The notes beneath the pieces were generated by a model. The model ran no database searches. It saw only the letters and a program-made list of their open reading frames with translations, and had not been told where the DNA came from. Below, one piece after another: positions 1 through 64,000 of a stretch of 64,000 nt of DNA (position 1 is the first letter of the stretch; each line of letters opens with the position of its first letter). Both the position numbers and the translations under genes were made by a program. The stretch comes from a virus: positions 31,809-95,808 of IMG/VR virus record IMGVR_UViG_3300022928_002150, one strand, 5' to 3'.

Positions 1-1
1 G

Positions 2-1009
2 GCAGCTGCAGTAAATAATAGGTCTCATAAAGACTTTGGACGAGCTAATTTTAAACAACAAGCTTACACCTTAAAAAAGCTTTTTCCCGAGCTTGCAGAA
101 GGTCAAGAGTTGGGACATAAGAATATCAGCGTACTTAGAGCGTCTCTTTCTTCCGTACTTGCATCAATGGATACTAAAGATCCTAGAAGACAATCTATCA
201 AAGCTTTATTTATTCTTGCACAAAATATAGATCGCATTACAGAAGTAGGTGAAATGAGTTTTGACGACTTATTGGATCAGCTAGAAATGAGCGTGTCCAA
301 GGGTTATGAGGTTAAAGCTGAGTATACAAAAGATGTAAAATTACTCTCAGGCATCTCAGGTAGTTTAGAGCTAGAGTTTGAACCCAAAGACCTTAATCAA
401 TATAAAGGACGCTTATCAGGTAAAGTAGGAGAGTTATTTAGGAAAGTAATTACTGACGCATCTTTTGATTTAGCTTCACATGAAGGATTTAGTAGTAATA
501 TAGCTAACATTAAAGGGTCTCCTTCTATGATAGAGGATATAACAGCTCAGAGTCTTCAGCTAATAGACCCTACTAAAAAATATGCTCCTGGGAGAAAAAC
601 AAAAGCAAAGTCCAAAACACAAAATATGCGAGGACCAAAAACTAAAATGAAGAGGAATAAAAAAGTTAAAGCCCGTAGCCCCTCTGGTCCAGGTCGAGGC
701 AAAGGAGCATCTAGTGCTCCTTTAGAGTTATTAGGTATATTGAATCAACAACTACCTAGAGTAGTTGCGAACAATATGGGAGACCCTAGATTGAATTATG
801 TTACAGGCAGATTCGCAAGTAGTGTCAATGTTACTGATGTTACTCAAACAGCTCGAGGTTTTCCAAGTATAGGATATACATATAGAAGGAATCCTTATGA
901 GGTATTCGAAAGAGATCCTGATAGAGATCCTAGAAAACTTATTGATTTATCTATACGCGAAATTGCTGCACAATTCGCTATAGGCAGATTCTATACTAGG
1001 AGAGTATAA
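2..1009 (+). CDS. T5 p143-like tail completion protein (5' truncated by window)
   Basis: Frame open from position 2; C-terminal RDPRKLIDLSIREIA motif; sits before terminator/tube genes as in T5. Confidence 0.65.
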   Translation, partial: AAAVNNRSHKDFGRANFKQQAYTLKKLFPELAEGQELGHKNISVLRASLSSVLASMDTKDPRRQSIKALFILAQNIDRITEVGEMSFDDLLDQLEMSVSKGYEVKAEYTKDVKLLSGISGSLELEFEPKDLNQYKGRLSGKVGELFRKVITDASFDLASHEGFSSNIANIKGSPSMIEDITAQSLQLIDPTKKYAPGRKTKAKSKTQNMRGPKTKMKRNKKVKARSPSGPGRGKGASSAPLELLGILNQQLPRVVANNMGDPRLNYVTGRFASSVNVTDVTQTARGFPSIGYTYRRNPYEVFERDPDRDPRKLIDLSIREIAAQFAIGRFYTRRV

Positions 1010-1464
1010 TGGCGTATCCAAGAGAGTACGCTACTAGAAGACAGTCTATTGTAGACGCACTTGTAGAAGCCTTAAAGACTATAGACGGTACAGGAGAGTT
1101 TTATACAAATGTGTATAATAATGTAAGTCCGAGATTAAAATTCTGGGATGAGATTGATGACTTTCCAGCGATACATCTAAATGCGGGTTCAGAGAGAAGA
1201 GAGTATCAAGGAGGAGGATATAGAGATAGATTCTTATCGGTTGTTATTAGATGTTATGTAAAAGAAGAAGACGCTATTGAAGCGTTGGATAAACTTTTAG
1301 AAGACACTGAAACAGTATTAGAACTAAACTCTAGATTAGAATATCTTGATAAACTAGGCTCTAGACAATACACGCACCAAATCTCGCTCATTAGTATAGA
1401 TACTGATGAAGGAGTATTAGAACCTTACGGAGTAGGAGAAATATTAGTTGAGGTTCGTTATTAG
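1009..1464 (+). CDS. Tail terminator protein (T5 p142-like)
   Basis: 151 aa, FPAIHL...SIDTDEG motifs, directly upstream of tail tube gene. Confidence 0.75.
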   Translation: MAYPREYATRRQSIVDALVEALKTIDGTGEFYTNVYNNVSPRLKFWDEIDDFPAIHLNAGSERREYQGGGYRDRFLSVVIRCYVKEEDAIEALDKLLEDTETVLELNSRLEYLDKLGSRQYTHQISLISIDTDEGVLEPYGVGEILVEVRY

Positions 1465-1528
1465 AAAATGCTGACACGAATAAATATTCACGTTCAGGCC
1501 TTTTCAAGTTTCATAGGAGATTACAACT

Positions 1529-2689
1529 ATGGCATCAATATTACAATTTAGTAGAAATACTAAAGCCTATCTGCAAATGGGCGCCGATGTGTGGGAGCTG
1601 CCAATTCTTGACGGATTCTCATTTTCACAGGCAACAAATGCATCAGAAATTACTCTTAACGAAGCTGCAAACAGTGCAGGAGTATCAAGACGAGCTAGAC
1701 AAATGTTTACCGACTCTTACGCTCCTGCTGAGTGGAGTTTTACTACTTATATTCGTCCTAACGGAGGAGCTGATGGCGCAGCCGGTCTTGGTTGCATTGA
1801 AGAAGCTCTGTGGGCGAACATGATTGCTACAGGCCAAGCCTACGATGATACCACGGGCCTCTTTACTTTAGGTGTTGATAAGAGTACTGCAAACACTACT
1901 GTTTTTGACTTTACTAATTCTAACAAAACAACACTTAATACTTTTACACTGTGGATGGTTCTTGGAGCATGTGGTACAGATCCTACGGCTGCTAGCTTTA
2001 GTGAAGCCCAAGGTCAGACAGTATATAAAATTAGCAATAGTGTTATTAACTCTGCTGCTATTGATTTTGATATCGATGGGATCGCTCAAATTACTTGGTC
2101 TGGGTTCGGCTCTTTGGTAGAGGATCTTACAGATGTTGCAGAAGGATCAGGAGGCTGGCCTGATGTTACTGGAGGCGGTTCAAATAATCTTGTAACTACA
2201 GGTATTGACAGCACTGCTAACTTTATTAGAAACAGACTGACTAGTCTTTCTGTTGTGGGAGATTTAGGTGGTGGTAGTACTACATATTCCGTGGTACTGA
2301 CTGGAGGAAGTTTATCGATCGAGAATAACCTAACCTTCTTAACTCCAGAAACTCTTTGTAGTGTTAACCAACCTTTAGGTCATATTACAGGTTCCAGATC
2401 TGTTAGTGGAAGTTTCACTTGTTACCTTGACGCTGAAGGTGACTCAAGTGCTCAACTTTTCCAAGATGTACTATCTGCCAACACTATTGTTACCAATGAA
2501 ATGGCTCTTACATTTGGAATAGGAGGAGCTAGTGCTCCTGCATGTTCTGTTACTATGCCTCGCTGTCACTTAGAAGTGCCTAGTCATAGTATTGAAGATG
2601 TTATTTCAGTAGAGACGTCCTTCCACGCTTTGCCTAGCAGCTTAGACGGAGCGGATGAAGCAACGGTTACATATTTAGGTACTGCATAA
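1529..2689 (+). CDS. Major tail tube protein (T5 pb6-like)
   Basis: LDGFSFSQ and EWSFTTYIRP motifs, AGGAGA RBS, followed by terminator. Confidence 0.85.
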   Translation: MASILQFSRNTKAYLQMGADVWELPILDGFSFSQATNASEITLNEAANSAGVSRRARQMFTDSYAPAEWSFTTYIRPNGGADGAAGLGCIEEALWANMIATGQAYDDTTGLFTLGVDKSTANTTVFDFTNSNKTTLNTFTLWMVLGACGTDPTAASFSEAQGQTVYKISNSVINSAAIDFDIDGIAQITWSGFGSLVEDLTDVAEGSGGWPDVTGGGSNNLVTTGIDSTANFIRNRLTSLSVVGDLGGGSTTYSVVLTGGSLSIENNLTFLTPETLCSVNQPLGHITGSRSVSGSFTCYLDAEGDSSAQLFQDVLSANTIVTNEMALTFGIGGASAPACSVTMPRCHLEVPSHSIEDVISVETSFHALPSSLDGADEATVTYLGTA

Positions 2690-2713
2690 AATTTAAATAG
2701 GTATTTTTAAATA

Positions 2714-2740
2714 ATAAAAGGGGCGCTCAGCCCCTTTTAT
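2714..2740 (+). terminator. Rho-independent terminator after tail tube gene
   Basis: ATAAAAGGGG-cgctcag-CCCCTTTTAT. Confidence 0.8.
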
Positions 2741-2764
2741 TTATCCCCACCCCAAAAATTTTTC

Positions 2765-2793
2765 TTGACTTTTATGTTGCCATACTTTATACT
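2765..2793 (+). promoter_or_regulatory. Sigma70-type phage promoter
   Basis: TTGACT-17-TATACT preceded by AAAAATTTTTTC. Confidence 0.8.
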
Positions 2794-2844
2794 ATGTGGT
2801 AAGAAAAATCAATTTCTTTTCTACATATACAAGGAAAATACTTA

Positions 2845-3267
2845 ATGACAGATAAACCTATTTCACTTGCTAGCTTAATGACTCCTAGCAAAACTGTGTC
2901 TATTTCTTTTCCAGGATGTCCTGGGATGGAAGTAGATCTGTGCTATTTAGCACGAGAAGAATTATTAAAACTTAGAAAAAAATGTCTAACAACTAAATTT
3001 GACAAACGCACTCGTCAGCCCGAAGAAATCCTAGATGATGATAAATTCTTAGAAGAATATGTTAGTGCGGTAATTAAAGGGTGGAAAGGCTTCAAACTAG
3101 ATTATCTAGAAGAGCTCATCCTAGTAGATGTATCTTCTCAAGATGAGAATAGTGAACTCCCTTTTACACAAGAAAATGCACAATTGCTAATGAAAAACTC
3201 AGGTACATTTGATACATGGGTTACAGAAACTGTCGGTGATTTAGAAAATTTTACGGGGAACAAGTAA
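2845..3267 (+). CDS. Tail assembly chaperone (gpG-like)
   Basis: Between tube and tape measure genes; ends just after slippery site A AAT TTT. Confidence 0.8.
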   Translation: MTDKPISLASLMTPSKTVSISFPGCPGMEVDLCYLAREELLKLRKKCLTTKFDKRTRQPEEILDDDKFLEEYVSAVIKGWKGFKLDYLEELILVDVSSQDENSELPFTQENAQLLMKNSGTFDTWVTETVGDLENFTGNK

Positions 3268-3689
3268 CGAAAATAATATCGTTACTTGAGCGTTATACGA
3301 GAGAAGCAGATAGTACAATAGATATAGAAAAGTATTATGCTATATGTGAAAAACTAGGACAAGAACCCGATCCGGAAAAGCTGCCAATTACTTTAGATAA
3401 ATTTCCTGAAGAGGTACAGACTGCGATCGTAATATACGATCTGCTGCCTGATCGGTGGGAAGGAATGTCAGGGAGCTATCTAGGAAAAGAGTGGGCATCT
3501 GTTAATCTTTTACTAGATATTTATGAAGTGCCCTATCGTAAAGACGTAATATATTTTTCTAAGGTTTATGAAAACATAAAAGTGCGATATATGTCTGAAA
3601 AGGCAGAACAAACTAGAAAGGCCGAAGAACGAAAAAGTCGAGCGGCAGGAGGCAATGGAACAAATTTTGCCCATAATGTATCTGGATAA
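3246..3689 (+). CDS. Tail assembly chaperone extension (gpGT-like) via -1 frameshift
   Basis: -1 frame is open from the heptamer A AAT TTT (3246-3252) to 3689: KFYGEQVTKIISLLERY...LPDRWEGMSGSYLGK. Confidence 0.8.
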   Translation, partial: KFYGEQVTKIISLLERYTREADSTIDIEKYYAICEKLGQEPDPEKLPITLDKFPEEVQTAIVIYDLLPDRWEGMSGSYLGKEWASVNLLLDIYEVPYRKDVIYFSKVYENIKVRYMSEKAEQTRKAEERKSRAAGGNGTNFAHNVSG

Positions 3690-6600
3690 TGGCTAAAAGA
3701 AATAAGGTATATATTGATGTAGTAATTGATGATAAAGGCACTACCAAAAAAGTAGCACTTTCCCAGAAACAATTAGGAGAAGCAGCTGCAGCTGCAGGTA
3801 ATCAAGTACAAAATACTGATAGGCGCCTTAAAGGAGCAGCACAGGCTTCTTCAAATGCTACTAAGAATTTTTCAAAAATGTCCCAGGGGATCTCGGGGGG
3901 TCTCGTTCCTGCTTATGCAACCCTGGCCGCTTCTTTATTTGCTGTATCTGCTGTCTTTCAATTCTTAAAAGACGCAGGAAATCTCGAAACTCTGCAAGCC
4001 GGACAGGTTGCCTATGCAGGTGCTACCGGTATTGCCATGCGCACCCTCACAGAGGACATCATTCAAGCAACTGATGCTCAAATCGCTTTTCAAGATGCTG
4101 CAAGCGCAGCATCTATAGGTGTTGCTGCAGGTCTTAGTGCCGATGTACTAACCCGACTTGGAGCGGCTGCAAAGTCTACTTCAGTAATTCTAGGTAGAGA
4201 TGTTACTGACTCTTTTAATCGTCTTGTTCGAGGTGTTACAAAAGCAGAGCCAGAATTACTAGATGAATTAGGTATTATTCTAAGATTAGATACCGCCATG
4301 GAGAATTATAAGACTCAGCTGGGGTTGGGTGAAGTAGAATTAAATGCTTTCCAAAGATCTCAGGCAGTAGCAAACGAAGTATTGGACCAAGCCGAAAACA
4401 AGTTTGGACGAATACTTAAAATTACAGCGGTTGCTCCAAATAAATTTAATAAATTAGGTAAAGCCTTCGATGATATCTTAATACAAATTAAAGGTGTGGC
4501 AGCGGCTGTTGCTGGACCTTTTGCAGATGTTTTAATAAAAACACCAGAATTAGCAGGAGCTGCTATTTTATTATTGGTATCAGGGCCCTTAAAGGCCGCC
4601 ATTCCCGGCCTCCAGAACATGGGAGAGAAGACTAAAGAAGTAGCAAAGCTAGCAGAGGCATCCTTTACAAAAGCTTCTGACGAGTTAGAAAGATATAAAA
4701 AATCCGCTTCGAACTTTGAATTGCTAGGAACAAAAGGTGCAGGCGGTCTTAAATCGGCAGCGGCCGGAGATGCTGCTGATATTCTGAAAGCTGCTAATGC
4801 TGGTGGCGGAAAAAGAGGCCCCTTACGTAAGCTCACAGGCGACGTAGACAAAATTACTAACGAAGTTGCACTAAAGATGAAAAAAGGCGCTATGGCTGGA
4901 GAAGGCGCTTATAAAAAAATGAGCCTTAAAATACGTCGTGACTTCATATCTGCAATGGACGATATAATAGCTGCTAATGATATAGCTGCGGGCAAAGTAT
5001 CGAGTAGATGGGAAATAGCCACTAAAAAAATGCAGATTGGTATTAAACGAACTGAAGTCGTATTTAAGGGCGTATTTGCTAGTATAAAAGCGGGTGCTGC
5101 AATTGCGGCTCGCGCTGTAAGCATTGCCTTTTCAGCTATTGGTTGGATAGGCATAATTTATACTTTGTATGAAGTTATAGAAGGATTTAGAAAGACAGAG
5201 GAAGTCGCTAAGAAATCTAACGATGTATTTGCAGTACAAAGAGATAGAGTCGCAAGACTAGTAGAAGACTATAAGAACTTTTCAGCTATCCAGAAAATTT
5301 TATCTGAAGAGGGAGGAAACATAATTTCTACCTATGCAGCTTTCGGAAACCTAGCAAACTCACTTTCCAATTCAGCTTTCAAAAATTTTGGTAAGGCTCT
5401 TAGCGAATCCTCTGATGATCTTACAGCAGCCAGAGAGAAGGCGGAGGATGAGGTAAAAAGATTAGAGAGGGCTCGGGATAGGGTGCAGGGCCGGCGCTCA
5501 CTTTCGTTCATAGAGGACAGGTCGGCCTTTGATTATGGAGCTGCAGTTGATCTTGAAAGAATCCAAGAACTTACTGAAGAAATAGCAGAAGCTCAAAAGA
5601 AAACTACAGGTAGTACTATAGCTCTTTTAGCAGAAATGAACCCAGAAAAATTCGGAAAATTCAAAGAGTTTTTAGATATTCAAATAGATTCATTTAATGC
5701 TCAAGATGAATCCTTAATTAAGAATTCTAGATCAGCTAACGAGTATTTTAACAAGCTCCAGGCACTAAGAACCGCGAAAGTTATTGAAAAGAGTCAGATT
5801 GAAGAATTGCTTCAAGCTAGAGAGCTATTTGTTGAAGTAAGTAAAGGCGTGGCAGCTTATGATAAAGCTATTACAGACGTAACAAAAAGCGGAACTACTT
5901 TAGTTAATAAGATAATGCCTGTTTCTGAGGCACAGAAATATTTAACAGCTCTTAACAACCTTGATACAGCTATACAGAAACTGGAAGCAGATCAAAACAA
6001 TCTTAATACAAATGATCCAAGAATAAAAGGGATACAGGACAGAAAAGCTAGGTTAATAGAAGAGAGAGACCTAGTAACAAGCATAATATCTTTTGAGGGA
6101 AAACAGGCTACAGAGTTATTAAATAAACGACAACAAATTACAGCAAATTTACGAAATGCAGATGGTATTACAAAGTCCAGACTCAATACAGAGCTTAAAA
6201 TATTTGAAAACGACCAAAAGAAATTAAAGCTAGAAAAAGATATTGCTACGTTAGAGGAAACAGCCCGGATTAATACCTTGAAATTGTCACCAGAGGAATT
6301 GCAGAAAATAAAAAATTTACGAGTTGAAATACAACTACTAGGGGATAGAAATAATCTTGCTAGAGATGCTTTGGCACTTCAAGAACTAAATAACGAAATT
6401 AGAAAAATAGATACGGCTGCAGATATAGCTAAGACTCAACGACAGGCAGGGTTTTTAATTACTACTCAAAGCTTAACAGGACTACAAAAGCAGCTTGCTG
6501 CCGAAGCAAAGAAAGAAAGCGATCTAACTGCTATCATAGAAACTAATAGGCAAAAGATACTAGAAACAACCGTGGATGAAAACGGTGAGCTTAGGGTGTT

Positions 6601-8098
6601 ATCTGACACACAGCAGGAGCTCGTTGATAAACTAAGAGCTGCTAATGTTCTGAGACTAGCGGAACTGAGTCTTCTACCTCTAACGAAAGAAAGATTGGAG
6701 CGCCAAAACGATCTTGCAGATCTTAATAACGCACAAAGTATTAAAAAAATAAAACTACTAACCCGACAGAAAATACTTGAGGCGGGTCTTACTGCAGGGC
6801 AATCACGTCGTCAACAGATAATAAATCAACAAAGACTATTAGAGTTAGAGATTAGACAAAGTAAAGAAAAAGAGCTAGAGCTGCGTAACGCTATAGACGA
6901 GAATACTGTCTCGAATGTCGAGAATTCAAAGAGAACCTTAGCGATCGCCACAGCTACAAGAGAGCAGAAGCAGGCTGAACTTGATATTTTAATGCGTTCT
7001 ACTGAAGCAATGGAGCAGTATAGACTAGCCATTGCTAACGGTTTTGAATCAGGGCTACAACAGGCTATAAATGATTTATTAACAGGAGCCGAAAGCAGCT
7101 TCAGAGATAGTTTATTAAACTTAACAAAATCTGTATTTGAAACTTTAGCGGGTAAATTTTCGGAGATTATGGCCGATTCGATGATAGATATGATAGCCCG
7201 TAGTAATTTGGGGTCTAAAATTTTTCGTGGAATGACTTTAACAGATAAAGTTGCAGAAGGCCATAGAAAGGGTGCAAAAATACTTGACACACAACTCGAT
7301 ACAACTAGTACTAATATGGCCACAACACTTAAAGACGCCTTTACAAACGGAGCAGCCGCACTTGCGGAGACTATTAGAGCTGCTTGTGCTTCTTGTGCCT
7401 GTGATAAGGCAAACGACAGTAACATGTCTGAGATACTTAATCCGTCTCCGGCGAACCCTGTAAAAACTGCCCAAGATGTAGGAGAAGCAGCGGCAAAGCC
7501 TTTAGAAACCGCTACTAACGAAGTAAAGAAAGTACTAAACGAAGAGACAACTTTTACAGAAACGATTAAAACTTCTTTTTCTAAGTTTTTTGAAGGTGCA
7601 AAAGGATTAGGAAGTGATCTTGCTGGATTCTTGAAAGGGTTCGGGACAGGTCTAGCAAGTTTCTTGAAAAGCTTTTTAGCTAGTCTTACAGGAGTAGCAT
7701 CTGGTGGAGGAAGTATACTTAGCACTGTTTTTGCAGTAATAGGTTCAATATTCACAGGAGGAGCAGCGCCGGTGCCCTTAGCTAATGGAGGTGTAGTAGA
7801 TAAGCCGACCTATGCACTAATAGGAGAAGGTAGGTATAATGAAGCTGTTATTCCTATGCCCGATGGGAAGAGAGTCCCTGTAGAGTTAAAAGATAAAAGA
7901 ATAGGGTCAAACCAGAATAATAATGTTACAGTTAATGTTAGTATGGGAGAAGGGGGCAGAACCTCTACTTCCTCAACGCAGGAAGAGTCTGGTAGAGACG
8001 CTGTTAAACTAGGAAATATAATAGCTAAGGCAGTACAAGAGGAACTTCAAAATCAAAAGCGCTCTGGAGGGATACTTAGCCCATACGGAGCTGCATAA
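3689..8098 (+). CDS. Tape measure protein
   Basis: 1469 aa, Ala/helix-rich, KAEPELLDELGI motif, C-terminal ANGG...GEG..EAVIP. Confidence 0.9.
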   Translation: MAKRNKVYIDVVIDDKGTTKKVALSQKQLGEAAAAAGNQVQNTDRRLKGAAQASSNATKNFSKMSQGISGGLVPAYATLAASLFAVSAVFQFLKDAGNLETLQAGQVAYAGATGIAMRTLTEDIIQATDAQIAFQDAASAASIGVAAGLSADVLTRLGAAAKSTSVILGRDVTDSFNRLVRGVTKAEPELLDELGIILRLDTAMENYKTQLGLGEVELNAFQRSQAVANEVLDQAENKFGRILKITAVAPNKFNKLGKAFDDILIQIKGVAAAVAGPFADVLIKTPELAGAAILLLVSGPLKAAIPGLQNMGEKTKEVAKLAEASFTKASDELERYKKSASNFELLGTKGAGGLKSAAAGDAADILKAANAGGGKRGPLRKLTGDVDKITNEVALKMKKGAMAGEGAYKKMSLKIRRDFISAMDDIIAANDIAAGKVSSRWEIATKKMQIGIKRTEVVFKGVFASIKAGAAIAARAVSIAFSAIGWIGIIYTLYEVIEGFRKTEEVAKKSNDVFAVQRDRVARLVEDYKNFSAIQKILSEEGGNIISTYAAFGNLANSLSNSAFKNFGKALSESSDDLTAAREKAEDEVKRLERARDRVQGRRSLSFIEDRSAFDYGAAVDLERIQELTEEIAEAQKKTTGSTIALLAEMNPEKFGKFKEFLDIQIDSFNAQDESLIKNSRSANEYFNKLQALRTAKVIEKSQIEELLQARELFVEVSKGVAAYDKAITDVTKSGTTLVNKIMPVSEAQKYLTALNNLDTAIQKLEADQNNLNTNDPRIKGIQDRKARLIEERDLVTSIISFEGKQATELLNKRQQITANLRNADGITKSRLNTELKIFENDQKKLKLEKDIATLEETARINTLKLSPEELQKIKNLRVEIQLLGDRNNLARDALALQELNNEIRKIDTAADIAKTQRQAGFLITTQSLTGLQKQLAAEAKKESDLTAIIETNRQKILETTVDENGELRVLSDTQQELVDKLRAANVLRLAELSLLPLTKERLERQNDLADLNNAQSIKKIKLLTRQKILEAGLTAGQSRRQQIINQQRLLELEIRQSKEKELELRNAIDENTVSNVENSKRTLAIATATREQKQAELDILMRSTEAMEQYRLAIANGFESGLQQAINDLLTGAESSFRDSLLNLTKSVFETLAGKFSEIMADSMIDMIARSNLGSKIFRGMTLTDKVAEGHRKGAKILDTQLDTTSTNMATTLKDAFTNGAAALAETIRAACASCACDKANDSNMSEILNPSPANPVKTAQDVGEAAAKPLETATNEVKKVLNEETTFTETIKTSFSKFFEGAKGLGSDLAGFLKGFGTGLASFLKSFLASLTGVASGGGSILSTVFAVIGSIFTGGAAPVPLANGGVVDKPTYALIGEGRYNEAVIPMPDGKRVPVELKDKRIGSNQNNNVTVNVSMGEGGRTSTSSTQEESGRDAVKLGNIIAKAVQEELQNQKRSGGILSPYGAA

Positions 8099-8736
8099 TG
8101 TCAGTAGGATTTGATATAGGGTTTATTATAATTGCAGACGATATTTCTTTTACTAGAATAAGCGGGACAAATGATGGAACTATAGATTCAATAACTACAA
8201 ATTTATCTGTATTTGAACTGGGAGAAATAGTAACTATTGTAAATAGTTTTGAGAGTCAAAATGACGGAACTTTTTTAGTTACTTCATCAAATGAATTTAC
8301 ATTAGGAGTAACTAGGTTAACCCCTATAGATAATCAAGGTGTAGAATCTGTACCTGTAGTTCCAATGGTCGCGTCTGCAAGCCCTAGTATAAACTTGAGA
8401 AGAGTAGACATAATATGTCCTGATAGAAATTTTAAAAAAATAATTACACCACAGATATTATCAGTAAATTTTGGAGATGGATATCAAAGCAGAATTAAAG
8501 ACGGAGTATTTACTAGAAATGAAGAGTACTCCGTTTCTTTTATAAACAGAAGCCCAGAAGTTATAGAAAAAATAGTAAGATTTTTTGAAAGAACAGAAGG
8601 AGTAAAATCTTTTCCCTATGTAGTAAGAGACGAACCCTTTTATCAGATACCTGTCATTTGTCAAGAATTTTCAGTAATTTACATTAGTGATTATCATTCT
8701 GGCTGTGATGCCAAGTTTAAAAGAGTAAAAAGTTAA
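8098..8736 (+). CDS. Lambda gpM-like minor tail (distal tail) protein 1, with N-terminal insertion
   Basis: PDR...FGDGYQSRIKDG...F.NR...FF...G..SF motif. Confidence 0.7.
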   Translation: MSVGFDIGFIIIADDISFTRISGTNDGTIDSITTNLSVFELGEIVTIVNSFESQNDGTFLVTSSNEFTLGVTRLTPIDNQGVESVPVVPMVASASPSINLRRVDIICPDRNFKKIITPQILSVNFGDGYQSRIKDGVFTRNEEYSVSFINRSPEVIEKIVRFFERTEGVKSFPYVVRDEPFYQIPVICQEFSVIYISDYHSGCDAKFKRVKS

Positions 8737-8737
8737 T

Positions 8738-8833
8738 ATGAGAAAAATCAGTAGAAAAGGATTACAGCAGTATATTTTTTTATGTGTACTAGGTTTTTTC
8801 TTTGGTATAATAATAGGACTTGTTCTTTACTAA
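8738..8833 (+). CDS. 31-aa membrane peptide (not in ORF track)
   Basis: MRKISRKGLQQYIFLCVLGFFFGIIIGLVLY; abuts previous stop. Confidence 0.45.
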   Translation: MRKISRKGLQQYIFLCVLGFFFGIIIGLVLY

Positions 8834-8854
8834 GTAGAGAGGCACGTAAAGTGT

Positions 8855-9022
8855 ATGGAGAAAAGTGTGAGCGCTTTAGAAGTTGTAAATACGGGCTGGC
8901 CTATAGCGGTCGCTTTCGTTACGCTAGTAATTGTACTGGCGAAAATGCACGCTGATATTGAGCAAATAAAAGAGAAAGTAAAAGTTCTTTTCGAGCTTTG
9001 GAATAACAGAAACAATAGCTGA
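8855..9022 (+). CDS. 55-aa single-TM plus coiled-coil protein (not in ORF track)
   Basis: MEKSVSALEVVNTGWPIAVAFVTLVIVLAKMHADIEQIKEKVKVLFELWNNRNNS; GAGAGG upstream. Confidence 0.55.
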   Translation: MEKSVSALEVVNTGWPIAVAFVTLVIVLAKMHADIEQIKEKVKVLFELWNNRNNS

Positions 9023-9050
9023 GATAGATAATGATTAAGAGTATTAAATA

Positions 9051-9497
9051 ATGCCAGTTGGATTTAATATTAGAACTGTTACTAAGCCTAGATATGTCTG
9101 CCCAGATAGATCTTACACTAGGTCGGCATCTTTTAATGTTCTTAACTCTAAATTTGGAGATGGGTATACTCAAAAATGGAAAAAGTCTCTGTTAAATCGG
9201 CAGGAAACTATTATTTTAAAATTTGAAAATAGGCCTAAAGAAGAAATAGATGCTATTTTTAGGTTTTTTCAGCTATACAAAGGTACATACCCGTTTCCTT
9301 ATAGAGTTCCTGTATCTGTAGAAAGTGAGAAAACTATATCTTGCATATGTGAAAATTATGAGGTAGAGTGGACTTCTCCAGAACTAGGTACTATAACAGC
9401 ACAACTAAAAGAGGTATTTGAACTACCTCTATTTATAGATATACAGCCCTACGTTACTGATGGATTTGTAACTACGGCGTATGTAGAAACAGGATAA
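9051..9497 (+). CDS. Lambda gpM-like minor tail protein 2
   Basis: CPDR...FGDGYTQK...FENR...FF motif. Confidence 0.7.
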   Translation: MPVGFNIRTVTKPRYVCPDRSYTRSASFNVLNSKFGDGYTQKWKKSLLNRQETIILKFENRPKEEIDAIFRFFQLYKGTYPFPYRVPVSVESEKTISCICENYEVEWTSPELGTITAQLKEVFELPLFIDIQPYVTDGFVTTAYVETG

Positions 9498-9507
9498 CAT
9501 AACTTAA

Positions 9508-12438
9508 ATGTCACAAGAACTAGGCATTAATATAGGATTAGCTTCAGAACGATATATTAGATATGATCGTGGTATTTCTTCGTCTATAAAACAGCGAGTA
9601 AGGTCTATTAATTTAGGTGGTACCTACGAAGAAAGAACCCCCGACGGTATAAATATTATAGAAGAGACCTTCTCAGCCTCTTTTTCAAATAGATCTTACG
9701 ATGAAATTACGGATTTGATCGATTTTTTTGATTCTAAAAATGGGGTCGAATCTTTTCTACTACATGTAAAAGACTCATCCAGTGTTGATGGAGCTCGTAG
9801 TGTTCCGGTTGTATGTGAAAACTATAATGTAACCTATATTAATAAAGCTATAGCAACATTGACTTGTTCTTTTATTAAAGTAGTTACTACAGAGTTTAAT
9901 GATGATATAATATACCAGAATTTAACAGAATTTACACAAGGCCAGTATACAGTATTATCCTCGACTTCTGAGGCGTATCCTGGACAAGAAATAACATTTA
10001 CTATTAATACTATTAATGTACCTAACGGGTCCGAAGTGGCTTTCCAGGTAGCGGGCGTATCAGTTAGTGATTTTACTACTGATTTTGAAACTTTTCAGGT
10101 TTTTGATGGCACTGCAAGCATAGTATTAACTCTTGAACAAAACTATCAAGGGTCTCTTCCTACTGAATTGGTATTTTCACTATCAGACTACCCTACAGCC
10201 AGTGTAACTGTGTCTATATTTGAATTATTACCTGTTGTTCCTACTTTTGAAACAACAAAACAAGGCAATTCCCCGCAGCAAATTGATATTACATTTAAAA
10301 GTGACGGACGCGTATTGTTAGACGGAGCCTTCCAGTCTTTTTGGATAAATAATCCAGATAGTTTTGATGCGAGCAACTATCAAATAAAATTTGATGAAGA
10401 TGTATCTTCAAGTACAGATGCTACCTCTTCTTCTACTCCGGTAAGTGCGATAGGGTCTTACACCTCTCTATCTTCTGATGTAACATTAAGTGTAGTAGCG
10501 AGTGCTCCCAATAATACACAGTATACGGAAATCCATAACGTATCCATAAAAGATATAGCTAGCCAGCTCGAGTATTCGGGAATATTAACTAGAATACTTA
10601 AGGGCTCTGATTTTGTTACTCCTACGTATACTCTAGAGTTGAGAAACATAGTAGAAAACACAACTGATGCATTATTTGAAGGTTCTACGGTAGAGATAGA
10701 TTTAACAAGTAACCAATATAATACGTTATTTAAGTGGGACATCACGCCAGGCACAGCAACTAGCCCCGACTATACCGGTACTATAGCAGGAGAGATAACA
10801 ACAGACGGAGCCGGATATGCACTCATAGAAGGGCCTTCATTAGTTGATGATATTGATACAAGTGATGAAGCATTTACTGTAAATTTAAGAGACTACAATA
10901 TAAACACTATTCTTGCAACTCAGCAGGTAACTATTAGGGAACTTGAAGGTGGAATAGTTGCGCCTCCAGCCCCTAAGCTGTTTTATGTAAACTTTACTAT
11001 GTACAACTCTTCCAACCCAAATAAGTCTCCAGAGGCTGGTGATGTATTGTACCCTGTTTATAGTGATGCAGGAATAGGTAATTATACTAGCTTTAGAGAG
11101 ATGACAGTAACTGATGAAACTGAGATTTATTACTATATCGGAGAGGGAGATCTTGATATAGCTGATTTTCTAGAACCTGGATTTCCGACTGCGACAAACC
11201 GTGGAACGATTACTTTAGCTCCGGGCGGGAATGTAACTGCAGGGACTGTTACTGTAAAAAATCCTATACCAGAAGATGTAACAATTAAAGTATATATTAG
11301 CACACCTAACACTCTTGCTTCAGGTACTTTTGCAATGAAATCTTTTGATCTTAAACAGCTTGCCACTGTATCGCCAGGAACTATTACATTTCCACCGTTC
11401 CCTTTTTATTTGGCCGCAGATACTACTACAGTCGCCCCAGGAGTGGGGGGTTCGGTAGGACTAACTTTTAAATTTTCGGAAACAACATTTGGCAATATTA
11501 TAACTGCTCAAGCCATCGCCGATGGTCAAAGCTATCTTCTTGCAACAGCTGTCAGCGGAACAGCTACTGACTGGTTTATATCAAGAACTTCTTCAAATAG
11601 CGTTCCTAATAATTTCACTGAAGTTGCCGGCTCATTAGGCATAAATAAAAAAGTTGCTCTTAATTTAAACCCTAAAATTAAATATAATTATGAAAGCAGT
11701 ACAGCCGGCGGGCTAGAGTCTTTCGGAGGTTTAATAAAGTTATATCATATAAGCGATCTTAACACTCCTTTAGATATACCTACTAGTCAAGATGGCGCTA
11801 CTGATTGGAACTACATATTAAGTGCAGAGGCCAAAGTAGAAAGACGTACTGTATCCACGCCCATAACCTTTAATATTAGCACTAATGTATCAGAGGCAGG
11901 ATATATACAACTAGATATATGGCTATTGAATAACGGGACCTTAGTCGCAAAAGCAATCTATGACTACTTAACATTACCCACTAGCGAAATAGCACGCCAA
12001 TTGGGTGTACCTTGGGATTCCGATCCAGACGCGGGGATCAACAGTACTCTTTCTCAGGGTAATGACTTTAGAATAGTATCTACCAGTGCTAATGTTAGTG
12101 ATACTGAAGTTACTAGGCAGGCTAGTGCAAATACTAAATCTCTATATACTCCTCCTGCTTCGAACCTTGCCTTCCCCTCTCAGCTTCCACACTTAAGTTA
12201 TAGATTTACAATGAATCCAACAATATCTGAGGCTAGAAGCGCCAAAGTATCGGACGTGCTTACAATAGATAGTGCTTCTTACGGTGCTGCTAATACGGTA
12301 CAGTTTGTAGTAAATTTTAGGCAAAACGAATTAAGTACAGTAGACGACTCAAGTACACCAGCGTCTACTCCCACCACCGACACAAGTCAGGCGGCCGGAT
12401 TTACAGTATCAACCCCGACAAACACAGGACTAGGATAA
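9508..12438 (+). CDS. gpM-like domain fused to long beta-rich (Ig-like) extension
   Basis: N-terminal ~125 aa aligns by eye with the two upstream gpM-like proteins; rest is S/T-rich beta domains. Confidence 0.6.
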   Translation: MSQELGINIGLASERYIRYDRGISSSIKQRVRSINLGGTYEERTPDGINIIEETFSASFSNRSYDEITDLIDFFDSKNGVESFLLHVKDSSSVDGARSVPVVCENYNVTYINKAIATLTCSFIKVVTTEFNDDIIYQNLTEFTQGQYTVLSSTSEAYPGQEITFTINTINVPNGSEVAFQVAGVSVSDFTTDFETFQVFDGTASIVLTLEQNYQGSLPTELVFSLSDYPTASVTVSIFELLPVVPTFETTKQGNSPQQIDITFKSDGRVLLDGAFQSFWINNPDSFDASNYQIKFDEDVSSSTDATSSSTPVSAIGSYTSLSSDVTLSVVASAPNNTQYTEIHNVSIKDIASQLEYSGILTRILKGSDFVTPTYTLELRNIVENTTDALFEGSTVEIDLTSNQYNTLFKWDITPGTATSPDYTGTIAGEITTDGAGYALIEGPSLVDDIDTSDEAFTVNLRDYNINTILATQQVTIRELEGGIVAPPAPKLFYVNFTMYNSSNPNKSPEAGDVLYPVYSDAGIGNYTSFREMTVTDETEIYYYIGEGDLDIADFLEPGFPTATNRGTITLAPGGNVTAGTVTVKNPIPEDVTIKVYISTPNTLASGTFAMKSFDLKQLATVSPGTITFPPFPFYLAADTTTVAPGVGGSVGLTFKFSETTFGNIITAQAIADGQSYLLATAVSGTATDWFISRTSSNSVPNNFTEVAGSLGINKKVALNLNPKIKYNYESSTAGGLESFGGLIKLYHISDLNTPLDIPTSQDGATDWNYILSAEAKVERRTVSTPITFNISTNVSEAGYIQLDIWLLNNGTLVAKAIYDYLTLPTSEIARQLGVPWDSDPDAGINSTLSQGNDFRIVSTSANVSDTEVTRQASANTKSLYTPPASNLAFPSQLPHLSYRFTMNPTISEARSAKVSDVLTIDSASYGAANTVQFVVNFRQNELSTVDDSSTPASTPTTDTSQAAGFTVSTPTNTGLG

Positions 12439-12444
12439 GACAAA

Positions 12445-13557
12445 ATGACAAACATCATAGCAACAGATGTACAAGGTACTGAAGTAAATACAGGTATTGT
12501 TGAACTTTACGAGCTTTACCTTTCTAATAGTGATAACGACGATCCTTTCTGCTTTCATGCTGGAGTTGACTATTCGTTACGAGAATTACAATTTTATAAT
12601 GCACGAAATCCTAACAAAGTAAATATTTATACTCCTATACCAGTTAAAATGGAAGGACTTAATATTGCAAGTGATGGTGCCTCTTCAAGACCCACTATAA
12701 CTATAGCAAATGTAGAACAGGTATTTACATCTACAATAGAAAGTGCTACCGGCAAATATCTAAGGTTTAGAGACCTAGTAGGTTTAAAACTAGTTAAAAG
12801 ACAAACTTTGGAAAAATATTTGATAGGGCAGCCCTCTACTTCAAATGTGGAATTTCCTATACAAAGCTACTATATAGATAGGGTAAAAGAGGAAACAAAT
12901 ACAGAAATACAATTTGAACTAGCAGCACCATATGACTTAGAGAATATACAAATACCTGCAAGAGTGATTATAGGAAAATTCTGTCCTTGGATTTATCAAG
13001 GCCACGCTCTAGATAGGGTAGGAGGCTGTTACTGGCCTGCTAATAACGAGAAGATAGGAGCTGCAGGTTCCATTCCTATTTTTCTTAATGTCTATGATGA
13101 GCCTTTAATAGAATTAGCTGCACTTACATCAGTTAGTGCCTTTTCGGCAAACACAACCTATGCTATTGATAGTATTGTAACGTTCAATGGGGATTACTAC
13201 AGGGCTGAGACTTTGGCCGTCGGAGGCACTCCAGACGACAATAGAGGCTTTTGGCAGATTATAAGAACCTGGACCCTATGGGAGGATGAACAATCATATA
13301 ATGCTGGTGACTATGTTAGATACGGAAATAATATATGGCGGTGTAGTACCTCTCACGAATCATCTCTTGCCGAGGGGAGGATACCCACTACGAATAGTAG
13401 GTGGTGGTCTAGAGAAGATTATTGTGGAAAAACTTTAAAATCCTGCAAAGCCAGATTTCAGGCTTCTGCAACAGCAAACGGAGTAGTATCTGCTCGCAGA
13501 AATACTACTGTAAAATTACCTTTTGGAGCGTTCCCAGGCAGTGCAAAATTTAGCTAA
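12445..13557 (+). CDS. Lambda gpL-like tail tip protein with carbohydrate-binding-like inserts
   Basis: VELYEL, P.ITIAN, FELA, four Cys (CPWIY..GGC..DYCGK...C), LPFGAFPG end. Confidence 0.85.
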   Translation: MTNIIATDVQGTEVNTGIVELYELYLSNSDNDDPFCFHAGVDYSLRELQFYNARNPNKVNIYTPIPVKMEGLNIASDGASSRPTITIANVEQVFTSTIESATGKYLRFRDLVGLKLVKRQTLEKYLIGQPSTSNVEFPIQSYYIDRVKEETNTEIQFELAAPYDLENIQIPARVIIGKFCPWIYQGHALDRVGGCYWPANNEKIGAAGSIPIFLNVYDEPLIELAALTSVSAFSANTTYAIDSIVTFNGDYYRAETLAVGGTPDDNRGFWQIIRTWTLWEDEQSYNAGDYVRYGNNIWRCSTSHESSLAEGRIPTTNSRWWSREDYCGKTLKSCKARFQASATANGVVSARRNTTVKLPFGAFPGSAKFS

Positions 13558-14257
13558 CCATTTAATAGATATAGAAACCCACTTTAGAGAAGAGTACCCT
13601 AAAGAGGGTTGTGGACTTTTAGGTATAAAAACGGGACAATTACATTGGTTACCGTGTACAAACCATGCCACTACAAACACAGATTTTCAAATGGACTCTG
13701 TTCAATATTTGAAATACAGTATGGAGTACACTATAGTAGGAATAGTACATAGCCACCCAGACTTAGACTCAACTCCATCGGAGACAGATATAAAAGTTTG
13801 CAATGCGGTATCTATACCTTATTATATTTTTGGCTATCCTGATATGGATCTAACTGTATTAACACCCGAACACGATAATACTGAGTTATATGGTAGAAGT
13901 TATGAGTTTGGAGTTACAGATTGTTTTGAAGCAATGAGAGATTATCTAAAATCTGTTAATATAGAGTTAAAGCCAAGAATTCTATTTGAGGCTAACTGGT
14001 GGGAAAAAGATGAAAAAATAGACTACTTTAGCCCTGAAGTAATAAAAAACTGGGGAGGAATAGAAGTTCCTCTTAATGAAGCTCAGGAAAATGATGTTTT
14101 TATATTCTCAGTATATTCTGACGTTGCCAACCACTGCGCAGTATATCTAGGTAATGATATTATTTTTCACCATGCTGAGAACAGATTATCAACAAAAGAA
14201 AATTTATACCCATACTGGGCTAAATTTCTAACAGGAGTATATAGATATGAAACGTAA
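13541..14257 (+). CDS. Lambda gpK-like tail tip assembly protein (JAB + NlpC/P60)
   Basis: EGCG, HSHP...PS..D JAB motif; DC...H NlpC motif. Confidence 0.9.
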   Translation: MQNLANHLIDIETHFREEYPKEGCGLLGIKTGQLHWLPCTNHATTNTDFQMDSVQYLKYSMEYTIVGIVHSHPDLDSTPSETDIKVCNAVSIPYYIFGYPDMDLTVLTPEHDNTELYGRSYEFGVTDCFEAMRDYLKSVNIELKPRILFEANWWEKDEKIDYFSPEVIKNWGGIEVPLNEAQENDVFIFSVYSDVANHCAVYLGNDIIFHHAENRLSTKENLYPYWAKFLTGVYRYET

Positions 14258-14897
14258 AATACATCTACAAGGCGAGCTTAAGCATTTATATGTAGATAGT
14301 ATACTCGCCGATGTTAGTTCGGTACACGAAGCCATTAAACTACTAGAAGCAAATTTTCCTAGCATTAGAAGGTATTTCTTAGATTGCCATGAAAAAGGAA
14401 TAGGATTCGAGATAATAGATGGATCAAAAGTTTTAGAAGAAGAAAGTGATTTAGTGGTTGATCTTAGCTCTACAGATTTATATTTAATCCCCGTAGTTTC
14501 GGGCTCTAGTGGTGGTGTTGGTAAAATATTTACTGCCATATTGCTTGTAGCACTCGCATTTACTCCCATAGGGGGTATTGCTATTTTAGGCACCACACTT
14601 GGCTCAATTTTAGTGGGTGTTGCTGTTAATCTTGCTTTAACTGGTATAGCAGAGATTTTAGCTCCAGATCCTTCTGTCGATGCCTCTGCTCCGCAAGCAT
14701 ACTTATTTAGTGGGTCTGAGCAAAATATTATAGAGGGAGATCCTGTGCCTGTTCTATATGGACAACTAGAAATTCCTGGCAGACCCATAAGTTTTTCTGT
14801 AATTAATTCTGCCGCTAAAAATAGTAACAGCCAGAGCTTCTCTGATTCGACCATAGATCCAGATGGAAGCATAAGTATTGTTGGAGGGGCTCCCTAA
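14247..14897 (+). CDS. Lambda gpI-like tail assembly protein
   Basis: Ubiquitin-like N-terminus, hydrophobic segment, G.PVPVLYG. Confidence 0.85.
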   Translation: MKRKIHLQGELKHLYVDSILADVSSVHEAIKLLEANFPSIRRYFLDCHEKGIGFEIIDGSKVLEEESDLVVDLSSTDLYLIPVVSGSSGGVGKIFTAILLVALAFTPIGGIAILGTTLGSILVGVAVNLALTGIAEILAPDPSVDASAPQAYLFSGSEQNIIEGDPVPVLYGQLEIPGRPISFSVINSAAKNSNSQSFSDSTIDPDGSISIVGGAP

Positions 14898-17800
14898 TGA
14901 GTGCAAGAGACCAAAAAATAGCAGATAAAAATAGAGGCGTACTTAGCACTTCGTTTAGACCTGATAGGTCACAGATAGTAAATATTACTGATATGCTATC
15001 GGAGGGCCCAATTGAAGGCTTGGTTAATGGCGAAGGGTCTATAAAGTTAAATAAAGACCCGATTAAAGATATATTAGTTGAAGGTACTATAGCTACCAGC
15101 AGTTACACTCTTATTAAAGATGGTTCTCCTAGGGATGGTGTTATTACTCCTGCTATATACACAGATGCTATACCAGGAATTACAAAGACAGCAATTCAAA
15201 TTCAAGTAAATAATGCCTATGATAGTAATGTTGGCACAAGTGCCCTTATATTTCCAGGAGGCATGGCACAAGCGCAATCCTCTTTTAAGCCCTATATAGA
15301 ACTAGATACTACTATCAGCTTTGCTTTCCCTAGCTGGATTAATAATGTTCGCATAGTAAAACAGTACTCTATGAGGTTGGCTCGTGAAGATTCTCCAAAA
15401 ACATATTTAAAGGGCAAATTTGAAAGATACTCTGATACAACTGGAAGATTTTATTTCAAGGATACAAATACTTCACTTATACAAGTATTTTTAGATGAAG
15501 CCGAGGAGGCAGGGTCTCAGTTAAAACTACAACTAGATTATGACAATACTGTTATAGCCTCTCTTAACGATACGAATGTACTATTTGTTGCAGATTGGGA
15601 TTTAGGCCCAGGAAACTTTAGTAATATAACGATCACTAGAATACTAGCGGGTAGAGGCAACGCTTCTGTTAGTGCGGGTTCAAAGTATAAAAGTGTATCT
15701 ACTCAGTTTAGGCCAGGTACGTTTGAACAAGAGCCTATGCTTAATTATGGGAATTCTACAGGGGTATCTTTTGCTCAAGGCCCTTCTTTCCAGAACCAAG
15801 CATTAGAATTCTGGGATGTTTTAAGTCAGGAATATAAAGATTTAGTAGAAGTAGGAGGGGATACTTCTGGTCTTAATCTGAATAATGTTAATCCTGTATC
15901 TTTTAGAGCCACGTCTCCTACGGGATTTGGTCTAACATATGAACAAGCTCCAGAAGTTGATGAGATTAGATTTACTTTCTCATATAATTCTTTGTACACT
16001 TACCATGCAAAAGACAATGATTATAAAGATGCGGGCGTTTTCTATAATACAAAGCTCAAGTTGTATAGAGGGGCAGATATTTCAGAAGTAAATCTTCGAG
16101 CAGGAGATACCCAGCTATTACACTCAGCGGGAAAGAATGGCTCTAGAGGCCCCCTTTTAATTGAGGAGAGGGTATGGTTGGAGCCTTTTAAGCCTTTTGA
16201 CGATTTTGAATTAATTATTGAAAGAACTACTCGACAAGAGGGAAGAGGCGTGTATCCTAGTGGAAAGAATAGCGGAAGAAGCACAACAATGCACGCATCG
16301 TCTGCCATTACTAATATATCTTCTATTATTAAAGAACCCCTGAACTACCCCTACACTGCGTATGCTAATGTACGATTCGATAGTACGGAATTTACATCTG
16401 CTCCTCAGCGAACGTATGAATTAAGGGGTATGAGAGTTAAAATTCCTTCAAATTACAGCACCCGAGAAGAAAATAATACTGATGTTGCAACCTATGAAGG
16501 CCTCTGGGATGGTAGTTTTAGGACTGAATTAACTTATACCGATAATCCAGCTTGGGTTTTCTATGATCTAGTTACAAATAACAGGTATGGATTAGGGGGT
16601 TGGATAAAGGATACTGATATAGATAAGTATGCTTTGTATAGAATTGCAAAATATTGCGATGATTTAGTGCCTGATGGTAAAGGTGGATTAGAGCCTAGGT
16701 ATAGAGCTAACCTCTATCTTACTAAAGCGGTTGATGCCTATAAACTTCTTAAAGACATAGCGTCTATATTTGTAGGTCTAGTTTATTGGCTAGATGGAAA
16801 AGTTACTCCTATTGCTGATCAGGCGTCTTGGCCTGTATATACTTTTACAGCCTCCAACGTAGTAGACGGTAAATTTAATTATACTGGTACAGGGGCTAAA
16901 ACACGACCAAACCAGATAGTTATAGGATATAATAATCCAGATAAAGACTATATAATAGACCCTATTATTGTAGAGGACAGAACCCGTATATCTCAAGAAA
17001 ATAGAGTACAATCAAAGTACGTTAATGCTTTTGGAGCTACTAGTGAGGGACAGGCGCAGAGATATGGAAGATATAAATTATGGACTAGTAATTATCAAAC
17101 AGAGCTTGTAAGCTTTAAAACTTCTTTAAATGCAGCTTTTATTAGGCCGGGAGATGTAATACAAGTACAAGATCAAGCCAGGGATAGACTTATTTCCAGC
17201 GGTAGGGTAAGTGCTGCCACATCTACTACTATTACTTTAGACAGGAAAGTACCTTTACAAGACGATATAACATACTCTTTATATGGGCTTATAACAACTA
17301 GTGCAGCTTTTTGTGCGCAAACAACCGCTGAAATTGATGGTGTTGTATATAATAACGCAGAGGTATTACCATTAGAACTATATGTCGATGAAACTACCGC
17401 ATCTAATATATTAGATGATTCTGGTGTTCCTGTAACTGTAAGGTGGGCACCTTATACATTTATGGAAGAACGTAGTATAGACTATGCAACAACTACTGGA
17501 GGAGTAGCAGGGTCGTATGATGTAGTTACTATTACTAGCCCATTTACGGCTTCTTTAATTCCTTCAAGTATATGGTCTATCGCTCAACTAAATACAGAAT
17601 ACCAGCTTGACATTATCGGAAGTCCTCGTCTTTACAAAATTTTATCTATGTCGCAAGAAGATGTGAATATATACTCGATTACTGCAGTCGAACATTATAA
17701 TGAGAAATATGAAGATGTAGAAAGCGGGTTTGATATTTATCAAGCTGATAGATTTGATCCTCCGATAGAGAGGGCGGCCTTACGAGTACCTGCCCCTACT

Positions 17801-20521
17801 GCGATTTATGTTGCACAAGACTCTGATTTCAGAACAAGAGCAGATGAAGTAATTGTTAAATGGCTTCCCCCTATAGTAGATGGCGAAGAGTATCAGTATC
17901 TAGCTGGATACAAAATTAGTCATAATATACCTGGAGCACCTAATCCTATATTTACAGAGAAGGGGCTAGATGCGTACTCGTTTACTGGTTTATCGGAAGG
18001 TACGTATCAAATAGGGGTTCAAACCATTAGTACTTTAGGTACTAGCTCAACTATGACTACAGTTACTTATGCTTTAAATGACCCCTTCTCCCTTTTAATA
18101 CAACGACTGGCGGATGGAGTAGGCGTAGGAGGCACTAGTTTAAAAAGTCCTTTTATAACTGCTGGAGCAACACCAACATTTAAATTTAACTCCCCTCAAG
18201 AACTTATTGTATTTCCTTCAGCAGCGCCCGAATTACCGTTGTTGATATCAAATACAGACACGCTAGACTTGACTTCGACAGGAATAGAAGAGGATAAAAC
18301 ATATTATGTTTTAGCCAAAAGCGGTGGCGCTTTACAACCGGATGACGATAGTAGTGTCGCTAGAAATGGATCATTGAAGTTGATTGATTTTTACACTGAG
18401 GGAGGATTTTGGTATGATGTTATAGATACTGCAGGAGTTCCTGCCGATAATTTTTCTAATACTTCTCTGACTTCTCCCAGCGCTATATCTATTAAAAGAG
18501 GTGAGGTGTATTTACAAGGAACTGGCACAAGCTTCTCTTCCGAAATAGAGGCTAGAGATTATATAAGAATTATAGATACAAACAGCTCTGAAGTAGTGCA
18601 TGACGCTAAGGTTTTAGCAGTAATATCAGATGAATTATTAATCTTAAATAATCCAGCAACTTCTAATTATGATACAGGGTACGAAATAAAAAAATCTAGT
18701 CTTAACTTTCTTTTTGAAGAAGATACTGTAGTTGCTAGTGTGCGTAAAAGTTCTGCAACTAGTGAGTGGACCATTGTTAATTATTTAACCAATGACCCAG
18801 ATGTCGATAAAGCACGTCTAGTAAACATTATCAAGGATGGTGGAGATGCCATAGAATATGATGTTACCGGTACTGCTTTAAGTGACCAGGTTGTTCTTAA
18901 CATTGATACTACGGGATACACTAACCCCATAGTTACAGTTACTGGAGACGCTTTTAATTCTTTAGACGAAAGCGAAGATACTGTAGGTACTGCCGGGGAT
19001 AATCAGACAAGAACTTTTACTCTATCTGATACTTCCTATGACGCTAGTACTTTAGAGTTTAATGTATCTATAGTAGAGGGCGGAGACCCCGATAATGTTA
19101 CGACTGCAATTGATACTAACTATTATATTAAAAAACAGTATGATGCTAGTAGTTTTATAAGGTTCGAAGACTTAGAAGTTACTGTAGCAACAGCTTCCGG
19201 TACAGGTAATTTAACGTATGATGATGCGGGATTGTTTACATATACTCCTCCAGCCATAAGCACACCTGCAATACTAAGTAATGGAACTAACCCTTCTTTA
19301 AATACAAATATTACAGATTTAGAGATTCGTACTTTAATAGGGGCAGGAACATCTAACTTAGCTCTGGGAACTACAGCGGGTACGGCTTTGGAAGGAGATA
19401 CAGCTCTTCTTCAATTGGGAACTACAGCTGGTACAGCTTTAGCTGGAGATACCGCTCTTCTTCAATTGGGAACTACAGCGGGTACGGCTTTGGAAGGAGA
19501 TACAGCTCTTCTTGAATTGGGAACTACAGCTGGTACGGCTTTAGCTGGAGATACAGCTCTTCTTCAATTGGGAACTACAGCTGGTACGGCTTTAGCTGGA
19601 GATACAGCTCTTCTTCAATTGGGAACTACCAGTACAACGGCTTTAGCTGGAGATACAGTACTGACTACAACTTTACTTTCTTTAACTGATGTTGGGGCAG
19701 ATGGTACTAGTGGACAAGTGTTAACTACTGATGGTAATGGGTCTTTTACTTTTGAAGATGCCGAAGGAGGGGTCACAACTGAAACAGATCCAATATTTAA
19801 TGCACACACTACTAGTAATATTTCAGACGGTACCGGGTTTTTAAAAAACACTGCAGGTACTTGGAGCTATGATAATAGTACATATTTAACTACGGAAACT
19901 TCTCATGCGGATGTAGTTGTAGATGGTGACTTTACTTCGCAAGGGTTCATGGTAAGGGGTGCTAGTGCGGGAACTTATTCGATTGATAATACTACGTACT
20001 TAGGCAATATTGTAGAAGATGTAACTCCTCAACTGGGGGCAAATTTAGATGGACAAACTTTTAATATAACTACCACGGGAGATCTTAGTGCTACGGATAT
20101 AACAGCTACTAAAGGTTTATACGTAGGAAACTCTACAGCTACTTTTTCACAAGATGACATTAGAGCAGAAGGAAATATCTATGCGTATTGGTCTTCGGAT
20201 ATTAATATGAAAACTGACATTCATCCTATGGAAAACGCCCTTTCGAAAGTAATGAATATTAGTGGCGTTAACTTTAATTGGAAAGATAAAACTATTCAAG
20301 ACAGGGGCGGGGAAGACGGCTACTTTGTTAAAAAGAGAGACGTTGGAATTATCGCACAGGAAGTAGAAAAAGTCTTACCCGAAGTAGTAAGTACCCGTAA
20401 GGATGGTACTCTAGCAGTACGATACGAAGGGCTTGTACCTTTGCTCATCGAAGCAATTAAGGATCTCGAGAAAAAAGTAAGACGTTTGGAGGGTAAAGAT
20501 GCCGAATATACCGAAGACTAG
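14897..20521 (+). CDS. Lambda gpJ-like central tail tip/host specificity protein fused to fibre and peptidase S74 chaperone
   Basis: SEGPIEGLV, YPYTA, TDNPAW.FYD, RYGLG, EPRY; FN3-like region; C-terminal SD..K...GIIAQEVE.VLPEVV...Y..LVPLLIEAIK. Confidence 0.9.
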   Translation: MSARDQKIADKNRGVLSTSFRPDRSQIVNITDMLSEGPIEGLVNGEGSIKLNKDPIKDILVEGTIATSSYTLIKDGSPRDGVITPAIYTDAIPGITKTAIQIQVNNAYDSNVGTSALIFPGGMAQAQSSFKPYIELDTTISFAFPSWINNVRIVKQYSMRLAREDSPKTYLKGKFERYSDTTGRFYFKDTNTSLIQVFLDEAEEAGSQLKLQLDYDNTVIASLNDTNVLFVADWDLGPGNFSNITITRILAGRGNASVSAGSKYKSVSTQFRPGTFEQEPMLNYGNSTGVSFAQGPSFQNQALEFWDVLSQEYKDLVEVGGDTSGLNLNNVNPVSFRATSPTGFGLTYEQAPEVDEIRFTFSYNSLYTYHAKDNDYKDAGVFYNTKLKLYRGADISEVNLRAGDTQLLHSAGKNGSRGPLLIEERVWLEPFKPFDDFELIIERTTRQEGRGVYPSGKNSGRSTTMHASSAITNISSIIKEPLNYPYTAYANVRFDSTEFTSAPQRTYELRGMRVKIPSNYSTREENNTDVATYEGLWDGSFRTELTYTDNPAWVFYDLVTNNRYGLGGWIKDTDIDKYALYRIAKYCDDLVPDGKGGLEPRYRANLYLTKAVDAYKLLKDIASIFVGLVYWLDGKVTPIADQASWPVYTFTASNVVDGKFNYTGTGAKTRPNQIVIGYNNPDKDYIIDPIIVEDRTRISQENRVQSKYVNAFGATSEGQAQRYGRYKLWTSNYQTELVSFKTSLNAAFIRPGDVIQVQDQARDRLISSGRVSAATSTTITLDRKVPLQDDITYSLYGLITTSAAFCAQTTAEIDGVVYNNAEVLPLELYVDETTASNILDDSGVPVTVRWAPYTFMEERSIDYATTTGGVAGSYDVVTITSPFTASLIPSSIWSIAQLNTEYQLDIIGSPRLYKILSMSQEDVNIYSITAVEHYNEKYEDVESGFDIYQADRFDPPIERAALRVPAPTAIYVAQDSDFRTRADEVIVKWLPPIVDGEEYQYLAGYKISHNIPGAPNPIFTEKGLDAYSFTGLSEGTYQIGVQTISTLGTSSTMTTVTYALNDPFSLLIQRLADGVGVGGTSLKSPFITAGATPTFKFNSPQELIVFPSAAPELPLLISNTDTLDLTSTGIEEDKTYYVLAKSGGALQPDDDSSVARNGSLKLIDFYTEGGFWYDVIDTAGVPADNFSNTSLTSPSAISIKRGEVYLQGTGTSFSSEIEARDYIRIIDTNSSEVVHDAKVLAVISDELLILNNPATSNYDTGYEIKKSSLNFLFEEDTVVASVRKSSATSEWTIVNYLTNDPDVDKARLVNIIKDGGDAIEYDVTGTALSDQVVLNIDTTGYTNPIVTVTGDAFNSLDESEDTVGTAGDNQTRTFTLSDTSYDASTLEFNVSIVEGGDPDNVTTAIDTNYYIKKQYDASSFIRFEDLEVTVATASGTGNLTYDDAGLFTYTPPAISTPAILSNGTNPSLNTNITDLEIRTLIGAGTSNLALGTTAGTALEGDTALLQLGTTAGTALAGDTALLQLGTTAGTALEGDTALLELGTTAGTALAGDTALLQLGTTAGTALAGDTALLQLGTTSTTALAGDTVLTTTLLSLTDVGADGTSGQVLTTDGNGSFTFEDAEGGVTTETDPIFNAHTTSNISDGTGFLKNTAGTWSYDNSTYLTTETSHADVVVDGDFTSQGFMVRGASAGTYSIDNTTYLGNIVEDVTPQLGANLDGQTFNITTTGDLSATDITATKGLYVGNSTATFSQDDIRAEGNIYAYWSSDINMKTDIHPMENALSKVMNISGVNFNWKDKTIQDRGGEDGYFVKKRDVGIIAQEVEKVLPEVVSTRKDGTLAVRYEGLVPLLIEAIKDLEKKVRRLEGKDAEYTED
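19364..19669 (+). repeat. Six tandem 51-bp (17-aa) repeats in fibre region
   Basis: LGTTAGTAL(A/E)GDTALL(Q/E) x5 plus one diverged copy, near-identical DNA. Confidence 0.95.
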
Positions 20522-21473
20522 TGGAAATGGATCGGACAGCGTTGACTTAAACCTAAGAGGTATTTACAATATAACCCGAGGGGCAACTTATGATGCCGCT
20601 ATTAGTTCAGGATTTGATATAGAAGGAGGTGTATTCCCACATATTAGAAGGGGCATAAATCTTACACCCGATTATTATTATGCAGGAGGCTCTTTGACTG
20701 CAGCTGGAACGTCGGATATGGTTAATAATTGGAGAAGATTTGATCATCGTACTGGTAGTTATCAATCTGCTTTTAGTTCAGACCCTAGTTTAGTTGGCCA
20801 AGCAAGCGGTTGGGATGCCGCTCCAAGTGGTATTGGAATTACTCAACCTACAAATAGCGCTGGCCTAATAGGTTTTGTATCTCCTGATAGTCAGGCACAG
20901 CAAAAGTATTATATACGAACTAAGATAACTTCAACTTCCAGCGATAACGATTCTATAGGGGTTATTCTTGCATGGAGAACTGATGGTACTACTGAATATA
21001 CTCTTTATGCTCAGAGGTCTAATAGCGATCTGGGAGGATTAGATGCCTGGTCTATTGTTGAAAATTTCAGAGGGAGTTCTAGTGGGTATAGTGCTAAGGC
21101 TGTGGGTACTTATAACTACGCCACCCCGAGTTCTTGGTCGAATTACACTAATGGTACTGTTATTGAGGTTATTAGTTCTATAGATGATGATGGAATGGGT
21201 AATTTAAGTCGTACTTTTACTTGTAGATCCACCGCTATGAACTCCTCTACTTTAGGTGACGAAATATCTTTCACAGTAAATAGTAGCAGTGTTTGGTATC
21301 CTGCAGCTCCTTATGGTTTTGCGGCTTTTTCTCAAGAAGATTGTGAATTTGGTGAAATCTATATAGGAGAAAATGAGACAGCTGCTACGGCTAGACCTAT
21401 GGGCTTTGACCCAGTTGGAACTACTATAGATCCTTGGGATTTAGGAAGATATAGAAATGCTTTTTATACATAA
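20499..21473 (+). CDS. Putative lectin-fold tail/receptor-binding protein
   Basis: Last gene of tail operon; DNDSIG motif resembles L-lectin/TSP-C Ca-binding motif. Confidence 0.45.
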   Translation: MPNIPKTSGNGSDSVDLNLRGIYNITRGATYDAAISSGFDIEGGVFPHIRRGINLTPDYYYAGGSLTAAGTSDMVNNWRRFDHRTGSYQSAFSSDPSLVGQASGWDAAPSGIGITQPTNSAGLIGFVSPDSQAQQKYYIRTKITSTSSDNDSIGVILAWRTDGTTEYTLYAQRSNSDLGGLDAWSIVENFRGSSSGYSAKAVGTYNYATPSSWSNYTNGTVIEVISSIDDDGMGNLSRTFTCRSTAMNSSTLGDEISFTVNSSSVWYPAAPYGFAAFSQEDCEFGEIYIGENETAATARPMGFDPVGTTIDPWDLGRYRNAFYT

Positions 21474-21475
21474 TT

Positions 21476-21499
21476 AAAAAAGGGGCTTGCGCCCCTTTA
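21476..21499. terminator. Bidirectional terminator between convergent late and replication blocks
   Basis: AAAAAAGGGGC-ttgc-GCCCCTTT. Confidence 0.85.
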
Positions 21500-21501
21500 G
21501 T

Positions 21502-21771
21502 TTAATTAACAACAGCCTCTGGAGGGGCTTCTTCTGTTTTTGGTTCCGCAATCTCCTTTCGGAGTAGCTCCATAAACCCATTATTTGTTACTTCATATTG
21601 AGTAATTTCAAACTTTAAGTTCTGAATTTTAGCGGCAACAGATTGCAGGTGACTAATGTAATACTTAGCCAACTCTGATAAATCTGCGATTTTATGGGGA
21701 GTTCCATCAATATTAATTGATTCTGGCTCTTCCCCTTCTGGTACTTTAGGTACCGCTTGTAGATCTGTCAT
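21502..21771 (-). CDS. Hypothetical coiled-coil protein
   Basis: 89-aa ORF in operon with nrdB. Confidence 0.6.
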   Translation of the reverse strand: MTDLQAVPKVPEGEEPESINIDGTPHKIADLSELAKYYISHLQSVAAKIQNLKFEITQYEVTNNGFMELLRKEIAEPKTEEAPPEAVVN

Positions 21772-21780
21772 ATTTTTTCC

Positions 21781-22740
21781 TTATTTAAAAATGTCTTGCC
21801 AGTTTCCAGTTGTGCTTGCTCTAGAGTACTCTGTTGCTCTATTCTCAAAGAAATTAGCATGCTCAACTCCGTTTAACATAAAATCTAACCAGGGTAAAGG
21901 ATTATCTTTGCTGGAAAAGATTTTTTTCATACCCAAACCTAATAGTCTACGATCTGCAATATATCGAATATAGCTTTTTACTTCGTCCGGTGTTAGGCCT
22001 GGGACTACCGCGTCTTCAAAACACAAGTCAATAAAAGCGTCTTCTAGATCTACTGTGCGCTCTGCTGCACAATAAATTTCATATTTTAAATCATCATTCC
22101 ATAAGTCTGGGTTTTCTTGAATGAAAGTTCTAAACAACTGAGACATTCCTTCTACATGAAGAGTTTCATCTCGTATTGACCATGTTACAATTTGTCCCAT
22201 GCCTTTCATTAAGTTATGGCGAGGAAAGTTTAGCAAAATAGCAAAACTACTAAATAACTGAACTCCCTCGGTAAACCCTGAGTAGATAGCCATTGTTTTA
22301 GCAATATCTATAGGGGTATCCATTCCGAAGTTACTTAGATGTTCATGCTTGTCCAGCATAGCTTTATGTTCAAAAAACTTTTGGTATTCGTCGTCTCCGA
22401 AACCTAGAGTTTCAAGAAGCAAAGAATATGCTTCTTGATGAACCGCTTCCATAGCTGCAAAAGCTGATAGCATCATTCGTACTTCGGGTTGTTTAAATGT
22501 AGGTAGATAATGCTTTGCATATCCACAACATACATCAACATCTGCCTGGGTGAAAAACCTAAAAATTTGATTAATAAGTTTTCTACTTTCAACAGGTAAT
22601 TTTTCTCTATAATCTTTTAAATCATCGGCTAAGTTGACTTCATCCGGCAACCAATGCATGTGCTGTTGAGTTTTATAGTGCTCAAATGCCCAAGGATAAT
22701 TAAAAGGCTTATAATAAGACCTTTCTTCTAATAAACTCAT
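21781..22740 (-). CDS. nrdB: Ribonucleotide reductase class Ia beta subunit
   Basis: FFTQAD, EAVH..AY, EGVQLFSSF, RDETLH, NFFE. Confidence 0.95.
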   Translation of the reverse strand: MSLLEERSYYKPFNYPWAFEHYKTQQHMHWLPDEVNLADDLKDYREKLPVESRKLINQIFRFFTQADVDVCCGYAKHYLPTFKQPEVRMMLSAFAAMEAVHQEAYSLLLETLGFGDDEYQKFFEHKAMLDKHEHLSNFGMDTPIDIAKTMAIYSGFTEGVQLFSSFAILLNFPRHNLMKGMGQIVTWSIRDETLHVEGMSQLFRTFIQENPDLWNDDLKYEIYCAAERTVDLEDAFIDLCFEDAVVPGLTPDEVKSYIRYIADRRLLGLGMKKIFSSKDNPLPWLDFMLNGVEHANFFENRATEYSRASTTGNWQDIFK

Positions 22741-22757
22741 TATATTCTCCTAAACTG

Positions 22758-22922
22758 TTACCAGTTGTGTACTACATTTGTCATGATGAAAAAACACGTT
22801 AAAAAATTTACAAATACAATAGCTGTTCTTATTATAGCTACTATATTATCATATTCCTCTGTTTTTTCATCCGAGAAACTTCCTATTGTATACTTCCAGA
22901 TAATCCAAGCCTTAGCCCTCAC
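22758..22922 (-). CDS. 54-aa membrane protein (not in ORF track)
   Basis: GTG start; WIIWKYTIGSFSDEKTEEYDNIVAIIRTAIVFVNFLTCFFIM; fills the nrdA-nrdB gap. Confidence 0.65.
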   Translation of the reverse strand: MRAKAWIIWKYTIGSFSDEKTEEYDNIVAIIRTAIVFVNFLTCFFIMTNVVHNW

Positions 22923-24696
22923 AAGCTAGACATCCTTCATCATCTAAGCTATCAAATATATACTGACGAAGAGCCTCATCAGATACATTTTCTGCTCTTT
23001 TGTACGCTTCACTTCTGAGATAGTAAAGAGTCTTTACACCTCTTTTCCATGCCATCATATGAATAGCGTGTAGTTCTTGCTTGGATACATTTGCAGGAAA
23101 GAATACGTTTAATGACTGACTCTGACATATAAACTCCTGCCTATCGGCTGCAAGATCAATAATCCACTTCTGGTCTATCTCTACTGCTGTTTTAAAAACA
23201 TCTTTAGTCCAATCATCTAGAAATTCTAGATGCTGCACAGAGCCTCCGTTCGTAGTAATACTTTTCCAAACTTCTTCAGTATCTTGATTTAGCTCTTGTA
23301 GAAGATTTTCAAGATATTCGTTTTTAAGTAAACTGCTACCGCTTTTAGTTTTTTGAGTAAAAGCATTAGCACGATATGGCTCAATAGAAGGAGATGTATT
23401 CCCACATATAATACTACTAGAGGCATTAGGAGCAACGGCCAGCAGATGTGCATTACGGACACCATGGCCCTCTCCATCAGGACACTCTCCTCGTTCGATG
23501 GCGAGTCGTTTTGTTTCATTTACAGCCTCTTCTTTAATTCTCTTGAACATAGTCATGTTCTTTCCTTTTGCCATTGCGCTTTCAAAAGGTATATTCTGCC
23601 TTTGTAAGTAGGCATGAAACCCCATAGCACCTAGGCCAATACTTCTTTCATTTTCCGCACTAAAGGACGCTTTCCATAGCTGTGGAGGAGCGCTCTTAAT
23701 AAAGTGGGTGAGAACATTATCGAGCATTCTTACTAAGTCTGGTATAAATTGGTCGTTGTTTTTCCACTCGTCAAATTCTTCCAGATTTACACTTGATAGA
23801 CAACATACTGCTGTTCTCTCTTCATTTGTAGGTAAAGTAATTTCCGAGCATAGATTAGATTGATGCACTCGTAACCCAAGTTTTTGTTGAAACTCAGGTA
23901 CTGCTTTATCGACTGTATCCCGAAACACAATATAGGGCTCTCCTGTCTCTACGCGATTTTGAATTAATTTTACCCACAGTGTTTTTGCAGATACAACTTT
24001 CTTAACTTCTCCTGAGTGTGGATCAATTAGGGGCCATGAGTCATCAAACCCAGGCTCCCGTGTAGCACCTTCGATGAGTTGCATAAAATCATCCCCAACC
24101 ATAATACCATGATGAAGATTGGTAGATTTACGATTAATGTCTCCACCCGTAGGTTTACGAACATCCAAAAATTCTTCTACTTCAGGGTGAGAAATATCAA
24201 GGTATGCTGCATAGCTTCCACGACGTGTTACGCCCTGAGAGAAAGCAAGCATCTCAGCATCAACAACTTTTAGAAAAGGAATTACACCCGTACTTTCGGA
24301 GCCATTGCTCGTTTTCGAGCCGACACTCCGAACCCCGGTCCAACAACCTCCGACCCCGCCACCGACTGACGATAAGAAAGCATTTTCAGTATAATGGTCT
24401 GTTATACCTTCCCTACTATCATCCACATAATTTAAAAAACAACTAATTGGTAGCCCTCTCTTTGTACCTCCATTAGATAGAAGCGGAGTAGAGAACATAA
24501 ACCACAGCTTACTAGCGTAGTCATATAATCTCTGTGCGTGCTCCTTATCGTCAGCAAAAGCACAAGCAGCTCTGGCGAAAGAATCTTGTGGAGAAGTCTC
24601 GCCCTCAATCATATATCTATCTTCTAGTGTTTTTAAACTAAACTCGGATAGATAGTTGTCTCTTTTATAGTTAATATTTATATTGTACTTAGGCAT
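22912..24696 (-). CDS. nrdA: Ribonucleotide reductase class Ia alpha subunit
   Basis: STP..SN, ISCF, SNLCSEI, APNASSS, KTLYY, C-terminal CLACEG. Confidence 0.95.
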   Translation of the reverse strand: MPKYNININYKRDNYLSEFSLKTLEDRYMIEGETSPQDSFARAACAFADDKEHAQRLYDYASKLWFMFSTPLLSNGGTKRGLPISCFLNYVDDSREGITDHYTENAFLSSVGGGVGGCWTGVRSVGSKTSNGSESTGVIPFLKVVDAEMLAFSQGVTRRGSYAAYLDISHPEVEEFLDVRKPTGGDINRKSTNLHHGIMVGDDFMQLIEGATREPGFDDSWPLIDPHSGEVKKVVSAKTLWVKLIQNRVETGEPYIVFRDTVDKAVPEFQQKLGLRVHQSNLCSEITLPTNEERTAVCCLSSVNLEEFDEWKNNDQFIPDLVRMLDNVLTHFIKSAPPQLWKASFSAENERSIGLGAMGFHAYLQRQNIPFESAMAKGKNMTMFKRIKEEAVNETKRLAIERGECPDGEGHGVRNAHLLAVAPNASSSIICGNTSPSIEPYRANAFTQKTKSGSSLLKNEYLENLLQELNQDTEEVWKSITTNGGSVQHLEFLDDWTKDVFKTAVEIDQKWIIDLAADRQEFICQSQSLNVFFPANVSKQELHAIHMMAWKRGVKTLYYLRSEAYKRAENVSDEALRQYIFDSLDDEGCLACEG

Positions 24697-25531
24697 TGAC
24701 TGCTACTCTCCTTCCAATATCCCTTAAATTGTCTGTTCCAATAGCATCATCACAATATGTTAATAAGTCCATTAGTTCATAATTTAGTAAAATTTGTTCA
24801 TAATTTTCATTAAGTGACTGAATATATTTATAGCTACCCGGAATGGGGCACGCGTCATAAATATTTAAAGCACTTCCAAACTCTTCTATAAGTCCTATCC
24901 CTCTTTTTGGGCCAATACCAGGAATTCCTGGTACATTGTCACCTTTATCCCCAGTTAAACACTTTAAAGAAATATATTCCTCAGGTTTACAATCATAATG
25001 CTCCCCCCAGTTATCTAATGTTACTTCTTTTCTGGTAACATATGAAAATCTAGATACATTACTGCCTATAAGAAGGTCCCAATCCCTGTCGCTAGAGACT
25101 AGCCAGATGTTATCTAAATTGTATTTATCTTTATTTTTTACTAAGTGAGCTGCTATATCATCTGCTTCGACTCCCTCATAGCGTAAAATAGGGTATTTTT
25201 CACTTAAAGTTTCAAGAGTTGCTTCATACTCCTCAAAAAACTCCTCAAAAGCAAGTTTCTCTGCTTCTGTTTGATCTGCAAATTTTTCTTTTCTGTTCAT
25301 CTTATACTCGGGCAAGATCATCTTTCTATAAGATGAAGAACCCCAATCCGCAGTTATAATAATATCTGCACATTTATAAGACTTTGCTAGACTTTCTACA
25401 GTCTGAACATAATCATATCTAAAATCAGATCGACCTTGATGTTTCCATCTAAAGGCTAAATTTAAAGAGTCAACTACTAGTGTTGACCCCGCTGCAGGTT
25501 TTTCTACAGTATCTTTAAAATTAAATGCCAT
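24689..25531 (-). CDS. 5'-3' exonuclease/flap endonuclease (T5 D15-like)
   Basis: EADD, SDRDWD, GDKGDNVPGIPGIGPK. Confidence 0.92.
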   Translation of the reverse strand: MAFNFKDTVEKPAAGSTLVVDSLNLAFRWKHQGRSDFRYDYVQTVESLAKSYKCADIIITADWGSSSYRKMILPEYKMNRKEKFADQTEAEKLAFEEFFEEYEATLETLSEKYPILRYEGVEADDIAAHLVKNKDKYNLDNIWLVSSDRDWDLLIGSNVSRFSYVTRKEVTLDNWGEHYDCKPEEYISLKCLTGDKGDNVPGIPGIGPKRGIGLIEEFGSALNIYDACPIPGSYKYIQSLNENYEQILLNYELMDLLTYCDDAIGTDNLRDIGRRVAVNA

Positions 25532-25968
25532 TATATAAACCTTATTTCTTCTTTTTCTAACCACTCATCGGCTAATAGTATATAGCAACCCAAAAAATTA
25601 ATATACATATAATCGATAGTATTTACAGGCTTTTCTGCGGTTACTACAAACACAGGGGATCTATTATACTTGAAAAACAACAGAGGTTCTTGATCACCTC
25701 CCGCAGCTTGTTGTAAAAGTTTTACCCACCATCTAACAAGATTGTTTGTTTTTCTTGCAGTAAAAACCTTATCAGTAAGAGGGGATTCTGCATAGTTTTT
25801 TACTTCTATACAGAATCTATTCTTTTCGTGGGGTATATATAGATCCCCCTTTAAGTACTCCAAAGCGCCTGAGTTTGGTACTCTCTCAAATTTAAGATCG
25901 GTACATTCCCTCAGCATATCTCTAACGAGGTACTCTCCTCTTGCACCTTTAGCCCTGCTATCTACCAT
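25531..25968 (-). CDS. T5 D14-like PD-(D/E)XK nuclease/resolvase
   Basis: SRAKGARGE...GD...IEVK. Confidence 0.85.
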   Translation of the reverse strand: MVDSRAKGARGEYLVRDMLRECTDLKFERVPNSGALEYLKGDLYIPHEKNRFCIEVKNYAESPLTDKVFTARKTNNLVRWWVKLLQQAAGGDQEPLLFFKYNRSPVFVVTAEKPVNTIDYMYINFLGCYILLADEWLEKEEIRFI

Positions 25969-26183
25969 TATGTTAACATCATTTCATAAAACTGATTTAC
26001 AACTTCTAGCTTTTCTTGGCACTCTGCCATTTTTTGTATTTCAGTCTCTATAGCTCCCAACACATCTGGGTGCTCCCCAATCCCTACAGGGTTATTTAAG
26101 TATACTAAAATATTTGCTTTATGGTACGCTATCTCTCCTTCAAATTTATGAGATAGAGCGTCCAATATAACTTCTTGGTGCAT
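25968..26183 (-). CDS. Hypothetical protein
   Basis: NPVGIGEHPD motif, translationally coupled. Confidence 0.65.
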   Translation of the reverse strand: MHQEVILDALSHKFEGEIAYHKANILVYLNNPVGIGEHPDVLGAIETEIQKMAECQEKLEVVNQFYEMMLT

Positions 26184-26184
26184 T

Positions 26185-27981
26185 TTATTTCTCCAATCTA
26201 CTGATATTATTATCTTTTACTACTTCTACTTTTTCTAGTAATGGGTGAGTCCACCCATGGCTTACTATATAAGTATTTAATGGTTCTTCAAGAAGCACTT
26301 CTACCAACTTTTCTCTACCTGTTTCATCTAATACATTTATGACTTCATCCAAGAATAGTATATTTATTCTTGATTTTGATATACTACTCATTAACTTTCT
26401 TATGGCTATTAGAGTGGCTGTGTTTACCCTAGCCAGCTCTCCTGACGAAAGTGCTTGTATATCAACTACATTACCATTATCCGTCACTTCTACATTTAAC
26501 TTATCGTTTTGTACTACAAACTCTAAGGTAAACTTACCGTCAGAAAGTTCCGCCAAATACATATTAGTCAAGTCTTCAAGTTCTTTTACTAAATTTTCTA
26601 TCTTATAAGCTACTAGGCCATTAGTGCTAAAAGCTTTTTTCAATACTTCTAGATTAGAAGAAACTTCTACTTGAGTCTTTAAATTAGTTTTTAACTCAGT
26701 TAACTCAGCTTGCATTTCCTGAGTCTGCTCTAGTATAACTTCTATTTTAGTGTTTTGGCGAGTTCTTCTTTCATTTTCTCTTGCTGTTTTTTCCAGCTCA
26801 GTTCTTGCTGCTCCCAAGCGTCCGCGAACGCTGTTGATGCGATCTTCAAGCTCTTTGCCATCCACAATAGATGTTGGTAAATCTTTATCGATTGAACGAT
26901 AAATTTCTTCCCACTCTCTTTGAATTTTAGCTTTCCTAGAGAAGTCTCTATTGTTTCTTTTAACATCTTCAATTTTTGTTTCAATGTTTGTAGCTTCTTC
27001 ATTTAAAATCTCCACTAGACGCTCTTCGCCATGTATTATATGTGCTTTAAATTCTGCGTCTATCTCTTGCTCACATGTAGGACAATTATTGCCGAGAGAC
27101 TGCATTTTTTGCAATAACTTTTTAGAAGCCTGGAGTTTACCGGAAATAGTCCCCATAGACTCCTGTAAACTATCATAAGACAGCGTCTCCTTTGCCTCTA
27201 TCTTTTGTACCTCAACTATATTTATCTTACTGAGCAGTTCTTTATATTGAATATTCTTTAAAATTTTATTATTATTTTCGGAAATATTTTCTATTTCTTT
27301 CGTAAGAAAGCGTAACTCCTTTTCGTCATCTTCCGTAGAAATTTGTAAATCTAACATTGGAAGTAGGGTAGTATCCTCCAATTTATTGTTTGATAACCAC
27401 TTTTCAATTGTAGCTACTTTAGCTTCAATTGTAGTCAAATTAGCTACACATTCACGACAAGCCTCTTTAAAAATATCAAAATAATTAACATAAATTTCTA
27501 GGTGCAACAAGTCAATAAGAAACTTCTTCCTATTGGTATCTGTCGCAGTAAGAAACTGTAAACTTGCATTAGTATTTTGATACACTAGCTGAGAGAAAGT
27601 CTTAAAATCTACTCCAAGGATTCCCTGAAGAGTTTTGTAAGTATTAGTAGCTGTATGGCTACTAATATCTTCTCCGTTTTTTGTAAGAACAATTTTAATA
27701 GAAGTTTTTCTGTCTACACATACCTTGTATTGTGTACCGTCTTTACTAAAATCTAGTTCTATAGAATATCCACTATTGGTATATCTATTAGGTATATCAG
27801 CTTTTTTAATGCCTTTAGAGTTTTTATTATAAAGAGCTTCTTCAATAATTAATGGTATGGACGATTTGCCCATACCATTAGTTCCAACTATTTGAGTAAC
27901 TGGACTCTCTGTTAGAATTAGCTCATTGTCTTTTCCGTAACTAAAACAGTTACTCCACTTCAACTTTTGCAGCGTAATCAT
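26185..27981 (-). CDS. SbcC/Rad50-like recombination ATPase (T5 D13-like)
   Basis: GTNGMGKSS, CPTC zinc hook, LSSGE, FLDE. Confidence 0.92.
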   Translation of the reverse strand: MITLQKLKWSNCFSYGKDNELILTESPVTQIVGTNGMGKSSIPLIIEEALYNKNSKGIKKADIPNRYTNSGYSIELDFSKDGTQYKVCVDRKTSIKIVLTKNGEDISSHTATNTYKTLQGILGVDFKTFSQLVYQNTNASLQFLTATDTNRKKFLIDLLHLEIYVNYFDIFKEACRECVANLTTIEAKVATIEKWLSNNKLEDTTLLPMLDLQISTEDDEKELRFLTKEIENISENNNKILKNIQYKELLSKINIVEVQKIEAKETLSYDSLQESMGTISGKLQASKKLLQKMQSLGNNCPTCEQEIDAEFKAHIIHGEERLVEILNEEATNIETKIEDVKRNNRDFSRKAKIQREWEEIYRSIDKDLPTSIVDGKELEDRINSVRGRLGAARTELEKTARENERRTRQNTKIEVILEQTQEMQAELTELKTNLKTQVEVSSNLEVLKKAFSTNGLVAYKIENLVKELEDLTNMYLAELSDGKFTLEFVVQNDKLNVEVTDNGNVVDIQALSSGELARVNTATLIAIRKLMSSISKSRINILFLDEVINVLDETGREKLVEVLLEEPLNTYIVSHGWTHPLLEKVEVVKDNNISRLEK

Positions 27982-28909
27982 TAAATAATCCTACTATATT
28001 TGATACGTTTGATTGATCTATTTCTAGTATATAGAGTAGATACTCCATAAGTTCTTCTGAAATAGACATATCTTTATCCATTATAAGTGCTGCCTCAGAA
28101 TTTCTTTTAACAATTTTTTTGTCTAAAAGTTCTGAGTTTTTTATGTCTGCAAGTTGTTGTATGTCTCCCTCTATCTCATAAATTGTATGGTCATACTCAG
28201 AGGAAATCATCTCTTCTTCAGTTAAAACTGTTTTTCTAAGCAACTGAGGAAGATCAAAGGGATCCCACCTCCAGCTCCAGTCACTCTCATTAATAACAAT
28301 ATAACCCGTTGATACTTTATTTCTATGAAAAGATGTAGTCATTGGACTACCTGGGTATACTATATTTTTCTGAGTATTACTATGAGCGTGTAGGTCTCCC
28401 GCAAATACAACAGGAAAATCCTCTAACCTCTGTAAGTCCACCTCTGGCTTAACATGGGGAGGTATTTCACCGCGAACGTGAGTAAATAATGGAAATCTTG
28501 AATTAAGCCTCTCTATGCTACCAGGTCTATGTAAGTCTGCATATGGCAGAATACTAAAACCTAGGCTTTCATCAAAATAGGCAATATCTACTATTTGTAC
28601 TAATGGGTTTACATCTCTTGATACTTGTTTAAGCTGCGAGAAAAATGTAGTATTTTTCTTCGTAGCTTCGTGGTTACCATCATATATTATTGTTGGTATT
28701 TTTACATTTTTTATGAAACTGAAGTATAACTGTAGTTCTTCCATATTGGGAAGACGATCAAATAGATCGCCCCCAATAATGTGCATGTTACATTCCAGCT
28801 CTAGCGAGTAGATTTGACTGAAAAATAGTTTATATCTATTTAAAGCCCAATCTTTAGGTACATTTTTCTGCCCTAATTTTATATGCCAGTCTGCTGTAAA
28901 CAGTATCAT
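27950..28909 (-). CDS. SbcD/Mre11-like nuclease (T5 D12-like)
   Basis: DWH, GDLFD, GNHE, GDLH, YPGS. Confidence 0.92.
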   Translation of the reverse strand: MILFTADWHIKLGQKNVPKDWALNRYKLFFSQIYSLELECNMHIIGGDLFDRLPNMEELQLYFSFIKNVKIPTIIYDGNHEATKKNTTFFSQLKQVSRDVNPLVQIVDIAYFDESLGFSILPYADLHRPGSIERLNSRFPLFTHVRGEIPPHVKPEVDLQRLEDFPVVFAGDLHAHSNTQKNIVYPGSPMTTSFHRNKVSTGYIVINESDWSWRWDPFDLPQLLRKTVLTEEEMISSEYDHTIYEIEGDIQQLADIKNSELLDKKIVKRNSEAALIMDKDMSISEELMEYLLYILEIDQSNVSNIVGLFNDYAAKVEVE

Positions 28910-29541
28910 GCAATTTTAAACTCGTCTTCAATGCTTTCATCTATACCCGTATCTGATCGAGAATTATTAATTCTGTCTAAAAGCTCTTTCTGCGCATCTG
29001 GAGTAGGACGGGGCATAACATCATCCATTGACTTAAGATTTGCTACTAAAGATTTTTCAGTATCATCTAGGGGGCGCTTAGCTTGTTGGCACTTAATCTG
29101 CTGCAGCTGATACTCTACATTGTAGGGCATGGGGCCTGTTTTTACTCGCTTAAAGCAAATGTCCCAACCATCTTCAAAATCAGTAGGATCGCCTAAGTCT
29201 TCTGCTACAGTGATAATTTGTTCCCACAGCTTCTTCTTGAGATTAATTACTTTTAATTCTCCATTGACCAAGCACTGAGTAGCATAGCTCCAGCCGCACT
29301 TTAAGTCAGGATAAAAGTCTTTAACCCAATCTTTTTCTTTGTTGTTAAAAGCTTCTGCGTTACGGTCAAATGACAGACACTCCAGAGGAATATCTTTATC
29401 GTTTTCACCTTTTACCCAATACACGTATCTAGCGAGAATATCTCCTACTAAACGTAGTTTATTATCCCCTTCTACATACTGGTAGCTTGAAATTGATGAT
29501 TTTTGTGCGGAACCTTTTTGCTTGTTAAATGAAATTGCCAT
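28906..29541 (-). CDS. T5 D11-like (putative ssDNA-binding) protein
   Basis: Synteny; DLGDPTD motif; acidic tail. Confidence 0.75.
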   Translation of the reverse strand: MAISFNKQKGSAQKSSISSYQYVEGDNKLRLVGDILARYVYWVKGENDKDIPLECLSFDRNAEAFNNKEKDWVKDFYPDLKCGWSYATQCLVNGELKVINLKKKLWEQIITVAEDLGDPTDFEDGWDICFKRVKTGPMPYNVEYQLQQIKCQQAKRPLDDTEKSLVANLKSMDDVMPRPTPDAQKELLDRINNSRSDTGIDESIEDEFKIA

Positions 29542-29542
29542 G

Positions 29543-29947
29543 TTAGTGTATCTCCTTTTTTGTAACTTCTTCGTATTTAAAGTGAACTATGCCACGATCG
29601 TCTATACTAAGTAGTCTGTTTTCTATATATAAATTCCTATCAAGAGGCAGATTTACTGCTTTAATAGTAACGGTTTGTTGCGCTATGTATAATGAAGTAA
29701 GCCTAAAAGCGGCTATTCCAAAATACTGTACGACTTCTTTTTTTGTATACTTATAACTATTATAAAATACTACTTCAGGGTGCAACATAAAAGACTGACC
29801 CTTAAAATTTATATTTGCCCATTTGTAGAGCCTGTCAAATTTATTGTTAGGTATAGTCTTATGCGTTAACATATCTAACACGTCGAATACATCATTGACG
29901 TTTTTATTGCACGTTTCTATTATCTTTTCAAAGTCATAAAGTAACAT
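29543..29947 (-). CDS. Hypothetical protein
   Basis: 134-aa ORF between D10 and D11. Confidence 0.6.
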   Translation of the reverse strand: MLLYDFEKIIETCNKNVNDVFDVLDMLTHKTIPNNKFDRLYKWANINFKGQSFMLHPEVVFYNSYKYTKKEVVQYFGIAAFRLTSLYIAQQTVTIKAVNLPLDRNLYIENRLLSIDDRGIVHFKYEEVTKKEIH

Positions 29948-29949
29948 AT

Positions 29950-29978
29950 ATTATACCAAAAGTTTACCATATTGTCAA
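29950..29978 (-). promoter_or_regulatory. Sigma70-type phage promoter
   Basis: TTGACA-17-TATAAT. Confidence 0.85.
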
Positions 29979-29989
29979 GCAATATTTTT

Positions 29990-31273
29990 TTAAAGCTGTT
30001 TAATATTGTAGCCTTGTTTTATGTAGTGTCCCATTCTCTGTGATGCTTGGTTCGACGCAGTTTTTCCTACCAAGTGTATATCTAAAATTACGGGGGTTAA
30101 TTTACCTTCCTCTTTTCTAACTACTCGTCCTATTAACTGGGTCAATAAAGGCTCATTATTTATAGGAGTACCTAAAATTAGGCAACTTAAGCAGTTTAGT
30201 GAGATACCTTCAGAGAAAATAGCTTGTGTACCAAATAATACATTAAACCGACCAGCCTCCACCTGAGACATGATTGTTTCTCTTTGATCTTGTGCTACCT
30301 CACCCGTAACACAAGCAGCATTATCCCCAACCAGTTCGGCGCAAGCTTTTAAAAAGCTCACGCGGTCGCTTACTACCAGCACTTTGTGCCCTCGGGCTGC
30401 GTAACTAGAAGCTAACAGGGCTACCGAGTGTCTGTACTCTTCATTATTAGTTAGATTGTTTACTCTATTAGCCCAGGGTATGTTAGCTCCGTCCATAAAA
30501 CGCGTTTGAGACCTAAATATATGTATTTCTGGTTGCATAAAGTTTTCTTTGGGTGGTTTAAATACTTTTGATCCAAAGTAATCTTTGAAAACTATATGCT
30601 TACCGTCTTTTCTTTCAATAGTTCCTGATAGGCCTATTTTATACCTTGCGTGGTTAGCATCTATAATTTTAGCAAAAGTAGGAGAGGACACATGGTGCAT
30701 CTCGTCTAGTATAATACAGCCAAACTCTTTAGAGATTTCTGGCAGTTTTCTATACAGACTTTGAGTATTGCCTATTGTAATTAGATCTCCTATTTCAAAA
30801 TTACCACTACCTATAATTCCTGGAATTATTCCAAATACTTTCTCAACCTCTTTAGCCCATTGAGTCCTTAACGGTACAGTATGAACTACAATAAGAGTTT
30901 TTTGTTTTAGCTTTCCTGCTATAGCGAGCGCGGTAAATGTCTTACCCCAGCTTACCCAAGCATTAATAATTGAACTATCGTCAATTTCATCATAAACATC
31001 CTGCTGGCTTTTTCTCAGTGAGAAACGAAACTCAGGAAATTCTACTGGTTTATACACCCTTCTATCTACTATTTCATGGGTTTTAGGGATTAGATCCTCT
31101 CTGCCAGAAGGAATAGATACTAACTCAGAACTAACTCTGCTCATATTTTTAATTACAATGGGAGGGTCTGTAGGCATAGGAGCAGGCACAACATACGTTA
31201 GCTGTTTATTGAGCCACTCTTTGTATCTCCCATCTACTGAGAGAAAAATTCTATTGCCTAGTACTGCTTTCAT
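29990..31273 (-). CDS. SF2 DNA helicase (T5 D10-like)
   Basis: WGKT, DEMHH, SGT, QLIGRVVR. Confidence 0.9.
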   Translation of the reverse strand: MKAVLGNRIFLSVDGRYKEWLNKQLTYVVPAPMPTDPPIVIKNMSRVSSELVSIPSGREDLIPKTHEIVDRRVYKPVEFPEFRFSLRKSQQDVYDEIDDSSIINAWVSWGKTFTALAIAGKLKQKTLIVVHTVPLRTQWAKEVEKVFGIIPGIIGSGNFEIGDLITIGNTQSLYRKLPEISKEFGCIILDEMHHVSSPTFAKIIDANHARYKIGLSGTIERKDGKHIVFKDYFGSKVFKPPKENFMQPEIHIFRSQTRFMDGANIPWANRVNNLTNNEEYRHSVALLASSYAARGHKVLVVSDRVSFLKACAELVGDNAACVTGEVAQDQRETIMSQVEAGRFNVLFGTQAIFSEGISLNCLSCLILGTPINNEPLLTQLIGRVVRKEEGKLTPVILDIHLVGKTASNQASQRMGHYIKQGYNIKQL

Positions 31274-31275
31274 AA

Positions 31276-31980
31276 TTAAAGTCCCAAGGTTTCTTTTGAA
31301 GTTATATATTCTTTTACGAAGTCACTTCTAACTATATCTTTTATTTCAAAATCTATAAAATCGAAACATTCCATAGCTTTAAGTATTCGTATAAAGTCTC
31401 TTAAGCCGCTCTGACGTAAATCAGACTGTCGAAAGTCTCCACATAATATTACTCTGCAATTCTCTCCTATTCGAGTAATAATTGAGTCTAGCTCGTGAAA
31501 AGACATATTTTGACACTCATCTATAAGAATTGTAGCATTTCTTAGTGTAATGCCACGCACAAAAGAGGTTGTCATAAAATGAACTACGTACTTACTTTTT
31601 AAAACTTCGTATGCATCGCCCCTCTCAAACAGATCTATACATATATCCTTATATGGCTCCTCATATACGGAAGCCTTATCTTTTTCTGTACCTGGTAAAA
31701 AGCCTATATCCCTAGTAGATACTGCACTTCTAACTATCACTAGTTTTTCATACAACCCCTTGAATATATCGTCAAATGCCAGATATGAGGATATATAAGT
31801 TTTACCCGTTCCAGCGACTCCATGTAAGATTAAGTTTTTTTCGCTCTCAAATGCGAGTACTTGGTTTCTTGTTAGAGGTTCTACTGTTTTTAATTTTAAA
31901 TTAATAGCATTTAAGGTTTTAGGCTTGTGGCGTCTAGCGCCTCTATTTTGGCCTTTTACATTATTTATTTTGGATACCAA
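31276..31980 (-). CDS. phoH: PhoH-like ATPase
   Basis: GVAGTGKT, GFLPG, RGIT, DECQN, GD..QSD. Confidence 0.92.
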   Translation of the reverse strand: MVSKINNVKGQNRGARRHKPKTLNAINLKLKTVEPLTRNQVLAFESEKNLILHGVAGTGKTYISSYLAFDDIFKGLYEKLVIVRSAVSTRDIGFLPGTEKDKASVYEEPYKDICIDLFERGDAYEVLKSKYVVHFMTTSFVRGITLRNATILIDECQNMSFHELDSIITRIGENCRVILCGDFRQSDLRQSGLRDFIRILKAMECFDFIDFEIKDIVRSDFVKEYITSKETLGL

Positions 31981-31984
31981 TTTA

Positions 31985-32476
31985 TTATACCTTTCTGCGC
32001 GTATCTTTTTTCGGTCCTTCAGAATACTCGTAGAGCATATAAGGCCATTCTTTTAAATACAAAATCCCTGCGTATCGTTGGCCCGTTTCAGGAGGCCTCG
32101 GTACTCTAAAAGGAGGTATTTTTTTGCATATAATAAAAGAACTACCCTCTGCTTTATGTACTTTGTTAATATGTTTGTATTTTAAAGTACACATTTGCGT
32201 TTTTTGATAGATAAAAGGGATGCCCTTGCTATCTATAAAATACGGTGTAGCCTGCTTCAGTAATCCTTGTACGGAAATTATCTGTTTATTTAGTTTTCCT
32301 AGTCTAGGATCTGATGTTTGAACTCTCCGTAGGCCAAGAGTGTTTCCTGGCATATTCCGATCGTCTATTATTTCATTATCTAGAAATAATAAACCATCCG
32401 TATAGCTCCAATTATCAGATCTTAATCTATATATAGGAAAAGTAATATTTTTTATCGTTTTATATGTAATTACCAT
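31985..32476 (-). CDS. Hypothetical protein (T5-like, downstream of pol)
   Basis: 163-aa ORF overlapping pol end. Confidence 0.65.
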   Translation of the reverse strand: MVITYKTIKNITFPIYRLRSDNWSYTDGLLFLDNEIIDDRNMPGNTLGLRRVQTSDPRLGKLNKQIISVQGLLKQATPYFIDSKGIPFIYQKTQMCTLKYKHINKVHKAEGSSFIICKKIPPFRVPRPPETGQRYAGILYLKEWPYMLYEYSEGPKKDTRRKV

Positions 32477-34727
32477 ATATTTTCTTAAATTTACCCATTG
32501 AATAGTCCTCGCCTATTTCAAAATCACACCCAACAGGTGCTCCAGGTATACTCAAGCCTCTATCCATTTGAATGTACTTACGAAGAGAGCTGACATAGTT
32601 GTCAACATCTTCGTCTGCAACCTCTGCTAAGATAGAGTCATGTACAAGCGCAAATATTTTAGCTTTCATAGAATGGGTTTTAATATGTTGATTCATATCT
32701 ATAGCGCCCAATAAGTTAATATCAGAAGCAGCAGACTGGACCAAAAAATTAAGACCACTCCTAATCGAATGACTTTGGATTTGTGGATCCGCCGATTGTA
32801 CATTTGGTAATCTCCTCTTTCTACCAAAGAAACTGTATATAAAACCATTAGCTTGAATAAACTTTTGGTTTTCTTTGATCCATTTATCCAATTTATGAAA
32901 AGTTTTAAAATAATCTTCAATTACATCCTTTGCTTCTCCAACTGTAAATACGGTTCCTGAATCTTTGGTAACTTGCTCACTTATCTTTTTAGGGCCAGCA
33001 CCATACATAATACCAAAAGTAACAGCTTTAGCAGCCTGCCTCTGAGTAGTATACATGTCTGCTATATCCTCTACAGGACAAGTTAGCTTAAAAACTGTTT
33101 TTGCAATACTAGAGTGAAAATTTCCTCCACTTTTAAATACGTCCATTAAAGCCGTGTCTTTTGCCAGAATTGCTGCAACATAAACTTCAGCAGTTGTTAA
33201 ATCCATAGCAACTATTTTATTACCCTCACTTGCCTTAATACAACCCTTTACAATAGGGTTATCTCTTGGCAGTTGCTGCATGTTTAGCTTGCCTGAACTG
33301 CTAAGACGGCCACTAGTAGTAGAATGCAAATTAAAACCGGTTCTGAGATGTGAGTCACGATCCAGCTGAGGAATAATTTTATCCAAATATGTATTTTTAA
33401 TCTTAGACTTTTGCCGTATATTAAGAATGTGGTTAGGTACTTCATGTTCTTGTCCTAGTATTTGTAGAACTTCAGCGTCTGTTGACCAAGCGCCTGTCCC
33501 CGTTTTTTTCATTACTGGTTGCAGACCTATATAATCATATAGCAAGGATCGTAGTTGTACTGTACTATTTGGATTAAACTCCTTTCCTTGAGCCTTCTCA
33601 AATAACTTAATGGCGTTTACTTTATATAGTTCCTCTACCGCGCTATCTATGTCATCTTGCATGAGCTCCTGGGCGATACGCAGCCTTTTAGCGTCGAAAG
33701 GAACACCATTGTTTTGGACATCAATTAGAAACCTAGTTCCTGGTATAAGAATATTATCATATACAGATAGTAGCTTATGGTTTTCTTTAATTTTTTTAAA
33801 TTTTTGGTATAAAGTAAACGTACACACAGCATCCATTGCTGCATATGTTTTCATTATATCAAACGGAATAGAGCTCCATTGAAAATCGCCCTTTAATATT
33901 CCATGCTCTTTTCTATACTGATCCATCCAATCATACATCGGCTTCTCATAGTCTCCGTAGATTGTATACTTTAAAGAAAGGGGCTTTAGTCCATGGCCTC
34001 CAGGATTCTCATCTATTAAATAATGAAGCAACATAGTATCTTCAAAATCTGGAAAAACCCACCCAAAATGATACTCAAAGAAAGCTATATCAAACTTTGC
34101 ATTATGAAAAACAACTTTGCTAGACTTAAACAAGTCAGCAAGCATAGATTCTAACTCATCATCAAAACATTCAGTATCTATGTATACACCGTCGTCCCCA
34201 TTATATGACATGGAGATTCCTAGCACGTGACCATCGCGCGGGTATAGTCCCGTTGTTTCGGAATCTAAAGCAATTACAGGATGCTGTGCTGCCTGCCTAA
34301 CCCATGCTTTAGCTTCGTCAGTATCTTGTATGCCCCGAGCAATATTATCATCTATTACAGTGTCCTCTAGTTCTCCACTAATATACTTAATAATATTATC
34401 CTTAGAGGACTCCCAGGTCTTTTTAGCCTCGGGCTTAAACTTAAGCATACCAGGATTGATTACAGGAAGGAACTTTCCTTCTACTTTTTTACCTGAGTAC
34501 TCTGTAACAGAATTAATTTTTGTAAAGTATTTTAGTGCATCGCTACCCACTAAAATAACCCAATCATATTGGTCTGTATCAATATCAATATCGCAGTCTC
34601 TTTTCAGGACTTTTTTAACGCTCGCGTCTGAGCACAAATGATATGTATCAAACGCAAAAGAGCCGTCGAACAATTCTTTAAAATTTGAACGACTCGGTTT
34701 AGTTTCTACTAATGCAACTTTAGGCAT
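32460..34727 (-). CDS. Family A DNA polymerase (T5-like)
   Basis: DSETTGL, HNAKFD, GRLSS, DLTTAE, RQAAKAVTFGIMYG, VHDS. Confidence 0.96.
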   Translation of the reverse strand: MPKVALVETKPSRSNFKELFDGSFAFDTYHLCSDASVKKVLKRDCDIDIDTDQYDWVILVGSDALKYFTKINSVTEYSGKKVEGKFLPVINPGMLKFKPEAKKTWESSKDNIIKYISGELEDTVIDDNIARGIQDTDEAKAWVRQAAQHPVIALDSETTGLYPRDGHVLGISMSYNGDDGVYIDTECFDDELESMLADLFKSSKVVFHNAKFDIAFFEYHFGWVFPDFEDTMLLHYLIDENPGGHGLKPLSLKYTIYGDYEKPMYDWMDQYRKEHGILKGDFQWSSIPFDIMKTYAAMDAVCTFTLYQKFKKIKENHKLLSVYDNILIPGTRFLIDVQNNGVPFDAKRLRIAQELMQDDIDSAVEELYKVNAIKLFEKAQGKEFNPNSTVQLRSLLYDYIGLQPVMKKTGTGAWSTDAEVLQILGQEHEVPNHILNIRQKSKIKNTYLDKIIPQLDRDSHLRTGFNLHSTTSGRLSSSGKLNMQQLPRDNPIVKGCIKASEGNKIVAMDLTTAEVYVAAILAKDTALMDVFKSGGNFHSSIAKTVFKLTCPVEDIADMYTTQRQAAKAVTFGIMYGAGPKKISEQVTKDSGTVFTVGEAKDVIEDYFKTFHKLDKWIKENQKFIQANGFIYSFFGRKRRLPNVQSADPQIQSHSIRSGLNFLVQSAASDINLLGAIDMNQHIKTHSMKAKIFALVHDSILAEVADEDVDNYVSSLRKYIQMDRGLSIPGAPVGCDFEIGEDYSMGKFKKIYGNYI

Positions 34728-35556
34728 ATAATTTAATCCTTAGATCATTTACTTGAGAATATTTAAGGGCTCCAGGATCTACGTTTTTATTACCGTACTT
34801 AATAACTCTGGAAGTGAGACCAACTTTCTCACATAACCCCTCCACACGGGAGGCTTGGGCTTGACCCGCCTCATCATTATCAAAAAATATATCAATATTA
34901 CTTACTCCTTGCATACCTAGAATTGCTAGTCTGTCCTCTGTAACGTTTTTTACACCGAAACAGCAGATAGCGTTTTCTAGGCCTTTGTCATGTAGATTAA
35001 GCATATCAAATATACCTTCCACTAATATAACAGACCCTAAGTTAGGTTTAACTACGGGAAACAATGGCATTTTTACTCCGGCAGGACTATTTAAATATTT
35101 GGGAGTTCCCATTGTGGTATGTCGTCCTACAAATGCTACTATTTTTAGTGTTCTATCGCGGATAGGGAACACAATTCTGTTTTGATACTCTTTTAAAGAT
35201 TGCTGCTGAAACGCCTCAAACTTTCTATAGGTTTCTGGTTTTATATCTCTCCAGTTACCTACATACGGCATAGAATTTTTAGGAAAGGCTAATCCTATAT
35301 TCTCTGCTCGTACTTCTTGTATTTTCTTCTTTAACATCTCTCTTCGAACCTGCATTTGATTCTGTCGTTCGCCGTAAAGAGTAAACAAATTGCCCTTATA
35401 CTCACACGAAAAACAATTGAATATACCAGTTATCTGGTCTATTCTCATACTAGGGTTTTTGTCTGGGTGCGCAGGGTTTAAACAGCTTACTAGAAAGTCT
35501 CCACCTTTAGGTATGAAGGCAATTTCTTTACTTCTTAAAAGATCTTCTACGTTCAT
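34720..35556 (-). CDS. DNA primase
   Basis: C...H.D..PS...CFSC zinc finger; EGIFD and D.DEAG TOPRIM. Confidence 0.92.
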   Translation of the reverse strand: MNVEDLLRSKEIAFIPKGGDFLVSCLNPAHPDKNPSMRIDQITGIFNCFSCEYKGNLFTLYGERQNQMQVRREMLKKKIQEVRAENIGLAFPKNSMPYVGNWRDIKPETYRKFEAFQQQSLKEYQNRIVFPIRDRTLKIVAFVGRHTTMGTPKYLNSPAGVKMPLFPVVKPNLGSVILVEGIFDMLNLHDKGLENAICCFGVKNVTEDRLAILGMQGVSNIDIFFDNDEAGQAQASRVEGLCEKVGLTSRVIKYGNKNVDPGALKYSQVNDLRIKLYA

Positions 35557-35819
35557 TAACAGTCCGAATCATAGTCTTGCCACTCGTCATATTCAGTGGG
35601 CTCATAATAGTTATCATACTCTTCGGAGAGGCTGCCCGTTTCTATGATTAGCTCATATTCTTCAAACTTACTTATCTCCTCCTCTGTAAAAAAGGAGTAG
35701 TATTTAGAAAGCCTAGCCATGCCAGTTTGCATCCACTCAAAGTCACCAACATCTACAGCGGCCTCTAAAACAATAAAGTGCTCTTCAATTTTACTTCTAG
35801 CATCGTCCTGTTTAATCAT
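35556..35819 (-). CDS. Hypothetical acidic protein
   Basis: 87 aa, coupled; EPTEYDEWQDYDSDC end. Confidence 0.6.
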   Translation of the reverse strand: MIKQDDARSKIEEHFIVLEAAVDVGDFEWMQTGMARLSKYYSFFTEEEISKFEEYELIIETGSLSEEYDNYYEPTEYDEWQDYDSDC

Positions 35820-36106
35820 CGTCCTATGTCCTCTACTTCGCTTCTTGGTATAACCATGTAAGCTCCTTTATTATAGGCAGGAGCTACGGTAAACTTATGC
35901 TGTGTCTTATATGAAGTATCCTTTGCGGGCCTGTAAGGAGTCATCGGAGCGCTTGGGTACTTATTCACTTCGTCTATGCGACTATTAGTAAACAGTGGTT
36001 CTTTCATTTCTTTGAAAGGTCTCTTTGTTTTAGTTACTTTATTAACTTTACGTGTATTACGCTTTCTACCTGTATAGGTATAATTAATTGACCCTGATAC
36101 TATCAT
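35816..36106 (-). CDS. Hypothetical protein
   Basis: APAYNKGAY motif; RBS GAGGA. Confidence 0.65.
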   Translation of the reverse strand: MIVSGSINYTYTGRKRNTRKVNKVTKTKRPFKEMKEPLFTNSRIDEVNKYPSAPMTPYRPAKDTSYKTQHKFTVAPAYNKGAYMVIPRSEVEDIGR

Positions 36107-36132
36107 GTGTTATCCTCGCTAATTAAGAGTAT

Positions 36133-36161
36133 ATTATACAAGAAAACAACTAAATAGTCAA
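36133..36161 (-). promoter_or_regulatory. Sigma70-type phage promoter
   Basis: TTGACT-17-TATAAT. Confidence 0.85.
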
Positions 36162-36169
36162 GAGAAATT

Positions 36170-37525
36170 TTACCCGATGTTGTCATTAATTTCTTCTCCT
36201 GTTTTCTCTGAGGAGTCCTCCCGCTCTTTAGGTGTTAGTGTACTATCAGGACCTATCTTTAGGGTATCCCAATTCATGGTTGAAGTAAAGCTGTGCATTG
36301 GAGCTGATCTCATTTTTACACAATTAAAACTTATGCAGTTATCCTCCTCACTCCAGGCTTCTAAAGAGTATGCAGCATCTGCGGCATCCAGAATACCTTT
36401 AGCAAATCTTGCCTCTCCTGTAGCATCGGTTTGATATGGACTAAATACACACACCTCGTACTCTTGGGCCATAGATTTTAATGCTTTACTTACTTCTATT
36501 TGTTCAGTCCAATCATACTGGCCACCAAACCTACTAGGTATATTTGATCTTTTTACCTGGTTAATATAGTCTACAATAATTACTGAAGGCTTAAGTATAG
36601 ATACTTTTTTATCTAACTCTGCTCTTATCTTTCCTATAGTAAGTGAAGGGTCATATATTACGTCTACCTGTTGTTCAGGGGTAAGATCTCCAAGACTAAG
36701 TTTTTGGTGAAACCTGTCAAAATCTCGGTGTTCTCTATACTCATCCAAACGCTCCTGGCCTTTAGTAAATCGTGCAGCCCACCAAGAAGCTATCTTCTCC
36801 CATTCTGTGATACTTAAATTTTTGTTTTTAATTCTATTGGCAGGCACACCCGTTGAGATTGAACATATTCTTTGCAGAATTTCTCTACTACTCATCTCGA
36901 TTGTAAAGTAGAGAGAAGACTTACCTGCTAAGTACGAAGCCGCTGCAACGTTGGCACAAGCAATAGATTTCCCCGCCCCTCGTCTACCACCAACAAGCAC
37001 CAGGTCTCGGGGGGAAAACGAAATGCTTTGATCATAGTCTGAGTTGAGACCGAGGGGCAGGTACTTATCTAAATCGTCTTCAGAGTCGAACAGAGATATT
37101 CTTTGCATACTTTCGGATGGGACTTCTAAGTCTACCTTATCCTGAATATCTAGCACGATCTGATGTAGTGCTTGTACTGATTCTTCGGCTTCTGCAAATA
37201 AAACTGTACTATCAATATAAGTATCTAACGAGTTAAATATTTCTTTTTGTGTAAACTCATTTTTTAAATACTGCAATAAAGTAAAAGCATCTGCCTCTAC
37301 TTCAAGAGATTGTATTGCTAGTACCTTTTCTTTTGTCTGAGCGTGCCGTAGTGAAAGGGTTAAGTCCTCAAAGGTAGGTAATCGGGAGTAGTTATCAAAA
37401 TAATTATCAATATAGTCAAATACTTTATGGTACTCGGAAGGGAGGTACTCTTTTTTAACATACGACCAAGTTTCGAGGTCTGCCTCCTCAATCGTCTTTT
37501 TAATTAAAGCACTTGCTATATTCAA
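36170..37525 (-). CDS. DnaB-like replicative helicase
   Basis: GRRGAGKS, IEM, VDYIN, ILDAAD. Confidence 0.9.
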   Translation of the reverse strand: MNIASALIKKTIEEADLETWSYVKKEYLPSEYHKVFDYIDNYFDNYSRLPTFEDLTLSLRHAQTKEKVLAIQSLEVEADAFTLLQYLKNEFTQKEIFNSLDTYIDSTVLFAEAEESVQALHQIVLDIQDKVDLEVPSESMQRISLFDSEDDLDKYLPLGLNSDYDQSISFSPRDLVLVGGRRGAGKSIACANVAAASYLAGKSSLYFTIEMSSREILQRICSISTGVPANRIKNKNLSITEWEKIASWWAARFTKGQERLDEYREHRDFDRFHQKLSLGDLTPEQQVDVIYDPSLTIGKIRAELDKKVSILKPSVIIVDYINQVKRSNIPSRFGGQYDWTEQIEVSKALKSMAQEYEVCVFSPYQTDATGEARFAKGILDAADAAYSLEAWSEEDNCISFNCVKMRSAPMHSFTSTMNWDTLKIGPDSTLTPKEREDSSEKTGEEINDNIG

Positions 37526-37550
37526 CTATCGTTCCCCCGAACATTAAAGA

Positions 37551-37578
37551 AACAGCTACGAGAGACCCCGTAGCTGTT
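37551..37578 (-). terminator. Terminator after D5-like gene
   Basis: AACAGCTACG/CGTAGCTGTT inverted repeat followed by T-rich run on - strand. Confidence 0.7.
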
Positions 37579-37609
37579 CTGGTTTTTACATAATATTATG
37601 TATATGCTA

Positions 37610-38338
37610 TTAGCTAGCTGCGGCTTTTTGTGCCCGAGCTTCGCCATCATAGTCAGAGGCTGTGAGGCCACGACGAGTCAGCATAGTTTTTACTCCACGG
37701 GGAGTTTTGCCAATCGCCTCTGCAATCTCTTCTACAGTCATCTCGGCTAGGTTGCCAAGAGAGGCAAAAGGATCTGCAGTTGCTGCACCTTTGGTGTTCT
37801 GCTGGCGGGGGATAGCGTCAATGTCGCCTGAACGGAGCAAGCTAAGAGCTTTACCACGTACTGAGTTGATTTCTCGACCCAAGGCTTCTGCGATATCCTC
37901 TACGAAAGAGCCCTTGTTTACCATTGCGATAAACGTAGCTTCTTCGTCTGCACTGTACGTTCGTACAGGCTCTACTTTAGGCATAGCTGCAACATGAGAA
38001 GTCAATTCCATAGACAAGATTTTGCCTTGGATAGACTTAGCAGAGAACTTACCGCCTTCAAAATGCTCAGCAATTTGTGCGTAGTTATATTCACCGCTGT
38101 TTTCTGTTACAAAAGCACGCAAAGTTGCTTCTTGCTCATCTGAGAAAGACTTACCTGCGGCTACTGATGCCAATTCTACTTCGAATCCCATTTTACGCAA
38201 TTTGCTAGAAACGGAACGAGGAGTTGTTTCAAGAGTAGAAGCTGCTTCTGCAACTGTACCTTGAGAAATAGGACTTTCGTCACCAACGAAAGCTGTTAAT
38301 TGAGCGGTTCGCTCATCTGTCCACTTAGGAAGTGCCAT
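37610..38338 (-). CDS. T5 D5-like multi-HTH DNA-binding regulator
   Basis: Repeated IAE.LG...SV..KL units; synteny. Confidence 0.85.
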   Translation of the reverse strand: MALPKWTDERTAQLTAFVGDESPISQGTVAEAASTLETTPRSVSSKLRKMGFEVELASVAAGKSFSDEQEATLRAFVTENSGEYNYAQIAEHFEGGKFSAKSIQGKILSMELTSHVAAMPKVEPVRTYSADEEATFIAMVNKGSFVEDIAEALGREINSVRGKALSLLRSGDIDAIPRQQNTKGAATADPFASLGNLAEMTVEEIAEAIGKTPRGVKTMLTRRGLTASDYDGEARAQKAAAS

Positions 38339-39093
38339 TATATCTCCAATAATTCATAAATGTTTGTTGAAATTTTAATGCCAGAGTCTCTGGCTTGTTT
38401 AGTTTTACTGGACTCTACCGCACTTTCGTTTAATAGAATCGTTACTTGCTTAGTAAGGCTACTTTTTACCTCGTAACCTGCACTATTCAATGCTGTTGTT
38501 GCTTCAGCTTTGGTTCTGAAACTCTTCAGCTTACCACTGATACAAACAACACCCTTTTCTAGAGTTACTTTTTCTTGTTCAGAAAATTTGAAAGAAAAAG
38601 GCAGAAGGCCGTCATAGAAGCAGTAATACTCCGAGTCTAGCCAGTTACACAGGCTCTCTGTAGCTTTAGGGCCTAGCCCTGCAAGCGTACAAGCGTCTCT
38701 ATTAATCTCGAACATAGTTGATACAATAGCAGACAGCTTTTTAGTTGCCGTATTCCCTATTAGGGGGATTCCAAAAGCAGGAAGGACTAAGTCAAGAGGG
38801 GCAGAACGAGAGTTCTGAATCTCTGCGTATAATTTAGAAGCTAGCTTTTCTGAGTCTAGGCGAACAGCGATATCCTCTTCTGTCATAGAATAGATTTCAT
38901 CAAAGTCTTGTATGTCTAGTTTTTTGATAGCTGCAGGGCCAAGTCCTTTTATTTTAAGGGCCTTAGCAAAGTGCTCTATCTTTTTTCCTGTTCTGGCATC
39001 ACACATATTATTCCTACAATACAAAACATTATTAACCCATGTTAGAGGGCTAGAGCAACTAGGACAAGTTTTTGGGGCTTGTATAGTAGTCAT
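38338..39093 (-). CDS. NAD-dependent DNA ligase subunit B (Zn finger, HhH, BRCT)
   Basis: CPSC...C...C, IKGLG, GIPLIG, BRCT. Confidence 0.9.
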   Translation of the reverse strand: MTTIQAPKTCPSCSSPLTWVNNVLYCRNNMCDARTGKKIEHFAKALKIKGLGPAAIKKLDIQDFDEIYSMTEEDIAVRLDSEKLASKLYAEIQNSRSAPLDLVLPAFGIPLIGNTATKKLSAIVSTMFEINRDACTLAGLGPKATESLCNWLDSEYYCFYDGLLPFSFKFSEQEKVTLEKGVVCISGKLKSFRTKAEATTALNSAGYEVKSSLTKQVTILLNESAVESSKTKQARDSGIKISTNIYELLEI

Positions 39094-39129
39094 AATGATA
39101 AGTATAGTATTCCTAAAAAGTGAAAGATT

Positions 39130-39159
39130 ATTATAATATAAAAATTAGCTGAGTGTCAA
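39130..39159 (-). promoter_or_regulatory. Sigma70-type phage promoter
   Basis: TTGACA-18-TATAAT. Confidence 0.7.
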
Positions 39160-39182
39160 GTAATATTTTTCTTCAGGTGACC

Positions 39183-40142
39183 TTATAGGTCTACCCGTCG
39201 TAAAATACGAGGTATAATTTCCCCGCTTCTTATTACTTCGACAGCACAGCCAATTTCTAAGTTTAGCTGGTGTATATACTCTATGTTATGCAGAGTAGCA
39301 CGAGAAACTTTCGCATCTCCAATAAATACAGGTGTCAATATTCCTACAGGACTTACTGCACCTGATTTACCTACTTGCCAAACTACATCTTCTAAAGTTG
39401 TTACTACACCTTCTTTTTCTTGCTTAAGCGCGACTACACCTCGAGGGTGATGAGACGTAAAACCTAAGCTATAGTATTTGCTTATGGATTCAACTCTACA
39501 AACTACACCATCCGTAGGGTAGTTTGTTTCATCGAAACATGTAACTACATCAAATCCTTGATGCTGTAGAAACTCCATAAGCTCAGTGTACTGCTCTATT
39601 TCAAGGATATGTCCTCTACTAGCCTGTGCATCGTATGCAACAAACTGTATTGGACGCTCAGCAAATTCTTCTAAACTTTTTAAGTTTAGAGCACCCGCTG
39701 CAGCATTTCGAGCGTTAGGAACACTCAGGGGGCATACTACTTCCCCTGTAATTTGTACTGTACCCTGATGGTCAATAGAAGCCGGAACGATAGTACTGAG
39801 TTTGTCAGTAATATCCCGTCCTAGATTACCATCTCCTCTAGTTAAGCCTAGAGCAAAATGCCCTTTGACATAAACTAGAGATACGGCAGCACCGTCTAAT
39901 TTTGGAGTACAGACCCTGCCTTCGTTCCTCAACGAGGAGATTCGGGCATCAAGACAGCTAGTGTCTTTATAGATTTCTTTTTCTAGCGAAAACATTTTAT
40001 AAAGGTGTGGAATGCCGTCAGTAACGACATGGCCTACTGAATTATAATTATATTTAGCCGCCAGAGAGTCAAACTCTGAGTCAGACAACAGTGGCACACC
40101 ATTATAGTATGCGTCTGCTGCTTTTTCTAAAAAATCTTTCAA
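39183..40142 (-). CDS. NAD-dependent DNA ligase subunit A (adenylation + OB)
   Basis: KLDG, TRGDG, RN.AAG, TDGVV, ATLHN, RSGEIIP. Confidence 0.92.
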   Translation of the reverse strand: MKDFLEKAADAYYNGVPLLSDSEFDSLAAKYNYNSVGHVVTDGIPHLYKMFSLEKEIYKDTSCLDARISSLRNEGRVCTPKLDGAAVSLVYVKGHFALGLTRGDGNLGRDITDKLSTIVPASIDHQGTVQITGEVVCPLSVPNARNAAAGALNLKSLEEFAERPIQFVAYDAQASRGHILEIEQYTELMEFLQHQGFDVVTCFDETNYPTDGVVCRVESISKYYSLGFTSHHPRGVVALKQEKEGVVTTLEDVVWQVGKSGAVSPVGILTPVFIGDAKVSRATLHNIEYIHQLNLEIGCAVEVIRSGEIIPRILRRVDL

Positions 40143-40169
40143 GTCTGTATTTCCCTAAATTGAACATAT

Positions 40170-40198
40170 ATTATACTGGAAAAAGTTAATAAAGTCAA
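40170..40198 (-). promoter_or_regulatory. Sigma70-type phage promoter
   Basis: TTGACT-17-TATAAT. Confidence 0.85.
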
Positions 40199-40224
40199 GA
40201 ATTTTTTACAGTTCCGTTATGAAA

Positions 40225-40527
40225 TTATTTTGAATAAAGATCTACAAGTAAATCTTTAAAATGCTCCTCTATAACGTCTCTGGACTCTGCCAGGGACAAA
40301 ATTTCGGTGAGCCCAATAAATAACTCTCGGGAATTGTCGAAGTCGATCGGCATTGTAACACCATTTCTGGTAGGTTTCCATTCTTCATGGAAATCCAGAT
40401 AAAACTTTCGGACACTAATATACTCAACACCACGAAAAGTGCTAACAGTAAGTCGGACCTGTTCGTTTTTGACTTCATCTGTGTGTATTATTCTCTCGTA
40501 AATACTAGGCTCTTCGAATAATTCCAT
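40225..40527 (-). CDS. PC4-like ssDNA-binding protein
   Basis: FRGVEYISVRKFY....EWKPTRNGV. Confidence 0.85.
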   Translation of the reverse strand: MELFEEPSIYERIIHTDEVKNEQVRLTVSTFRGVEYISVRKFYLDFHEEWKPTRNGVTMPIDFDNSRELFIGLTEILSLAESRDVIEEHFKDLLVDLYSK

Positions 40528-40529
40528 AT

Positions 40530-40799
40530 CTAACCTCTCGAGTTTTTAAGTATCGAGGCTAGCGGAACAACACTGGTAATATTTTTCGGTTTCATCAGCC
40601 GAAAAGAATCAGTATCCCAACAAAACATTAATAATGTGTCGTCGTCTTCTTTAGCTCTATTTTTCTTGTCTTGGATATAGCCAGTGCTAAAATCTAAAGT
40701 ACAAACATTATACTTTAATTTATTAGAGTTCTGGCTTCTATAGCTAATTACAGCATCGCCATACAGATCCATTAGTTGTGTGAGTTCTTCTTTTTTCAC
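40530..40799 (-). CDS. WYL-like/SH3 beta-barrel protein
   Basis: CTL...WD.D.FR pattern. Confidence 0.5.
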   Translation of the reverse strand: MKKEELTQLMDLYGDAVISYRSQNSNKLKYNVCTLDFSTGYIQDKKNRAKEDDDTLLMFCWDTDSFRLMKPKNITSVVPLASILKNSRG

Positions 40800-40862
40800 A
40801 GGTTGCTCCTATAAAGCAGGTTAGCAAAATCTTTTGCTGTACTGATATAGGAATAGAAGCTA

Positions 40863-40881
40863 CCCGCTCCGAAGAGCGGGG
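40863..40881 (-). terminator. Terminator hairpin
   Basis: CCCGCT-cttcgg-AGCGGG on - strand. Confidence 0.65.
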
Positions 40882-40907
40882 CTTCATACTGCTTAGGAGA
40901 AAAATTT

Positions 40908-41354
40908 TTAGTTGTTTACAGCCGCAATAACACCTGCAAAGTACATTGCAGCTTTACCTGTCAGCTTGCCGACAATCTCATCGTCAACATCCTGCCCAGC
41001 ATCTGTTAGTGCTTGAGTGAGTGTTTCAATAGCTGCTGCTTTTGATACTCGGGTACTACCACCTGTGCTGCCAGAAGATTTGCTTGCGCCAGTTGCTGGA
41101 GTCTTTTTTACATATACTCCGGCTTTAGTAAGAATCATTCGAACACCGTTTGCGGTTTCTCCAAGTTCGTCAGCAATATCTTTTACGATTTCTACTGAAG
41201 TTTCGGGGGTAGGGTCAGCTTCTTCATACATTGATACTGCCTGTGCTTTTTTGTCGTCATCCCACGCCATTGGTCTTTTCCTTTTTGGTTTTCCATAGTA
41301 TCCTGGGCATGTACCCAGAGTTTCAAGTTGTTGTCTATAAAATCGGTCTCCCAT
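40908..41354 (-). CDS. T5 D3-like HTH DNA-binding protein
   Basis: W....K..A...Y...IA.ELGET.NGVRMIL..AGVY; start placed downstream of promoter at GAGGG RBS. Confidence 0.75.
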   Translation of the reverse strand: MGDRFYRQQLETLGTCPGYYGKPKRKRPMAWDDDKKAQAVSMYEEADPTPETSVEIVKDIADELGETANGVRMILTKAGVYVKKTPATGASKSSGSTGGSTRVSKAAAIETLTQALTDAGQDVDDEIVGKLTGKAAMYFAGVIAAVNN

Positions 41355-41384
41355 TTTCTGGTTTCCCTCATTTCTTAAAAACAT

Positions 41385-41413
41385 ATTATAATAGAATTTA
41401 GTAAGAATGTCAA
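41385..41413 (-). promoter_or_regulatory. Sigma70-type phage promoter
   Basis: TTGACA-17-TATAAT. Confidence 0.85.
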
Positions 41414-41422
41414 GATATTTTT

Positions 41423-42139
41423 TTATAAACGTTGTAAATCAATTCCGATATTTTTCAAATGTTCTAAACTTCCGAGTTCACATGCCAGTGCGTAGGCATT
41501 GAAACCTCCCATGTTAGGAGTTTGAACTATAAAATCATTAGAGGTCTCCATAGGTTTCATAATATATATGGTATAGCACTTTGATGAGTATTTCTTTTCA
41601 TAGTTAACATCACTATACCCAGGCATCTCTGCCTGGTAGTCTATGGATACTTCGTTTAAAATTTCTGCAGGGCTGTGGTACTTTGCAGACCATACAACTT
41701 GTCCTGGCATAAAAGAGTCTGCTACACAATCGTCAGGAAGATATGCAGGATCTTTTCTTTCTTGCCTGCTACTTGGTCGTTGGGGTACCCCCAGCCTTTC
41801 TATAATAGCTTTTACGAACGAGGGAGACCTGTATAAGCCTTTTGCGATTACTGATATGCTCTCTCCGTGTAGATACTCTGTGACTACGCTTTGTATCTCT
41901 CCCTCTGTAGCTTTTTTACCTTTATTTATACTTTTTCGTTTTAAAACATATTCTTTATGGTCAAGGTATTCTGCAAATATTTTATCAAGCCTAGACACAT
42001 TGTATGAGATGCGTAAAATCTCACATGCCTCTTTTTTAGTTATTGGTTTCTTCCCATCCGTTGGATTCAGTAAGTCTAAAACTTTTTGAATATTCGTATC
42101 CGTTATCTCTTCGTAATCTCTTTTCTTTACTCTCGGCAT
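41423..42139 (-). CDS. T5 D2-like protein
   Basis: TKKEACEIL.I.YN..RL; ELGSLEHL; synteny. Confidence 0.75.
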   Translation of the reverse strand: MPRVKKRDYEEITDTNIQKVLDLLNPTDGKKPITKKEACEILRISYNVSRLDKIFAEYLDHKEYVLKRKSINKGKKATEGEIQSVVTEYLHGESISVIAKGLYRSPSFVKAIIERLGVPQRPSSRQERKDPAYLPDDCVADSFMPGQVVWSAKYHSPAEILNEVSIDYQAEMPGYSDVNYEKKYSSKCYTIYIMKPMETSNDFIVQTPNMGGFNAYALACELGSLEHLKNIGIDLQRL

Positions 42140-42419
42140 TTTCTAATTCAATCTCCAATTTAAATAATAAACAGCATATGGCGTGTGCTAGATGTGATAT
42201 CCCAGAATCCAAGTCTATTTGTTCGTTATCCATGTGTGCAAATATGTGCCGAAGTGCACCGCCTGTGTAACGATTCTGCAAATTATCTAGTTTTCTCCAG
42301 TTTTGCTCATCGTATTTTTCTGCCCCAAAAGTTAAAACCTTAGACACTTCTATAGTTGCTTTCGGAGGTAACAAATACATTTTTGGTTTTTCTGTATCAA
42401 ATTTTAGTCCTTCGCTCAT
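42036..42419 (-). CDS. dATP/dGTP diphosphohydrolase-domain (DUF5664-like) protein
   Basis: G.KFD..KP...L.P...VLTFGA.KY...NW...ALRH....D.DSG..HLAHA.CC. Confidence 0.85.
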   Translation of the reverse strand: MSEGLKFDTEKPKMYLLPPKATIEVSKVLTFGAEKYDEQNWRKLDNLQNRYTGGALRHIFAHMDNEQIDLDSGISHLAHAICCLLFKLEIELENAESKEKRLRRDNGYEYSKSFRLTESNGWEETNN

Positions 42420-42610
42420 ACAATCATAATCCCTACCGATATACCTATTGCCATCATACAAATCCACCCCATAATTTTAATTGCTCTCATTATTCTGTCT
42501 TCCACTTCTTCAAATCCTGTTATTGGGTTGGGCATAGACTTCTTTCTACGATCATAAGCCCCGTTCCTCCACTTAGAGCCCTTTCTTCTCTCTACGCTTC
42601 TAGTTGTCAT
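42416..42610 (-). CDS. Small membrane protein
   Basis: C-terminal TM segment, coupled to neighbours. Confidence 0.5.
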   Translation of the reverse strand: MTTRSVERRKGSKWRNGAYDRRKKSMPNPITGFEEVEDRIMRAIKIMGWICMMAIGISVGIMIV

Positions 42611-43280
42611 GTTGTTCGACCGCCTTGCATACACTGGGAAAGTGTACTTCTAAGATCTCCCAGCATTTATCTGCAACTTCCATGTGCTCCGGTTGTGTTC
42701 CGTGACCTCGTCTTAGGTCACAGTAATGAATCCAAGATCGAAGAGTACCAGACATATACAGTGTTGTCTCTGTCAACCCCTCTGGAAGAAGCGCTCTCGC
42801 CTGTTCTTTGGCTATACCGTTATGAAGGGCCATCTCATAATAATCTTTTGCAGTTTGAGCGACTTGAGCCTGCATCTCACTGAATACTTCTTGGGCCTTT
42901 CTTTGGCGATCAGCATCTTCGTCTACTTCACTAAGCTGCCTATTGGTAGGGTGTTGTTTTCGTGCTTCCCTATTTGTAACAAACGACTCGCTCACAGCAT
43001 ATCTCTGAGAAAACTCTTGGAAAGAGAAACTTCTGTGCCTTAAGATTTGTCTACTAATGTCTCTAGTAGTTTTGATTTCCATTGTAACACTAACCATCTC
43101 AAATGGGCTCCAGTGATCCTCTTTGATAAGATAGCCCAGTAGTTTGCTGGAAGTTTTAGTGTTATTCTGGTTTGCGGGATTGCTAACCCGAGCTGCAAAA
43201 GCAATAAGATCTTCTGCATTGTGACAACCTGTTTGAGCACTAGGAGTTGTCATCCCTACTAAACTTACTTCACTTCTCAT
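42600..43280 (-). CDS. thyX: Flavin-dependent thymidylate synthase
   Basis: HWSPFE, RHRSFSFQEFSQRY, EQAR.LLP. Confidence 0.95.
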   Translation of the reverse strand: MRSEVSLVGMTTPSAQTGCHNAEDLIAFAARVSNPANQNNTKTSSKLLGYLIKEDHWSPFEMVSVTMEIKTTRDISRQILRHRSFSFQEFSQRYAVSESFVTNREARKQHPTNRQLSEVDEDADRQRKAQEVFSEMQAQVAQTAKDYYEMALHNGIAKEQARALLPEGLTETTLYMSGTLRSWIHYCDLRRGHGTQPEHMEVADKCWEILEVHFPSVCKAVEQHDN

Positions 43281-43650
43281 TCTTATCCTTATAATCTTTA
43301 ATTGCTGCTTTAATAGCATCCTCTGCGAGAACACTACAATGAATTTTTACCGGAGGTAGTGCCAATTCTTCTGCTATATCTGAGTTGCTAATATCATTAG
43401 CAGAATCCAAGGTTCTTCCCTTAACCCACTCAGTGAGTAGAGAAGAGCTAGCAATTGCACTTCCACATCCGTATGTTTTAAACTTTGCATCTAAAATTAC
43501 TCCTTCATCAGATACTTTTATCTGCAAGCGCATAACATCCCCGCAAGCAGGAGCGCCTACCATGCCGGTACCAATATCTTCGGCATCATCAAATCTTCCT
43601 ACATTTCTAGGATTTTCATAGTGATCCATTACTTTATCTGAGTATGCCAT
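43270..43650 (-). CDS. iscU: Fe-S cluster scaffold IscU
   Basis: YSDKVMDHYENPRNVG, APACGDVM, GCGSAIASSS, LPPVKIHCSVLAEDA. Confidence 0.97.
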   Translation of the reverse strand: MAYSDKVMDHYENPRNVGRFDDAEDIGTGMVGAPACGDVMRLQIKVSDEGVILDAKFKTYGCGSAIASSSLLTEWVKGRTLDSANDISNSDIAEELALPPVKIHCSVLAEDAIKAAIKDYKDKNEK

Positions 43651-44237
43651 TATTTTTGTCCTGATATTCTATTATCATAGTCTGCGAGATTCTCATCCCA
43701 CCAGTGGGGTTTACCCCGTACTTTCCAGTGTGCACCCTTACCGATAGCGGCCTTATCCTTCATGTAGAACATGCGATAGGATTCTACGGCATCCTCTGAC
43801 TTGAGTTCTTCTGGCATGGCTTGGGCAAATGGGGTAAGTCCCGTTGCTGGTAAATGTACCATGTCTGGCAAGCAACGGATAACTTCTTCGAAGGATTTGT
43901 GATTGGCACCACCTCTGTAGATGTGCTCTTGATTGAGGGCGTGTGAATAGCAGAAGAGCCATTCATAGTTTTGTTGTGACTCACGAGCCCATATAGTACA
44001 GGGGTGATTATACATAGTAGGAAGATAGGGAAAATCCCTAATTGGGTTTTTCTTGGCTTCTTTGAGTACACTCCATTCCTCCGAAGTTAGTTTTCTAGGT
44101 ATATATCCTAGGTATTTATCTACCCAGTGATTTGTACAGAGCATCTGCGCAGCTTCTAACTGCATTTTACCTGAGTGTGCATCAATATGGTATTGAGCAC
44201 AAAGATCTATGTCGTGGTCTAAAATAAATATATTCAC
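43650..44237 (-). CDS. Pyrimidine-dimer DNA glycosylase-like protein
   Basis: MNIF.LD...A..H.D.H..KM..E.AQML, NHPCTIW. Confidence 0.75.
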   Translation of the reverse strand: MNIFILDHDIDLCAQYHIDAHSGKMQLEAAQMLCTNHWVDKYLGYIPRKLTSEEWSVLKEAKKNPIRDFPYLPTMYNHPCTIWARESQQNYEWLFCYSHALNQEHIYRGGANHKSFEEVIRCLPDMVHLPATGLTPFAQAMPEELKSEDAVESYRMFYMKDKAAIGKGAHWKVRGKPHWWDENLADYDNRISGQK

Positions 44238-44262
44238 TGGTAGTTCCCTAAGTTAAGAATAT

Positions 44263-44291
44263 ATTATACAGTATTCTACATATAAAGTCAA
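44263..44291 (-). promoter_or_regulatory. Sigma70-type phage promoter
   Basis: TTGACT-17-TATAAT. Confidence 0.85.
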
Positions 44292-44301
44292 GCACTATTT
44301 A

Positions 44302-44550
44302 CTAAGAGTACTTTGGGTTTGACATTTTTGCTAATCTTTTTTGCACCAGGTTTTCTGTCATGCTTCTATCTAACCCGTAGGCTTGTTGCAGAACCATTAT
44401 CATAGCCTTTACATCGGCCATTTCTTCTTGCAGATTTTGTAGATATTTAGGATCATCTACTCCGTGTCTCATTACTTTTGAGCAGGCGCGGATTAATTCT
44501 CCGCACTCTTCCATTGTAATTACTAAGGTTTTTAGTTTCTCTAGATCCAT
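44302..44550 (-). CDS. MazG-like NTP pyrophosphatase
   Basis: EECGEL...SK...EEMADV. Confidence 0.75.
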   Translation of the reverse strand: MDLEKLKTLVITMEECGELIRACSKVMRHGVDDPKYLQNLQEEMADVKAMIMVLQQAYGLDRSMTENLVQKRLAKMSNPKYS

Positions 44551-44563
44551 GTCTTTTATTTTA

Positions 44564-45052
44564 TTACTCCTGGTTTTGCTGTGTGGGATCGTCTAATGTA
44601 TTAATATAAGAGTCAAGAAGCCGGGACACTGCCTCCGGCTTCTCGTCTGCTTTAAAGCGCACTTTTATTTTAGCGAGCCCTGAATTTTTGGATTTAGAAC
44701 TGTCCACAGATATAGATTTAATATTATGTTGATATCCCACCTCTTTGTCTGCAAATAAGCCTAGAACATCTTTTTTCACTTGAGAGACATCGTCGTCAAC
44801 ATCTCCAAAATGAAGGCGTGCCTCAAACTCTACATCTAACTGATCCAGCCCTATAGAGGAATGGTCTGCAAGAATGTAGAGAGGAAAAACTATGTCTTTA
44901 TCGTCAACTTTAAACTTTACAGTTTTAGGGGTACCATCATCATTAAAATAATTCTTCAGTGAATTAATATGCTGACGCTGACTAATACTTTGAGCAACCA
45001 TAGCACTTTCTAGAAGTCCTGATACTAGCTCATCTATATGTAATTTTGCCAT
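44564..45052 (-). CDS. DUF2589-family protein (short paralogue)
   Basis: L..A...AQ...H...L..YF; PLY.L.....GLD...VEF; PE.VSRLLD. Confidence 0.65.
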   Translation of the reverse strand: MAKLHIDELVSGLLESAMVAQSISQRQHINSLKNYFNDDGTPKTVKFKVDDKDIVFPLYILADHSSIGLDQLDVEFEARLHFGDVDDDVSQVKKDVLGLFADKEVGYQHNIKSISVDSSKSKNSGLAKIKVRFKADEKPEAVSRLLDSYINTLDDPTQQNQE

Positions 45053-45073
45053 TCTTTACCAAATTTTTAAATT

Positions 45074-45670
45074 TTAGGGGCCACTTGTATTAGTAGAAAG
45101 AGGAATAAGGGAGGGCTCTAGCATCTGTGTTAGGTAATCTGATAACTTAAGCATCCCCTCTGTAGCAGGAAGCTGTTCCGCGTGTACGGCCACTTCATAC
45201 TTAGCAGAGTTATCTGTCTTTCGTACATTTTCTCGATTAGTAGCTACTTTTCCAGAAATATTTGCTTTATACTTTGCTCCCCAAAATCCACCAGAGATAG
45301 AAGCACTTACTGAGCTTTCTGTAGAGGTGGAAGAAGTATCTTGCGTTGACGTTTGAACTTCCATAGAAAAATTAATATCTGCGGAGGTAATAGCCAAGGA
45401 GGGCAGAGGCACTAAAGGAAGCATAGGTACTTTACTGTATAAAGTTTGTACAGACTGCTCTCCAGTATCCCCGTCTGTCATGACTCTATTCATTTCAACA
45501 TCTAAAGATCGAGCTACAGTCTTTCCGTCGTCTCCTTTTGTGAACGCTACTTCCTGAATGTATTGCCAGGTAACATCATTGAGCTGTGCCTGACCTTTAG
45601 CCATTCCAATAATAGGGGCTGTAATCAGTTGCTCAATGGGTAAACCTGTAAATTTGTTAGCTATACTCAT
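45074..45670 (-). CDS. DUF2589-family protein
   Basis: F.GLP...LI.AP....A.GQ..L, VP.L.LV..PSL.I, F.MEV, R.TDNSAKY.V.V.A...P..EG. Confidence 0.75.
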   Translation of the reverse strand: MSIANKFTGLPIEQLITAPIIGMAKGQAQLNDVTWQYIQEVAFTKGDDGKTVARSLDVEMNRVMTDGDTGEQSVQTLYSKVPMLPLVPLPSLAITSADINFSMEVQTSTQDTSSTSTESSVSASISGGFWGAKYKANISGKVATNRENVRKTDNSAKYEVAVHAEQLPATEGMLKLSDYLTQMLEPSLIPLSTNTSGP

Positions 45671-45678
45671 TTTTTTCC

Positions 45679-45879
45679 TTAATTAAATGTTACCAAACCT
45701 TGATAACGCTTTTTGATTTTATCAATATCATTTAATGCTGCTTTCATTTTGCCCTTTACTTCGTCTTCAACATCAAAGTTAAAGACAGTTTTACACCCTG
45801 GACAAGCAGAGATAGGGTTCTTCATTATGAAGTCTAGAGATAGTCCCAAAGGGCTAGCACATACGGGGCAGGGCAGCAT
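45679..45879 (-). CDS. Zinc-ribbon protein
   Basis: CPVC...CPGC plus helix; AAGGAG RBS. Confidence 0.75.
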   Translation of the reverse strand: MLPCPVCASPLGLSLDFIMKNPISACPGCKTVFNFDVEDEVKGKMKAALNDIDKIKKRYQGLVTFN

Positions 45880-45894
45880 GGGGTCTCTCCTTGT

Positions 45895-46065
45895 CTAGAT
45901 TCTGTTAATTTTATAGAAAGATATGTGGTCTTCCCAGGTATTGAATTCTTTTCGAATATGGCAGTAAAATTTTCCTTCGTAACACCTACCTACGCTTTTT
46001 CTTTGTTGCTGTCTAGCATGTACGTTACGTTTGCTGCCGACACGTTGGGATTGTCTCTTATACAT
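45895..46065 (-). CDS. 56-aa basic hypothetical protein (not in ORF track)
   Basis: MYKRQSQR...CYEGKFYCHIRKEFNTWEDH; fills gap before zinc-ribbon gene but overlaps the BFD-like ORF. Confidence 0.35.
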   Translation of the reverse strand: MYKRQSQRVGSKRNVHARQQQRKSVGRCYEGKFYCHIRKEFNTWEDHISFYKINRI

Positions 46066-46154
46066 ATTCCGCACTTATCTCCTATTTTATGGGCTAAAAA
46101 AGAATTATTTTCTAGCATTTTTTCTGTTATTTTGTTACATATACATATATACAC
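45990..46154 (-). CDS. BFD-like [2Fe-2S] mini-ferredoxin (not in ORF track)
   Basis: GTG start 2 nt after endolysin stop; MYICICNKITE...G.KCGICIR matches the Bfd pattern MYVCLC...G.QCGKC. Confidence 0.65.
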   Translation of the reverse strand: MYICICNKITEKMLENNSFLAHKIGDKCGICIRDNPNVSAANVTYMLDSNKEKA

Positions 46155-46156
46155 CG

Positions 46157-46624
46157 CTAGGATACTGCAGTCATTCTATTTACTAATCTTTTTGACCTAT
46201 CGCCCACTTGATGATACCACCTACTATCTTTCATTTCTATTGCGGCCTTTTTCCAATCTGCGGTATTTAACGCATTAGTCATGTTCTTAAATTTAGATAA
46301 TCTAGGTCTTCCTAGGTTGAACATCATATTGGCTAAAATTTCTTTTACTTCTCCTGGGTAAGAATCCCAGTGACTATCATATAATATTTTACACTCGTCT
46401 AAAACTACTTGTAGATCTTTTTCAAAAACTTCCTCAATCCGCTCCTCTGATACTGCTGTTCCAACTTTGCACCCAAATTCTGGATCGTCTTCAATAATAA
46501 GATGGCCGATACCAAAAGTAGCATACCCAAGATGGTCAAGATATATTTCAGTTTTGATTCCTTCATCTACTTTTAGTTGCTCTATTAGTCTTTCTTTGTT
46601 TATATTAAGATCTTTTTCTTTCAT
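46157..46624 (-). CDS. Endolysin, GH24 (T4 lysozyme-like)
   Basis: DEG...IYLDHLGYATFGIGHL, M.FNLG, SRWY.QV..R. Confidence 0.92.
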   Translation of the reverse strand: MKEKDLNINKERLIEQLKVDEGIKTEIYLDHLGYATFGIGHLIIEDDPEFGCKVGTAVSEERIEEVFEKDLQVVLDECKILYDSHWDSYPGEVKEILANMMFNLGRPRLSKFKNMTNALNTADWKKAAIEMKDSRWYHQVGDRSKRLVNRMTAVS

Positions 46625-46998
46625 TTTTTTGCTTTCATAAAACCGATGGCGGATCTTACCCCAAAGGAAGCGGCCACAATTACACTTAGTGTATACTGAT
46701 ACCAATCTGGCATAATTTCTAATACTTTGAACCCCTCATGTACGTATGGCACCATGCTAGGTATAAATGCCATTATTAGTGGAATACTGAAAAGAAGCGT
46801 TAACCACTCGTCTTTCCACGAGCTTCCGCTGTTTTCAGCCATAATTTTTTCCCAGTCGCCTTCTTGTTCTACGGATTTAACTATTACTGCTGCCTTTGCA
46901 TCTGCTTTAGCTTTACTTACCGCATTTTTCCCTTCAATATAGGTTTGTCCTAACCCCGCTACTGATTTAAATAATTCTCCAATTATAGGTATACCCAT
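46621..46998 (-). CDS. Putative holin
   Basis: SWKDEW motif plus two TM helices, overlapping endolysin start. Confidence 0.65.
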   Translation of the reverse strand: MGIPIIGELFKSVAGLGQTYIEGKNAVSKAKADAKAAVIVKSVEQEGDWEKIMAENSGSSWKDEWLTLLFSIPLIMAFIPSMVPYVHEGFKVLEIMPDWYQYTLSVIVAASFGVRSAIGFMKAKK

Positions 46999-47040
46999 AT
47001 TTTTTCTCTAAAGTAGGGGGCTTACGCCCCCACCCTACCA

Positions 47041-47142
47041 TTAGACCATTAAAGGGCTGATGATATATGCTAAAGTGCCAGTAAGGCCTACCAAGACTGC
47101 AACAATTTCTGCTACATCTGCGATACCTTCTTTCTTGGCCAT
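47041..47142 (-). CDS. Small membrane peptide
   Basis: MAKKEGIADVAEIVAVLVGLTGTLAYIISPLMV; AAGGAG upstream; hairpin downstream at 47013-47038. Confidence 0.5.
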   Translation of the reverse strand: MAKKEGIADVAEIVAVLVGLTGTLAYIISPLMV

Positions 47143-47164
47143 AATATTTTTCACACGTTTCTCC

Positions 47165-47590
47165 TTAGTTAATTGCAATCTTCTTAGGCTGCAATTCTTC
47201 AGGGACTTCTTCATGCAAATCAATGCAAAGCAGGCCCCGCTCCATATAAGCGGAAACTACTTGAACGTGTTCAGGAACGCCAAAAACTCTTTTAAATGTT
47301 TTACCACTCAAGCCTTTGTAAACGTATGTTTCAGATTCTTCTTTTGTCTCTAACTTTTTTCTTCCCTCTACAGTTAGAACACCCTCGTGGAGGAAAATAT
47401 CGATATCCGCTTTATTCCACCCGGGCACAGCAATCTCAACCCTTTTATCTCCATTCTTGTTGGCGATAATATTAAATCTAGGGTAAGTACCATCAAAGTT
47501 CTCTTGGAACAGTGCCGTGTTGTTCATGAAACGGTCAAAACCAAACATTACTTTTGTTAGGTCTGCCATAGCTAATTTTGAATTTGTCAT
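47165..47590 (-). CDS. Small heat-shock protein Hsp20
   Basis: YPRFNI...EIAVPG...L.V.G...Y.YKG...F.R.F...A....GLL.I.L. Confidence 0.92.
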   Translation of the reverse strand: MTNSKLAMADLTKVMFGFDRFMNNTALFQENFDGTYPRFNIIANKNGDKRVEIAVPGWNKADIDIFLHEGVLTVEGRKKLETKEESETYVYKGLSGKTFKRVFGVPEHVQVVSAYMERGLLCIDLHEEVPEELQPKKIAIN

Positions 47591-47681
47591 AAATGTCTCC
47601 TCATCTTATGATTTCATGCCATCTTTCGATTAGCGGGGAGGCTTTCGCTCTCCGGTTTATAGTATGATAGTTATAGACGTA

Positions 47682-47837
47682 TCAGTCTTCAAAATCTTCG
47701 TCAACCTCAATTACTCCGTTATCAATAAAGTATTGAACGGCATCTTCTACACCCTCTTTATGCCCTAGGTACCAAGTAGATATACCACACCCTAGTAAGC
47801 AAAAGATAAAAATAAGTGTATCAACGCCAATAATCAT
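47682..47837 (-). CDS. Small membrane protein
   Basis: N-terminal TM, GGAG RBS downstream of promoter. Confidence 0.55.
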   Translation of the reverse strand: MIIGVDTLIFIFCLLGCGISTWYLGHKEGVEDAVQYFIDNGVIEVDEDFED

Positions 47838-47874
47838 ATGCAATCTCCGAGGCTTGGTTTTGTGAATTTCTATT

Positions 47875-47962
47875 ATTATACATAAATATGACTTAAAAGT
47901 CAAGAAAAATTTTTTGCTAACTAAAAATTCTTCTTGACTTTTTAGGTTAAATGTTCTATACT
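47875..47962. promoter_or_regulatory. Back-to-back divergent promoters
   Basis: - strand TTGACT-17-TATAAT (47903-47875); + strand TTGACT-17-TATACT (47934-47962). Confidence 0.85.
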
Positions 47963-47988
47963 ATATATCAAATAAAGGTAACAGGTTC

Positions 47989-48171
47989 ATGAAAATATAT
48001 AAGAAAAGACCGTGGACACACGAAGAAAGAAAGCTTCTTAGTAAGATATATCACAAAAGTAATAGAACCGAATTAGAAAACTACTTCCCGGACAGGAGCT
48101 ATAACGCTTGTGTAAAGCAGGCCAAGTATTTGAAGGATAGAGGATGGTATTTTGTAAAGGAAGTAAAATAG
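47989..48171 (+). CDS. Small Myb/HTH-like protein
   Basis: WT.EE...L...Y...FP.RS..A. Confidence 0.55.
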   Translation: MKIYKKRPWTHEERKLLSKIYHKSNRTELENYFPDRSYNACVKQAKYLKDRGWYFVKEVK

Positions 48172-48623
48172 TAGCTTTCAGTATTTTAATGTATACTACC
48201 TCAGCTTTTGCCTCACATACAGAAGAAAAAGAAATAATCTGCCTAGCAAATAATATATATTTCGAGAGCAGAAACCAACCTATAAAGGGCAAACGTGCGG
48301 TAGGGGAAGTTGTTATAAACAGAGTTGCATCTAAGAAATTCCCTAATACAATCTGTACTGTAGTTACTCAACGAAAAACAAATATATGTCAATTTACTTG
48401 GTATTGCAAAGAAAATGTATATAAAATTATTACTGACTTTTCTTCATATGAAGAAGCATTAGAAATAGCATATGTGCTGTATCACGGTAGTACTAAGAAC
48501 ATAACGCAGGGAGCTCTTTGGTACCATGCTGACTATATAAAGCCACCTGGATGGACTAAAAGTATGCGCGTTACTGCACATATTGGAAATCATATCTTTT
48601 ATGTGGAGAAATTTAAGGAATAA
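48144..48623 (+). CDS. SleB-like cell wall hydrolase (Hydrolase_2)
   Basis: CLA.NIYFESR, V.NRV....FPNTIC.VV, QFTW, YHA, IG.H.FY; N-terminal signal. Confidence 0.92.
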   Translation: MVFCKGSKIVAFSILMYTTSAFASHTEEKEIICLANNIYFESRNQPIKGKRAVGEVVINRVASKKFPNTICTVVTQRKTNICQFTWYCKENVYKIITDFSSYEEALEIAYVLYHGSTKNITQGALWYHADYIKPPGWTKSMRVTAHIGNHIFYVEKFKE

Positions 48624-48624
48624 A

Positions 48625-48822
48625 TTGAAAATAACTGTAAAAAATGGTAATGTAGAAAGAGCATTAAAAATTTTTAAAAGAAAAAGTTCCGAAATTATAT
48701 GGGACTATAGAAAAAATGAGTACTATGAAAAATCAAGTACTAAAAAACACGTATCTCGTAAAGCAGCAGTTAAACGAGAGCAAAAAAGACAAGGAGTCAA
48801 TAAACATGTCAAACGGTACTAA
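48625..48822 (+). CDS. rpsU: Ribosomal protein bS21 homologue
   Basis: I.V....VE.AL..FKRK......R..EYYEK.....R..AVKR; TTG start after AAGGA. Confidence 0.85.
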   Translation: MKITVKNGNVERALKIFKRKSSEIIWDYRKNEYYEKSSTKKHVSRKAAVKREQKRQGVNKHVKRY

Positions 48823-49189
48823 TTTCGAGCTTGTAGGAGACTTTATGCAAATCTTCGGGCAAGACGTGAAGGATGTTCCAGATTTTCCAGATCTTAAAAC
48901 ACAGGAACTTCGATACGATTTAATTTCCGAAGAGTTAGCAGAGCTTAGAGAGGCTATGGATGCCGATGATATTGTAGAAGTTGCTGACGCTTTAACAGAT
49001 ATCCTATATGTAGTATACGGGGCGGGACACGCCTACGGAATTGATTTAGATTGCTGTTTTGCTGAAGTACACGCCAGCAATATGAGTAAGCTAGGAGAAG
49101 ACGGTAAGCCTATATATAGAGACGATGGAAAAGTTCTAAAAGGCCCTAAATATTTTGAACCAAATCTAGAATATGTACTGGATTTCTAA
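48806..49189 (+). CDS. PRA-PH/MazG-superfamily NTP pyrophosphohydrolase
   Basis: LI.EEL.E, EVADALTDILYV.YG, VH.SNMSK, DGKVLKG. Confidence 0.85.
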   Translation: MSNGTNFELVGDFMQIFGQDVKDVPDFPDLKTQELRYDLISEELAELREAMDADDIVEVADALTDILYVVYGAGHAYGIDLDCCFAEVHASNMSKLGEDGKPIYRDDGKVLKGPKYFEPNLEYVLDF

Positions 49190-49232
49190 ACTATCTCCCC
49201 CTAAAAAATAACCACCTTTCAAAAAATAGTTC

Positions 49233-49261
49233 TTGACATAGTAGGTGCAACTTGCTATAAT
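49233..49261 (+). promoter_or_regulatory. Consensus sigma70 promoter for accessory structural operon
   Basis: TTGACA-17-TATAAT preceded by AAAAAATAGTTC. Confidence 0.9.
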
Positions 49262-49317
49262 TTGTACTAAATGTTTTACTAGGCCAAAAATAATTGGCCA
49301 GGAACCTTGAGCCTACT

Positions 49318-49674
49318 ATGTCATTTACAGCCAAAGACTTAAACCCTCTAGTACGTGGAGACGACTGGACTATTAAACTAGTCGTTAGCTCTGATGGGGC
49401 TATTACGAATGTAACAAACTACACGTACACTCTTACTTTAAAAAGTAATGTTGACGATCCGGACCCCGGAGATTTACAAGTATCCGTCGTTCCTACAGGC
49501 CCTGATGCTTTATTGGGTGTTGTCTACCTAAACGCTCCGAAAGCTCTTACTACAGTTCTTGAGGCTCGAACCTATAACTACGACATCCAACAAGTTGACG
49601 ATTCAGGAAATGTCCAAACTCTTTTAATAGGAAAAGTAAAAGTAGTAAAGGACATTACTAGAACTGTAATCTAA
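49318..49674 (+). CDS. BppU N-terminal-like adaptor protein
   Basis: RGDD.......D.T...T....Y.YDIQ.......TL..G...V..DIT. Confidence 0.6.
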   Translation: MSFTAKDLNPLVRGDDWTIKLVVSSDGAITNVTNYTYTLTLKSNVDDPDPGDLQVSVVPTGPDALLGVVYLNAPKALTTVLEARTYNYDIQQVDDSGNVQTLLIGKVKVVKDITRTVI

Positions 49675-51344
49675 TGGCATTTGGTAGTAGGTCTGTATCA
49701 TTCAACTCTTTAGATTCTACTGGTTGGGACGAATACTCTCCAGGGGGAGGAAACGCTCCGATTGCCACAAATAATGCTGATGGATATGAGCTTGAAGGAA
49801 CAGGCTGTGGGGAGTTTCGTATTGATAGTGAAACTAATACAATTAAAGGTTGGAGTCAAAATCCTGCTTCTTCTGTAGACCTTTCTTCTAGTGGAAGTGC
49901 TGCGATTTATTGGTTTAATACCTCTGTAGGCGCTACGCTTACCGACTATGACTTTTTAATGTATGATGGTACTACAGATGGTTTGGTTAATATTGGAGCA
50001 GGCTTTTACCCTGGAAGTGGCGGTTATGTTCCTATCTGGTGTGATGCGAATCAGCTATCAGCAACTATTACTCTTTCGGCGGTTACTACATTAGGTTTTA
50101 GAATTAATAATGGAAACGCAGGATCAGGAAATAAAGTAAACAGTTTTGTAGACTCTTCTTGGTATTTTCAAGGAAGTCAAGTATCTCCATTTTATTTAGA
50201 TGGCACAACAAATAATACACTATCATTTATACGTACTACTGAAACAGCTAAGACAGGAGGCTTTAAAGGGCTTCTTACTTCAGGCGGCGGCGTTGACTTT
50301 TTCTATGCCCGCCTTACGATAGGGGAGGGAGCTACCGCAGGAACAGCAGTTGCTACTACATTTAATGAAAGTGATAGCACCCTTATCTTTGTTGATCAAG
50401 CCGGAATTACCTCAACGTGGTTGGGGTGGAGCGTTAATTTAAATAACGCTAGCACTAGCTTTAGTTTATCTAACTCTAACTTTCAATCTTCTAGTGTAGC
50501 TAGTGCAACTAATCGTCCTGATTTAGTTTTTTCTGGGACTACCGGAACAGCAACTATAACGGACTGTGCTATTTTAGGCTTAAGAGAGCTTACTCTTACC
50601 TCTGCCTGTACCATAGATGGAGGAACGATAGACGGTTTATCTGTAACACAAGGCTCTGCTGAAATTAAAAATTCAGAAATACGTGCAAGAACTGCTGCTG
50701 GCGTAGCTTTAATCGACGACGGTAGTTTTAGTACGGGAGGCATACATGACTGTCTTTTTATACAAAAAGGATCGGGACATGCTATAGAGCTAACAAGTGC
50801 TACGTATACAACTACGTCCTCTATAGACTTTGAAAATATAGTTTTTGATTCCACTGAATCATTTGGGGCAGACGGCACAACTTCGGCTGCTGTACATAAC
50901 TCTAGTGGACAGGCAATAACAATTAATGCTAATGGTGCTAGTACAATTCCTACTATTAGAAATACCAATGGATCTACTACTACTGTTGTACAGACTAAAA
51001 CTTTAAGTATATCCAATATTGAAGAAGATACTGAATTAAGAATATACTCGTATACGGATGTTAATGATCCTACTACATATACGGAGCTTGTCGGAGCAGA
51101 AAATATAGCAACCAGCCCTACAAGTAGCACATTCACAACTGTTGTAGCTGATACAGTTAATACCGGTAATTTTGTTGCCACTTTTTTATACGATGTATCA
51201 GGGGGAGCTATACCCATAGTTTTAGTAGCACACAATTTAAATTTTGAATTCTTTAGAATTCAAGAAACTTTAAGTGGTACTGAGAACACAAGCATATCCC
51301 TCTTTCAGAGTTCTGATAGACAATATGACAGTGGCTCAGTTTAA
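49674..51344 (+). CDS. Putative virion fibre protein (beta-rich)
   Basis: 556 aa S/T/G-rich, no signal peptide. Confidence 0.5.
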   Translation: MAFGSRSVSFNSLDSTGWDEYSPGGGNAPIATNNADGYELEGTGCGEFRIDSETNTIKGWSQNPASSVDLSSSGSAAIYWFNTSVGATLTDYDFLMYDGTTDGLVNIGAGFYPGSGGYVPIWCDANQLSATITLSAVTTLGFRINNGNAGSGNKVNSFVDSSWYFQGSQVSPFYLDGTTNNTLSFIRTTETAKTGGFKGLLTSGGGVDFFYARLTIGEGATAGTAVATTFNESDSTLIFVDQAGITSTWLGWSVNLNNASTSFSLSNSNFQSSSVASATNRPDLVFSGTTGTATITDCAILGLRELTLTSACTIDGGTIDGLSVTQGSAEIKNSEIRARTAAGVALIDDGSFSTGGIHDCLFIQKGSGHAIELTSATYTTTSSIDFENIVFDSTESFGADGTTSAAVHNSSGQAITINANGASTIPTIRNTNGSTTTVVQTKTLSISNIEEDTELRIYSYTDVNDPTTYTELVGAENIATSPTSSTFTTVVADTVNTGNFVATFLYDVSGGAIPIVLVAHNLNFEFFRIQETLSGTENTSISLFQSSDRQYDSGSV

Positions 51345-51422
51345 CACTTAAATTTATATAATACCTTTAGGTATTTACTATATGCCCAGAAATTGGGCAA
51401 AGCTAATTAGGGGAAAAACTAA

Positions 51423-53624
51423 ATGGCTAATTTTTTTCAAAACGCAAATGTGCAAAAAGACCCAGATGCGTTAAGTGTTCACGTGCCTTCGGTCAACACA
51501 CCCATCGCTAGTAGCATTGATGGTGATGTGATTAATGGACAGACGGAAGTTAACTATGATAATACCGGTAATAACGGTACTTTCAGCGCCGGCTCGCTTC
51601 ATGCAGTCGACGACGAAATTACTTTAAGTGATGGTAGTAAGGTTCGAGTAGATGCAGTGTCAACTGGTGCAGTTACAGAATTTACTGTAATTTTGGTTGG
51701 TGGAAGCTCTACTGCTGCTGCTGCTACGCTTACGCAAAGCAGCACTACAGGTAGTGGAACTGGCTTTGATCTGACTACTGGTACAGCTAACATTTCGACT
51801 CCTGTTACCGCCGACGAAGTTATTATCGACTGGGGTCTTAAAAAGATCGCTTTGGTAGTTCAAGGCAACCTTTCAGACGATGGAGCATCTCTTAAAGCTG
51901 TATACTCCGCATTGAAAGATGCTTGGCGAGACGATACGTTACTTATCAAATTCCCTTTCCCAATGGGTCCAATTACGGATGAGCAGTTTGAGATGATCAA
52001 CGGCTGGAACTGGGATAAAGTTGAGGTTTCTGGAACAGTATCTGCTACTACCGTAGAATTGATTCGTGATGGTGGTTGGTCTGTAAAAGATACTTCAAAC
52101 GTTGTTCAAGAAGAGTGGTCAAGTGTTATCTCTCTGGGACTCTTGGGTAATACTGACCAAGTTTACTACCAGCAGATTCAGGATGAAACTTCAACAACGA
52201 ATACCTCTAACTTTAAGCAGTTTGGTGCAGTTAACCAAGCAGTTCAAATGTTCGACAACGGTGTTTTCAACTACAAAGACCAAACAGGCTCTACTAACGT
52301 CTTTAAGTTGTTTGTTAGAGAGTGGCAATCTACTTATGGAACATCTAAGTTCTCAGATATTGGTGTTGACTCGGTAACTTTCCAAGCTTATCGATTCCCG
52401 CTCACCACTTCTGTAGACTTGAAGGTTCCTCATTTAGAAGGCTTTGTTGCTGGTGGTGTTTCTGTTACTGCTTCTTCAGATGGAACAATTCACACCTATA
52501 CGACTCCTTCGGCTCACGGTCTAGCAATTGGTGAGAAGCTTACTATTACTGGTTTTACTACTGAAACTGATTTTAATGAGACTAACCTAGCTATTCTTTC
52601 GGTCCCAAGTGATACCACATTCACTATGACTCCTACTGCTGTTACGACCAATGGTACCACTGATACTGGCGGTAGTGCAGTTCGTCCTTCTTATGATCTT
52701 ACAACTATTACGTATCTTCGAGATGCAAACAGTGATATTGTAACCAATGATAATATCAAAGGTGCTTGGAGCTTCTCCACAGCAGGTGATTATGCAATTG
52801 GTGATGTAGTAAGTGATTCTGGAGAGTGGTATATCAATAAGACTGGTACTAATACTGCTACTGCACCTGGATCTGATGCTACTAACTATGACGTATTTGA
52901 TGGTTCTAGAGAAATTGCAGGGGTTAATTATCCGTTTACTGTTATTATTGATGGCGACACAAATACTGCAGGTGAAGGTTCTGGCGGTGTCAATAGTACT
53001 ATTGATATCTATGAAAAAGTTCAGTACTCACTACGATTAGTAAGTGATATCGATGCAAGTGCTGGTACTGTTGTAGGTAATACTGCAGACAGTTTACTGC
53101 GATTTATTGGTGATACTTTGGTAACTTCTCAAGGTGTTTACATTGATTCGTTCACTGAAGCAGATACTAACAGTATTGAATTCACGGATGCACAGAACAA
53201 TACTCGTGTATTTAACTTCTTGGCTACGCTTACTCTCAACTTTGGTGATACTTTGCAGGATGACGAGTTTGCTAAGTTCTTCGTATTCTTCGAGAACGAC
53301 TTAGCTGCTACTGCTCCCACTGGAAAAGATTACAACACTCCAAACGCTGTAATCGCAAAAGACAAAGATGACACAGACATGTCAGGGGCAGTAAACCCTT
53401 CATGGCCTACTAAGAGAGAGTCTGTTACTTTCTCATATGACTTTGATGGTAATGTCCAACGAGGTGCTGGTTCAGCAGGTACTCCTGCACCAGTTATCGT
53501 TGTAGCCCTAGGACTAGAAGAGGCACAATATGTATCCTCTCCTGGTACGATTAACCGCTCTAAATCGAACGTTGTTTCGCTAATTGCGGCACTGGAACGT
53601 AACTACGATACAGGTACTGTATAA
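51423..53624 (+). CDS. Putative major subunit of accessory virion fibre/filament
   Basis: 733 aa, strongly T-ending codon bias (GGT/ACT/GTT), own terminator, CBM-like W...Y.IGD.V...G.WY insert. Confidence 0.5.
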   Translation: MANFFQNANVQKDPDALSVHVPSVNTPIASSIDGDVINGQTEVNYDNTGNNGTFSAGSLHAVDDEITLSDGSKVRVDAVSTGAVTEFTVILVGGSSTAAAATLTQSSTTGSGTGFDLTTGTANISTPVTADEVIIDWGLKKIALVVQGNLSDDGASLKAVYSALKDAWRDDTLLIKFPFPMGPITDEQFEMINGWNWDKVEVSGTVSATTVELIRDGGWSVKDTSNVVQEEWSSVISLGLLGNTDQVYYQQIQDETSTTNTSNFKQFGAVNQAVQMFDNGVFNYKDQTGSTNVFKLFVREWQSTYGTSKFSDIGVDSVTFQAYRFPLTTSVDLKVPHLEGFVAGGVSVTASSDGTIHTYTTPSAHGLAIGEKLTITGFTTETDFNETNLAILSVPSDTTFTMTPTAVTTNGTTDTGGSAVRPSYDLTTITYLRDANSDIVTNDNIKGAWSFSTAGDYAIGDVVSDSGEWYINKTGTNTATAPGSDATNYDVFDGSREIAGVNYPFTVIIDGDTNTAGEGSGGVNSTIDIYEKVQYSLRLVSDIDASAGTVVGNTADSLLRFIGDTLVTSQGVYIDSFTEADTNSIEFTDAQNNTRVFNFLATLTLNFGDTLQDDEFAKFFVFFENDLAATAPTGKDYNTPNAVIAKDKDDTDMSGAVNPSWPTKRESVTFSYDFDGNVQRGAGSAGTPAPVIVVALGLEEAQYVSSPGTINRSKSNVVSLIAALERNYDTGTV

Positions 53625-53642
53625 TAGGCTACGCATTAATAC

Positions 53643-53671
53643 AGGGGGAGACTTCGGTCTCTCCCTATTTT
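53643..53671 (+). terminator. Terminator with cUUCGg loop
   Basis: AGGGGGAGAC-TTCG-GTCTCTCCCT-ATTTT. Confidence 0.9.
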
Positions 53672-53698
53672 AAGTTATAATAAGGAAATAATTAAACT

Positions 53699-54280
53699 AT
53701 GTTTTCAAGAAAAAAAGTAAGACATACTGCATACACTATGAAAGGCGGAGTCACTCAGCATACACCTGAAATTAATAGTATTATTGCTGAAATTGAAAAA
53801 GTAATGGAGCCGGGCGATAAATGGGAGGAGTTCTCCTTAGAATGGGATTTATTTGTTACTCCTAATAATATCGTAAGAGTTACCCCAGAAACAGACAGGA
53901 CATTTATTCACTCTACATTAATTGAGATTAAAACTAAAGTGGAAATGGGCCTTGAAATTGAAAAAATTCTAGAGGGGCTTCCCGCAAGAAAAAGAAACGT
54001 ATATCAAATGGTTGATCTAAATTACTTAGGAGATACGATAGACTGGGAGAAATACCAGACAGGCTGGGATATAGAAATTAACTATGCTAGCAGACGTCTT
54101 GAAGTAATAAGTTTAGCCACTAAAATTAACAAACCAGTAATTCCGGTCCCTGTCTCGGAACCAGAATTAAAACCTTTAGCAGAAGCAACCAAACAAGAAT
54201 TCGATATGAAACCTTTAGACGAGTTTGATGATGATTTTAAATCAAAAATTATGGCGCTGCTTAGCAAAGAAAATAAATAA
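53699..54280 (+). CDS. Hypothetical soluble protein (possible chaperone)
   Basis: Charged composition; internal duplication WEEFSLEWDL / WEKYQTGWDI. Confidence 0.55.
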   Translation: MFSRKKVRHTAYTMKGGVTQHTPEINSIIAEIEKVMEPGDKWEEFSLEWDLFVTPNNIVRVTPETDRTFIHSTLIEIKTKVEMGLEIEKILEGLPARKRNVYQMVDLNYLGDTIDWEKYQTGWDIEINYASRRLEVISLATKINKPVIPVPVSEPELKPLAEATKQEFDMKPLDEFDDDFKSKIMALLSKENK

Positions 54281-54291
54281 GGAGTTAAGTA

Positions 54292-56634
54292 ATGGCAGGC
54301 GAACGAAAATATACTCGTATACCTCCGGAAAGCACGGGTGATCGTGTATACATGATTCACACTGCCGAACTAAGGTATGATAACAAAGACGTAAACCACT
54401 TGTGGGATGTTGGAGCAATCTATTATCTTACTGGAGCCGTTTTTGATTCAAACTCAGATTTTACTGTACATATACACGGAGTGCAGGAAGAATCAACTAC
54501 TGCTGGGGTACTGTCTGTTCATTACCAGGCTTTAGCTCGACACAATGGGTTTTCTCCAGAGGATGATCAAGAGATAAGAGTGGGCGGAATTGATGGACAA
54601 ATCGTAGCATATGTTAACGGCCCCGCCGAAGACATCTATATCCCCGCACAAAATATTATGAGTTTTGATAATCCTGAGTATGGACTAAATGTTGATAGAT
54701 TTGGTTCGGCAAACATGCGGTTTGCTGAAGGGCCTGCTCAAGTTAGTGCTTTTGGGGGACTAAGAACTACAGAATCTACTTTGCTTGGGCAATATAATTT
54801 TGATAAGAGTATTCTTCCCAGCGATTTTGCAAATACTCTTATAGGAAGTGGAACAATTGCTCACGACCCTGATTGGGGATATGTTGTAGAATCTGTAGGT
54901 GTAGAAACCGGTGCTTTAACTACTCAAACTACTAATCTTTATCATCCCTCAATTCCTGGTGCTTCCAATCTTTTTGTGATTGGAAATAAACTAGGGGATA
55001 TTGGAACCCCTGGTCTTGTAAGAAACTGGGGATGCTTCGATGCTTCTCAAGGTTTTATGTTTAGATTAAACGGAACTACATTGCAAGTAGTCCATAGAAG
55101 AACCTTCTCTGTAGGAGCTTACAACGATGCAGCTGATGGATCTGAGGATGGGAAGTCCGAAGGTGTAGTACCTCAGTCTTCTTGGAATAGAGATAAACTC
55201 GATGGAACCGGTGGTTCTGGTATGGCTCTTGACCTTACAAAAGCAAATAGTTATTTTATTGATTATCAAAACATCGGTGGTGGAACTATTCGCTGGGGTG
55301 TTTATCATGAAGGGGAACGTATCGTATGCCATGAAATGGACATGGGCAACGGCGGCCCTCTAGGTATCTGGGTAAGTAATGCTATTAGACTTCCTAGTCG
55401 TCCTATCTGTTGGTCTATGAAAAGAATTGATGGAGGACAGGGAGATGTTCAGACTAGATATCAATACCCTCTCGGAGCAGCAGCTTTTATTGAGGGTGTA
55501 AATGTAGATGTAATGGCAGAAGCAGATGTTCGAGGCTATGACGGACAATTTGATGTTGACGTAAATGCTCCTAGAACTCAAGGAGCCTACTATTTAGTAT
55601 CCCTTCGACCTAAGCTCGACATTTTATCTTCTGATGGAGTTACTCTTATTTCAAATCATAGTCTTTACACGCCAACTAATCTGTCTATTTCTGCAAGAGA
55701 TTCTGTTACTGCGACTAAACTTCCTGGTGAACTTCGCATATTCTCCCGATGCTTGTTAAAAAATGAAAATTGGGTAGATATACCCTCCACGAACCTACAA
55801 CAAGATAGGGATGCCTTTCATGAGGGGCATGGTCCAGAAATTTTTAGAAAGGGTTTTGACGGTTTTGGAGAGATTGATTGGACAAACATTTTTAAGACTA
55901 TTCAGAGCGGTTCGTTAAAACCAAATGCAGAAAAAAATACCGCAAAAACCAAACAAGCTATTGCGGAAGTATCAGATAGAAATGGTTTTGTTTACATAAC
56001 TGTAGGGATTGATTCGAAGACTGGAGCCTCTACTCATTTATTTGAAGACGGTACTAGTTTAACTATTGCGGGACTCACTACAGATGGGCCTGCAAATTTA
56101 AATAATGTTTCGTATCTTTTGGGGATTGAATCAAGCGATGATGCTTATTTATATGCAAGTCAATCAGACTATGACGACGATAGAACCTGCAGAGTAATTA
56201 CTTATAGTGGATTAACTGGAACTTTAAATATCGGGGACACTATTACTTTAGGTGCTGATACCTGTGACATTCAAAAATTTGACGGAACGCAAATTAAAGT
56301 TCGCAAGAGAAGTGCAGATATTGATGCCTATACAGGTGTAGCTACTACAGACGCTGGCGCAACGTTTAATGTAGATTCAATAGGCCTTGCAAATACTACA
56401 GCCGATGATGATGATATCGACTATCTCTGGCCGAAGGATCATTTTACAGTGCTTAAAGCTGTTACTAATGCTGGTTGGGCAAATACTTCTCAGGTTGGGG
56501 GAGACGGAACATTAGAAGGCAATCCTCCAAAAGCTCCTGTATGGACTTTTATGTGGGCACCCTTTATAACCCCTACGGGCGCAGAAGTGCATAAGGTTAA
56601 TATGAATATGAACTGGAAAGAAAGGCTGCAATAA
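54292..56634 (+). CDS. Putative fibre tip/lectin-like structural protein
   Basis: 780 aa; WG.FD...G..F, WN.DKLDGTG.SG..LD motifs. Confidence 0.5.
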   Translation: MAGERKYTRIPPESTGDRVYMIHTAELRYDNKDVNHLWDVGAIYYLTGAVFDSNSDFTVHIHGVQEESTTAGVLSVHYQALARHNGFSPEDDQEIRVGGIDGQIVAYVNGPAEDIYIPAQNIMSFDNPEYGLNVDRFGSANMRFAEGPAQVSAFGGLRTTESTLLGQYNFDKSILPSDFANTLIGSGTIAHDPDWGYVVESVGVETGALTTQTTNLYHPSIPGASNLFVIGNKLGDIGTPGLVRNWGCFDASQGFMFRLNGTTLQVVHRRTFSVGAYNDAADGSEDGKSEGVVPQSSWNRDKLDGTGGSGMALDLTKANSYFIDYQNIGGGTIRWGVYHEGERIVCHEMDMGNGGPLGIWVSNAIRLPSRPICWSMKRIDGGQGDVQTRYQYPLGAAAFIEGVNVDVMAEADVRGYDGQFDVDVNAPRTQGAYYLVSLRPKLDILSSDGVTLISNHSLYTPTNLSISARDSVTATKLPGELRIFSRCLLKNENWVDIPSTNLQQDRDAFHEGHGPEIFRKGFDGFGEIDWTNIFKTIQSGSLKPNAEKNTAKTKQAIAEVSDRNGFVYITVGIDSKTGASTHLFEDGTSLTIAGLTTDGPANLNNVSYLLGIESSDDAYLYASQSDYDDDRTCRVITYSGLTGTLNIGDTITLGADTCDIQKFDGTQIKVRKRSADIDAYTGVATTDAGATFNVDSIGLANTTADDDDIDYLWPKDHFTVLKAVTNAGWANTSQVGGDGTLEGNPPKAPVWTFMWAPFITPTGAEVHKVNMNMNWKERLQ

Positions 56635-57254
56635 TGCCAAATATTGTTTTCAATTACGGAGAATGGACTTACTGGGCTCCTCGGAACTTGCCAGAGTACC
56701 CAGGGGCTATGAAAGTTACGTTTGATGGTATTAACAGGCTTATTCTTGTGAATAAGGGCGAAACCTCAATTAACGTAAAAACAGATATCTATGGTAATTG
56801 GAAAGAGTGGGTGCTGCAGAGAAAAAACGCAGAATGGTACAAAGCTATCAATACCACTGGAGGAGACCCTATTACTGCAGATACACTGCTAGGCGATTCG
56901 TACTTTCTTGAGAACGGATGGAGAATACAGCCGTGGATTCCTGCTGATGAAAACTTAAATGGATATGTACTTGATATGGTAGGTAATATCTATACTCGAG
57001 AGGCAGGAGGTAATCCTGTAAACCCCGTGGGAGGTGTCACAATTTCTCTTACGCGATCCTCTCTTCCAACTGTTTCTATTGCGGGAGGTAATGCTACCGA
57101 AATACGACTTCGTGAGATTTGGACACATCTTGGTCTTGATGTAAACAATCCGCAAGTTATCAGAGATGAGAGTATTACTACTGGAGACGAGATTAAGATG
57201 AATATTACTAATCCTACTGATAAGATAACCCTGGTGTCACGAGACCCAGAATGA
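56634..57254 (+). CDS. Putative structural protein sharing a domain with 51423-53624
   Basis: IY..WKEW...PIT...FL.NGW. Confidence 0.55.
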   Translation: MPNIVFNYGEWTYWAPRNLPEYPGAMKVTFDGINRLILVNKGETSINVKTDIYGNWKEWVLQRKNAEWYKAINTTGGDPITADTLLGDSYFLENGWRIQPWIPADENLNGYVLDMVGNIYTREAGGNPVNPVGGVTISLTRSSLPTVSIAGGNATEIRLREIWTHLGLDVNNPQVIRDESITTGDEIKMNITNPTDKITLVSRDPE

Positions 57255-57559
57255 CTACTTCAGTAGGAATAGGAAGAAGGATTGCGCTTGCTACGAGAGG
57301 GCATAGAGGGGGTGTTTTTGATAGATATCATGTCGATCAGGTAATATCTATTCTTGACCCCCTTTATACTGCGACGGTTACTGCCGATCCTTCTAATCTT
57401 GAAGCAGCAATTACTGTTCGTAGTGATAACACTACATTTAATATAGATTCTATTCTTGTTGGGGAGTACGCAGTAGTAGCAACCACTCCTCAATATAAGG
57501 TAGAGCTGACATACATTTCAGAGGATAGTACTATTACTATACTGGATGGTGTTCCCTAA
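57251..57559 (+). CDS. Hypothetical protein
   Basis: Coupled last gene of operon. Confidence 0.55.
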   Translation: MTTSVGIGRRIALATRGHRGGVFDRYHVDQVISILDPLYTATVTADPSNLEAAITVRSDNTTFNIDSILVGEYAVVATTPQYKVELTYISEDSTITILDGVP

Positions 57560-57921
57560 TACCTCTCAAAATCGTTGCCTACTATAAAAAGCCAAGGCAC
57601 AGCCACTAAACCTGCCATAAGAATACATCCAAGAGCAAACTCAGTTCCTGTGTAGTGTCCAATAATACCAGGTGCAGATATGCAGACATAGAAAGTCCAC
57701 AAGAACCATACTAGCCACTTCATGAAAAAGCCTTGTGTACTAATAGTAAACCAAAAATACCTAGAAAATACCCTGTAATCACACCTTTCCAAAACATTGT
57801 TTGTAACTGTTGTTTATAGTCCATTATTTATTATCCCAAAGAAAATTGATATTGATAGGGTAAGATTTACCGCTGTAAAAATAATTAAGTTTCTGTTTAT
57901 TCTTTTTTCTATTTCAACCAT
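57556..57921 (-). CDS. Three coupled tiny membrane ORFs (57921-57814, 57824-57720, 57723-57556)
   Basis: Each has a TM segment and overlapping stop/start. Confidence 0.5.
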
Positions 57922-57922
57922 G

Positions 57923-58105
57923 TCAATCATCTATTAGATTTCCTTCTTCGTCATAAAAACTGCTTTGGTGATTTTTTCTGAATTCTTCGTAACACTCTGT
58001 TAATTGACTTCCGTTAAGGTAGAGAAGTAACTCTTGAAATACATATCTCTGACCATATTCTTCTGATAACTTCATAAACTTATACCGAAGCTCTCTTGCA
58101 TCCAT
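57923..58105 (-). CDS. Hypothetical protein
   Basis: ORF in tightly packed - strand block. Confidence 0.55.
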   Translation of the reverse strand: MDARELRYKFMKLSEEYGQRYVFQELLLYLNGSQLTECYEEFRKNHQSSFYDEEGNLIDD

Positions 58106-58109
58106 ATTT

Positions 58110-58370
58110 TTAAATTCCTGTCTTTAGATCGACAAGTTCTCCTTTTAACTCTTCTGCAAAAACTTGTGCGATCATAGGGTGATGAAAGTAAAAAGTATCT
58201 TGGTAGACATCTGTATATACACTCATGTGGTAATTATAACACTCTAGCAGCTCTTTTGCTACTAGGTTTTTACACCAGGCTTTTGCCTGCCCTCTTCTGT
58301 CACTATGAATTTGAACAGCGTATCCAGGCATCCACGACCTTTTATGATCTGTAATTTCAAGAGGCTTCAT
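58110..58370 (-). CDS. Hypothetical protein
   Basis: YTDVYQDTFYF motif. Confidence 0.6.
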   Translation of the reverse strand: MKPLEITDHKRSWMPGYAVQIHSDRRGQAKAWCKNLVAKELLECYNYHMSVYTDVYQDTFYFHHPMIAQVFAEELKGELVDLKTGI

Positions 58371-58528
58371 GCTGAAGATGCACGTAGTTCAGTAATTCTT
58401 GAAAGAGCTTCCCCAAGTGTGAGGAACACTTCTTTATGGTGTGAGTAGTCTCCAACTTCATTGCGATACTCAATATATACTCCGTTATCACAAAATACAA
58501 CTTCTACTTGCGTTAGTTTCATTTCCAT
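58367..58528 (-). CDS. 53-aa hypothetical protein (not in ORF track)
   Basis: MEMKLTQVEVVFCDNG..., AAGGA RBS, ATGA overlap with next gene. Confidence 0.55.
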   Translation of the reverse strand: MEMKLTQVEVVFCDNGVYIEYRNEVGDYSHHKEVFLTLGEALSRITELRASSA

Positions 58529-58539
58529 TTTTCTTTTCC

Positions 58540-58842
58540 TTATATTTTAAACCATTCGGGCAGCGTGCCACTTGGAGCAAGATTTACATAACCGTCAGGG
58601 CTTATCGGAAGCTCTCTCCAGCCTTTTATAGTATCCCTTCTTACATCTCTCCACGCTTTTTTATCAAGGGACCACATTACAAATACGTTTGAAAGGGGAT
58701 CCTGTTTTCCAATAGAGAACCCAGTAATTTTATCCCAGGTTGTACAAGGCATCTCACGGATACCCTGTCCAAATCCAGGAAGTTTTTCAAAACTTAATAA
58801 AATTACTCCATGGTCGAGTTTTGAAAGCATTTCTTTGTACAT
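58540..58842 (-). CDS. WYL-like/SH3 beta-barrel protein
   Basis: L..G...L.F.K......REM.CT...W.LDKKAWR. Confidence 0.6.
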   Translation of the reverse strand: MYKEMLSKLDHGVILLSFEKLPGFGQGIREMPCTTWDKITGFSIGKQDPLSNVFVMWSLDKKAWRDVRRDTIKGWRELPISPDGYVNLAPSGTLPEWFKI

Positions 58843-59279
58843 TACTCTTCAGACACTCCTATTCCTACTTTTGTTCGAACAGGTAGGGTCATTTTGACTT
58901 CTCTAACTCCCTCGTGATTTTCGGGAACAAGGTCTCCTAGGCTGATGGCCCCGTCCTGACCCCGCTGCGATTCTTCTGATAACTGATTAAGACCAGCAAG
59001 AACTTCTGCCCACTCTTCTTCAGTTACCTTCTTTTCTGGGTTGTGGTGCCCTGGAGCTACTCTAGAGTAAGATACGAGCTCTTCTCCTTCTCTACCTCTA
59101 TTTGTGTTGCCATCTGCGTTTAACTCTGTCATTTCCTGACAGGTCTCTTTGAAGTTCATGAAATCCTCCTTTTCATCAACTACTTGCACGTTTTCATCTT
59201 TCAGCGAAGAAAGAGTTTTATTGTACTTTTTATTTAAAACCTCTAATGCCTCTAGTTTGTTTTTAGTTCTTACTTTCAT
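58842..59279 (-). CDS. Hypothetical protein
   Basis: ELNADGN..RGR motif; start uncertain. Confidence 0.5.
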   Translation of the reverse strand: MKVRTKNKLEALEVLNKKYNKTLSSLKDENVQVVDEKEDFMNFKETCQEMTELNADGNTNRGREGEELVSYSRVAPGHHNPEKKVTEEEWAEVLAGLNQLSEESQRGQDGAISLGDLVPENHEGVREVKMTLPVRTKVGIGVSEE

Positions 59280-59371
59280 GCTACCTGTTCTACCATTAGA
59301 AATAGCGCATAAAAGCCTATAAAACCTACTGCTAGTACGTCTAGCCATTCTCTCCACGTCCAATCTTTCAT
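59276..59371 (-). CDS. 31-aa membrane peptide (not in ORF track)
   Basis: MKDWTWREWLDVLAVGFIGFYALFLMVEQVA, coupled at both ends. Confidence 0.5.
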   Translation of the reverse strand: MKDWTWREWLDVLAVGFIGFYALFLMVEQVA

Positions 59372-59751
59372 TATAGTATTCCTTCTATCATATTCATTAA
59401 TACAGCAGTACCACTTACAGCACTGCCTATCATGATTGCTTTGTCATTCCAAACACTACCTACAAATACCCAGCTGCAAGCAGCCACGAAGTAAGCAAGT
59501 TGCCCAACATTTTCAAATCCTGCACTCATGAGAAATACGCCAGTCACTCCAAAGAGTGTAGCAGCCCACTTCACATAGCTATCAATAGTACCAGTAGGTG
59601 TTACTGGTGTCATGTCATCTACTTGAGCTTGCAGTTCCTCCATCTCATGCTTGAGCCGCTTCTTCTCTGCATTGAGCTCCATAGCAAGACGACCAGCTTT
59701 AGACATCGTACTGTCTTGAAACTTTTCTTTTATCTCTTTATCTTCGATCAC
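59371..59751 (-). CDS. Coiled-coil plus 3-TM membrane protein
   Basis: GTG after AAGGAG; three hydrophobic helices. Confidence 0.6.
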   Translation of the reverse strand: MIEDKEIKEKFQDSTMSKAGRLAMELNAEKKRLKHEMEELQAQVDDMTPVTPTGTIDSYVKWAATLFGVTGVFLMSAGFENVGQLAYFVAACSWVFVGSVWNDKAIMIGSAVSGTAVLMNMIEGIL

Positions 59752-59938
59752 CGTCGTAAGCTCCTTCCATATACGTTCCTGGCACACTGAAATATGCTCT
59801 CACTACATGAAGCGAGCGTAGTAATGCGTCATCTTGCCAATAGTTTGGAGCTACTTCATCCATCGCCATCTCAATAGCAGCATCAAGTTCTTCTAGCACA
59901 ATCTTGTCCAGCCCTTCACTTGTAATATACTCTCTCAT
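59738..59938 (-). CDS. Hypothetical protein
   Basis: ORF downstream of tmRNA. Confidence 0.55.
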   Translation of the reverse strand: MREYITSEGLDKIVLEELDAAIEMAMDEVAPNYWQDDALLRSLHVVRAYFSVPGTYMEGAYDGDRR

Positions 59939-59964
59939 TTTTTTGCCTTTTGCTATTAAAAAAA

Positions 59965-60268
59965 TTCGTCCCACACTTTGATGACAAGGCAGTGGGCTCC
60001 TCGCAAGATTAGGCCGCTAAGGCGAGCTCTTGTTCGTAAACGTCGTTTGCGTTTATTTTAGGTTTTCGTCCATTTACGGGAGGTTGCTGCCCGATTCTCC
60101 ACTTGCTTTTCGATTGCTTGTCGATACTGAGTTCAGCCCCGTCAAAAACACATAGGCTGCGAAACTGTTGAGTTTATCGACTTACTTTGTATTCCTATGT
60201 GCTTTTGGTGGAGCTGACGGGACTTGCACCCGTGTCCAAACTTTCTATTACAAGTTTCTACGAATATT
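59965..60268 (-). ncRNA. ssrA: Circularly permuted (two-piece) tmRNA; tag ANDVYEQELALAA
   Basis: Acceptor piece GGACACGGGTGCAAGTCCCGTCAGCTCCACCA (60237-60206) precedes GGGGCTG 5' end (60140); G3.U70 pair; tag frame 60050-60009. Confidence 0.92.
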
Positions 60269-60451
60269 TTAGTCTGCGATGCACCAGTGTCGAACTGTCG
60301 AAGGCACGAAACCGCAGATATTTTTTACCCAGTCTAAAGATGCAGGGTCTATAGAATAGTCTCGTCCGCCGTAGCGTACTACAAATTTTTCTGGAACTTC
60401 ACAGGGAAATCCGTACTTTTCACCTTCGTCAAAGGTTAGAAAAACTCTCAT
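60269..60451 (-). CDS. Hypothetical protein, probably cotranscribed with tmRNA
   Basis: KYGFP motif; downstream of promoter. Confidence 0.55.
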   Translation of the reverse strand: MRVFLTFDEGEKYGFPCEVPEKFVVRYGGRDYSIDPASLDWVKNICGFVPSTVRHWCIAD

Positions 60452-60481
60452 TCTTTTCTTTCTCTTTTTTGATTTACAACT

Positions 60482-60510
60482 ATTATACCTGTTTTTATTT
60501 TCAAAGTCAA
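60482..60510 (-). promoter_or_regulatory. Sigma70-type promoter (drives ORF and tmRNA)
   Basis: TTGACT-17-TATAAT. Confidence 0.85.
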
Positions 60511-60602
60511 GAATATTTTTTAGCATAGCACAAATAAAATATTTTTTAGTTTCTGTATTCCCGCTCAACGCATTCTACCGATCACCTGGTCAAAAATATT
60601 AC

Positions 60603-60631
60603 TTGTAATATGCCAAAAGGTATGATAAAAT
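60603..60631 (+). promoter_or_regulatory. Promoter for + strand non-coding unit
   Basis: TTGTAA-17-TAAAAT with TGn extended -10 and AAAAATATTAC upstream. Confidence 0.65.
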
Positions 60632-60637
60632 TTATTT

Positions 60638-60976
60638 CTAATCGTAAGATTAATTCGGTAAGTCATTATTTCTTACCAACTCATACGAACAAATCATAAT
60701 GCATTATTTCGTACAAGAACAACGTCGAATCCTTGAAGAGAAGACGTTGTGCTACTACGGGATTTATGCAAGATATGATGAGTGAGTGACATCCACGTAA
60801 AAGCTAAATTTAAACTAAAACGAATTCGGTAACTATTTTGACCAAACTGTCTTGACCACGTAATGGTCAAATATATTCGTTTTAAACCCGCCTCAATTTC
60901 CTCTAACTTAACTCAAAATTTATACTTTTTTTCCAACATCCCCAATTTGATCCAATTCGCGATGGGTCGTTTTTTG
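60638..60976 (+). ncRNA. Putative structured ncRNA or replication origin
   Basis: No ORF; several hairpins including a ~110-nt irregular rod; terminator-like hairpin plus T run at end. Confidence 0.5.
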
Positions 60977-61107
60977 CTTTTTAACTGCAAAGCTTTTTAA
61001 CAATTACTTTTAATTTGTTCTACTTGTGGTAGGGCCACTAGTTACATTAGAATTATACAAGAGGTGCTAGAACCCCGCTTCTATGTTCAGAAACGGGTAT
61101 TGTAGCT

Positions 61108-61491
61108 CTAGGTGATTAAAAATTCGTCTGAAGGAGACCTGTAAGGGTCTTGAGGGGTATCAGTCTGTTGAGCACCCGCTGTAGCTTTAGTTAGGGCGTC
61201 TTCTAGTGCTTTTAATGAGGCTTTTGGAGCTTTATCAAGCCCTGTAAGGGACTCTGGCTCGCATAAGAGCATATCTGCAATTGAATTTACAATTTCTACT
61301 TTCGTGATCGGCACATCACCAGTCTTAGATCTATAGACTTCTCTTCGGTACACGCCTTCGCGTGAGAGTTTTCCGATTACTGATTTCGTACTTTTTCTAT
61401 ACTTTTCTGCAAGCGCAGACACAGTTTCCTTGCTTGGATTTCGCACATACTCTTGTATAAGAGCCTGAGCCTCCTCCTGGCTATAGTTCAT
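61108..61491 (-). CDS. A2/D3-like HTH DNA-binding protein
   Basis: NY....Y..NP..ETV..LA....K...S.I.KLSREGVY. Confidence 0.65.
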   Translation of the reverse strand: MNYSQEEAQALIQEYVRNPSKETVSALAEKYRKSTKSVIGKLSREGVYRREVYRSKTGDVPITKVEIVNSIADMLLCEPESLTGLDKAPKASLKALEDALTKATAGAQQTDTPQDPYRSPSDEFLIT

Positions 61492-61512
61492 ATTAGTATC
61501 TCCTTTTCAGGG

Positions 61513-61809
61513 TTATGGGTTGGGTATTTCTGGGGATTCTAGAGTAAAGTTACCTTCTTCATCTGAATAAACTGTTACGACCCCGTACTCTAGATAACGT
61601 ATCTCAGTATTCTCTAGCCCTACATGTGAGATATAATTATGTAGAATCTTTTTATATTCTCCTTCAAGCTCTATCGCCTTCTCTTCTATCTGCAAAGCTG
61701 CCATTTCTAGCTGTGCGAGTGCGTCGTAGTACTCCTCTAATTCAATAGATTTTTCGTCTAAGTTATGCTTTAGGGTTCGGTTAACAGGGAACGGGATTAT
61801 ATTGGACAT
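61513..61809 (-). CDS. Hypothetical coiled-coil protein
   Basis: MSNIIPFP start motif. Confidence 0.6.
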   Translation of the reverse strand: MSNIIPFPVNRTLKHNLDEKSIELEEYYDALAQLEMAALQIEEKAIELEGEYKKILHNYISHVGLENTEIRYLEYGVVTVYSDEEGNFTLESPEIPNP

Positions 61810-61810
61810 T

Positions 61811-61990
61811 TTAACTCTCCAAAATTTGTATCACAATTTGTCCTTTTTCAACAAATATATCTACATCTGTGTTGTCAGACAAATTGAAGGTACTACAAAT
61901 CTCTGCGGGGATGTTAAATAATATATTCTCATTATCCCCTGGGATATTCTCAAACACCTCCTCAAAGGCATATTGATACTTCGTCTTCAT
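61811..61990 (-). CDS. AbrB/MazE-like small DNA-binding protein
   Basis: IP.EI.......D.V.I.VE.G.IVI. Confidence 0.5.
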   Translation of the reverse strand: MKTKYQYAFEEVFENIPGDNENILFNIPAEICSTFNLSDNTDVDIFVEKGQIVIQILES

Positions 61991-62024
61991 AAATTTTTCC
62001 AAAATTTTTTCAGGTGAAAAACAA

Positions 62025-62053
62025 ATTATATGATACTTTTGTTAAAAAGTCAA
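62025..62053 (-). promoter_or_regulatory. Sigma70-type phage promoter
   Basis: TTGACT-17-TATAAT. Confidence 0.85.
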
Positions 62054-62077
62054 GAACTTTTTTCGTTGATGTGATAT

Positions 62078-62117
62078 AAAAAAAGACCCTCAAAGGAGAA
62101 AACTCCAAAGAGGGCCA
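62078..62117 (-). terminator. Terminator of ncRNA unit
   Basis: GGCCCTC-TTT-GGAG-TTTT-CTCC-TTT-GAGGGTC-TTTTTTT. Confidence 0.8.
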
Positions 62118-62492
62118 TAAACACAGCTATATGCTGTTTGTTTTAAGACTCGTAGCAGTCAATAGCAATTTTCGAGTCTGTTCCTGCTGGCTTTTTATAT
62201 ACCATTTAGGATTGGTATGTCCCCATCCTTCGTACATACCTGCTACTCCACACAATAGGTAGGGCTATATTAGAGTAACCCAATCGGTCTTTTGTTTGAT
62301 CCAGATACCGACGATGTGAAACTGGAGGGCAACTCTCAGTGTTGTCCCGCGACTGACGTACACAGTATTTTTCGTCTGCTGTACATGGCATTGACGTCCC
62401 GTTATAAAGCCCATAAGGGGATTTTTTGTCGTTGTTATAGTCTCCGACCTGACCCGTTAACAAACATTTCGTGTTGTTAACTCTTATCTCAT
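62078..62492 (-). ncRNA. Putative large structured ncRNA (~415 nt) of unknown class
   Basis: Own promoter and terminator; about ten stems, GAAA loops, H-type pseudoknot; no credible ORF. Confidence 0.65.
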
Positions 62493-62498
62493 GTAACT

Positions 62499-62528
62499 AT
62501 TATACAAACATTTTGACCAAAATGTCAA
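62499..62528 (-). promoter_or_regulatory. Promoter for ncRNA unit
   Basis: TTGACA-18-TATAAT. Confidence 0.8.
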
Positions 62529-62542
62529 GAGAAATTTTAACC

Positions 62543-62752
62543 TCAGGTCAATAATTTCTTTTTTCGAAGGTTAAGCTCTTTTCGAGCTTTTACTCTGAGT
62601 TTTTTCTCGAGTCTTCGGAGATCAGAGTCTGGCTTATTACAAAGCTCCTCAAGCTCTGAGGTCTTTACTCCAGCAATAGAAAATACTTTTATAGTCTTCG
62701 TATTTGTTTTTCTGTCGAAAAAAATTTCGTTTGGTTTCCATTTTACAGCCAT
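62543..62752 (-). CDS. Hypothetical basic protein
   Basis: AAGGAG RBS. Confidence 0.6.
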   Translation of the reverse strand: MAVKWKPNEIFFDRKTNTKTIKVFSIAGVKTSELEELCNKPDSDLRRLEKKLRVKARKELNLRKKKLLT

Positions 62753-62762
62753 TAGTATCTCC

Positions 62763-62996
62763 TTAACTAAAGTCTAGTTCTAATTGTTGAGGCCCGAACG
62801 GGTAGTCAATTACTGGTAACATTACTGCTTTTGCAACTCTATCTACAAACCAGTTTAAATCATCACCAAGTTCGGGTATAATTGTCACTTCTGATGTTGT
62901 CATTAGTACTGGCTGCATATCCTCAAAATGTACTTCTCGCAGCTTTACTATTCCCGATTCTTTTACAAGTCTATAAGACCAAAAATTACCATTCAT
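62763..62996 (-). CDS. Hypothetical protein
   Basis: W.YR......EV motif; QLELDF end. Confidence 0.6.
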   Translation of the reverse strand: MNGNFWSYRLVKESGIVKLREVHFEDMQPVLMTTSEVTIIPELGDDLNWFVDRVAKAVMLPVIDYPFGPQQLELDFS

Positions 62997-63028
62997 ATAT
63001 TGCCTTCCATGAGAAAGTAAAAAAAGAT

Positions 63029-63331
63029 TTACGCGTTGTTGTTAAAGGTTAGCACCAATGCTTCTAGGTCGTTCTTAGAAGCTTTTGATAAGCTAGGCAA
63101 AGATACCCCTGTTACTTCTTCAATATGTCGTACTAAAGTCTCTTTGGTTACACCGTCGCTCTTGCGAACAGGAACCTGGGGTATATATACGCCTTCTCGA
63201 GAGAGCTTAGCAATAATGCTTCGTGGAGTTTTTTCGAATTGAACTGCGAGTGCCTCTACAGTTTCACGAGTTGGGTTTTGTACATATACGCTAGTTATCT
63301 CCAAAGTCATTTCTTCTGTGTAATTACTCAT
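63029..63331 (-). CDS. A2/D3-like HTH protein, paralogue of 61108-61491
   Basis: NP.RETVEALA...KTPRSIIAKLSREGVY. Confidence 0.65.
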   Translation of the reverse strand: MSNYTEEMTLEITSVYVQNPTRETVEALAVQFEKTPRSIIAKLSREGVYIPQVPVRKSDGVTKETLVRHIEEVTGVSLPSLSKASKNDLEALVLTFNNNA

Positions 63332-63381
63332 TAGTTTTAATTTTTCCTTTAAATTTGTTTGTTTTCTTAATTTATGTAGCT

Positions 63382-63410
63382 ATTATAGTAGTATTTAGGT
63401 TATTTGTCAA
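63382..63410 (-). promoter_or_regulatory. Sigma70-type phage promoter
   Basis: TTGACA-17-TATAAT. Confidence 0.85.
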
Positions 63411-63832
63411 GAACTTTTTTTCTTTTGCTTATTAATTTTTTTCATTACTAAGTGCTCAAAAGCTCTTTCTAATCCACGAGCTTCTACTTCGTATGGATCA
63501 AACCAATAACCATATCGATGTGGAGGGAAAGTTTCTAAGCCTTCTTTTGTCATTTGAAACGCATGAACACACTCATGCGCTACTATGCCTATAAGTAGTC
63601 CTTCGTCTATATTATTTTCTACCATCCACAGCTTATTTAGTACAACAGTATACTCATGAAACGCATCTACAGTTTCTAACTCTGCATATCTATCTGGATC
63701 CATCCCACTAACGCCTAGGTTAATAATCGGCATATCAAATTTTTCGTACTTGTGGGCAAACCCGTCTATTACTTTCTCAAAATGTTTTACCACAACATCA
63801 ATAGTCAACAAGCATAAATCCATTTTATCCAT
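63407..63832 (-). CDS. Putative zinc metallopeptidase
   Basis: AHECVH..Q and P.E.EA motifs. Confidence 0.7.
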   Translation of the reverse strand: MDKMDLCLLTIDVVVKHFEKVIDGFAHKYEKFDMPIINLGVSGMDPDRYAELETVDAFHEYTVVLNKLWMVENNIDEGLLIGIVAHECVHAFQMTKEGLETFPPHRYGYWFDPYEVEARGLERAFEHLVMKKINKQKKKSS

Positions 63833-63999
63833 TACCAATTTCCTTCCTTTAACCAATCCGCATCGTAGATGTGTCCAATCCAACCTCCATACATTTCTAG
63901 TACATCGTGGTCAGAACACCCTTCTGCTTCTTCAGCACCTAATTCTACTAACTCGTCTCTCAGCTCTTTCATAAACTTCTTGAGCTCTCGAAAATCAGG
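63832..63999 (-). CDS. Hypothetical protein (5' truncated by window)
   Basis: Open frame ending TAATG-coupled to the peptidase. Confidence 0.5.
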   Translation of the reverse strand, partial: PDFRELKKFMKELRDELVELGAEEAEGCSDHDVLEMYGGWIGHIYDADWLKEGNW

Positions 64000-64000
64000 G

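Follow-up and report, generated by a model that had tools for sequence, protein, structure and literature searches.

On its minus strand, the window (the whole 64,000-nt stretch of DNA, from a salt-marsh phage, analysed here) carries three co-oriented ORFs, together only ~1.3 kb long, that encode a zinc-ribbon-type protein (Zn) and two DUF2589 proteins (A and B). We conclude that Zn-A-B is an accessory cassette, complete in itself, that tailed phages exchange by horizontal transfer. The reading that we tentatively favour for its function is that the trio may supply a soluble protein that forms a β-hairpin pore, or otherwise disrupts a membrane, to aid breach of the envelope.

Gene content and family membership

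The Zn gene (45679–45879, minus strand; 66 aa) has a Shine-Dalgarno-like AAGGAG upstream and is followed by A (45074–45670, minus strand; 198 aa) and B (44564–45052, minus strand; 162 aa), with intergenic gaps of 8 and 21 nt. The initial annotation had described just such a set, a CxxC-CxxC protein with DUF2589 proteins of 198 and 162 aa in one orientation, and both the ORFs and the profile matches bear it out. Against PF11655 (DUF2589), a 154-position model with a gathering cut-off of 23 bits, HMMER places both proteins above the cut-off, A with 102.1 bits (E 4.9e-29, model positions 1–153) and B with 54.9 bits (E 1.7e-14, model positions 2–153), and a search of the phage's own genome returned exactly these two DUF2589 copies. 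BLASTP of A against B gives an E-value of 0.57, whereas profile-profile alignment with hhalign pairs them at 96.3% probability (E 1.7e-9) over 151 columns; hence, the paralogy proposed for them is real but old, and we conclude from the alignments that A and B are old paralogues. In NCBIfam, A had no match and B had one row at chance level. The family to which A belongs comprises 1084 clusters at 50% identity and, as had been noted at the outset, has no assigned function; DUF2589 comes up in only two papers of the searchable literature, each time in passing.

The Zn protein has its cysteines at positions 4, 7, 26 and 29, in a CxxC-N18-CxxC arrangement followed by a C-terminal Lys-rich segment, and all four are invariant among 25 orthologues. 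Its match to Pfam Zn_ribbon_4 is weak and below the cut-off (15.6 bits against 30.3), as are further matches to the ECs_2282 family, the YnfU family, phrog_4875 and phrog_2622.

The cassette had been placed directly downstream of the lysis genes. It does lie in the same region, but the description is approximate, since a 54-aa ORF and a 110-nt gap separate the lysozyme gene from the Zn gene. The lysozyme gene, which is outside the cassette (46157–46705, minus strand), encodes a leaderless T4-type endolysin (PF00959, E 6e-11; phrog_7) with no hydrophobic N-terminus; its true start is probably an internal Met, giving ~156 aa. The intervening ORF (45990–46154, minus strand) resembles a BFD-like [2Fe-2S] mini-ferredoxin (Fer2_BFD, E 0.0018, below cut-off), and four related contigs conserve it (58% identity). 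The neighbour that had been called a holin (46621–46998, minus strand) is a 125-aa membrane protein whose C-terminal half contains two hydrophobic stretches and whose maximum 19-residue Kyte-Doolittle mean (KD19; transmembrane threshold 1.6) peaks at 1.98. Its family, phrog_2524 (E 2.5e-34), is a PHROG of unknown function, and it has no Pfam match; we refer to it as holin-like. A promoter and terminator scan gave counts near the shuffled expectation, and we use it descriptively only.

In each of two salt-marsh metatranscriptome runs, which come from separate studies, there is a ~1.2-kb contig over just Zn-A-B (44662–45890 and 44627–45843), and in two further RNA-library runs one contig reaches from Hsp20 through B; such contigs cannot establish transcription, its strand or where transcripts end. 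Around the trio, cover is empty on the MazG side and patchy over the lysozyme stretch, although uncovered stretches (e.g. 44363–44569 in X18 and X19) do not indicate silence.

Linkage, mobility and neighbours in phages and bacteria

Searching with A recovered 80 viral contigs of 20 kb to 483 kb, across which A, the best conserved of the three proteins, is 69–86% identical. Zn, A and B occur together in 77–79 of these, and B adjoins A in 79 of the 80 loci. The reverse search, seeded with Zn, gave 79 viral loci, 75 of them with A and B and the remaining four cut by contig ends. The next commonest neighbour family is present in only 19 of 81 loci. The Zn protein is thus an obligate third member of the cassette in phages. 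The genes occur in three orders (Zn-A-B, A-B-Zn and B-Zn-A) between unrelated flanks. Phage A proteins form a tight sub-family, with members at least 69% identical to the A of the window and the best relatives outside it at most 46% identical; phages therefore carry a tight and mobile DUF2589 sub-family with a Zn-ribbon partner of its own. INPHARED contained no DNA match for positions 44000–47000 and no tblastn match for A, i.e. no cultured phage relative was found.

A scan of genome contigs with the A sequence alone found no relative, and the bacterial loci described here (n = 80) come from a profile scan of genome contigs seeded with a narrow A-family alignment. Flavobacterium and Pseudomonas strains are among the carriers. 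All but one of the 80 pair a single A-type gene with a single B-type gene, in keeping with the bacterial-type module of two paralogues envisaged in the initial annotation. Bacterial A-type proteins score strongly (220–240 bits) and carry an RSTDxSAKY motif; bacterial B-type proteins score weakly (20–45 bits). A partner of ~90 aa, unrelated to the Zn ribbon, accompanies the pair in 72 of the 80 bacterial loci. No phage locus has this partner, and none of the 80 bacterial loci has the Zn ribbon. Bacteria place this ~90-aa protein where phages have the Zn ribbon. The minimal DUF2589 unit that these comparative data define combines one gene of the A type, one of the B type and a small partner. We conclude that the split into A and B is universal, pointing to an ancient two-component design.

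In phages, Lachnospiraceae and Flavobacteriaceae, the trio or pair recurs beside five unrelated families of wall hydrolase that lack a leader, so that the DUF2589 unit is repeatedly tied to hydrolases without export signals. A T4-type lysozyme is the neighbour in the window and four relatives, and a lysozyme-family protein of 271–281 aa in three further phage loci (L009, L014 and L023). Two others (L028 and L029) have a 152–171-aa protein with a lysozyme-like N-terminus that matches an amidase-plus-lysozyme query. GH19 directly adjoins the cassette in L030 and L051. In L028 there is a phrog_33083-like endolysin domain, which also lies directly upstream of the pair in eight Flavobacteriaceae loci, and an Amidase_2+Phage_lysozyme protein is directly upstream in 17 Lachnospiraceae-type loci. 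The linkage to lysis genes first noticed in the window therefore recurs with five hydrolase families, but in a minority of phage contexts: by a strict count, a detected wall hydrolase lies within three genes of the trio in two of 12 phage context groups, and in eight of the 12 no hydrolase and no small transmembrane protein occurs nearby. Other phage neighbours include DNA ligase, NUDIX, nucleases, a GIY-YIG endonuclease and the major head protein.

Given this diversity of settings, the cassette might instead be an accessory ‘moron’ with no part in lysis, acting in superinfection exclusion, host takeover or counter-defence, or as a selfish toxin-plus-inhibitor pair, at a membrane or elsewhere. 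It would then have spread by horizontal transfer to permissive sites, some of which are lysis regions by chance. The high mobility, the three gene orders and the unrelated flanks fit such a history, as does the 69–86% identity of A among phages on contigs of such different size, which suggests recent spread. A GIY-YIG/NUMOD3 homing-type endonuclease adjoins the trio in L018–L026, early-type genes (DNA ligase, NUDIX, Endonuclease_NS and MazG) are among its neighbours, and some bacterial versions adjoin AraC-type or STAS regulators, an astacin-like protease or an integrase-like gene, not lysins. However, repeated pairing with five families of leaderless wall hydrolase is hard to explain by chance insertion, there is no sign of toxicity or of a defence target, and none of Zn, A and B matches a defence family in PADLOC-DB 2.0 at E ≤ 0.1. 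We consider this explanation unlikely.

The amphipathic hairpin of A

The Ser/Thr-rich segment to which the initial annotation drew attention corresponds to A residues 119–142, within a predicted amphipathic, Ser/Thr/Ala-rich β-hairpin at residues 117–144 (45239–45322, minus strand) with a GGFWG tip. Column means over 67 family members alternate without a break between hydrophobic and polar at residues 117–126 and 132–144, and the tip has the consensus G-G-[WFY]-[GW]-[GP] in the same 67 sequences. The arms are ~10–13 residues each, their flanks are polar Ser/Thr/Lys/Glu segments, and the hydrophobic face is mostly small residues (Ala, Val and Gly). B has a charged segment at the corresponding position, as expected from the proposal that the smaller paralogue lacks the hairpin. 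We conclude that the A hairpin has, at the level of sequence, the pattern of a β-pore insertion segment.

Structure prediction placed the hairpin at low confidence. The AF2 monomer of A (pLDDT 73) has a helix at residues 12–42, four strands and a second helix at residues 171–183, and within it the hairpin has a pLDDT of 36. The model of B is weak (pLDDT 62, pTM 0.37); its elements come in the order seen in A, and a helix takes the place of the first hairpin arm. Prediction of an A+B complex scored 0.07 against a mark of 0.32, a value that speaks neither for nor against binding. DUF2589 was the only Pfam family that A matched, and a search of PDB sequences with A returned nothing at E ≤ 10. Foldseek of the A model against the PDB gave a best E-value of 0.83, and the best Z in VIA-align (wide) was 4.1, the top 50 rows containing no pore former; hence, no solved fold, β-pore-forming folds included, matched A. 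BFVD yielded a single homologue, 40% identical, and the ESM Atlas only DUF2589 clusters. A hairpin pattern that extends across the family fits the suggestion of a β-pore or polymer, but structural comparison lends it no support.

An alternation of small residues also fits a soluble β-sheet polymer. Under this alternative, the Ala/Ser/Gly-rich hairpin would join A and B into a mixed polymer, be it tube, sheet or filament, of the cytoplasm or the virion, and there would be no membrane role. A hydrophobic face made mostly of Ala, Val and Gly is what tightly stacked sheets have, A is very strongly conserved, and the trio of the L071 group is flanked by the major head protein on one side and a tail-fibre-assembly-like gene on the other. 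Baseplate and tube proteins appear among the weak VIA rows as well, but their Z of ~3 is noise level. Moreover, the cassette occurs widely on bacterial chromosomes where phage structural genes are lacking, neither Foldseek nor VIA found a structural homologue, and polymerisation leaves the association with hydrolases unexplained. We regard a structural polymer as quite improbable.

Envelope breach and known membrane-active systems

None of the three proteins has a transmembrane helix, a signal peptide or a lipobox, and their KD19 values (Zn 1.42, A 1.36, B 0.99) stay below both the threshold of 1.6 and the 1.98 of the holin-like neighbour. The trio proteins were therefore rejected as candidate holins, which would need a transmembrane helix, and as candidate spanins, for which both a transmembrane segment and a lipobox are missing; the trio falls outside the definition of either.

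In the envelope-breach reading, A would be made as a soluble cytoplasmic protein and would oligomerise, and its conserved hairpin, led by the aromatic-glycine tip, would enter a membrane as a β-barrel or a similar disruptive assembly. The most likely target would be the cytoplasmic membrane, approached from inside. B may be an obligate hairpin-less partner that co-assembles with A or restrains it, and the Zn ribbon, the small third component of the phage lineage, may be a trigger or an assembly factor. Given that the cassette lies beside holin-like and endolysin genes, and that RNA-library contigs join them, we infer that it would contribute to breach of the envelope at the end of infection, aiding leaderless wall hydrolases or lysis itself by a route other than that of a classical holin or spanin. 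Small transmembrane proteins, possible holins, flank the trio in several phage contexts.

Several observations run against envelope breach: AF2 leaves the hairpin unmodelled, no pore-former fold was matched, only two of the 12 context groups have a detected wall hydrolase within three genes, and elsewhere the trio adjoins genes of other kinds. In addition, the phage already has a holin-like gene, and the trio is thus unneeded as the sole membrane lesion.

The initial annotation had recognised no spanin pair in the window and had raised a possible role in lysis. A simple lipobox and transmembrane scan of the whole 95.8-kb record, which is heuristic, agrees in finding no credible spanin pair or u-spanin. 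Two candidates were set aside. An 85-aa ORF (35390–35647, plus strand), which alone among the lipobox ORFs has a plausible signal, runs antisense over the primase gene and an 87-aa gene, and a 51-aa LLGC protein inside 47682–47903 is acidic and has no positively charged n-region.

The trio might accordingly be thought to replace Rz/Rz1-type spanins, with the A hairpins entering the outer membrane as a β-barrel once holin and endolysin have acted. In L028, L030, L051 and the window, the trio stands alongside small holin-like transmembrane proteins and an endolysin, an arrangement that leaves over the outer-membrane step, and no i-spanin/o-spanin or u-spanin candidate survived inspection. β-barrels are the native fold of outer-membrane proteins. 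Recognisable spanins are nevertheless absent from many phages, and most phage contexts of the trio are not lysis cassettes. The spanin-substitute idea is weakened further by the conservation of the same A+B core, beside amidase+lysozyme, in monoderm Lachnospiraceae, which like Archaeoglobus have no outer membrane; DUF2589-related genes are also recorded in Archaeoglobus (PMC3949148). We judge an outer-membrane role very unlikely.

Should A be a pore former that acts from inside, phage lysis and hydrolase release would have a β-barrel route alongside that of the helical holins; this could also bear on lysis by phages without recognisable spanins or holins. A broader proposal, about which we are rather doubtful, is that A-type DUF2589 proteins are the founders of an undescribed class of soluble, cytoplasm-made β-barrel pore formers that require a paralogue lacking the hairpin and have a small third subunit that can be exchanged. 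Such proteins would let phages, bacteria and some archaea breach membranes without a holin or Sec, whether for lysis or for release of leaderless wall hydrolases or other cargo.

Compared with holin-endolysin(-spanin) cassettes, the trio of the window is similarly co-oriented with, and adjoins, a leaderless endolysin and small transmembrane proteins, as it does in several other contexts, a setting into which a role in membrane breach would fit, whereas most phage copies lie outside lysis regions. Bacterial DUF2589 paired cassettes share its design, in which a hairpin-bearing A-type gene is joined by a B-type gene that has diverged and by a third, small gene, and leaderless hydrolases are often their neighbours; they differ in that third gene, which encodes ~90 aa there and the 66-aa Zn ribbon in the phage clade. 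Small prophage zinc-binding proteins (YnfU, NF038384; ECs_2282, NF047912) are similar to the Zn protein in size and in their CxxC...CxxC pattern, a likeness at the level of the match only (E 0.004–0.006; 16–17 bits, far under the cut-offs of 36–37 bits), and these families are themselves without known function.

A further analogy is with pore formers. Small cytoplasmic Pepco proteins (117 aa) form 9–10-mer β-barrels and kill from inside (Evans et al. 2025, bioRxiv 10.1101/2025.11.14.688446). Like aerolysin, α-haemolysin-type toxins, bacterial gasdermins and Pepco, A has one amphipathic, Ser/Thr-rich hairpin per subunit with polar flanks and a hydrophobic or aromatic tip, although neither its sequence nor its fold matches any of them. 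Membership of Pepco/Trypco was rejected, as there is neither a sequence link nor a protease neighbour, and the comparison is one of analogy; Pepco and gasdermins have an associated protease, whereas the trio has none. The hairpin presumably resembles the ‘rivet’ loop of aerolysin, a likeness that we take as a lead. A thus shows the amphipathic alternating hairpin of β-barrel pore formers, of a length sufficient to cross a bilayer, in a pattern that also fits any one-sided β-sheet, and is set apart from the known examples by a helix-sheet-helix core with no PDB neighbour and by its obligatory hairpin-less paralogue.

Gene layout around the trio

The genome is that of a long-tailed phage, its 95.8-kb IMG/VR record having an estimated completeness of ~98% and carrying genes for a tape-measure protein, a J-type central fibre, a family-A DNA polymerase and ribonucleotide reductase, together with SbcC, a DnaB-like helicase, ThyX, IscU, MazG and Hsp20. 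The window spans bases 31809-95808 of this record. Public runs that contain the window sequence are salt-marsh metagenomes. The trio lies on the minus strand and consists of genes for the Zn protein (66 aa, CxxC-N18-CxxC; 45679-45879), protein A (198 aa; 45074-45670) and protein B (162 aa; 44564-45052), separated by 8 and 21 nt; the MazG gene starts 13 nt past B, downstream. Upstream and co-oriented are, in order, a 73-aa ORF, Hsp20, a 33-aa single-TM peptide and a 125-aa holin-like protein (phrog_2524, function unknown; C-terminal half hydrophobic), and then, nearer the trio, a leaderless T4-type lysozyme, a 54-aa BFD-like ORF and a 110-nt gap. The initial annotation had put the trio directly downstream of the lysis genes; the shared orientation and run hold, but the 54-aa ORF and the gap intervene.

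Just past the lysis run, on the opposite strand, is a second wall hydrolase (48144-48623, plus strand), a 159-aa SleB-like protein with a signal-peptide-like N-terminus (phrog_938 endolysin, E 1e-23); the phage thus combines a leaderless hydrolase with an exported one. Scanning the full 95.8-kb record for lipoboxes and TM segments gave no credible spanin candidate, in agreement with the earlier reading that no spanin pair is recognisable. The 54-aa ORF (45990-46154, minus strand) resembles a [2Fe-2S] mini-ferredoxin, with a Fer2_BFD match below the cut-off (E 0.0018), and is 58% conserved in four related contigs. An IscU/NifU-like gene (43270-43650, minus strand) lies 2.3 kb from it, and the pair resembles a small Fe-S toolkit of the phage. 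The less conserved 59-aa ORF that overlaps the BFD-like ORF (45895-46074) is probably spurious.

Phage and bacterial forms of the cassette

Both paralogues match the Pfam model for DUF2589 well, as the initial annotation expected (102 bits for A and 55 for B; cut-off 23), and they are the only DUF2589 copies in their genome. Their relationship to each other is barely detectable by pairwise BLAST (E 0.57), though profile-profile comparison (96.3%, E 1.7e-9, 151 columns) supports the proposed pairing, and by this measure A and B are ancient paralogues. None of the three proteins has a TM helix or signal peptide.

Searching IMG/VR with A returned 138 relatives, of which the best 80 loci (69-86% identity to A) were examined. 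B was present in 79 of these 80 and the Zn protein in 77, always adjacent and co-oriented, in the orders Zn-A-B, A-B-Zn or B-Zn-A. When all flanking ORFs, called by a simple longest-ORF heuristic, were clustered, the next commonest family occurred in only 19/81 loci, indicating that no other gene travels with the trio; the window's own neighbours were found again in only four close relatives among the 80 best loci. A reciprocal search from an alignment of the Zn protein gave 79 further loci, 75 with both A and B and four in which the sequence ends right past A. With contigs of anything between a few kb and 483 kb bearing it, the cassette is common to very different phages; searches of the cultured-phage collection gave no match. 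We conclude that the trio is one obligate, mobile unit. In one phage group (L018-L026 among the retrieved loci) a GIY-YIG/NUMOD3 homing-type endonuclease directly adjoins it (e.g. L019:2328-2978, minus strand), and is a possible vehicle for its mobility.

A narrower A-type alignment against reference genomes gave 133 relatives, and 80 loci were retained (L083-L162), from Pseudomonas, Helicobacter, Sulfuricurvum, Flavobacterium, sphingomonads, Myxococcota, Ferrovibrio, Fusobacteriaceae, many Lachnospiraceae and others. Consistent with the suggestion of a bacterial-type two-component module, 79/80 have a single strong A-type gene (220-240 bits; RSTDxSAKY motif preceded by a Ser/Thr/Gly/Ala-rich segment) and one weak B-type gene (20-45 bits, lacking the motif). 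A conserved protein of ~90 aa accompanies the pair in 72/80 loci (e.g. L099:1486-1764, plus strand); it has no Pfam or NCBIfam match and no Cys motif. The phage loci lack this protein just as the 80 bacterial loci lack the Zn ribbon, and the one takes the place of the other. Since A and B are constant and the third gene is swapped, A plus B form the core, to which each lineage adds its own small subunit. We conclude that A and B belong, as ordinary members, to a Pfam family that is uncharacterised and, in the searchable literature, named by only two papers, both times within expression tables or lists, and that phages carry a distinct variant of this bacterial cassette, marked by the Zn ribbon.

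The Lachnospiraceae-type cassette (L127-L162; e.g. L147:4593-5714 and L127:8430-8729, both plus strand) is larger than the others, comprising in order a leaderless Amidase_2+Phage_lysozyme fusion, a ~290-aa A-type DUF2589 protein, an extra gene, a second DUF2589 protein of ~380 aa and the ~90-aa partner. Downstream come a STAS anti-sigma-factor antagonist and large proteins without annotation, which suggests regulated deployment.

Neighbouring hydrolases and RNA-library cover

Four query families, whose counts are a lower bound, placed wall-hydrolase homologues within three genes of the trio in 12/81 phage loci: the T4-type lysozyme in the window and four relatives, a lysozyme-family protein of 271-281 aa in L009, L014 and L023, a 152-171-aa protein that is lysozyme-like by its N-terminus and matches the amidase+lysozyme query in L028 and L029, and a GH19 enzyme directly adjoining the trio in L030 and L051. 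A further L028 neighbour shares 45% identity with the product of the gene immediately upstream of the pair in eight Flavobacteriaceae loci, and the two match endolysin phrog_33083 (E 4e-11 and 3e-16, respectively). The Amidase_2+Phage_lysozyme fusion is directly upstream of the pair in 17 Lachnospiraceae-type loci. All these neighbouring hydrolases start without a hydrophobic leader. Because the association recurs with unrelated families, it argues for function; we conclude that it is recurrent, not obligatory. A ~200-aa family (phrog_3000; L028:9670-10260 and L092:6338-6940, both plus strand) matches the C-terminal part of phrog_33083 but nothing in Pfam, and probably represents a wall-acting enzyme of no established class; its members on a phage contig and on Leptobacterium/Flavobacterium chromosomes share 45% identity and lie beside DUF2589 genes in both settings.

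On the other side, single-linkage grouping of the phage contexts gave 12 groups, which are not strictly independent; only two contain such hydrolases, and in eight no hydrolase or small TM protein was seen near the trio. Small TM proteins adjoin the Zn gene in several contexts. Other phage neighbours are DNA ligase, DUF192, Endonuclease_NS, GIY-YIG, NUDIX and AdoMet decarboxylase, and other bacterial ones an astacin-like protease, AraC-type and STAS regulators and a TolC-like protein. The trio might instead be a mobile accessory module acting outside lysis, in exclusion, in takeover or as a toxin-inhibitor pair; we regard this as a serious rival, if an unlikely one. In the L071 group (7 loci; L071:5972-7612, plus strand) the trio has the major head protein on one side and a tail-fibre-assembly-like gene on the other, and hence lies inside the late structural module.

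Six salt-marsh RNA-library runs contain the stretch, and contigs of four were compared. Two runs from different studies, X18 and X19, have a ~1.2-kb contig over the trio alone (44662-45890 and 44627-45843), with no cover on the MazG side and only 150-210-nt pieces over the lysozyme/BFD stretch; X9 and X10 have a single contig from Hsp20 through B (43933-47543 and 44536-47598). This unevenness argues against plain DNA carry-over and hints weakly at transcription of the trio in nature, perhaps together with the lysis genes as well as from the gap preceding Zn; the contigs show neither strand, ends nor level. Representation along this gene run is very uneven in X9, where a ThyX/IscU contig (42500-43341) has depth 425 and the next (43399-43931) depth 15. 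A sequence scan placed consensus promoter-like sites at 47903-47875, upstream of the 73-aa ORF, and at 44291-44263, downstream of MazG, and found no minus-strand terminator-like site between the lysis genes and B; overall counts of such sites are near shuffled expectation. A 10-bp GC-rich inverted repeat (44616-44643) within the 3' end of B is close to the ends of two RNA-library contigs (44627, 44662), and a GGGGGC-GTAA-GCCCCC hairpin followed by T's lies on the minus strand at about 47000-47035, just upstream of the holin-like gene.

Predicted anatomy and possible role

In an AF2 model of A (67 diverse sequences; pLDDT 73), a long helix at the N-terminus (12-42) and another helix at the C-terminus (171-183) flank an antiparallel sheet of four strands (55-65, 72-82, 92-108, 151-166). 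No solved relative was found by Foldseek (best E 0.83) or the Foldseek-independent VIA (best Z 4.1), and the only match in a viral structure library was a homologue. Residues 111-148 (pLDDT 36) extend the two longest strands of the sheet. Family column means alternate between hydrophobic and polar over 96-106, inside strand 92-108, and, after a polar Ser/Thr/Lys/Asp stretch (107-116), again over the outward arm (117-126); a G-G-[WFY]-[GW]-[GP] tip, a return arm alternating over 132-144, a conserved polar stretch (KENTRSTDxS) and alternation over 156-166 follow. This pattern marks a predicted hairpin of ~70 residues, whose distal 10-13 residues per arm carry Ala/Val/Ile on one face and Ser/Lys on the other; the amphipathic segment first noticed in A thus extends across the family. 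B, alignable to A over its full length, has a charged segment in place of the hairpin, in line with the hairpin's reported absence from the smaller paralogue; the B model is poor (pLDDT 62) and draws this segment as a helix.

Insertion hairpins of beta-pore-forming toxins show such alternation. The pattern in A would fit an insertion hairpin and, equally, any sheet with one buried face; that the trio proteins form a soluble polymer seems improbable to us. We tentatively favour a reading in which A, a soluble protein, would assemble through its hairpin into a membrane-inserted beta-structure; B would be an obligate partner or a brake, the Zn ribbon a phage-specific accessory, and the three would jointly contribute to envelope breach. 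The A plus B core also occurs in monoderm bacteria, so that its conserved target, if a membrane, would be the cytoplasmic membrane; this makes a dedicated spanin-like role, for a phage in whose record no spanins were recognised, quite improbable. Among published proteins the nearest functional analogue is Pepco, which is cytoplasmic, 117 aa long, assembles into 9-10-mer beta-barrels and kills once cleaved (Evans et al. 2025, bioRxiv 10.1101/2025.11.14.688446); it has no detectable relationship to the DUF2589 family.

Follow-up and report, generated by a model that had tools for sequence, protein, structure and literature searches.

The DNA analyzed here, referred to as the window, is a stretch of 64,000 nucleotides that closes the 95.8-kb IMG/VR virus record IMGVR_UViG_3300022928_002150 (positions 31,809–95,808). 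It belongs to a marine siphovirus whose PolA-type polymerase shares 44% identity with the enzymes of T5-like Vibrio and Aeromonas phages. One homologue of its gene w69 is labelled Planktomarina sp. at NCBI, and this label together with an alpha-type two-piece tmRNA points to a host of the Roseobacter group. A metagenome contig of the same phage (L017) runs from the last base of the record (window 64000) into record position 185, and the first bases of the record recur near its end; the genome is thus circular or circularly permuted and the unit described below does not lie at a physical end.

The locus and the boundaries of the unit

Toward the end of the window 3.2 kb (59364–62542) separate gene w69 from gene w173. 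This segment comprises the RNA unit under study, the genes w63 and w98, the helix-turn-helix (HTH) gene w127, a second ORF-free unit (60586–60976), w99 and the two-piece tmRNA. It is lineage-specific, since in 40 of the 43 IMG/VR relatives that carry a w69 homologue this gene is followed within 250–700 nt by the homologue of w173, and it can be regarded as an insert rich in RNA genes. The preliminary description had located the unit between two paralogous HTH genes and near the tmRNA, and both statements are borne out: the proteins of the flanking genes w100 and w127 are paralogous and the tmRNA lies 1.8 kb away, the sole such feature of a 64-kb window in which no tRNA genes were found. The main elements of the locus are the following:

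62528–62499, minus strand: sigma-70 promoter TTGACA-18-TATAAT, matching the consensus at 12 of 12 positions
62078–62492, minus strand: predicted transcript of about 415 nt, bounded by the consensus matches of promoter and terminator
62116–62078, minus strand: intrinsic terminator, a GC-rich interrupted hairpin (GGCCCUC..GGAG-UUUU-CUCC..GAGGGUC) followed by U7, seen in the minimum free energy (MFE) fold
60009–60272: permuted tmRNA of the alpha two-piece type, detected with Rfam and ARAGORN

The sequence places the predicted +1 at the A of AUGAGAUAA at 62492, the seventh base downstream of the -10 hexamer. Positions within the unit are numbered with the prefix W, where W1 is window 62500 and the count runs downwards on the minus strand. 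The terminator was overlooked by a simple scanner because its stem is interrupted, and was recognized in the MFE fold. The GC content is 0.41–0.47 inside the unit and 0.31–0.35 in its immediate flanks. Promoter, strong terminator and elevated GC content were all anticipated by the preliminary description. The next promoter (62053–62025, 11 of 12 consensus positions) begins 25 nt past the terminator and drives a separate operon formed by w63, which shows a weak, sub-threshold match to MazE/AbrB-like proteins, w98 and the HTH protein w127. The unit therefore has its own predicted promoter and its own terminator around a stretch devoid of a gene, as judged from consensus matches, and the complete promoter match and the hairpin with its U7 tract support a discrete RNA. 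Taken with the searches and the comparison presented below, it is probably a self-contained transcription unit of about 415 bases that falls in no known RNA family and whose evolutionary behavior resembles that of a gene for a non-coding RNA.

The -35 box of the promoter sits within an inverted repeat, TTGAC-N6-GTCAA (62513–62528), and is overlain by a 17-nt motif, ATTTTGACCAAA[A/C]TGTC (62510–62526), which recurs at 60835–60851 as part of the second ORF-free unit. The motif shared by the two ORF-free units is probably a common operator, and its position, like that of the inverted repeat, suggests control by a phage DNA-binding protein. A palindrome, TTGACCA-N5-TGGTCAA (60848–60868), adjoins the second copy of the motif. 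Elsewhere in the region three early promoters (60482–60520, 62025–62063, and 63382–63420) share an extended 39-nt sequence (AAAAAAGTTCTTGAC...TATAAT), and the promoter of the RNA unit is of another type.

Predicted fold and search for known families

The unit had been presented as a highly structured RNA with many stems, a long-range pairing and an H-type pseudoknot. Every stem listed at that time can be located (W20/36, 117/136, 153/168, 220/234, 240/260, 283/297, 322/349, and 362/374), and so can the complementary segments UCCCC/GGGGA (W80/277) and the interleaved segments UCCAG/UCGGU/CUGGA/ACCGA (W175/190/197/213). The Boltzmann ensemble, however, sustains only part of them. Three hairpins at the two ends of the transcript are robust:

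62456–62481, minus strand: H1, the 5′ hairpin, 9 bp with the loop ACGAAAU, pair probability 0.92
62119–62179, minus strand: the 3′ hairpins H7 (AGACUCG/CGAGUCU, 0.95) and H8 (inner part 1.0), directly before the terminator, present in the MFE fold and in the ensemble

H2 and H3 reach a moderate probability of about 0.65, the two arms of the pseudoknot compete with each other (0.42 and 0.51), and H4–H6, like the long-range pairing, have values of about 0. The overall stability is ordinary as well. The MFE corresponds to z = -2.16 with the terminator (3 of 100 shuffled sequences fold equally well) and to z = -1.57 without it (6 of 100), and the antisense strand gives z = -1.41, so that the folding energy is not clearly below that of shuffled sequence. 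The ideas of high structure, of a pseudoknot and of a ribozyme are thus unsupported, which is not to say refuted, and the case advises caution in general: a promoter and a terminator around many drawable stems do not amount to evidence of structure.

The covariance-model comparison proposed in the preliminary description places the unit in no Rfam family. With the models of Rfam 15 at gathering thresholds, the tmRNA is the sole match in the whole window, and at E ≤ 10 the region 61900–62700 yields matches at chance level, among which the one to RprA rests on the terminator. The classes examined without a match include RNase P, 6S, SRP and group I/II introns, which confirms the earlier failure to assign the unit to any of these, as well as GOLLD, ROOL, HEARO, OLE, raiA and small ribozymes. 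A tRNA-like or second tmRNA identity was rejected, as ARAGORN finds none, and inspection by eye, which counts about 9 GGA triplets where some 6 are expected, likewise discards a CsrB-like GGA sponge.

DNA homologues of the unit were found neither among GenBank phages nor, by ORF patterns or a degenerate DNA pattern, in IMG/VR; nothing similar occurs in 12 related records or in the 43 loci with a w69 homologue, and two patterns found no match in GTDB genomes. JGI metagenomes returned only L017, which is 99.4% identical to the window and carries an identical unit; a candidate in a further contig, L008, was rejected as a chance match. L017 lacks 21 nt (7 codons) of the HTH gene w127 (window 61131–61151) and shows three other differences in 3.7 kb. 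A search for antisense targets in the phage genome gave chance-level matches only. In the best complementary one of these, 12 bases (W338–349) are perfectly complementary to the region of translation start of the mRNA for the large subunit of RNR (window 24695–24706), which is at the level of chance (E = 1.9).

Stand-alone phage RNAs of unknown function are a known kind of element, even though this unit belongs to no known family. Phages T4 and T5 make stable RNAs of unknown function next to their tRNA genes (in T4 the species 1 and 2 RNAs, rnaC and rnaD). The unit resembles these, compared by description only, in being a stand-alone, terminator-bounded unit of a lytic T5-like phage with predicted transcription by the host polymerase, in a region that also holds a tmRNA; it differs from them in its much greater length and in the lack of tRNA genes in the 64-kb window. 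GOLLD and ROOL are very large, widely distributed RNAs, longer than 415 nt, found in the neighborhood of tRNA genes, and share with the unit the condition of large non-coding RNAs of unknown function tied to phage DNA. They are large ornate RNAs that constitute Rfam families and form RNA-only cages (bioRxiv 10.1101/2024.12.08.627333). The unit, in contrast, measures about 415 nt, matches no covariance model at E ≤ 10, has an ordinary folding energy and was encountered in just two sub-lineages, both belonging to one phage group, and thus lacks the size, the distribution and the tRNA neighborhood of these RNAs. The suggested kinship with GOLLD and ROOL, and the roles of scaffold, decoy or ribozyme proposed with it, consequently find no support in an RNA of ordinary stability whose family lies within one phage lineage.

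Reading frames of the unit and its homologues

Two open reading frames of the transcribed strand are relevant to the argument:

62206–62463, minus strand: 85-aa ORF with a TTG start and no Shine-Dalgarno (SD) sequence; frame not conserved, codon score -0.03 per codon
62127–62237, minus strand: 36-codon ORF preceded by GGAG-8-AUG, as read from the sequence

The earlier statement that the unit contains no ORF led by a ribosome-binding site is accurate for the first and fails for the second. The TTG of the 85-aa ORF falls inside the 9-bp stem of H1, and its codon usage, scored by log-odds derived from 37 long genes of the same phage, compares with 0.42 ± 0.14 for real genes and 0.13–0.38 for small neighboring genes; it is most likely not a gene. 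The AUG at the 5′ terminus of the window's transcript is followed by AGA UAA and stops at codon 3. No ORF of the unit has a Pfam or PHROG match, and a 62-aa ORF of the plus strand has no homologue.

The 85-aa ORF has a single match among about 5.8 billion protein clusters, P0001, a protein of 108 aa from a contig of 96,390 bp, and a complete HMMER search of 1.84 billion representatives added no further homologue. P0002 (119 aa), from the same cluster as P0001, shows no difference from it up to residue 100, where the frame changes, so that two sequences at least 97% identical are frameshifted against each other. P0001 and P0002 are the only homologues in about 15 billion proteins and represent one related phage of about 96 kb, from which P0004, a homologue of w69 with 83–86% identity, presumably derives as well. 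The preliminary description had named conservation of the 85-aa frame as the finding that would speak against a non-coding RNA, and the frame is not kept. Residues 9–30 and 66–90 of P0001 match frame A of the window, residues 24–69 match frame B (a 49-aa ORF) and the tails of P0001 and P0002 match further frames, giving the overall succession A-B-A-C. Homologues that hop between frames are the decisive non-coding signal at this locus.

To compare bases, P0001 and P0002 were back-translated to degenerate RNA and aligned to the unit, and only the 198 determinable bases were scored. Identity between the unit and its relative is 87% over these bases and 89% from W46 onwards. The window has extra bases at W72–74 (3 nt) and W109 (1 nt), and the relative has one extra base each after W227, W289 and W300 and, after W314, two (P0001) or three (P0002). 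The 1-nt indels lie mostly in predicted loops and single strands (the loops of H4 and H6, A-rich linkers), the placement of that at W300 being ambiguous. The region of the 5′ hairpin is reshaped in the relative, where it is 8 nt shorter. Identity is about 94% in W46–105 and W196–375 and 76% in W106–195, which allows the unit to be divided as follows:

62396–62425, minus strand: conserved block 1 (W76–105), 17 of 17 determinable bases identical to the relative
62306–62395, minus strand: variable region (W106–195) containing H2 and H3, 76% identity at determinable bases
62156–62305, minus strand: conserved core (W196–345), about 95% identical despite indels of 1, 1, 1, and 2–3 nt

The frame change begins at the 1-nt indel of W109 (window 62392), within the variable region. 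The homologues have therefore kept nucleotides and not a reading frame, with indels of 1, 1, 1, 1, and 2–3 nt at about 89% identity. A neutral gauge for this value was sought in the same phage group, where four-fold sites are saturated (41–46% identity) when a tail protein is 86% identical. The genes of w69 and P0004 are 92% identical at codon positions 1 and 2, and the more distant P0006, P0009, and P0012 reach 74–79%. By scaling, and not by a measured synonymous divergence, these figures suggest that neutral sequence in the lineage of P0001 would be at most about 76% identical, and on the same scaling the estimate would fit the variable middle of the unit and not its flanks.

The same degenerate alignment bears on the predicted helices. 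Most predicted pairs fall in stretches that are invariant between unit and relative, and H3 and H7 each contain a single broken pair. The stem sequence of H1 is wholly replaced, and the corresponding codons (AUH-AUH-GCN-AAR-UGG-GCN-AUG-GU) again permit a hairpin of 9 bp with a similar loop, and inner pairs of H2 are possibly compensated, provided that the third codon positions cooperate. A shuffle test of pair compatibility is powerless on such degenerate sequence (p = 0.12 for H1, 0.92 for H2, and 0.04 for H3).

The main rival to an RNA reading is that the unit codes, or recently coded, for a small protein, which we consider unlikely. A leaderless mRNA of the relative would then encode a beta-rich, perhaps Ig-like protein of 108–119 aa, and the copy in the window would be a frameshifted derivative, either a decaying and still transcribed pseudogene or a protein whose +1/-1 frameshift is compensated, so that the conserved segments at its N and C termini stay in a single frame. 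A known leaderless phage gene is lambda cI, transcribed from P_RM, and the ORF of the relative is similar in that it begins at the AUG corresponding to the first base predicted to be transcribed in the window and runs almost to the terminator. Stop triplets are depleted in two frames of the sense strand only (15 vs. 23.8 ± 3.1 expected, p = 0.003; antisense strand normal, 19 vs. 18.6) and the longest open run reaches 94 codons (p = 0.017); this depletion keeps a coding origin alive. In addition, the indels at W109 (+1) and W227 (-1) compensate each other, which brings the two segments of highest conservation into a common frame (A) in the window, and P0001 gives a sub-threshold match to the Pfam family Big_15 (bacterial Ig; E = 0.0012) that spans the frame junction.

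Other observations speak against a protein gene. The Big_15 match reaches 19 bits where the cut-off is 27, and the frame-B ORF of the window does not give it; two pieces of weak evidence, an AlphaFold pLDDT of 36 and a language-model recognition score in the range of shuffled sequences, do not favor P0001 as a protein; searches of the PDB and of a protein atlas with P0001 were uninformative, and no paralogous fragments of it occur elsewhere in the phage genome. Unlike cI, the AUG of the window leads to a stop after two codons, the TTG is buried in a stem with no SD sequence, and along each path the codon usage resembles that of non-coding sequence (-0.04 per codon for the path of the relative). 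The unit thus displays neither a conserved frame nor a usable start nor the codon usage of the genome. At least five frame-changing indels accompany about 35 substitutions, and four of them lie within a stretch of 150 nt that is about 95% identical, a balance that fits neither a recent pseudogene, for which the indels are too numerous, nor an old one, for which the substitutions are too few. For the segment W290–372 the window, P0001 and P0002 each use a frame of their own, and identity there is still about 93%, and the frameshift between the latter two arose at 97% identity or more. Assembly errors do not account for the frameshifts, since the unit is identical in L017, an independent metagenome contig.

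Possible function of the unit and related ORF-free units

The lack of a conserved frame together with non-coding-like codon usage favors a function at the level of RNA. We regard the unit, with somewhat better than even confidence, as an orphan non-coding RNA restricted to its lineage, in which selection acts on the nucleotides, through the RNA or, less likely, through the DNA. Host sigma-70 RNA polymerase would transcribe it early in infection from the consensus promoter and the strong terminator would end the RNA. Selection would act on the nucleotide sequence and not on a protein, with W76–105 and W196–345 as the conserved core, H1–H3 free to vary and small length changes tolerated, mostly in predicted loops. 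The RNA may act in trans, its conserved core most likely serving to bind a protein or a second RNA, and the 5′ and 3′ hairpins may stabilize a product that would be abundant and early. Its synthesis could be gated by a DNA-binding protein that occupies the inverted repeat covering the -35 box, with the neighboring HTH or AbrB-like proteins as candidates. The ordinary folding energy, the near-zero probability of H4–H6 and of the long-range pairing, and the occurrence in two lineages only count against the RNA reading. If functional, the RNA would add a new family to a very short list of mid-sized RNAs encoded by phages.

Two further explanations are less probable than a protein gene. The unit could be an element acting as DNA, such as a transcription-primed replication origin or a cluster of protein sites, or a functionless leftover of a mobile 3.2-kb insert. 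Such a reading accords with the absence of the segment from 40 relatives, with the operator-like motif shared with the other ORF-free unit and with the unexceptional folding; we judge it improbable, as the consensus promoter and the strong terminator mark out a discrete RNA, conservation extends over some 250 nt rather than short sites, and the unit has inside it neither iterons nor an AT-rich unwinding element. Least probable of all, and very unlikely in our estimation, is that the transcript serves as the mRNA, or as a dual-function RNA, for the 36-codon ORF in the manner of a type I toxin or small regulatory peptide: the SD-like GGAG at 8-nt spacing, the highest codon score of the unit (+0.14, for a 42-aa TTG-started ORF that contains it) and a C-terminal part common to the tail of P0002 speak for it, but the ORF is probably out of frame in the relative and so not conserved, the 1-nt insertions after W289 and W300 there apparently shifting its first third and bringing a UAA in frame, its start lies within the predicted H5 stem, it matches no family, and it would leave the conservation of W76–105 and of the bases upstream of its AUG without explanation.

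The interpretation as a non-coding RNA gene gains context from related contigs with paralogues of the HTH genes, which carry other ORF-free units with promoter and terminator at the corresponding site, immediately upstream of the HTH-operon promoter:

L004, 4507–4872: ORF-free unit of about 330 nt, identical in L003 (about 588–960)
L002, 2656–3100: diverged copy of the unit of L004 with a 75-nt hairpin insertion
L005, 2070–2328: ORF-free unit of about 225 nt

These units are like that of the window in their promoter, with a TTGAC..TCAA spacer motif, and in their 3′ end, which consists of a hairpin, UUUAUG and a CCCUCUU terminator. They are unlike it in their interiors, which do not align; lengths range from 225 to 415 nt, and a homology with the unit of the window is conjectural. 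None has an Rfam match and their folding energies are ordinary. Between the units of L004 and L002, RNAalifold predicts 84 pairs, of which 3 are compensatory, 6 one-sided and none broken.

The position of these units hints at a recurrent slot for fast-evolving RNAs. As a tentative proposal, which we hold to be rather doubtful, the T5-like marine phages of the Roseobacter group may possess a fixed slot upstream of an operon of HTH regulators, occupied by stand-alone RNAs that do not align with one another and share promoter, operator and the architecture of the 3′ end. The RNA of the window would then be a new mid-sized class with a conserved core, maybe derived in part from coding sequence, and would act early on a host or phage factor; a partly coding origin would explain the depletion of stops. 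If the proposal is right, an abundant group of marine phages would have a recurrent slot with quick turnover of RNAs, and the slot would be a tractable site for studying the role of phage non-coding RNAs at the start of infection. As regards the tmRNA of the same segment, a relative of 91.8 kb (L020) has a permuted tmRNA (tag ANDEVYDLAIAA) at 6625–6968, about 3 kb downstream of its w69 homologue, which indicates that in this phage group the tmRNA predates the RNA unit.
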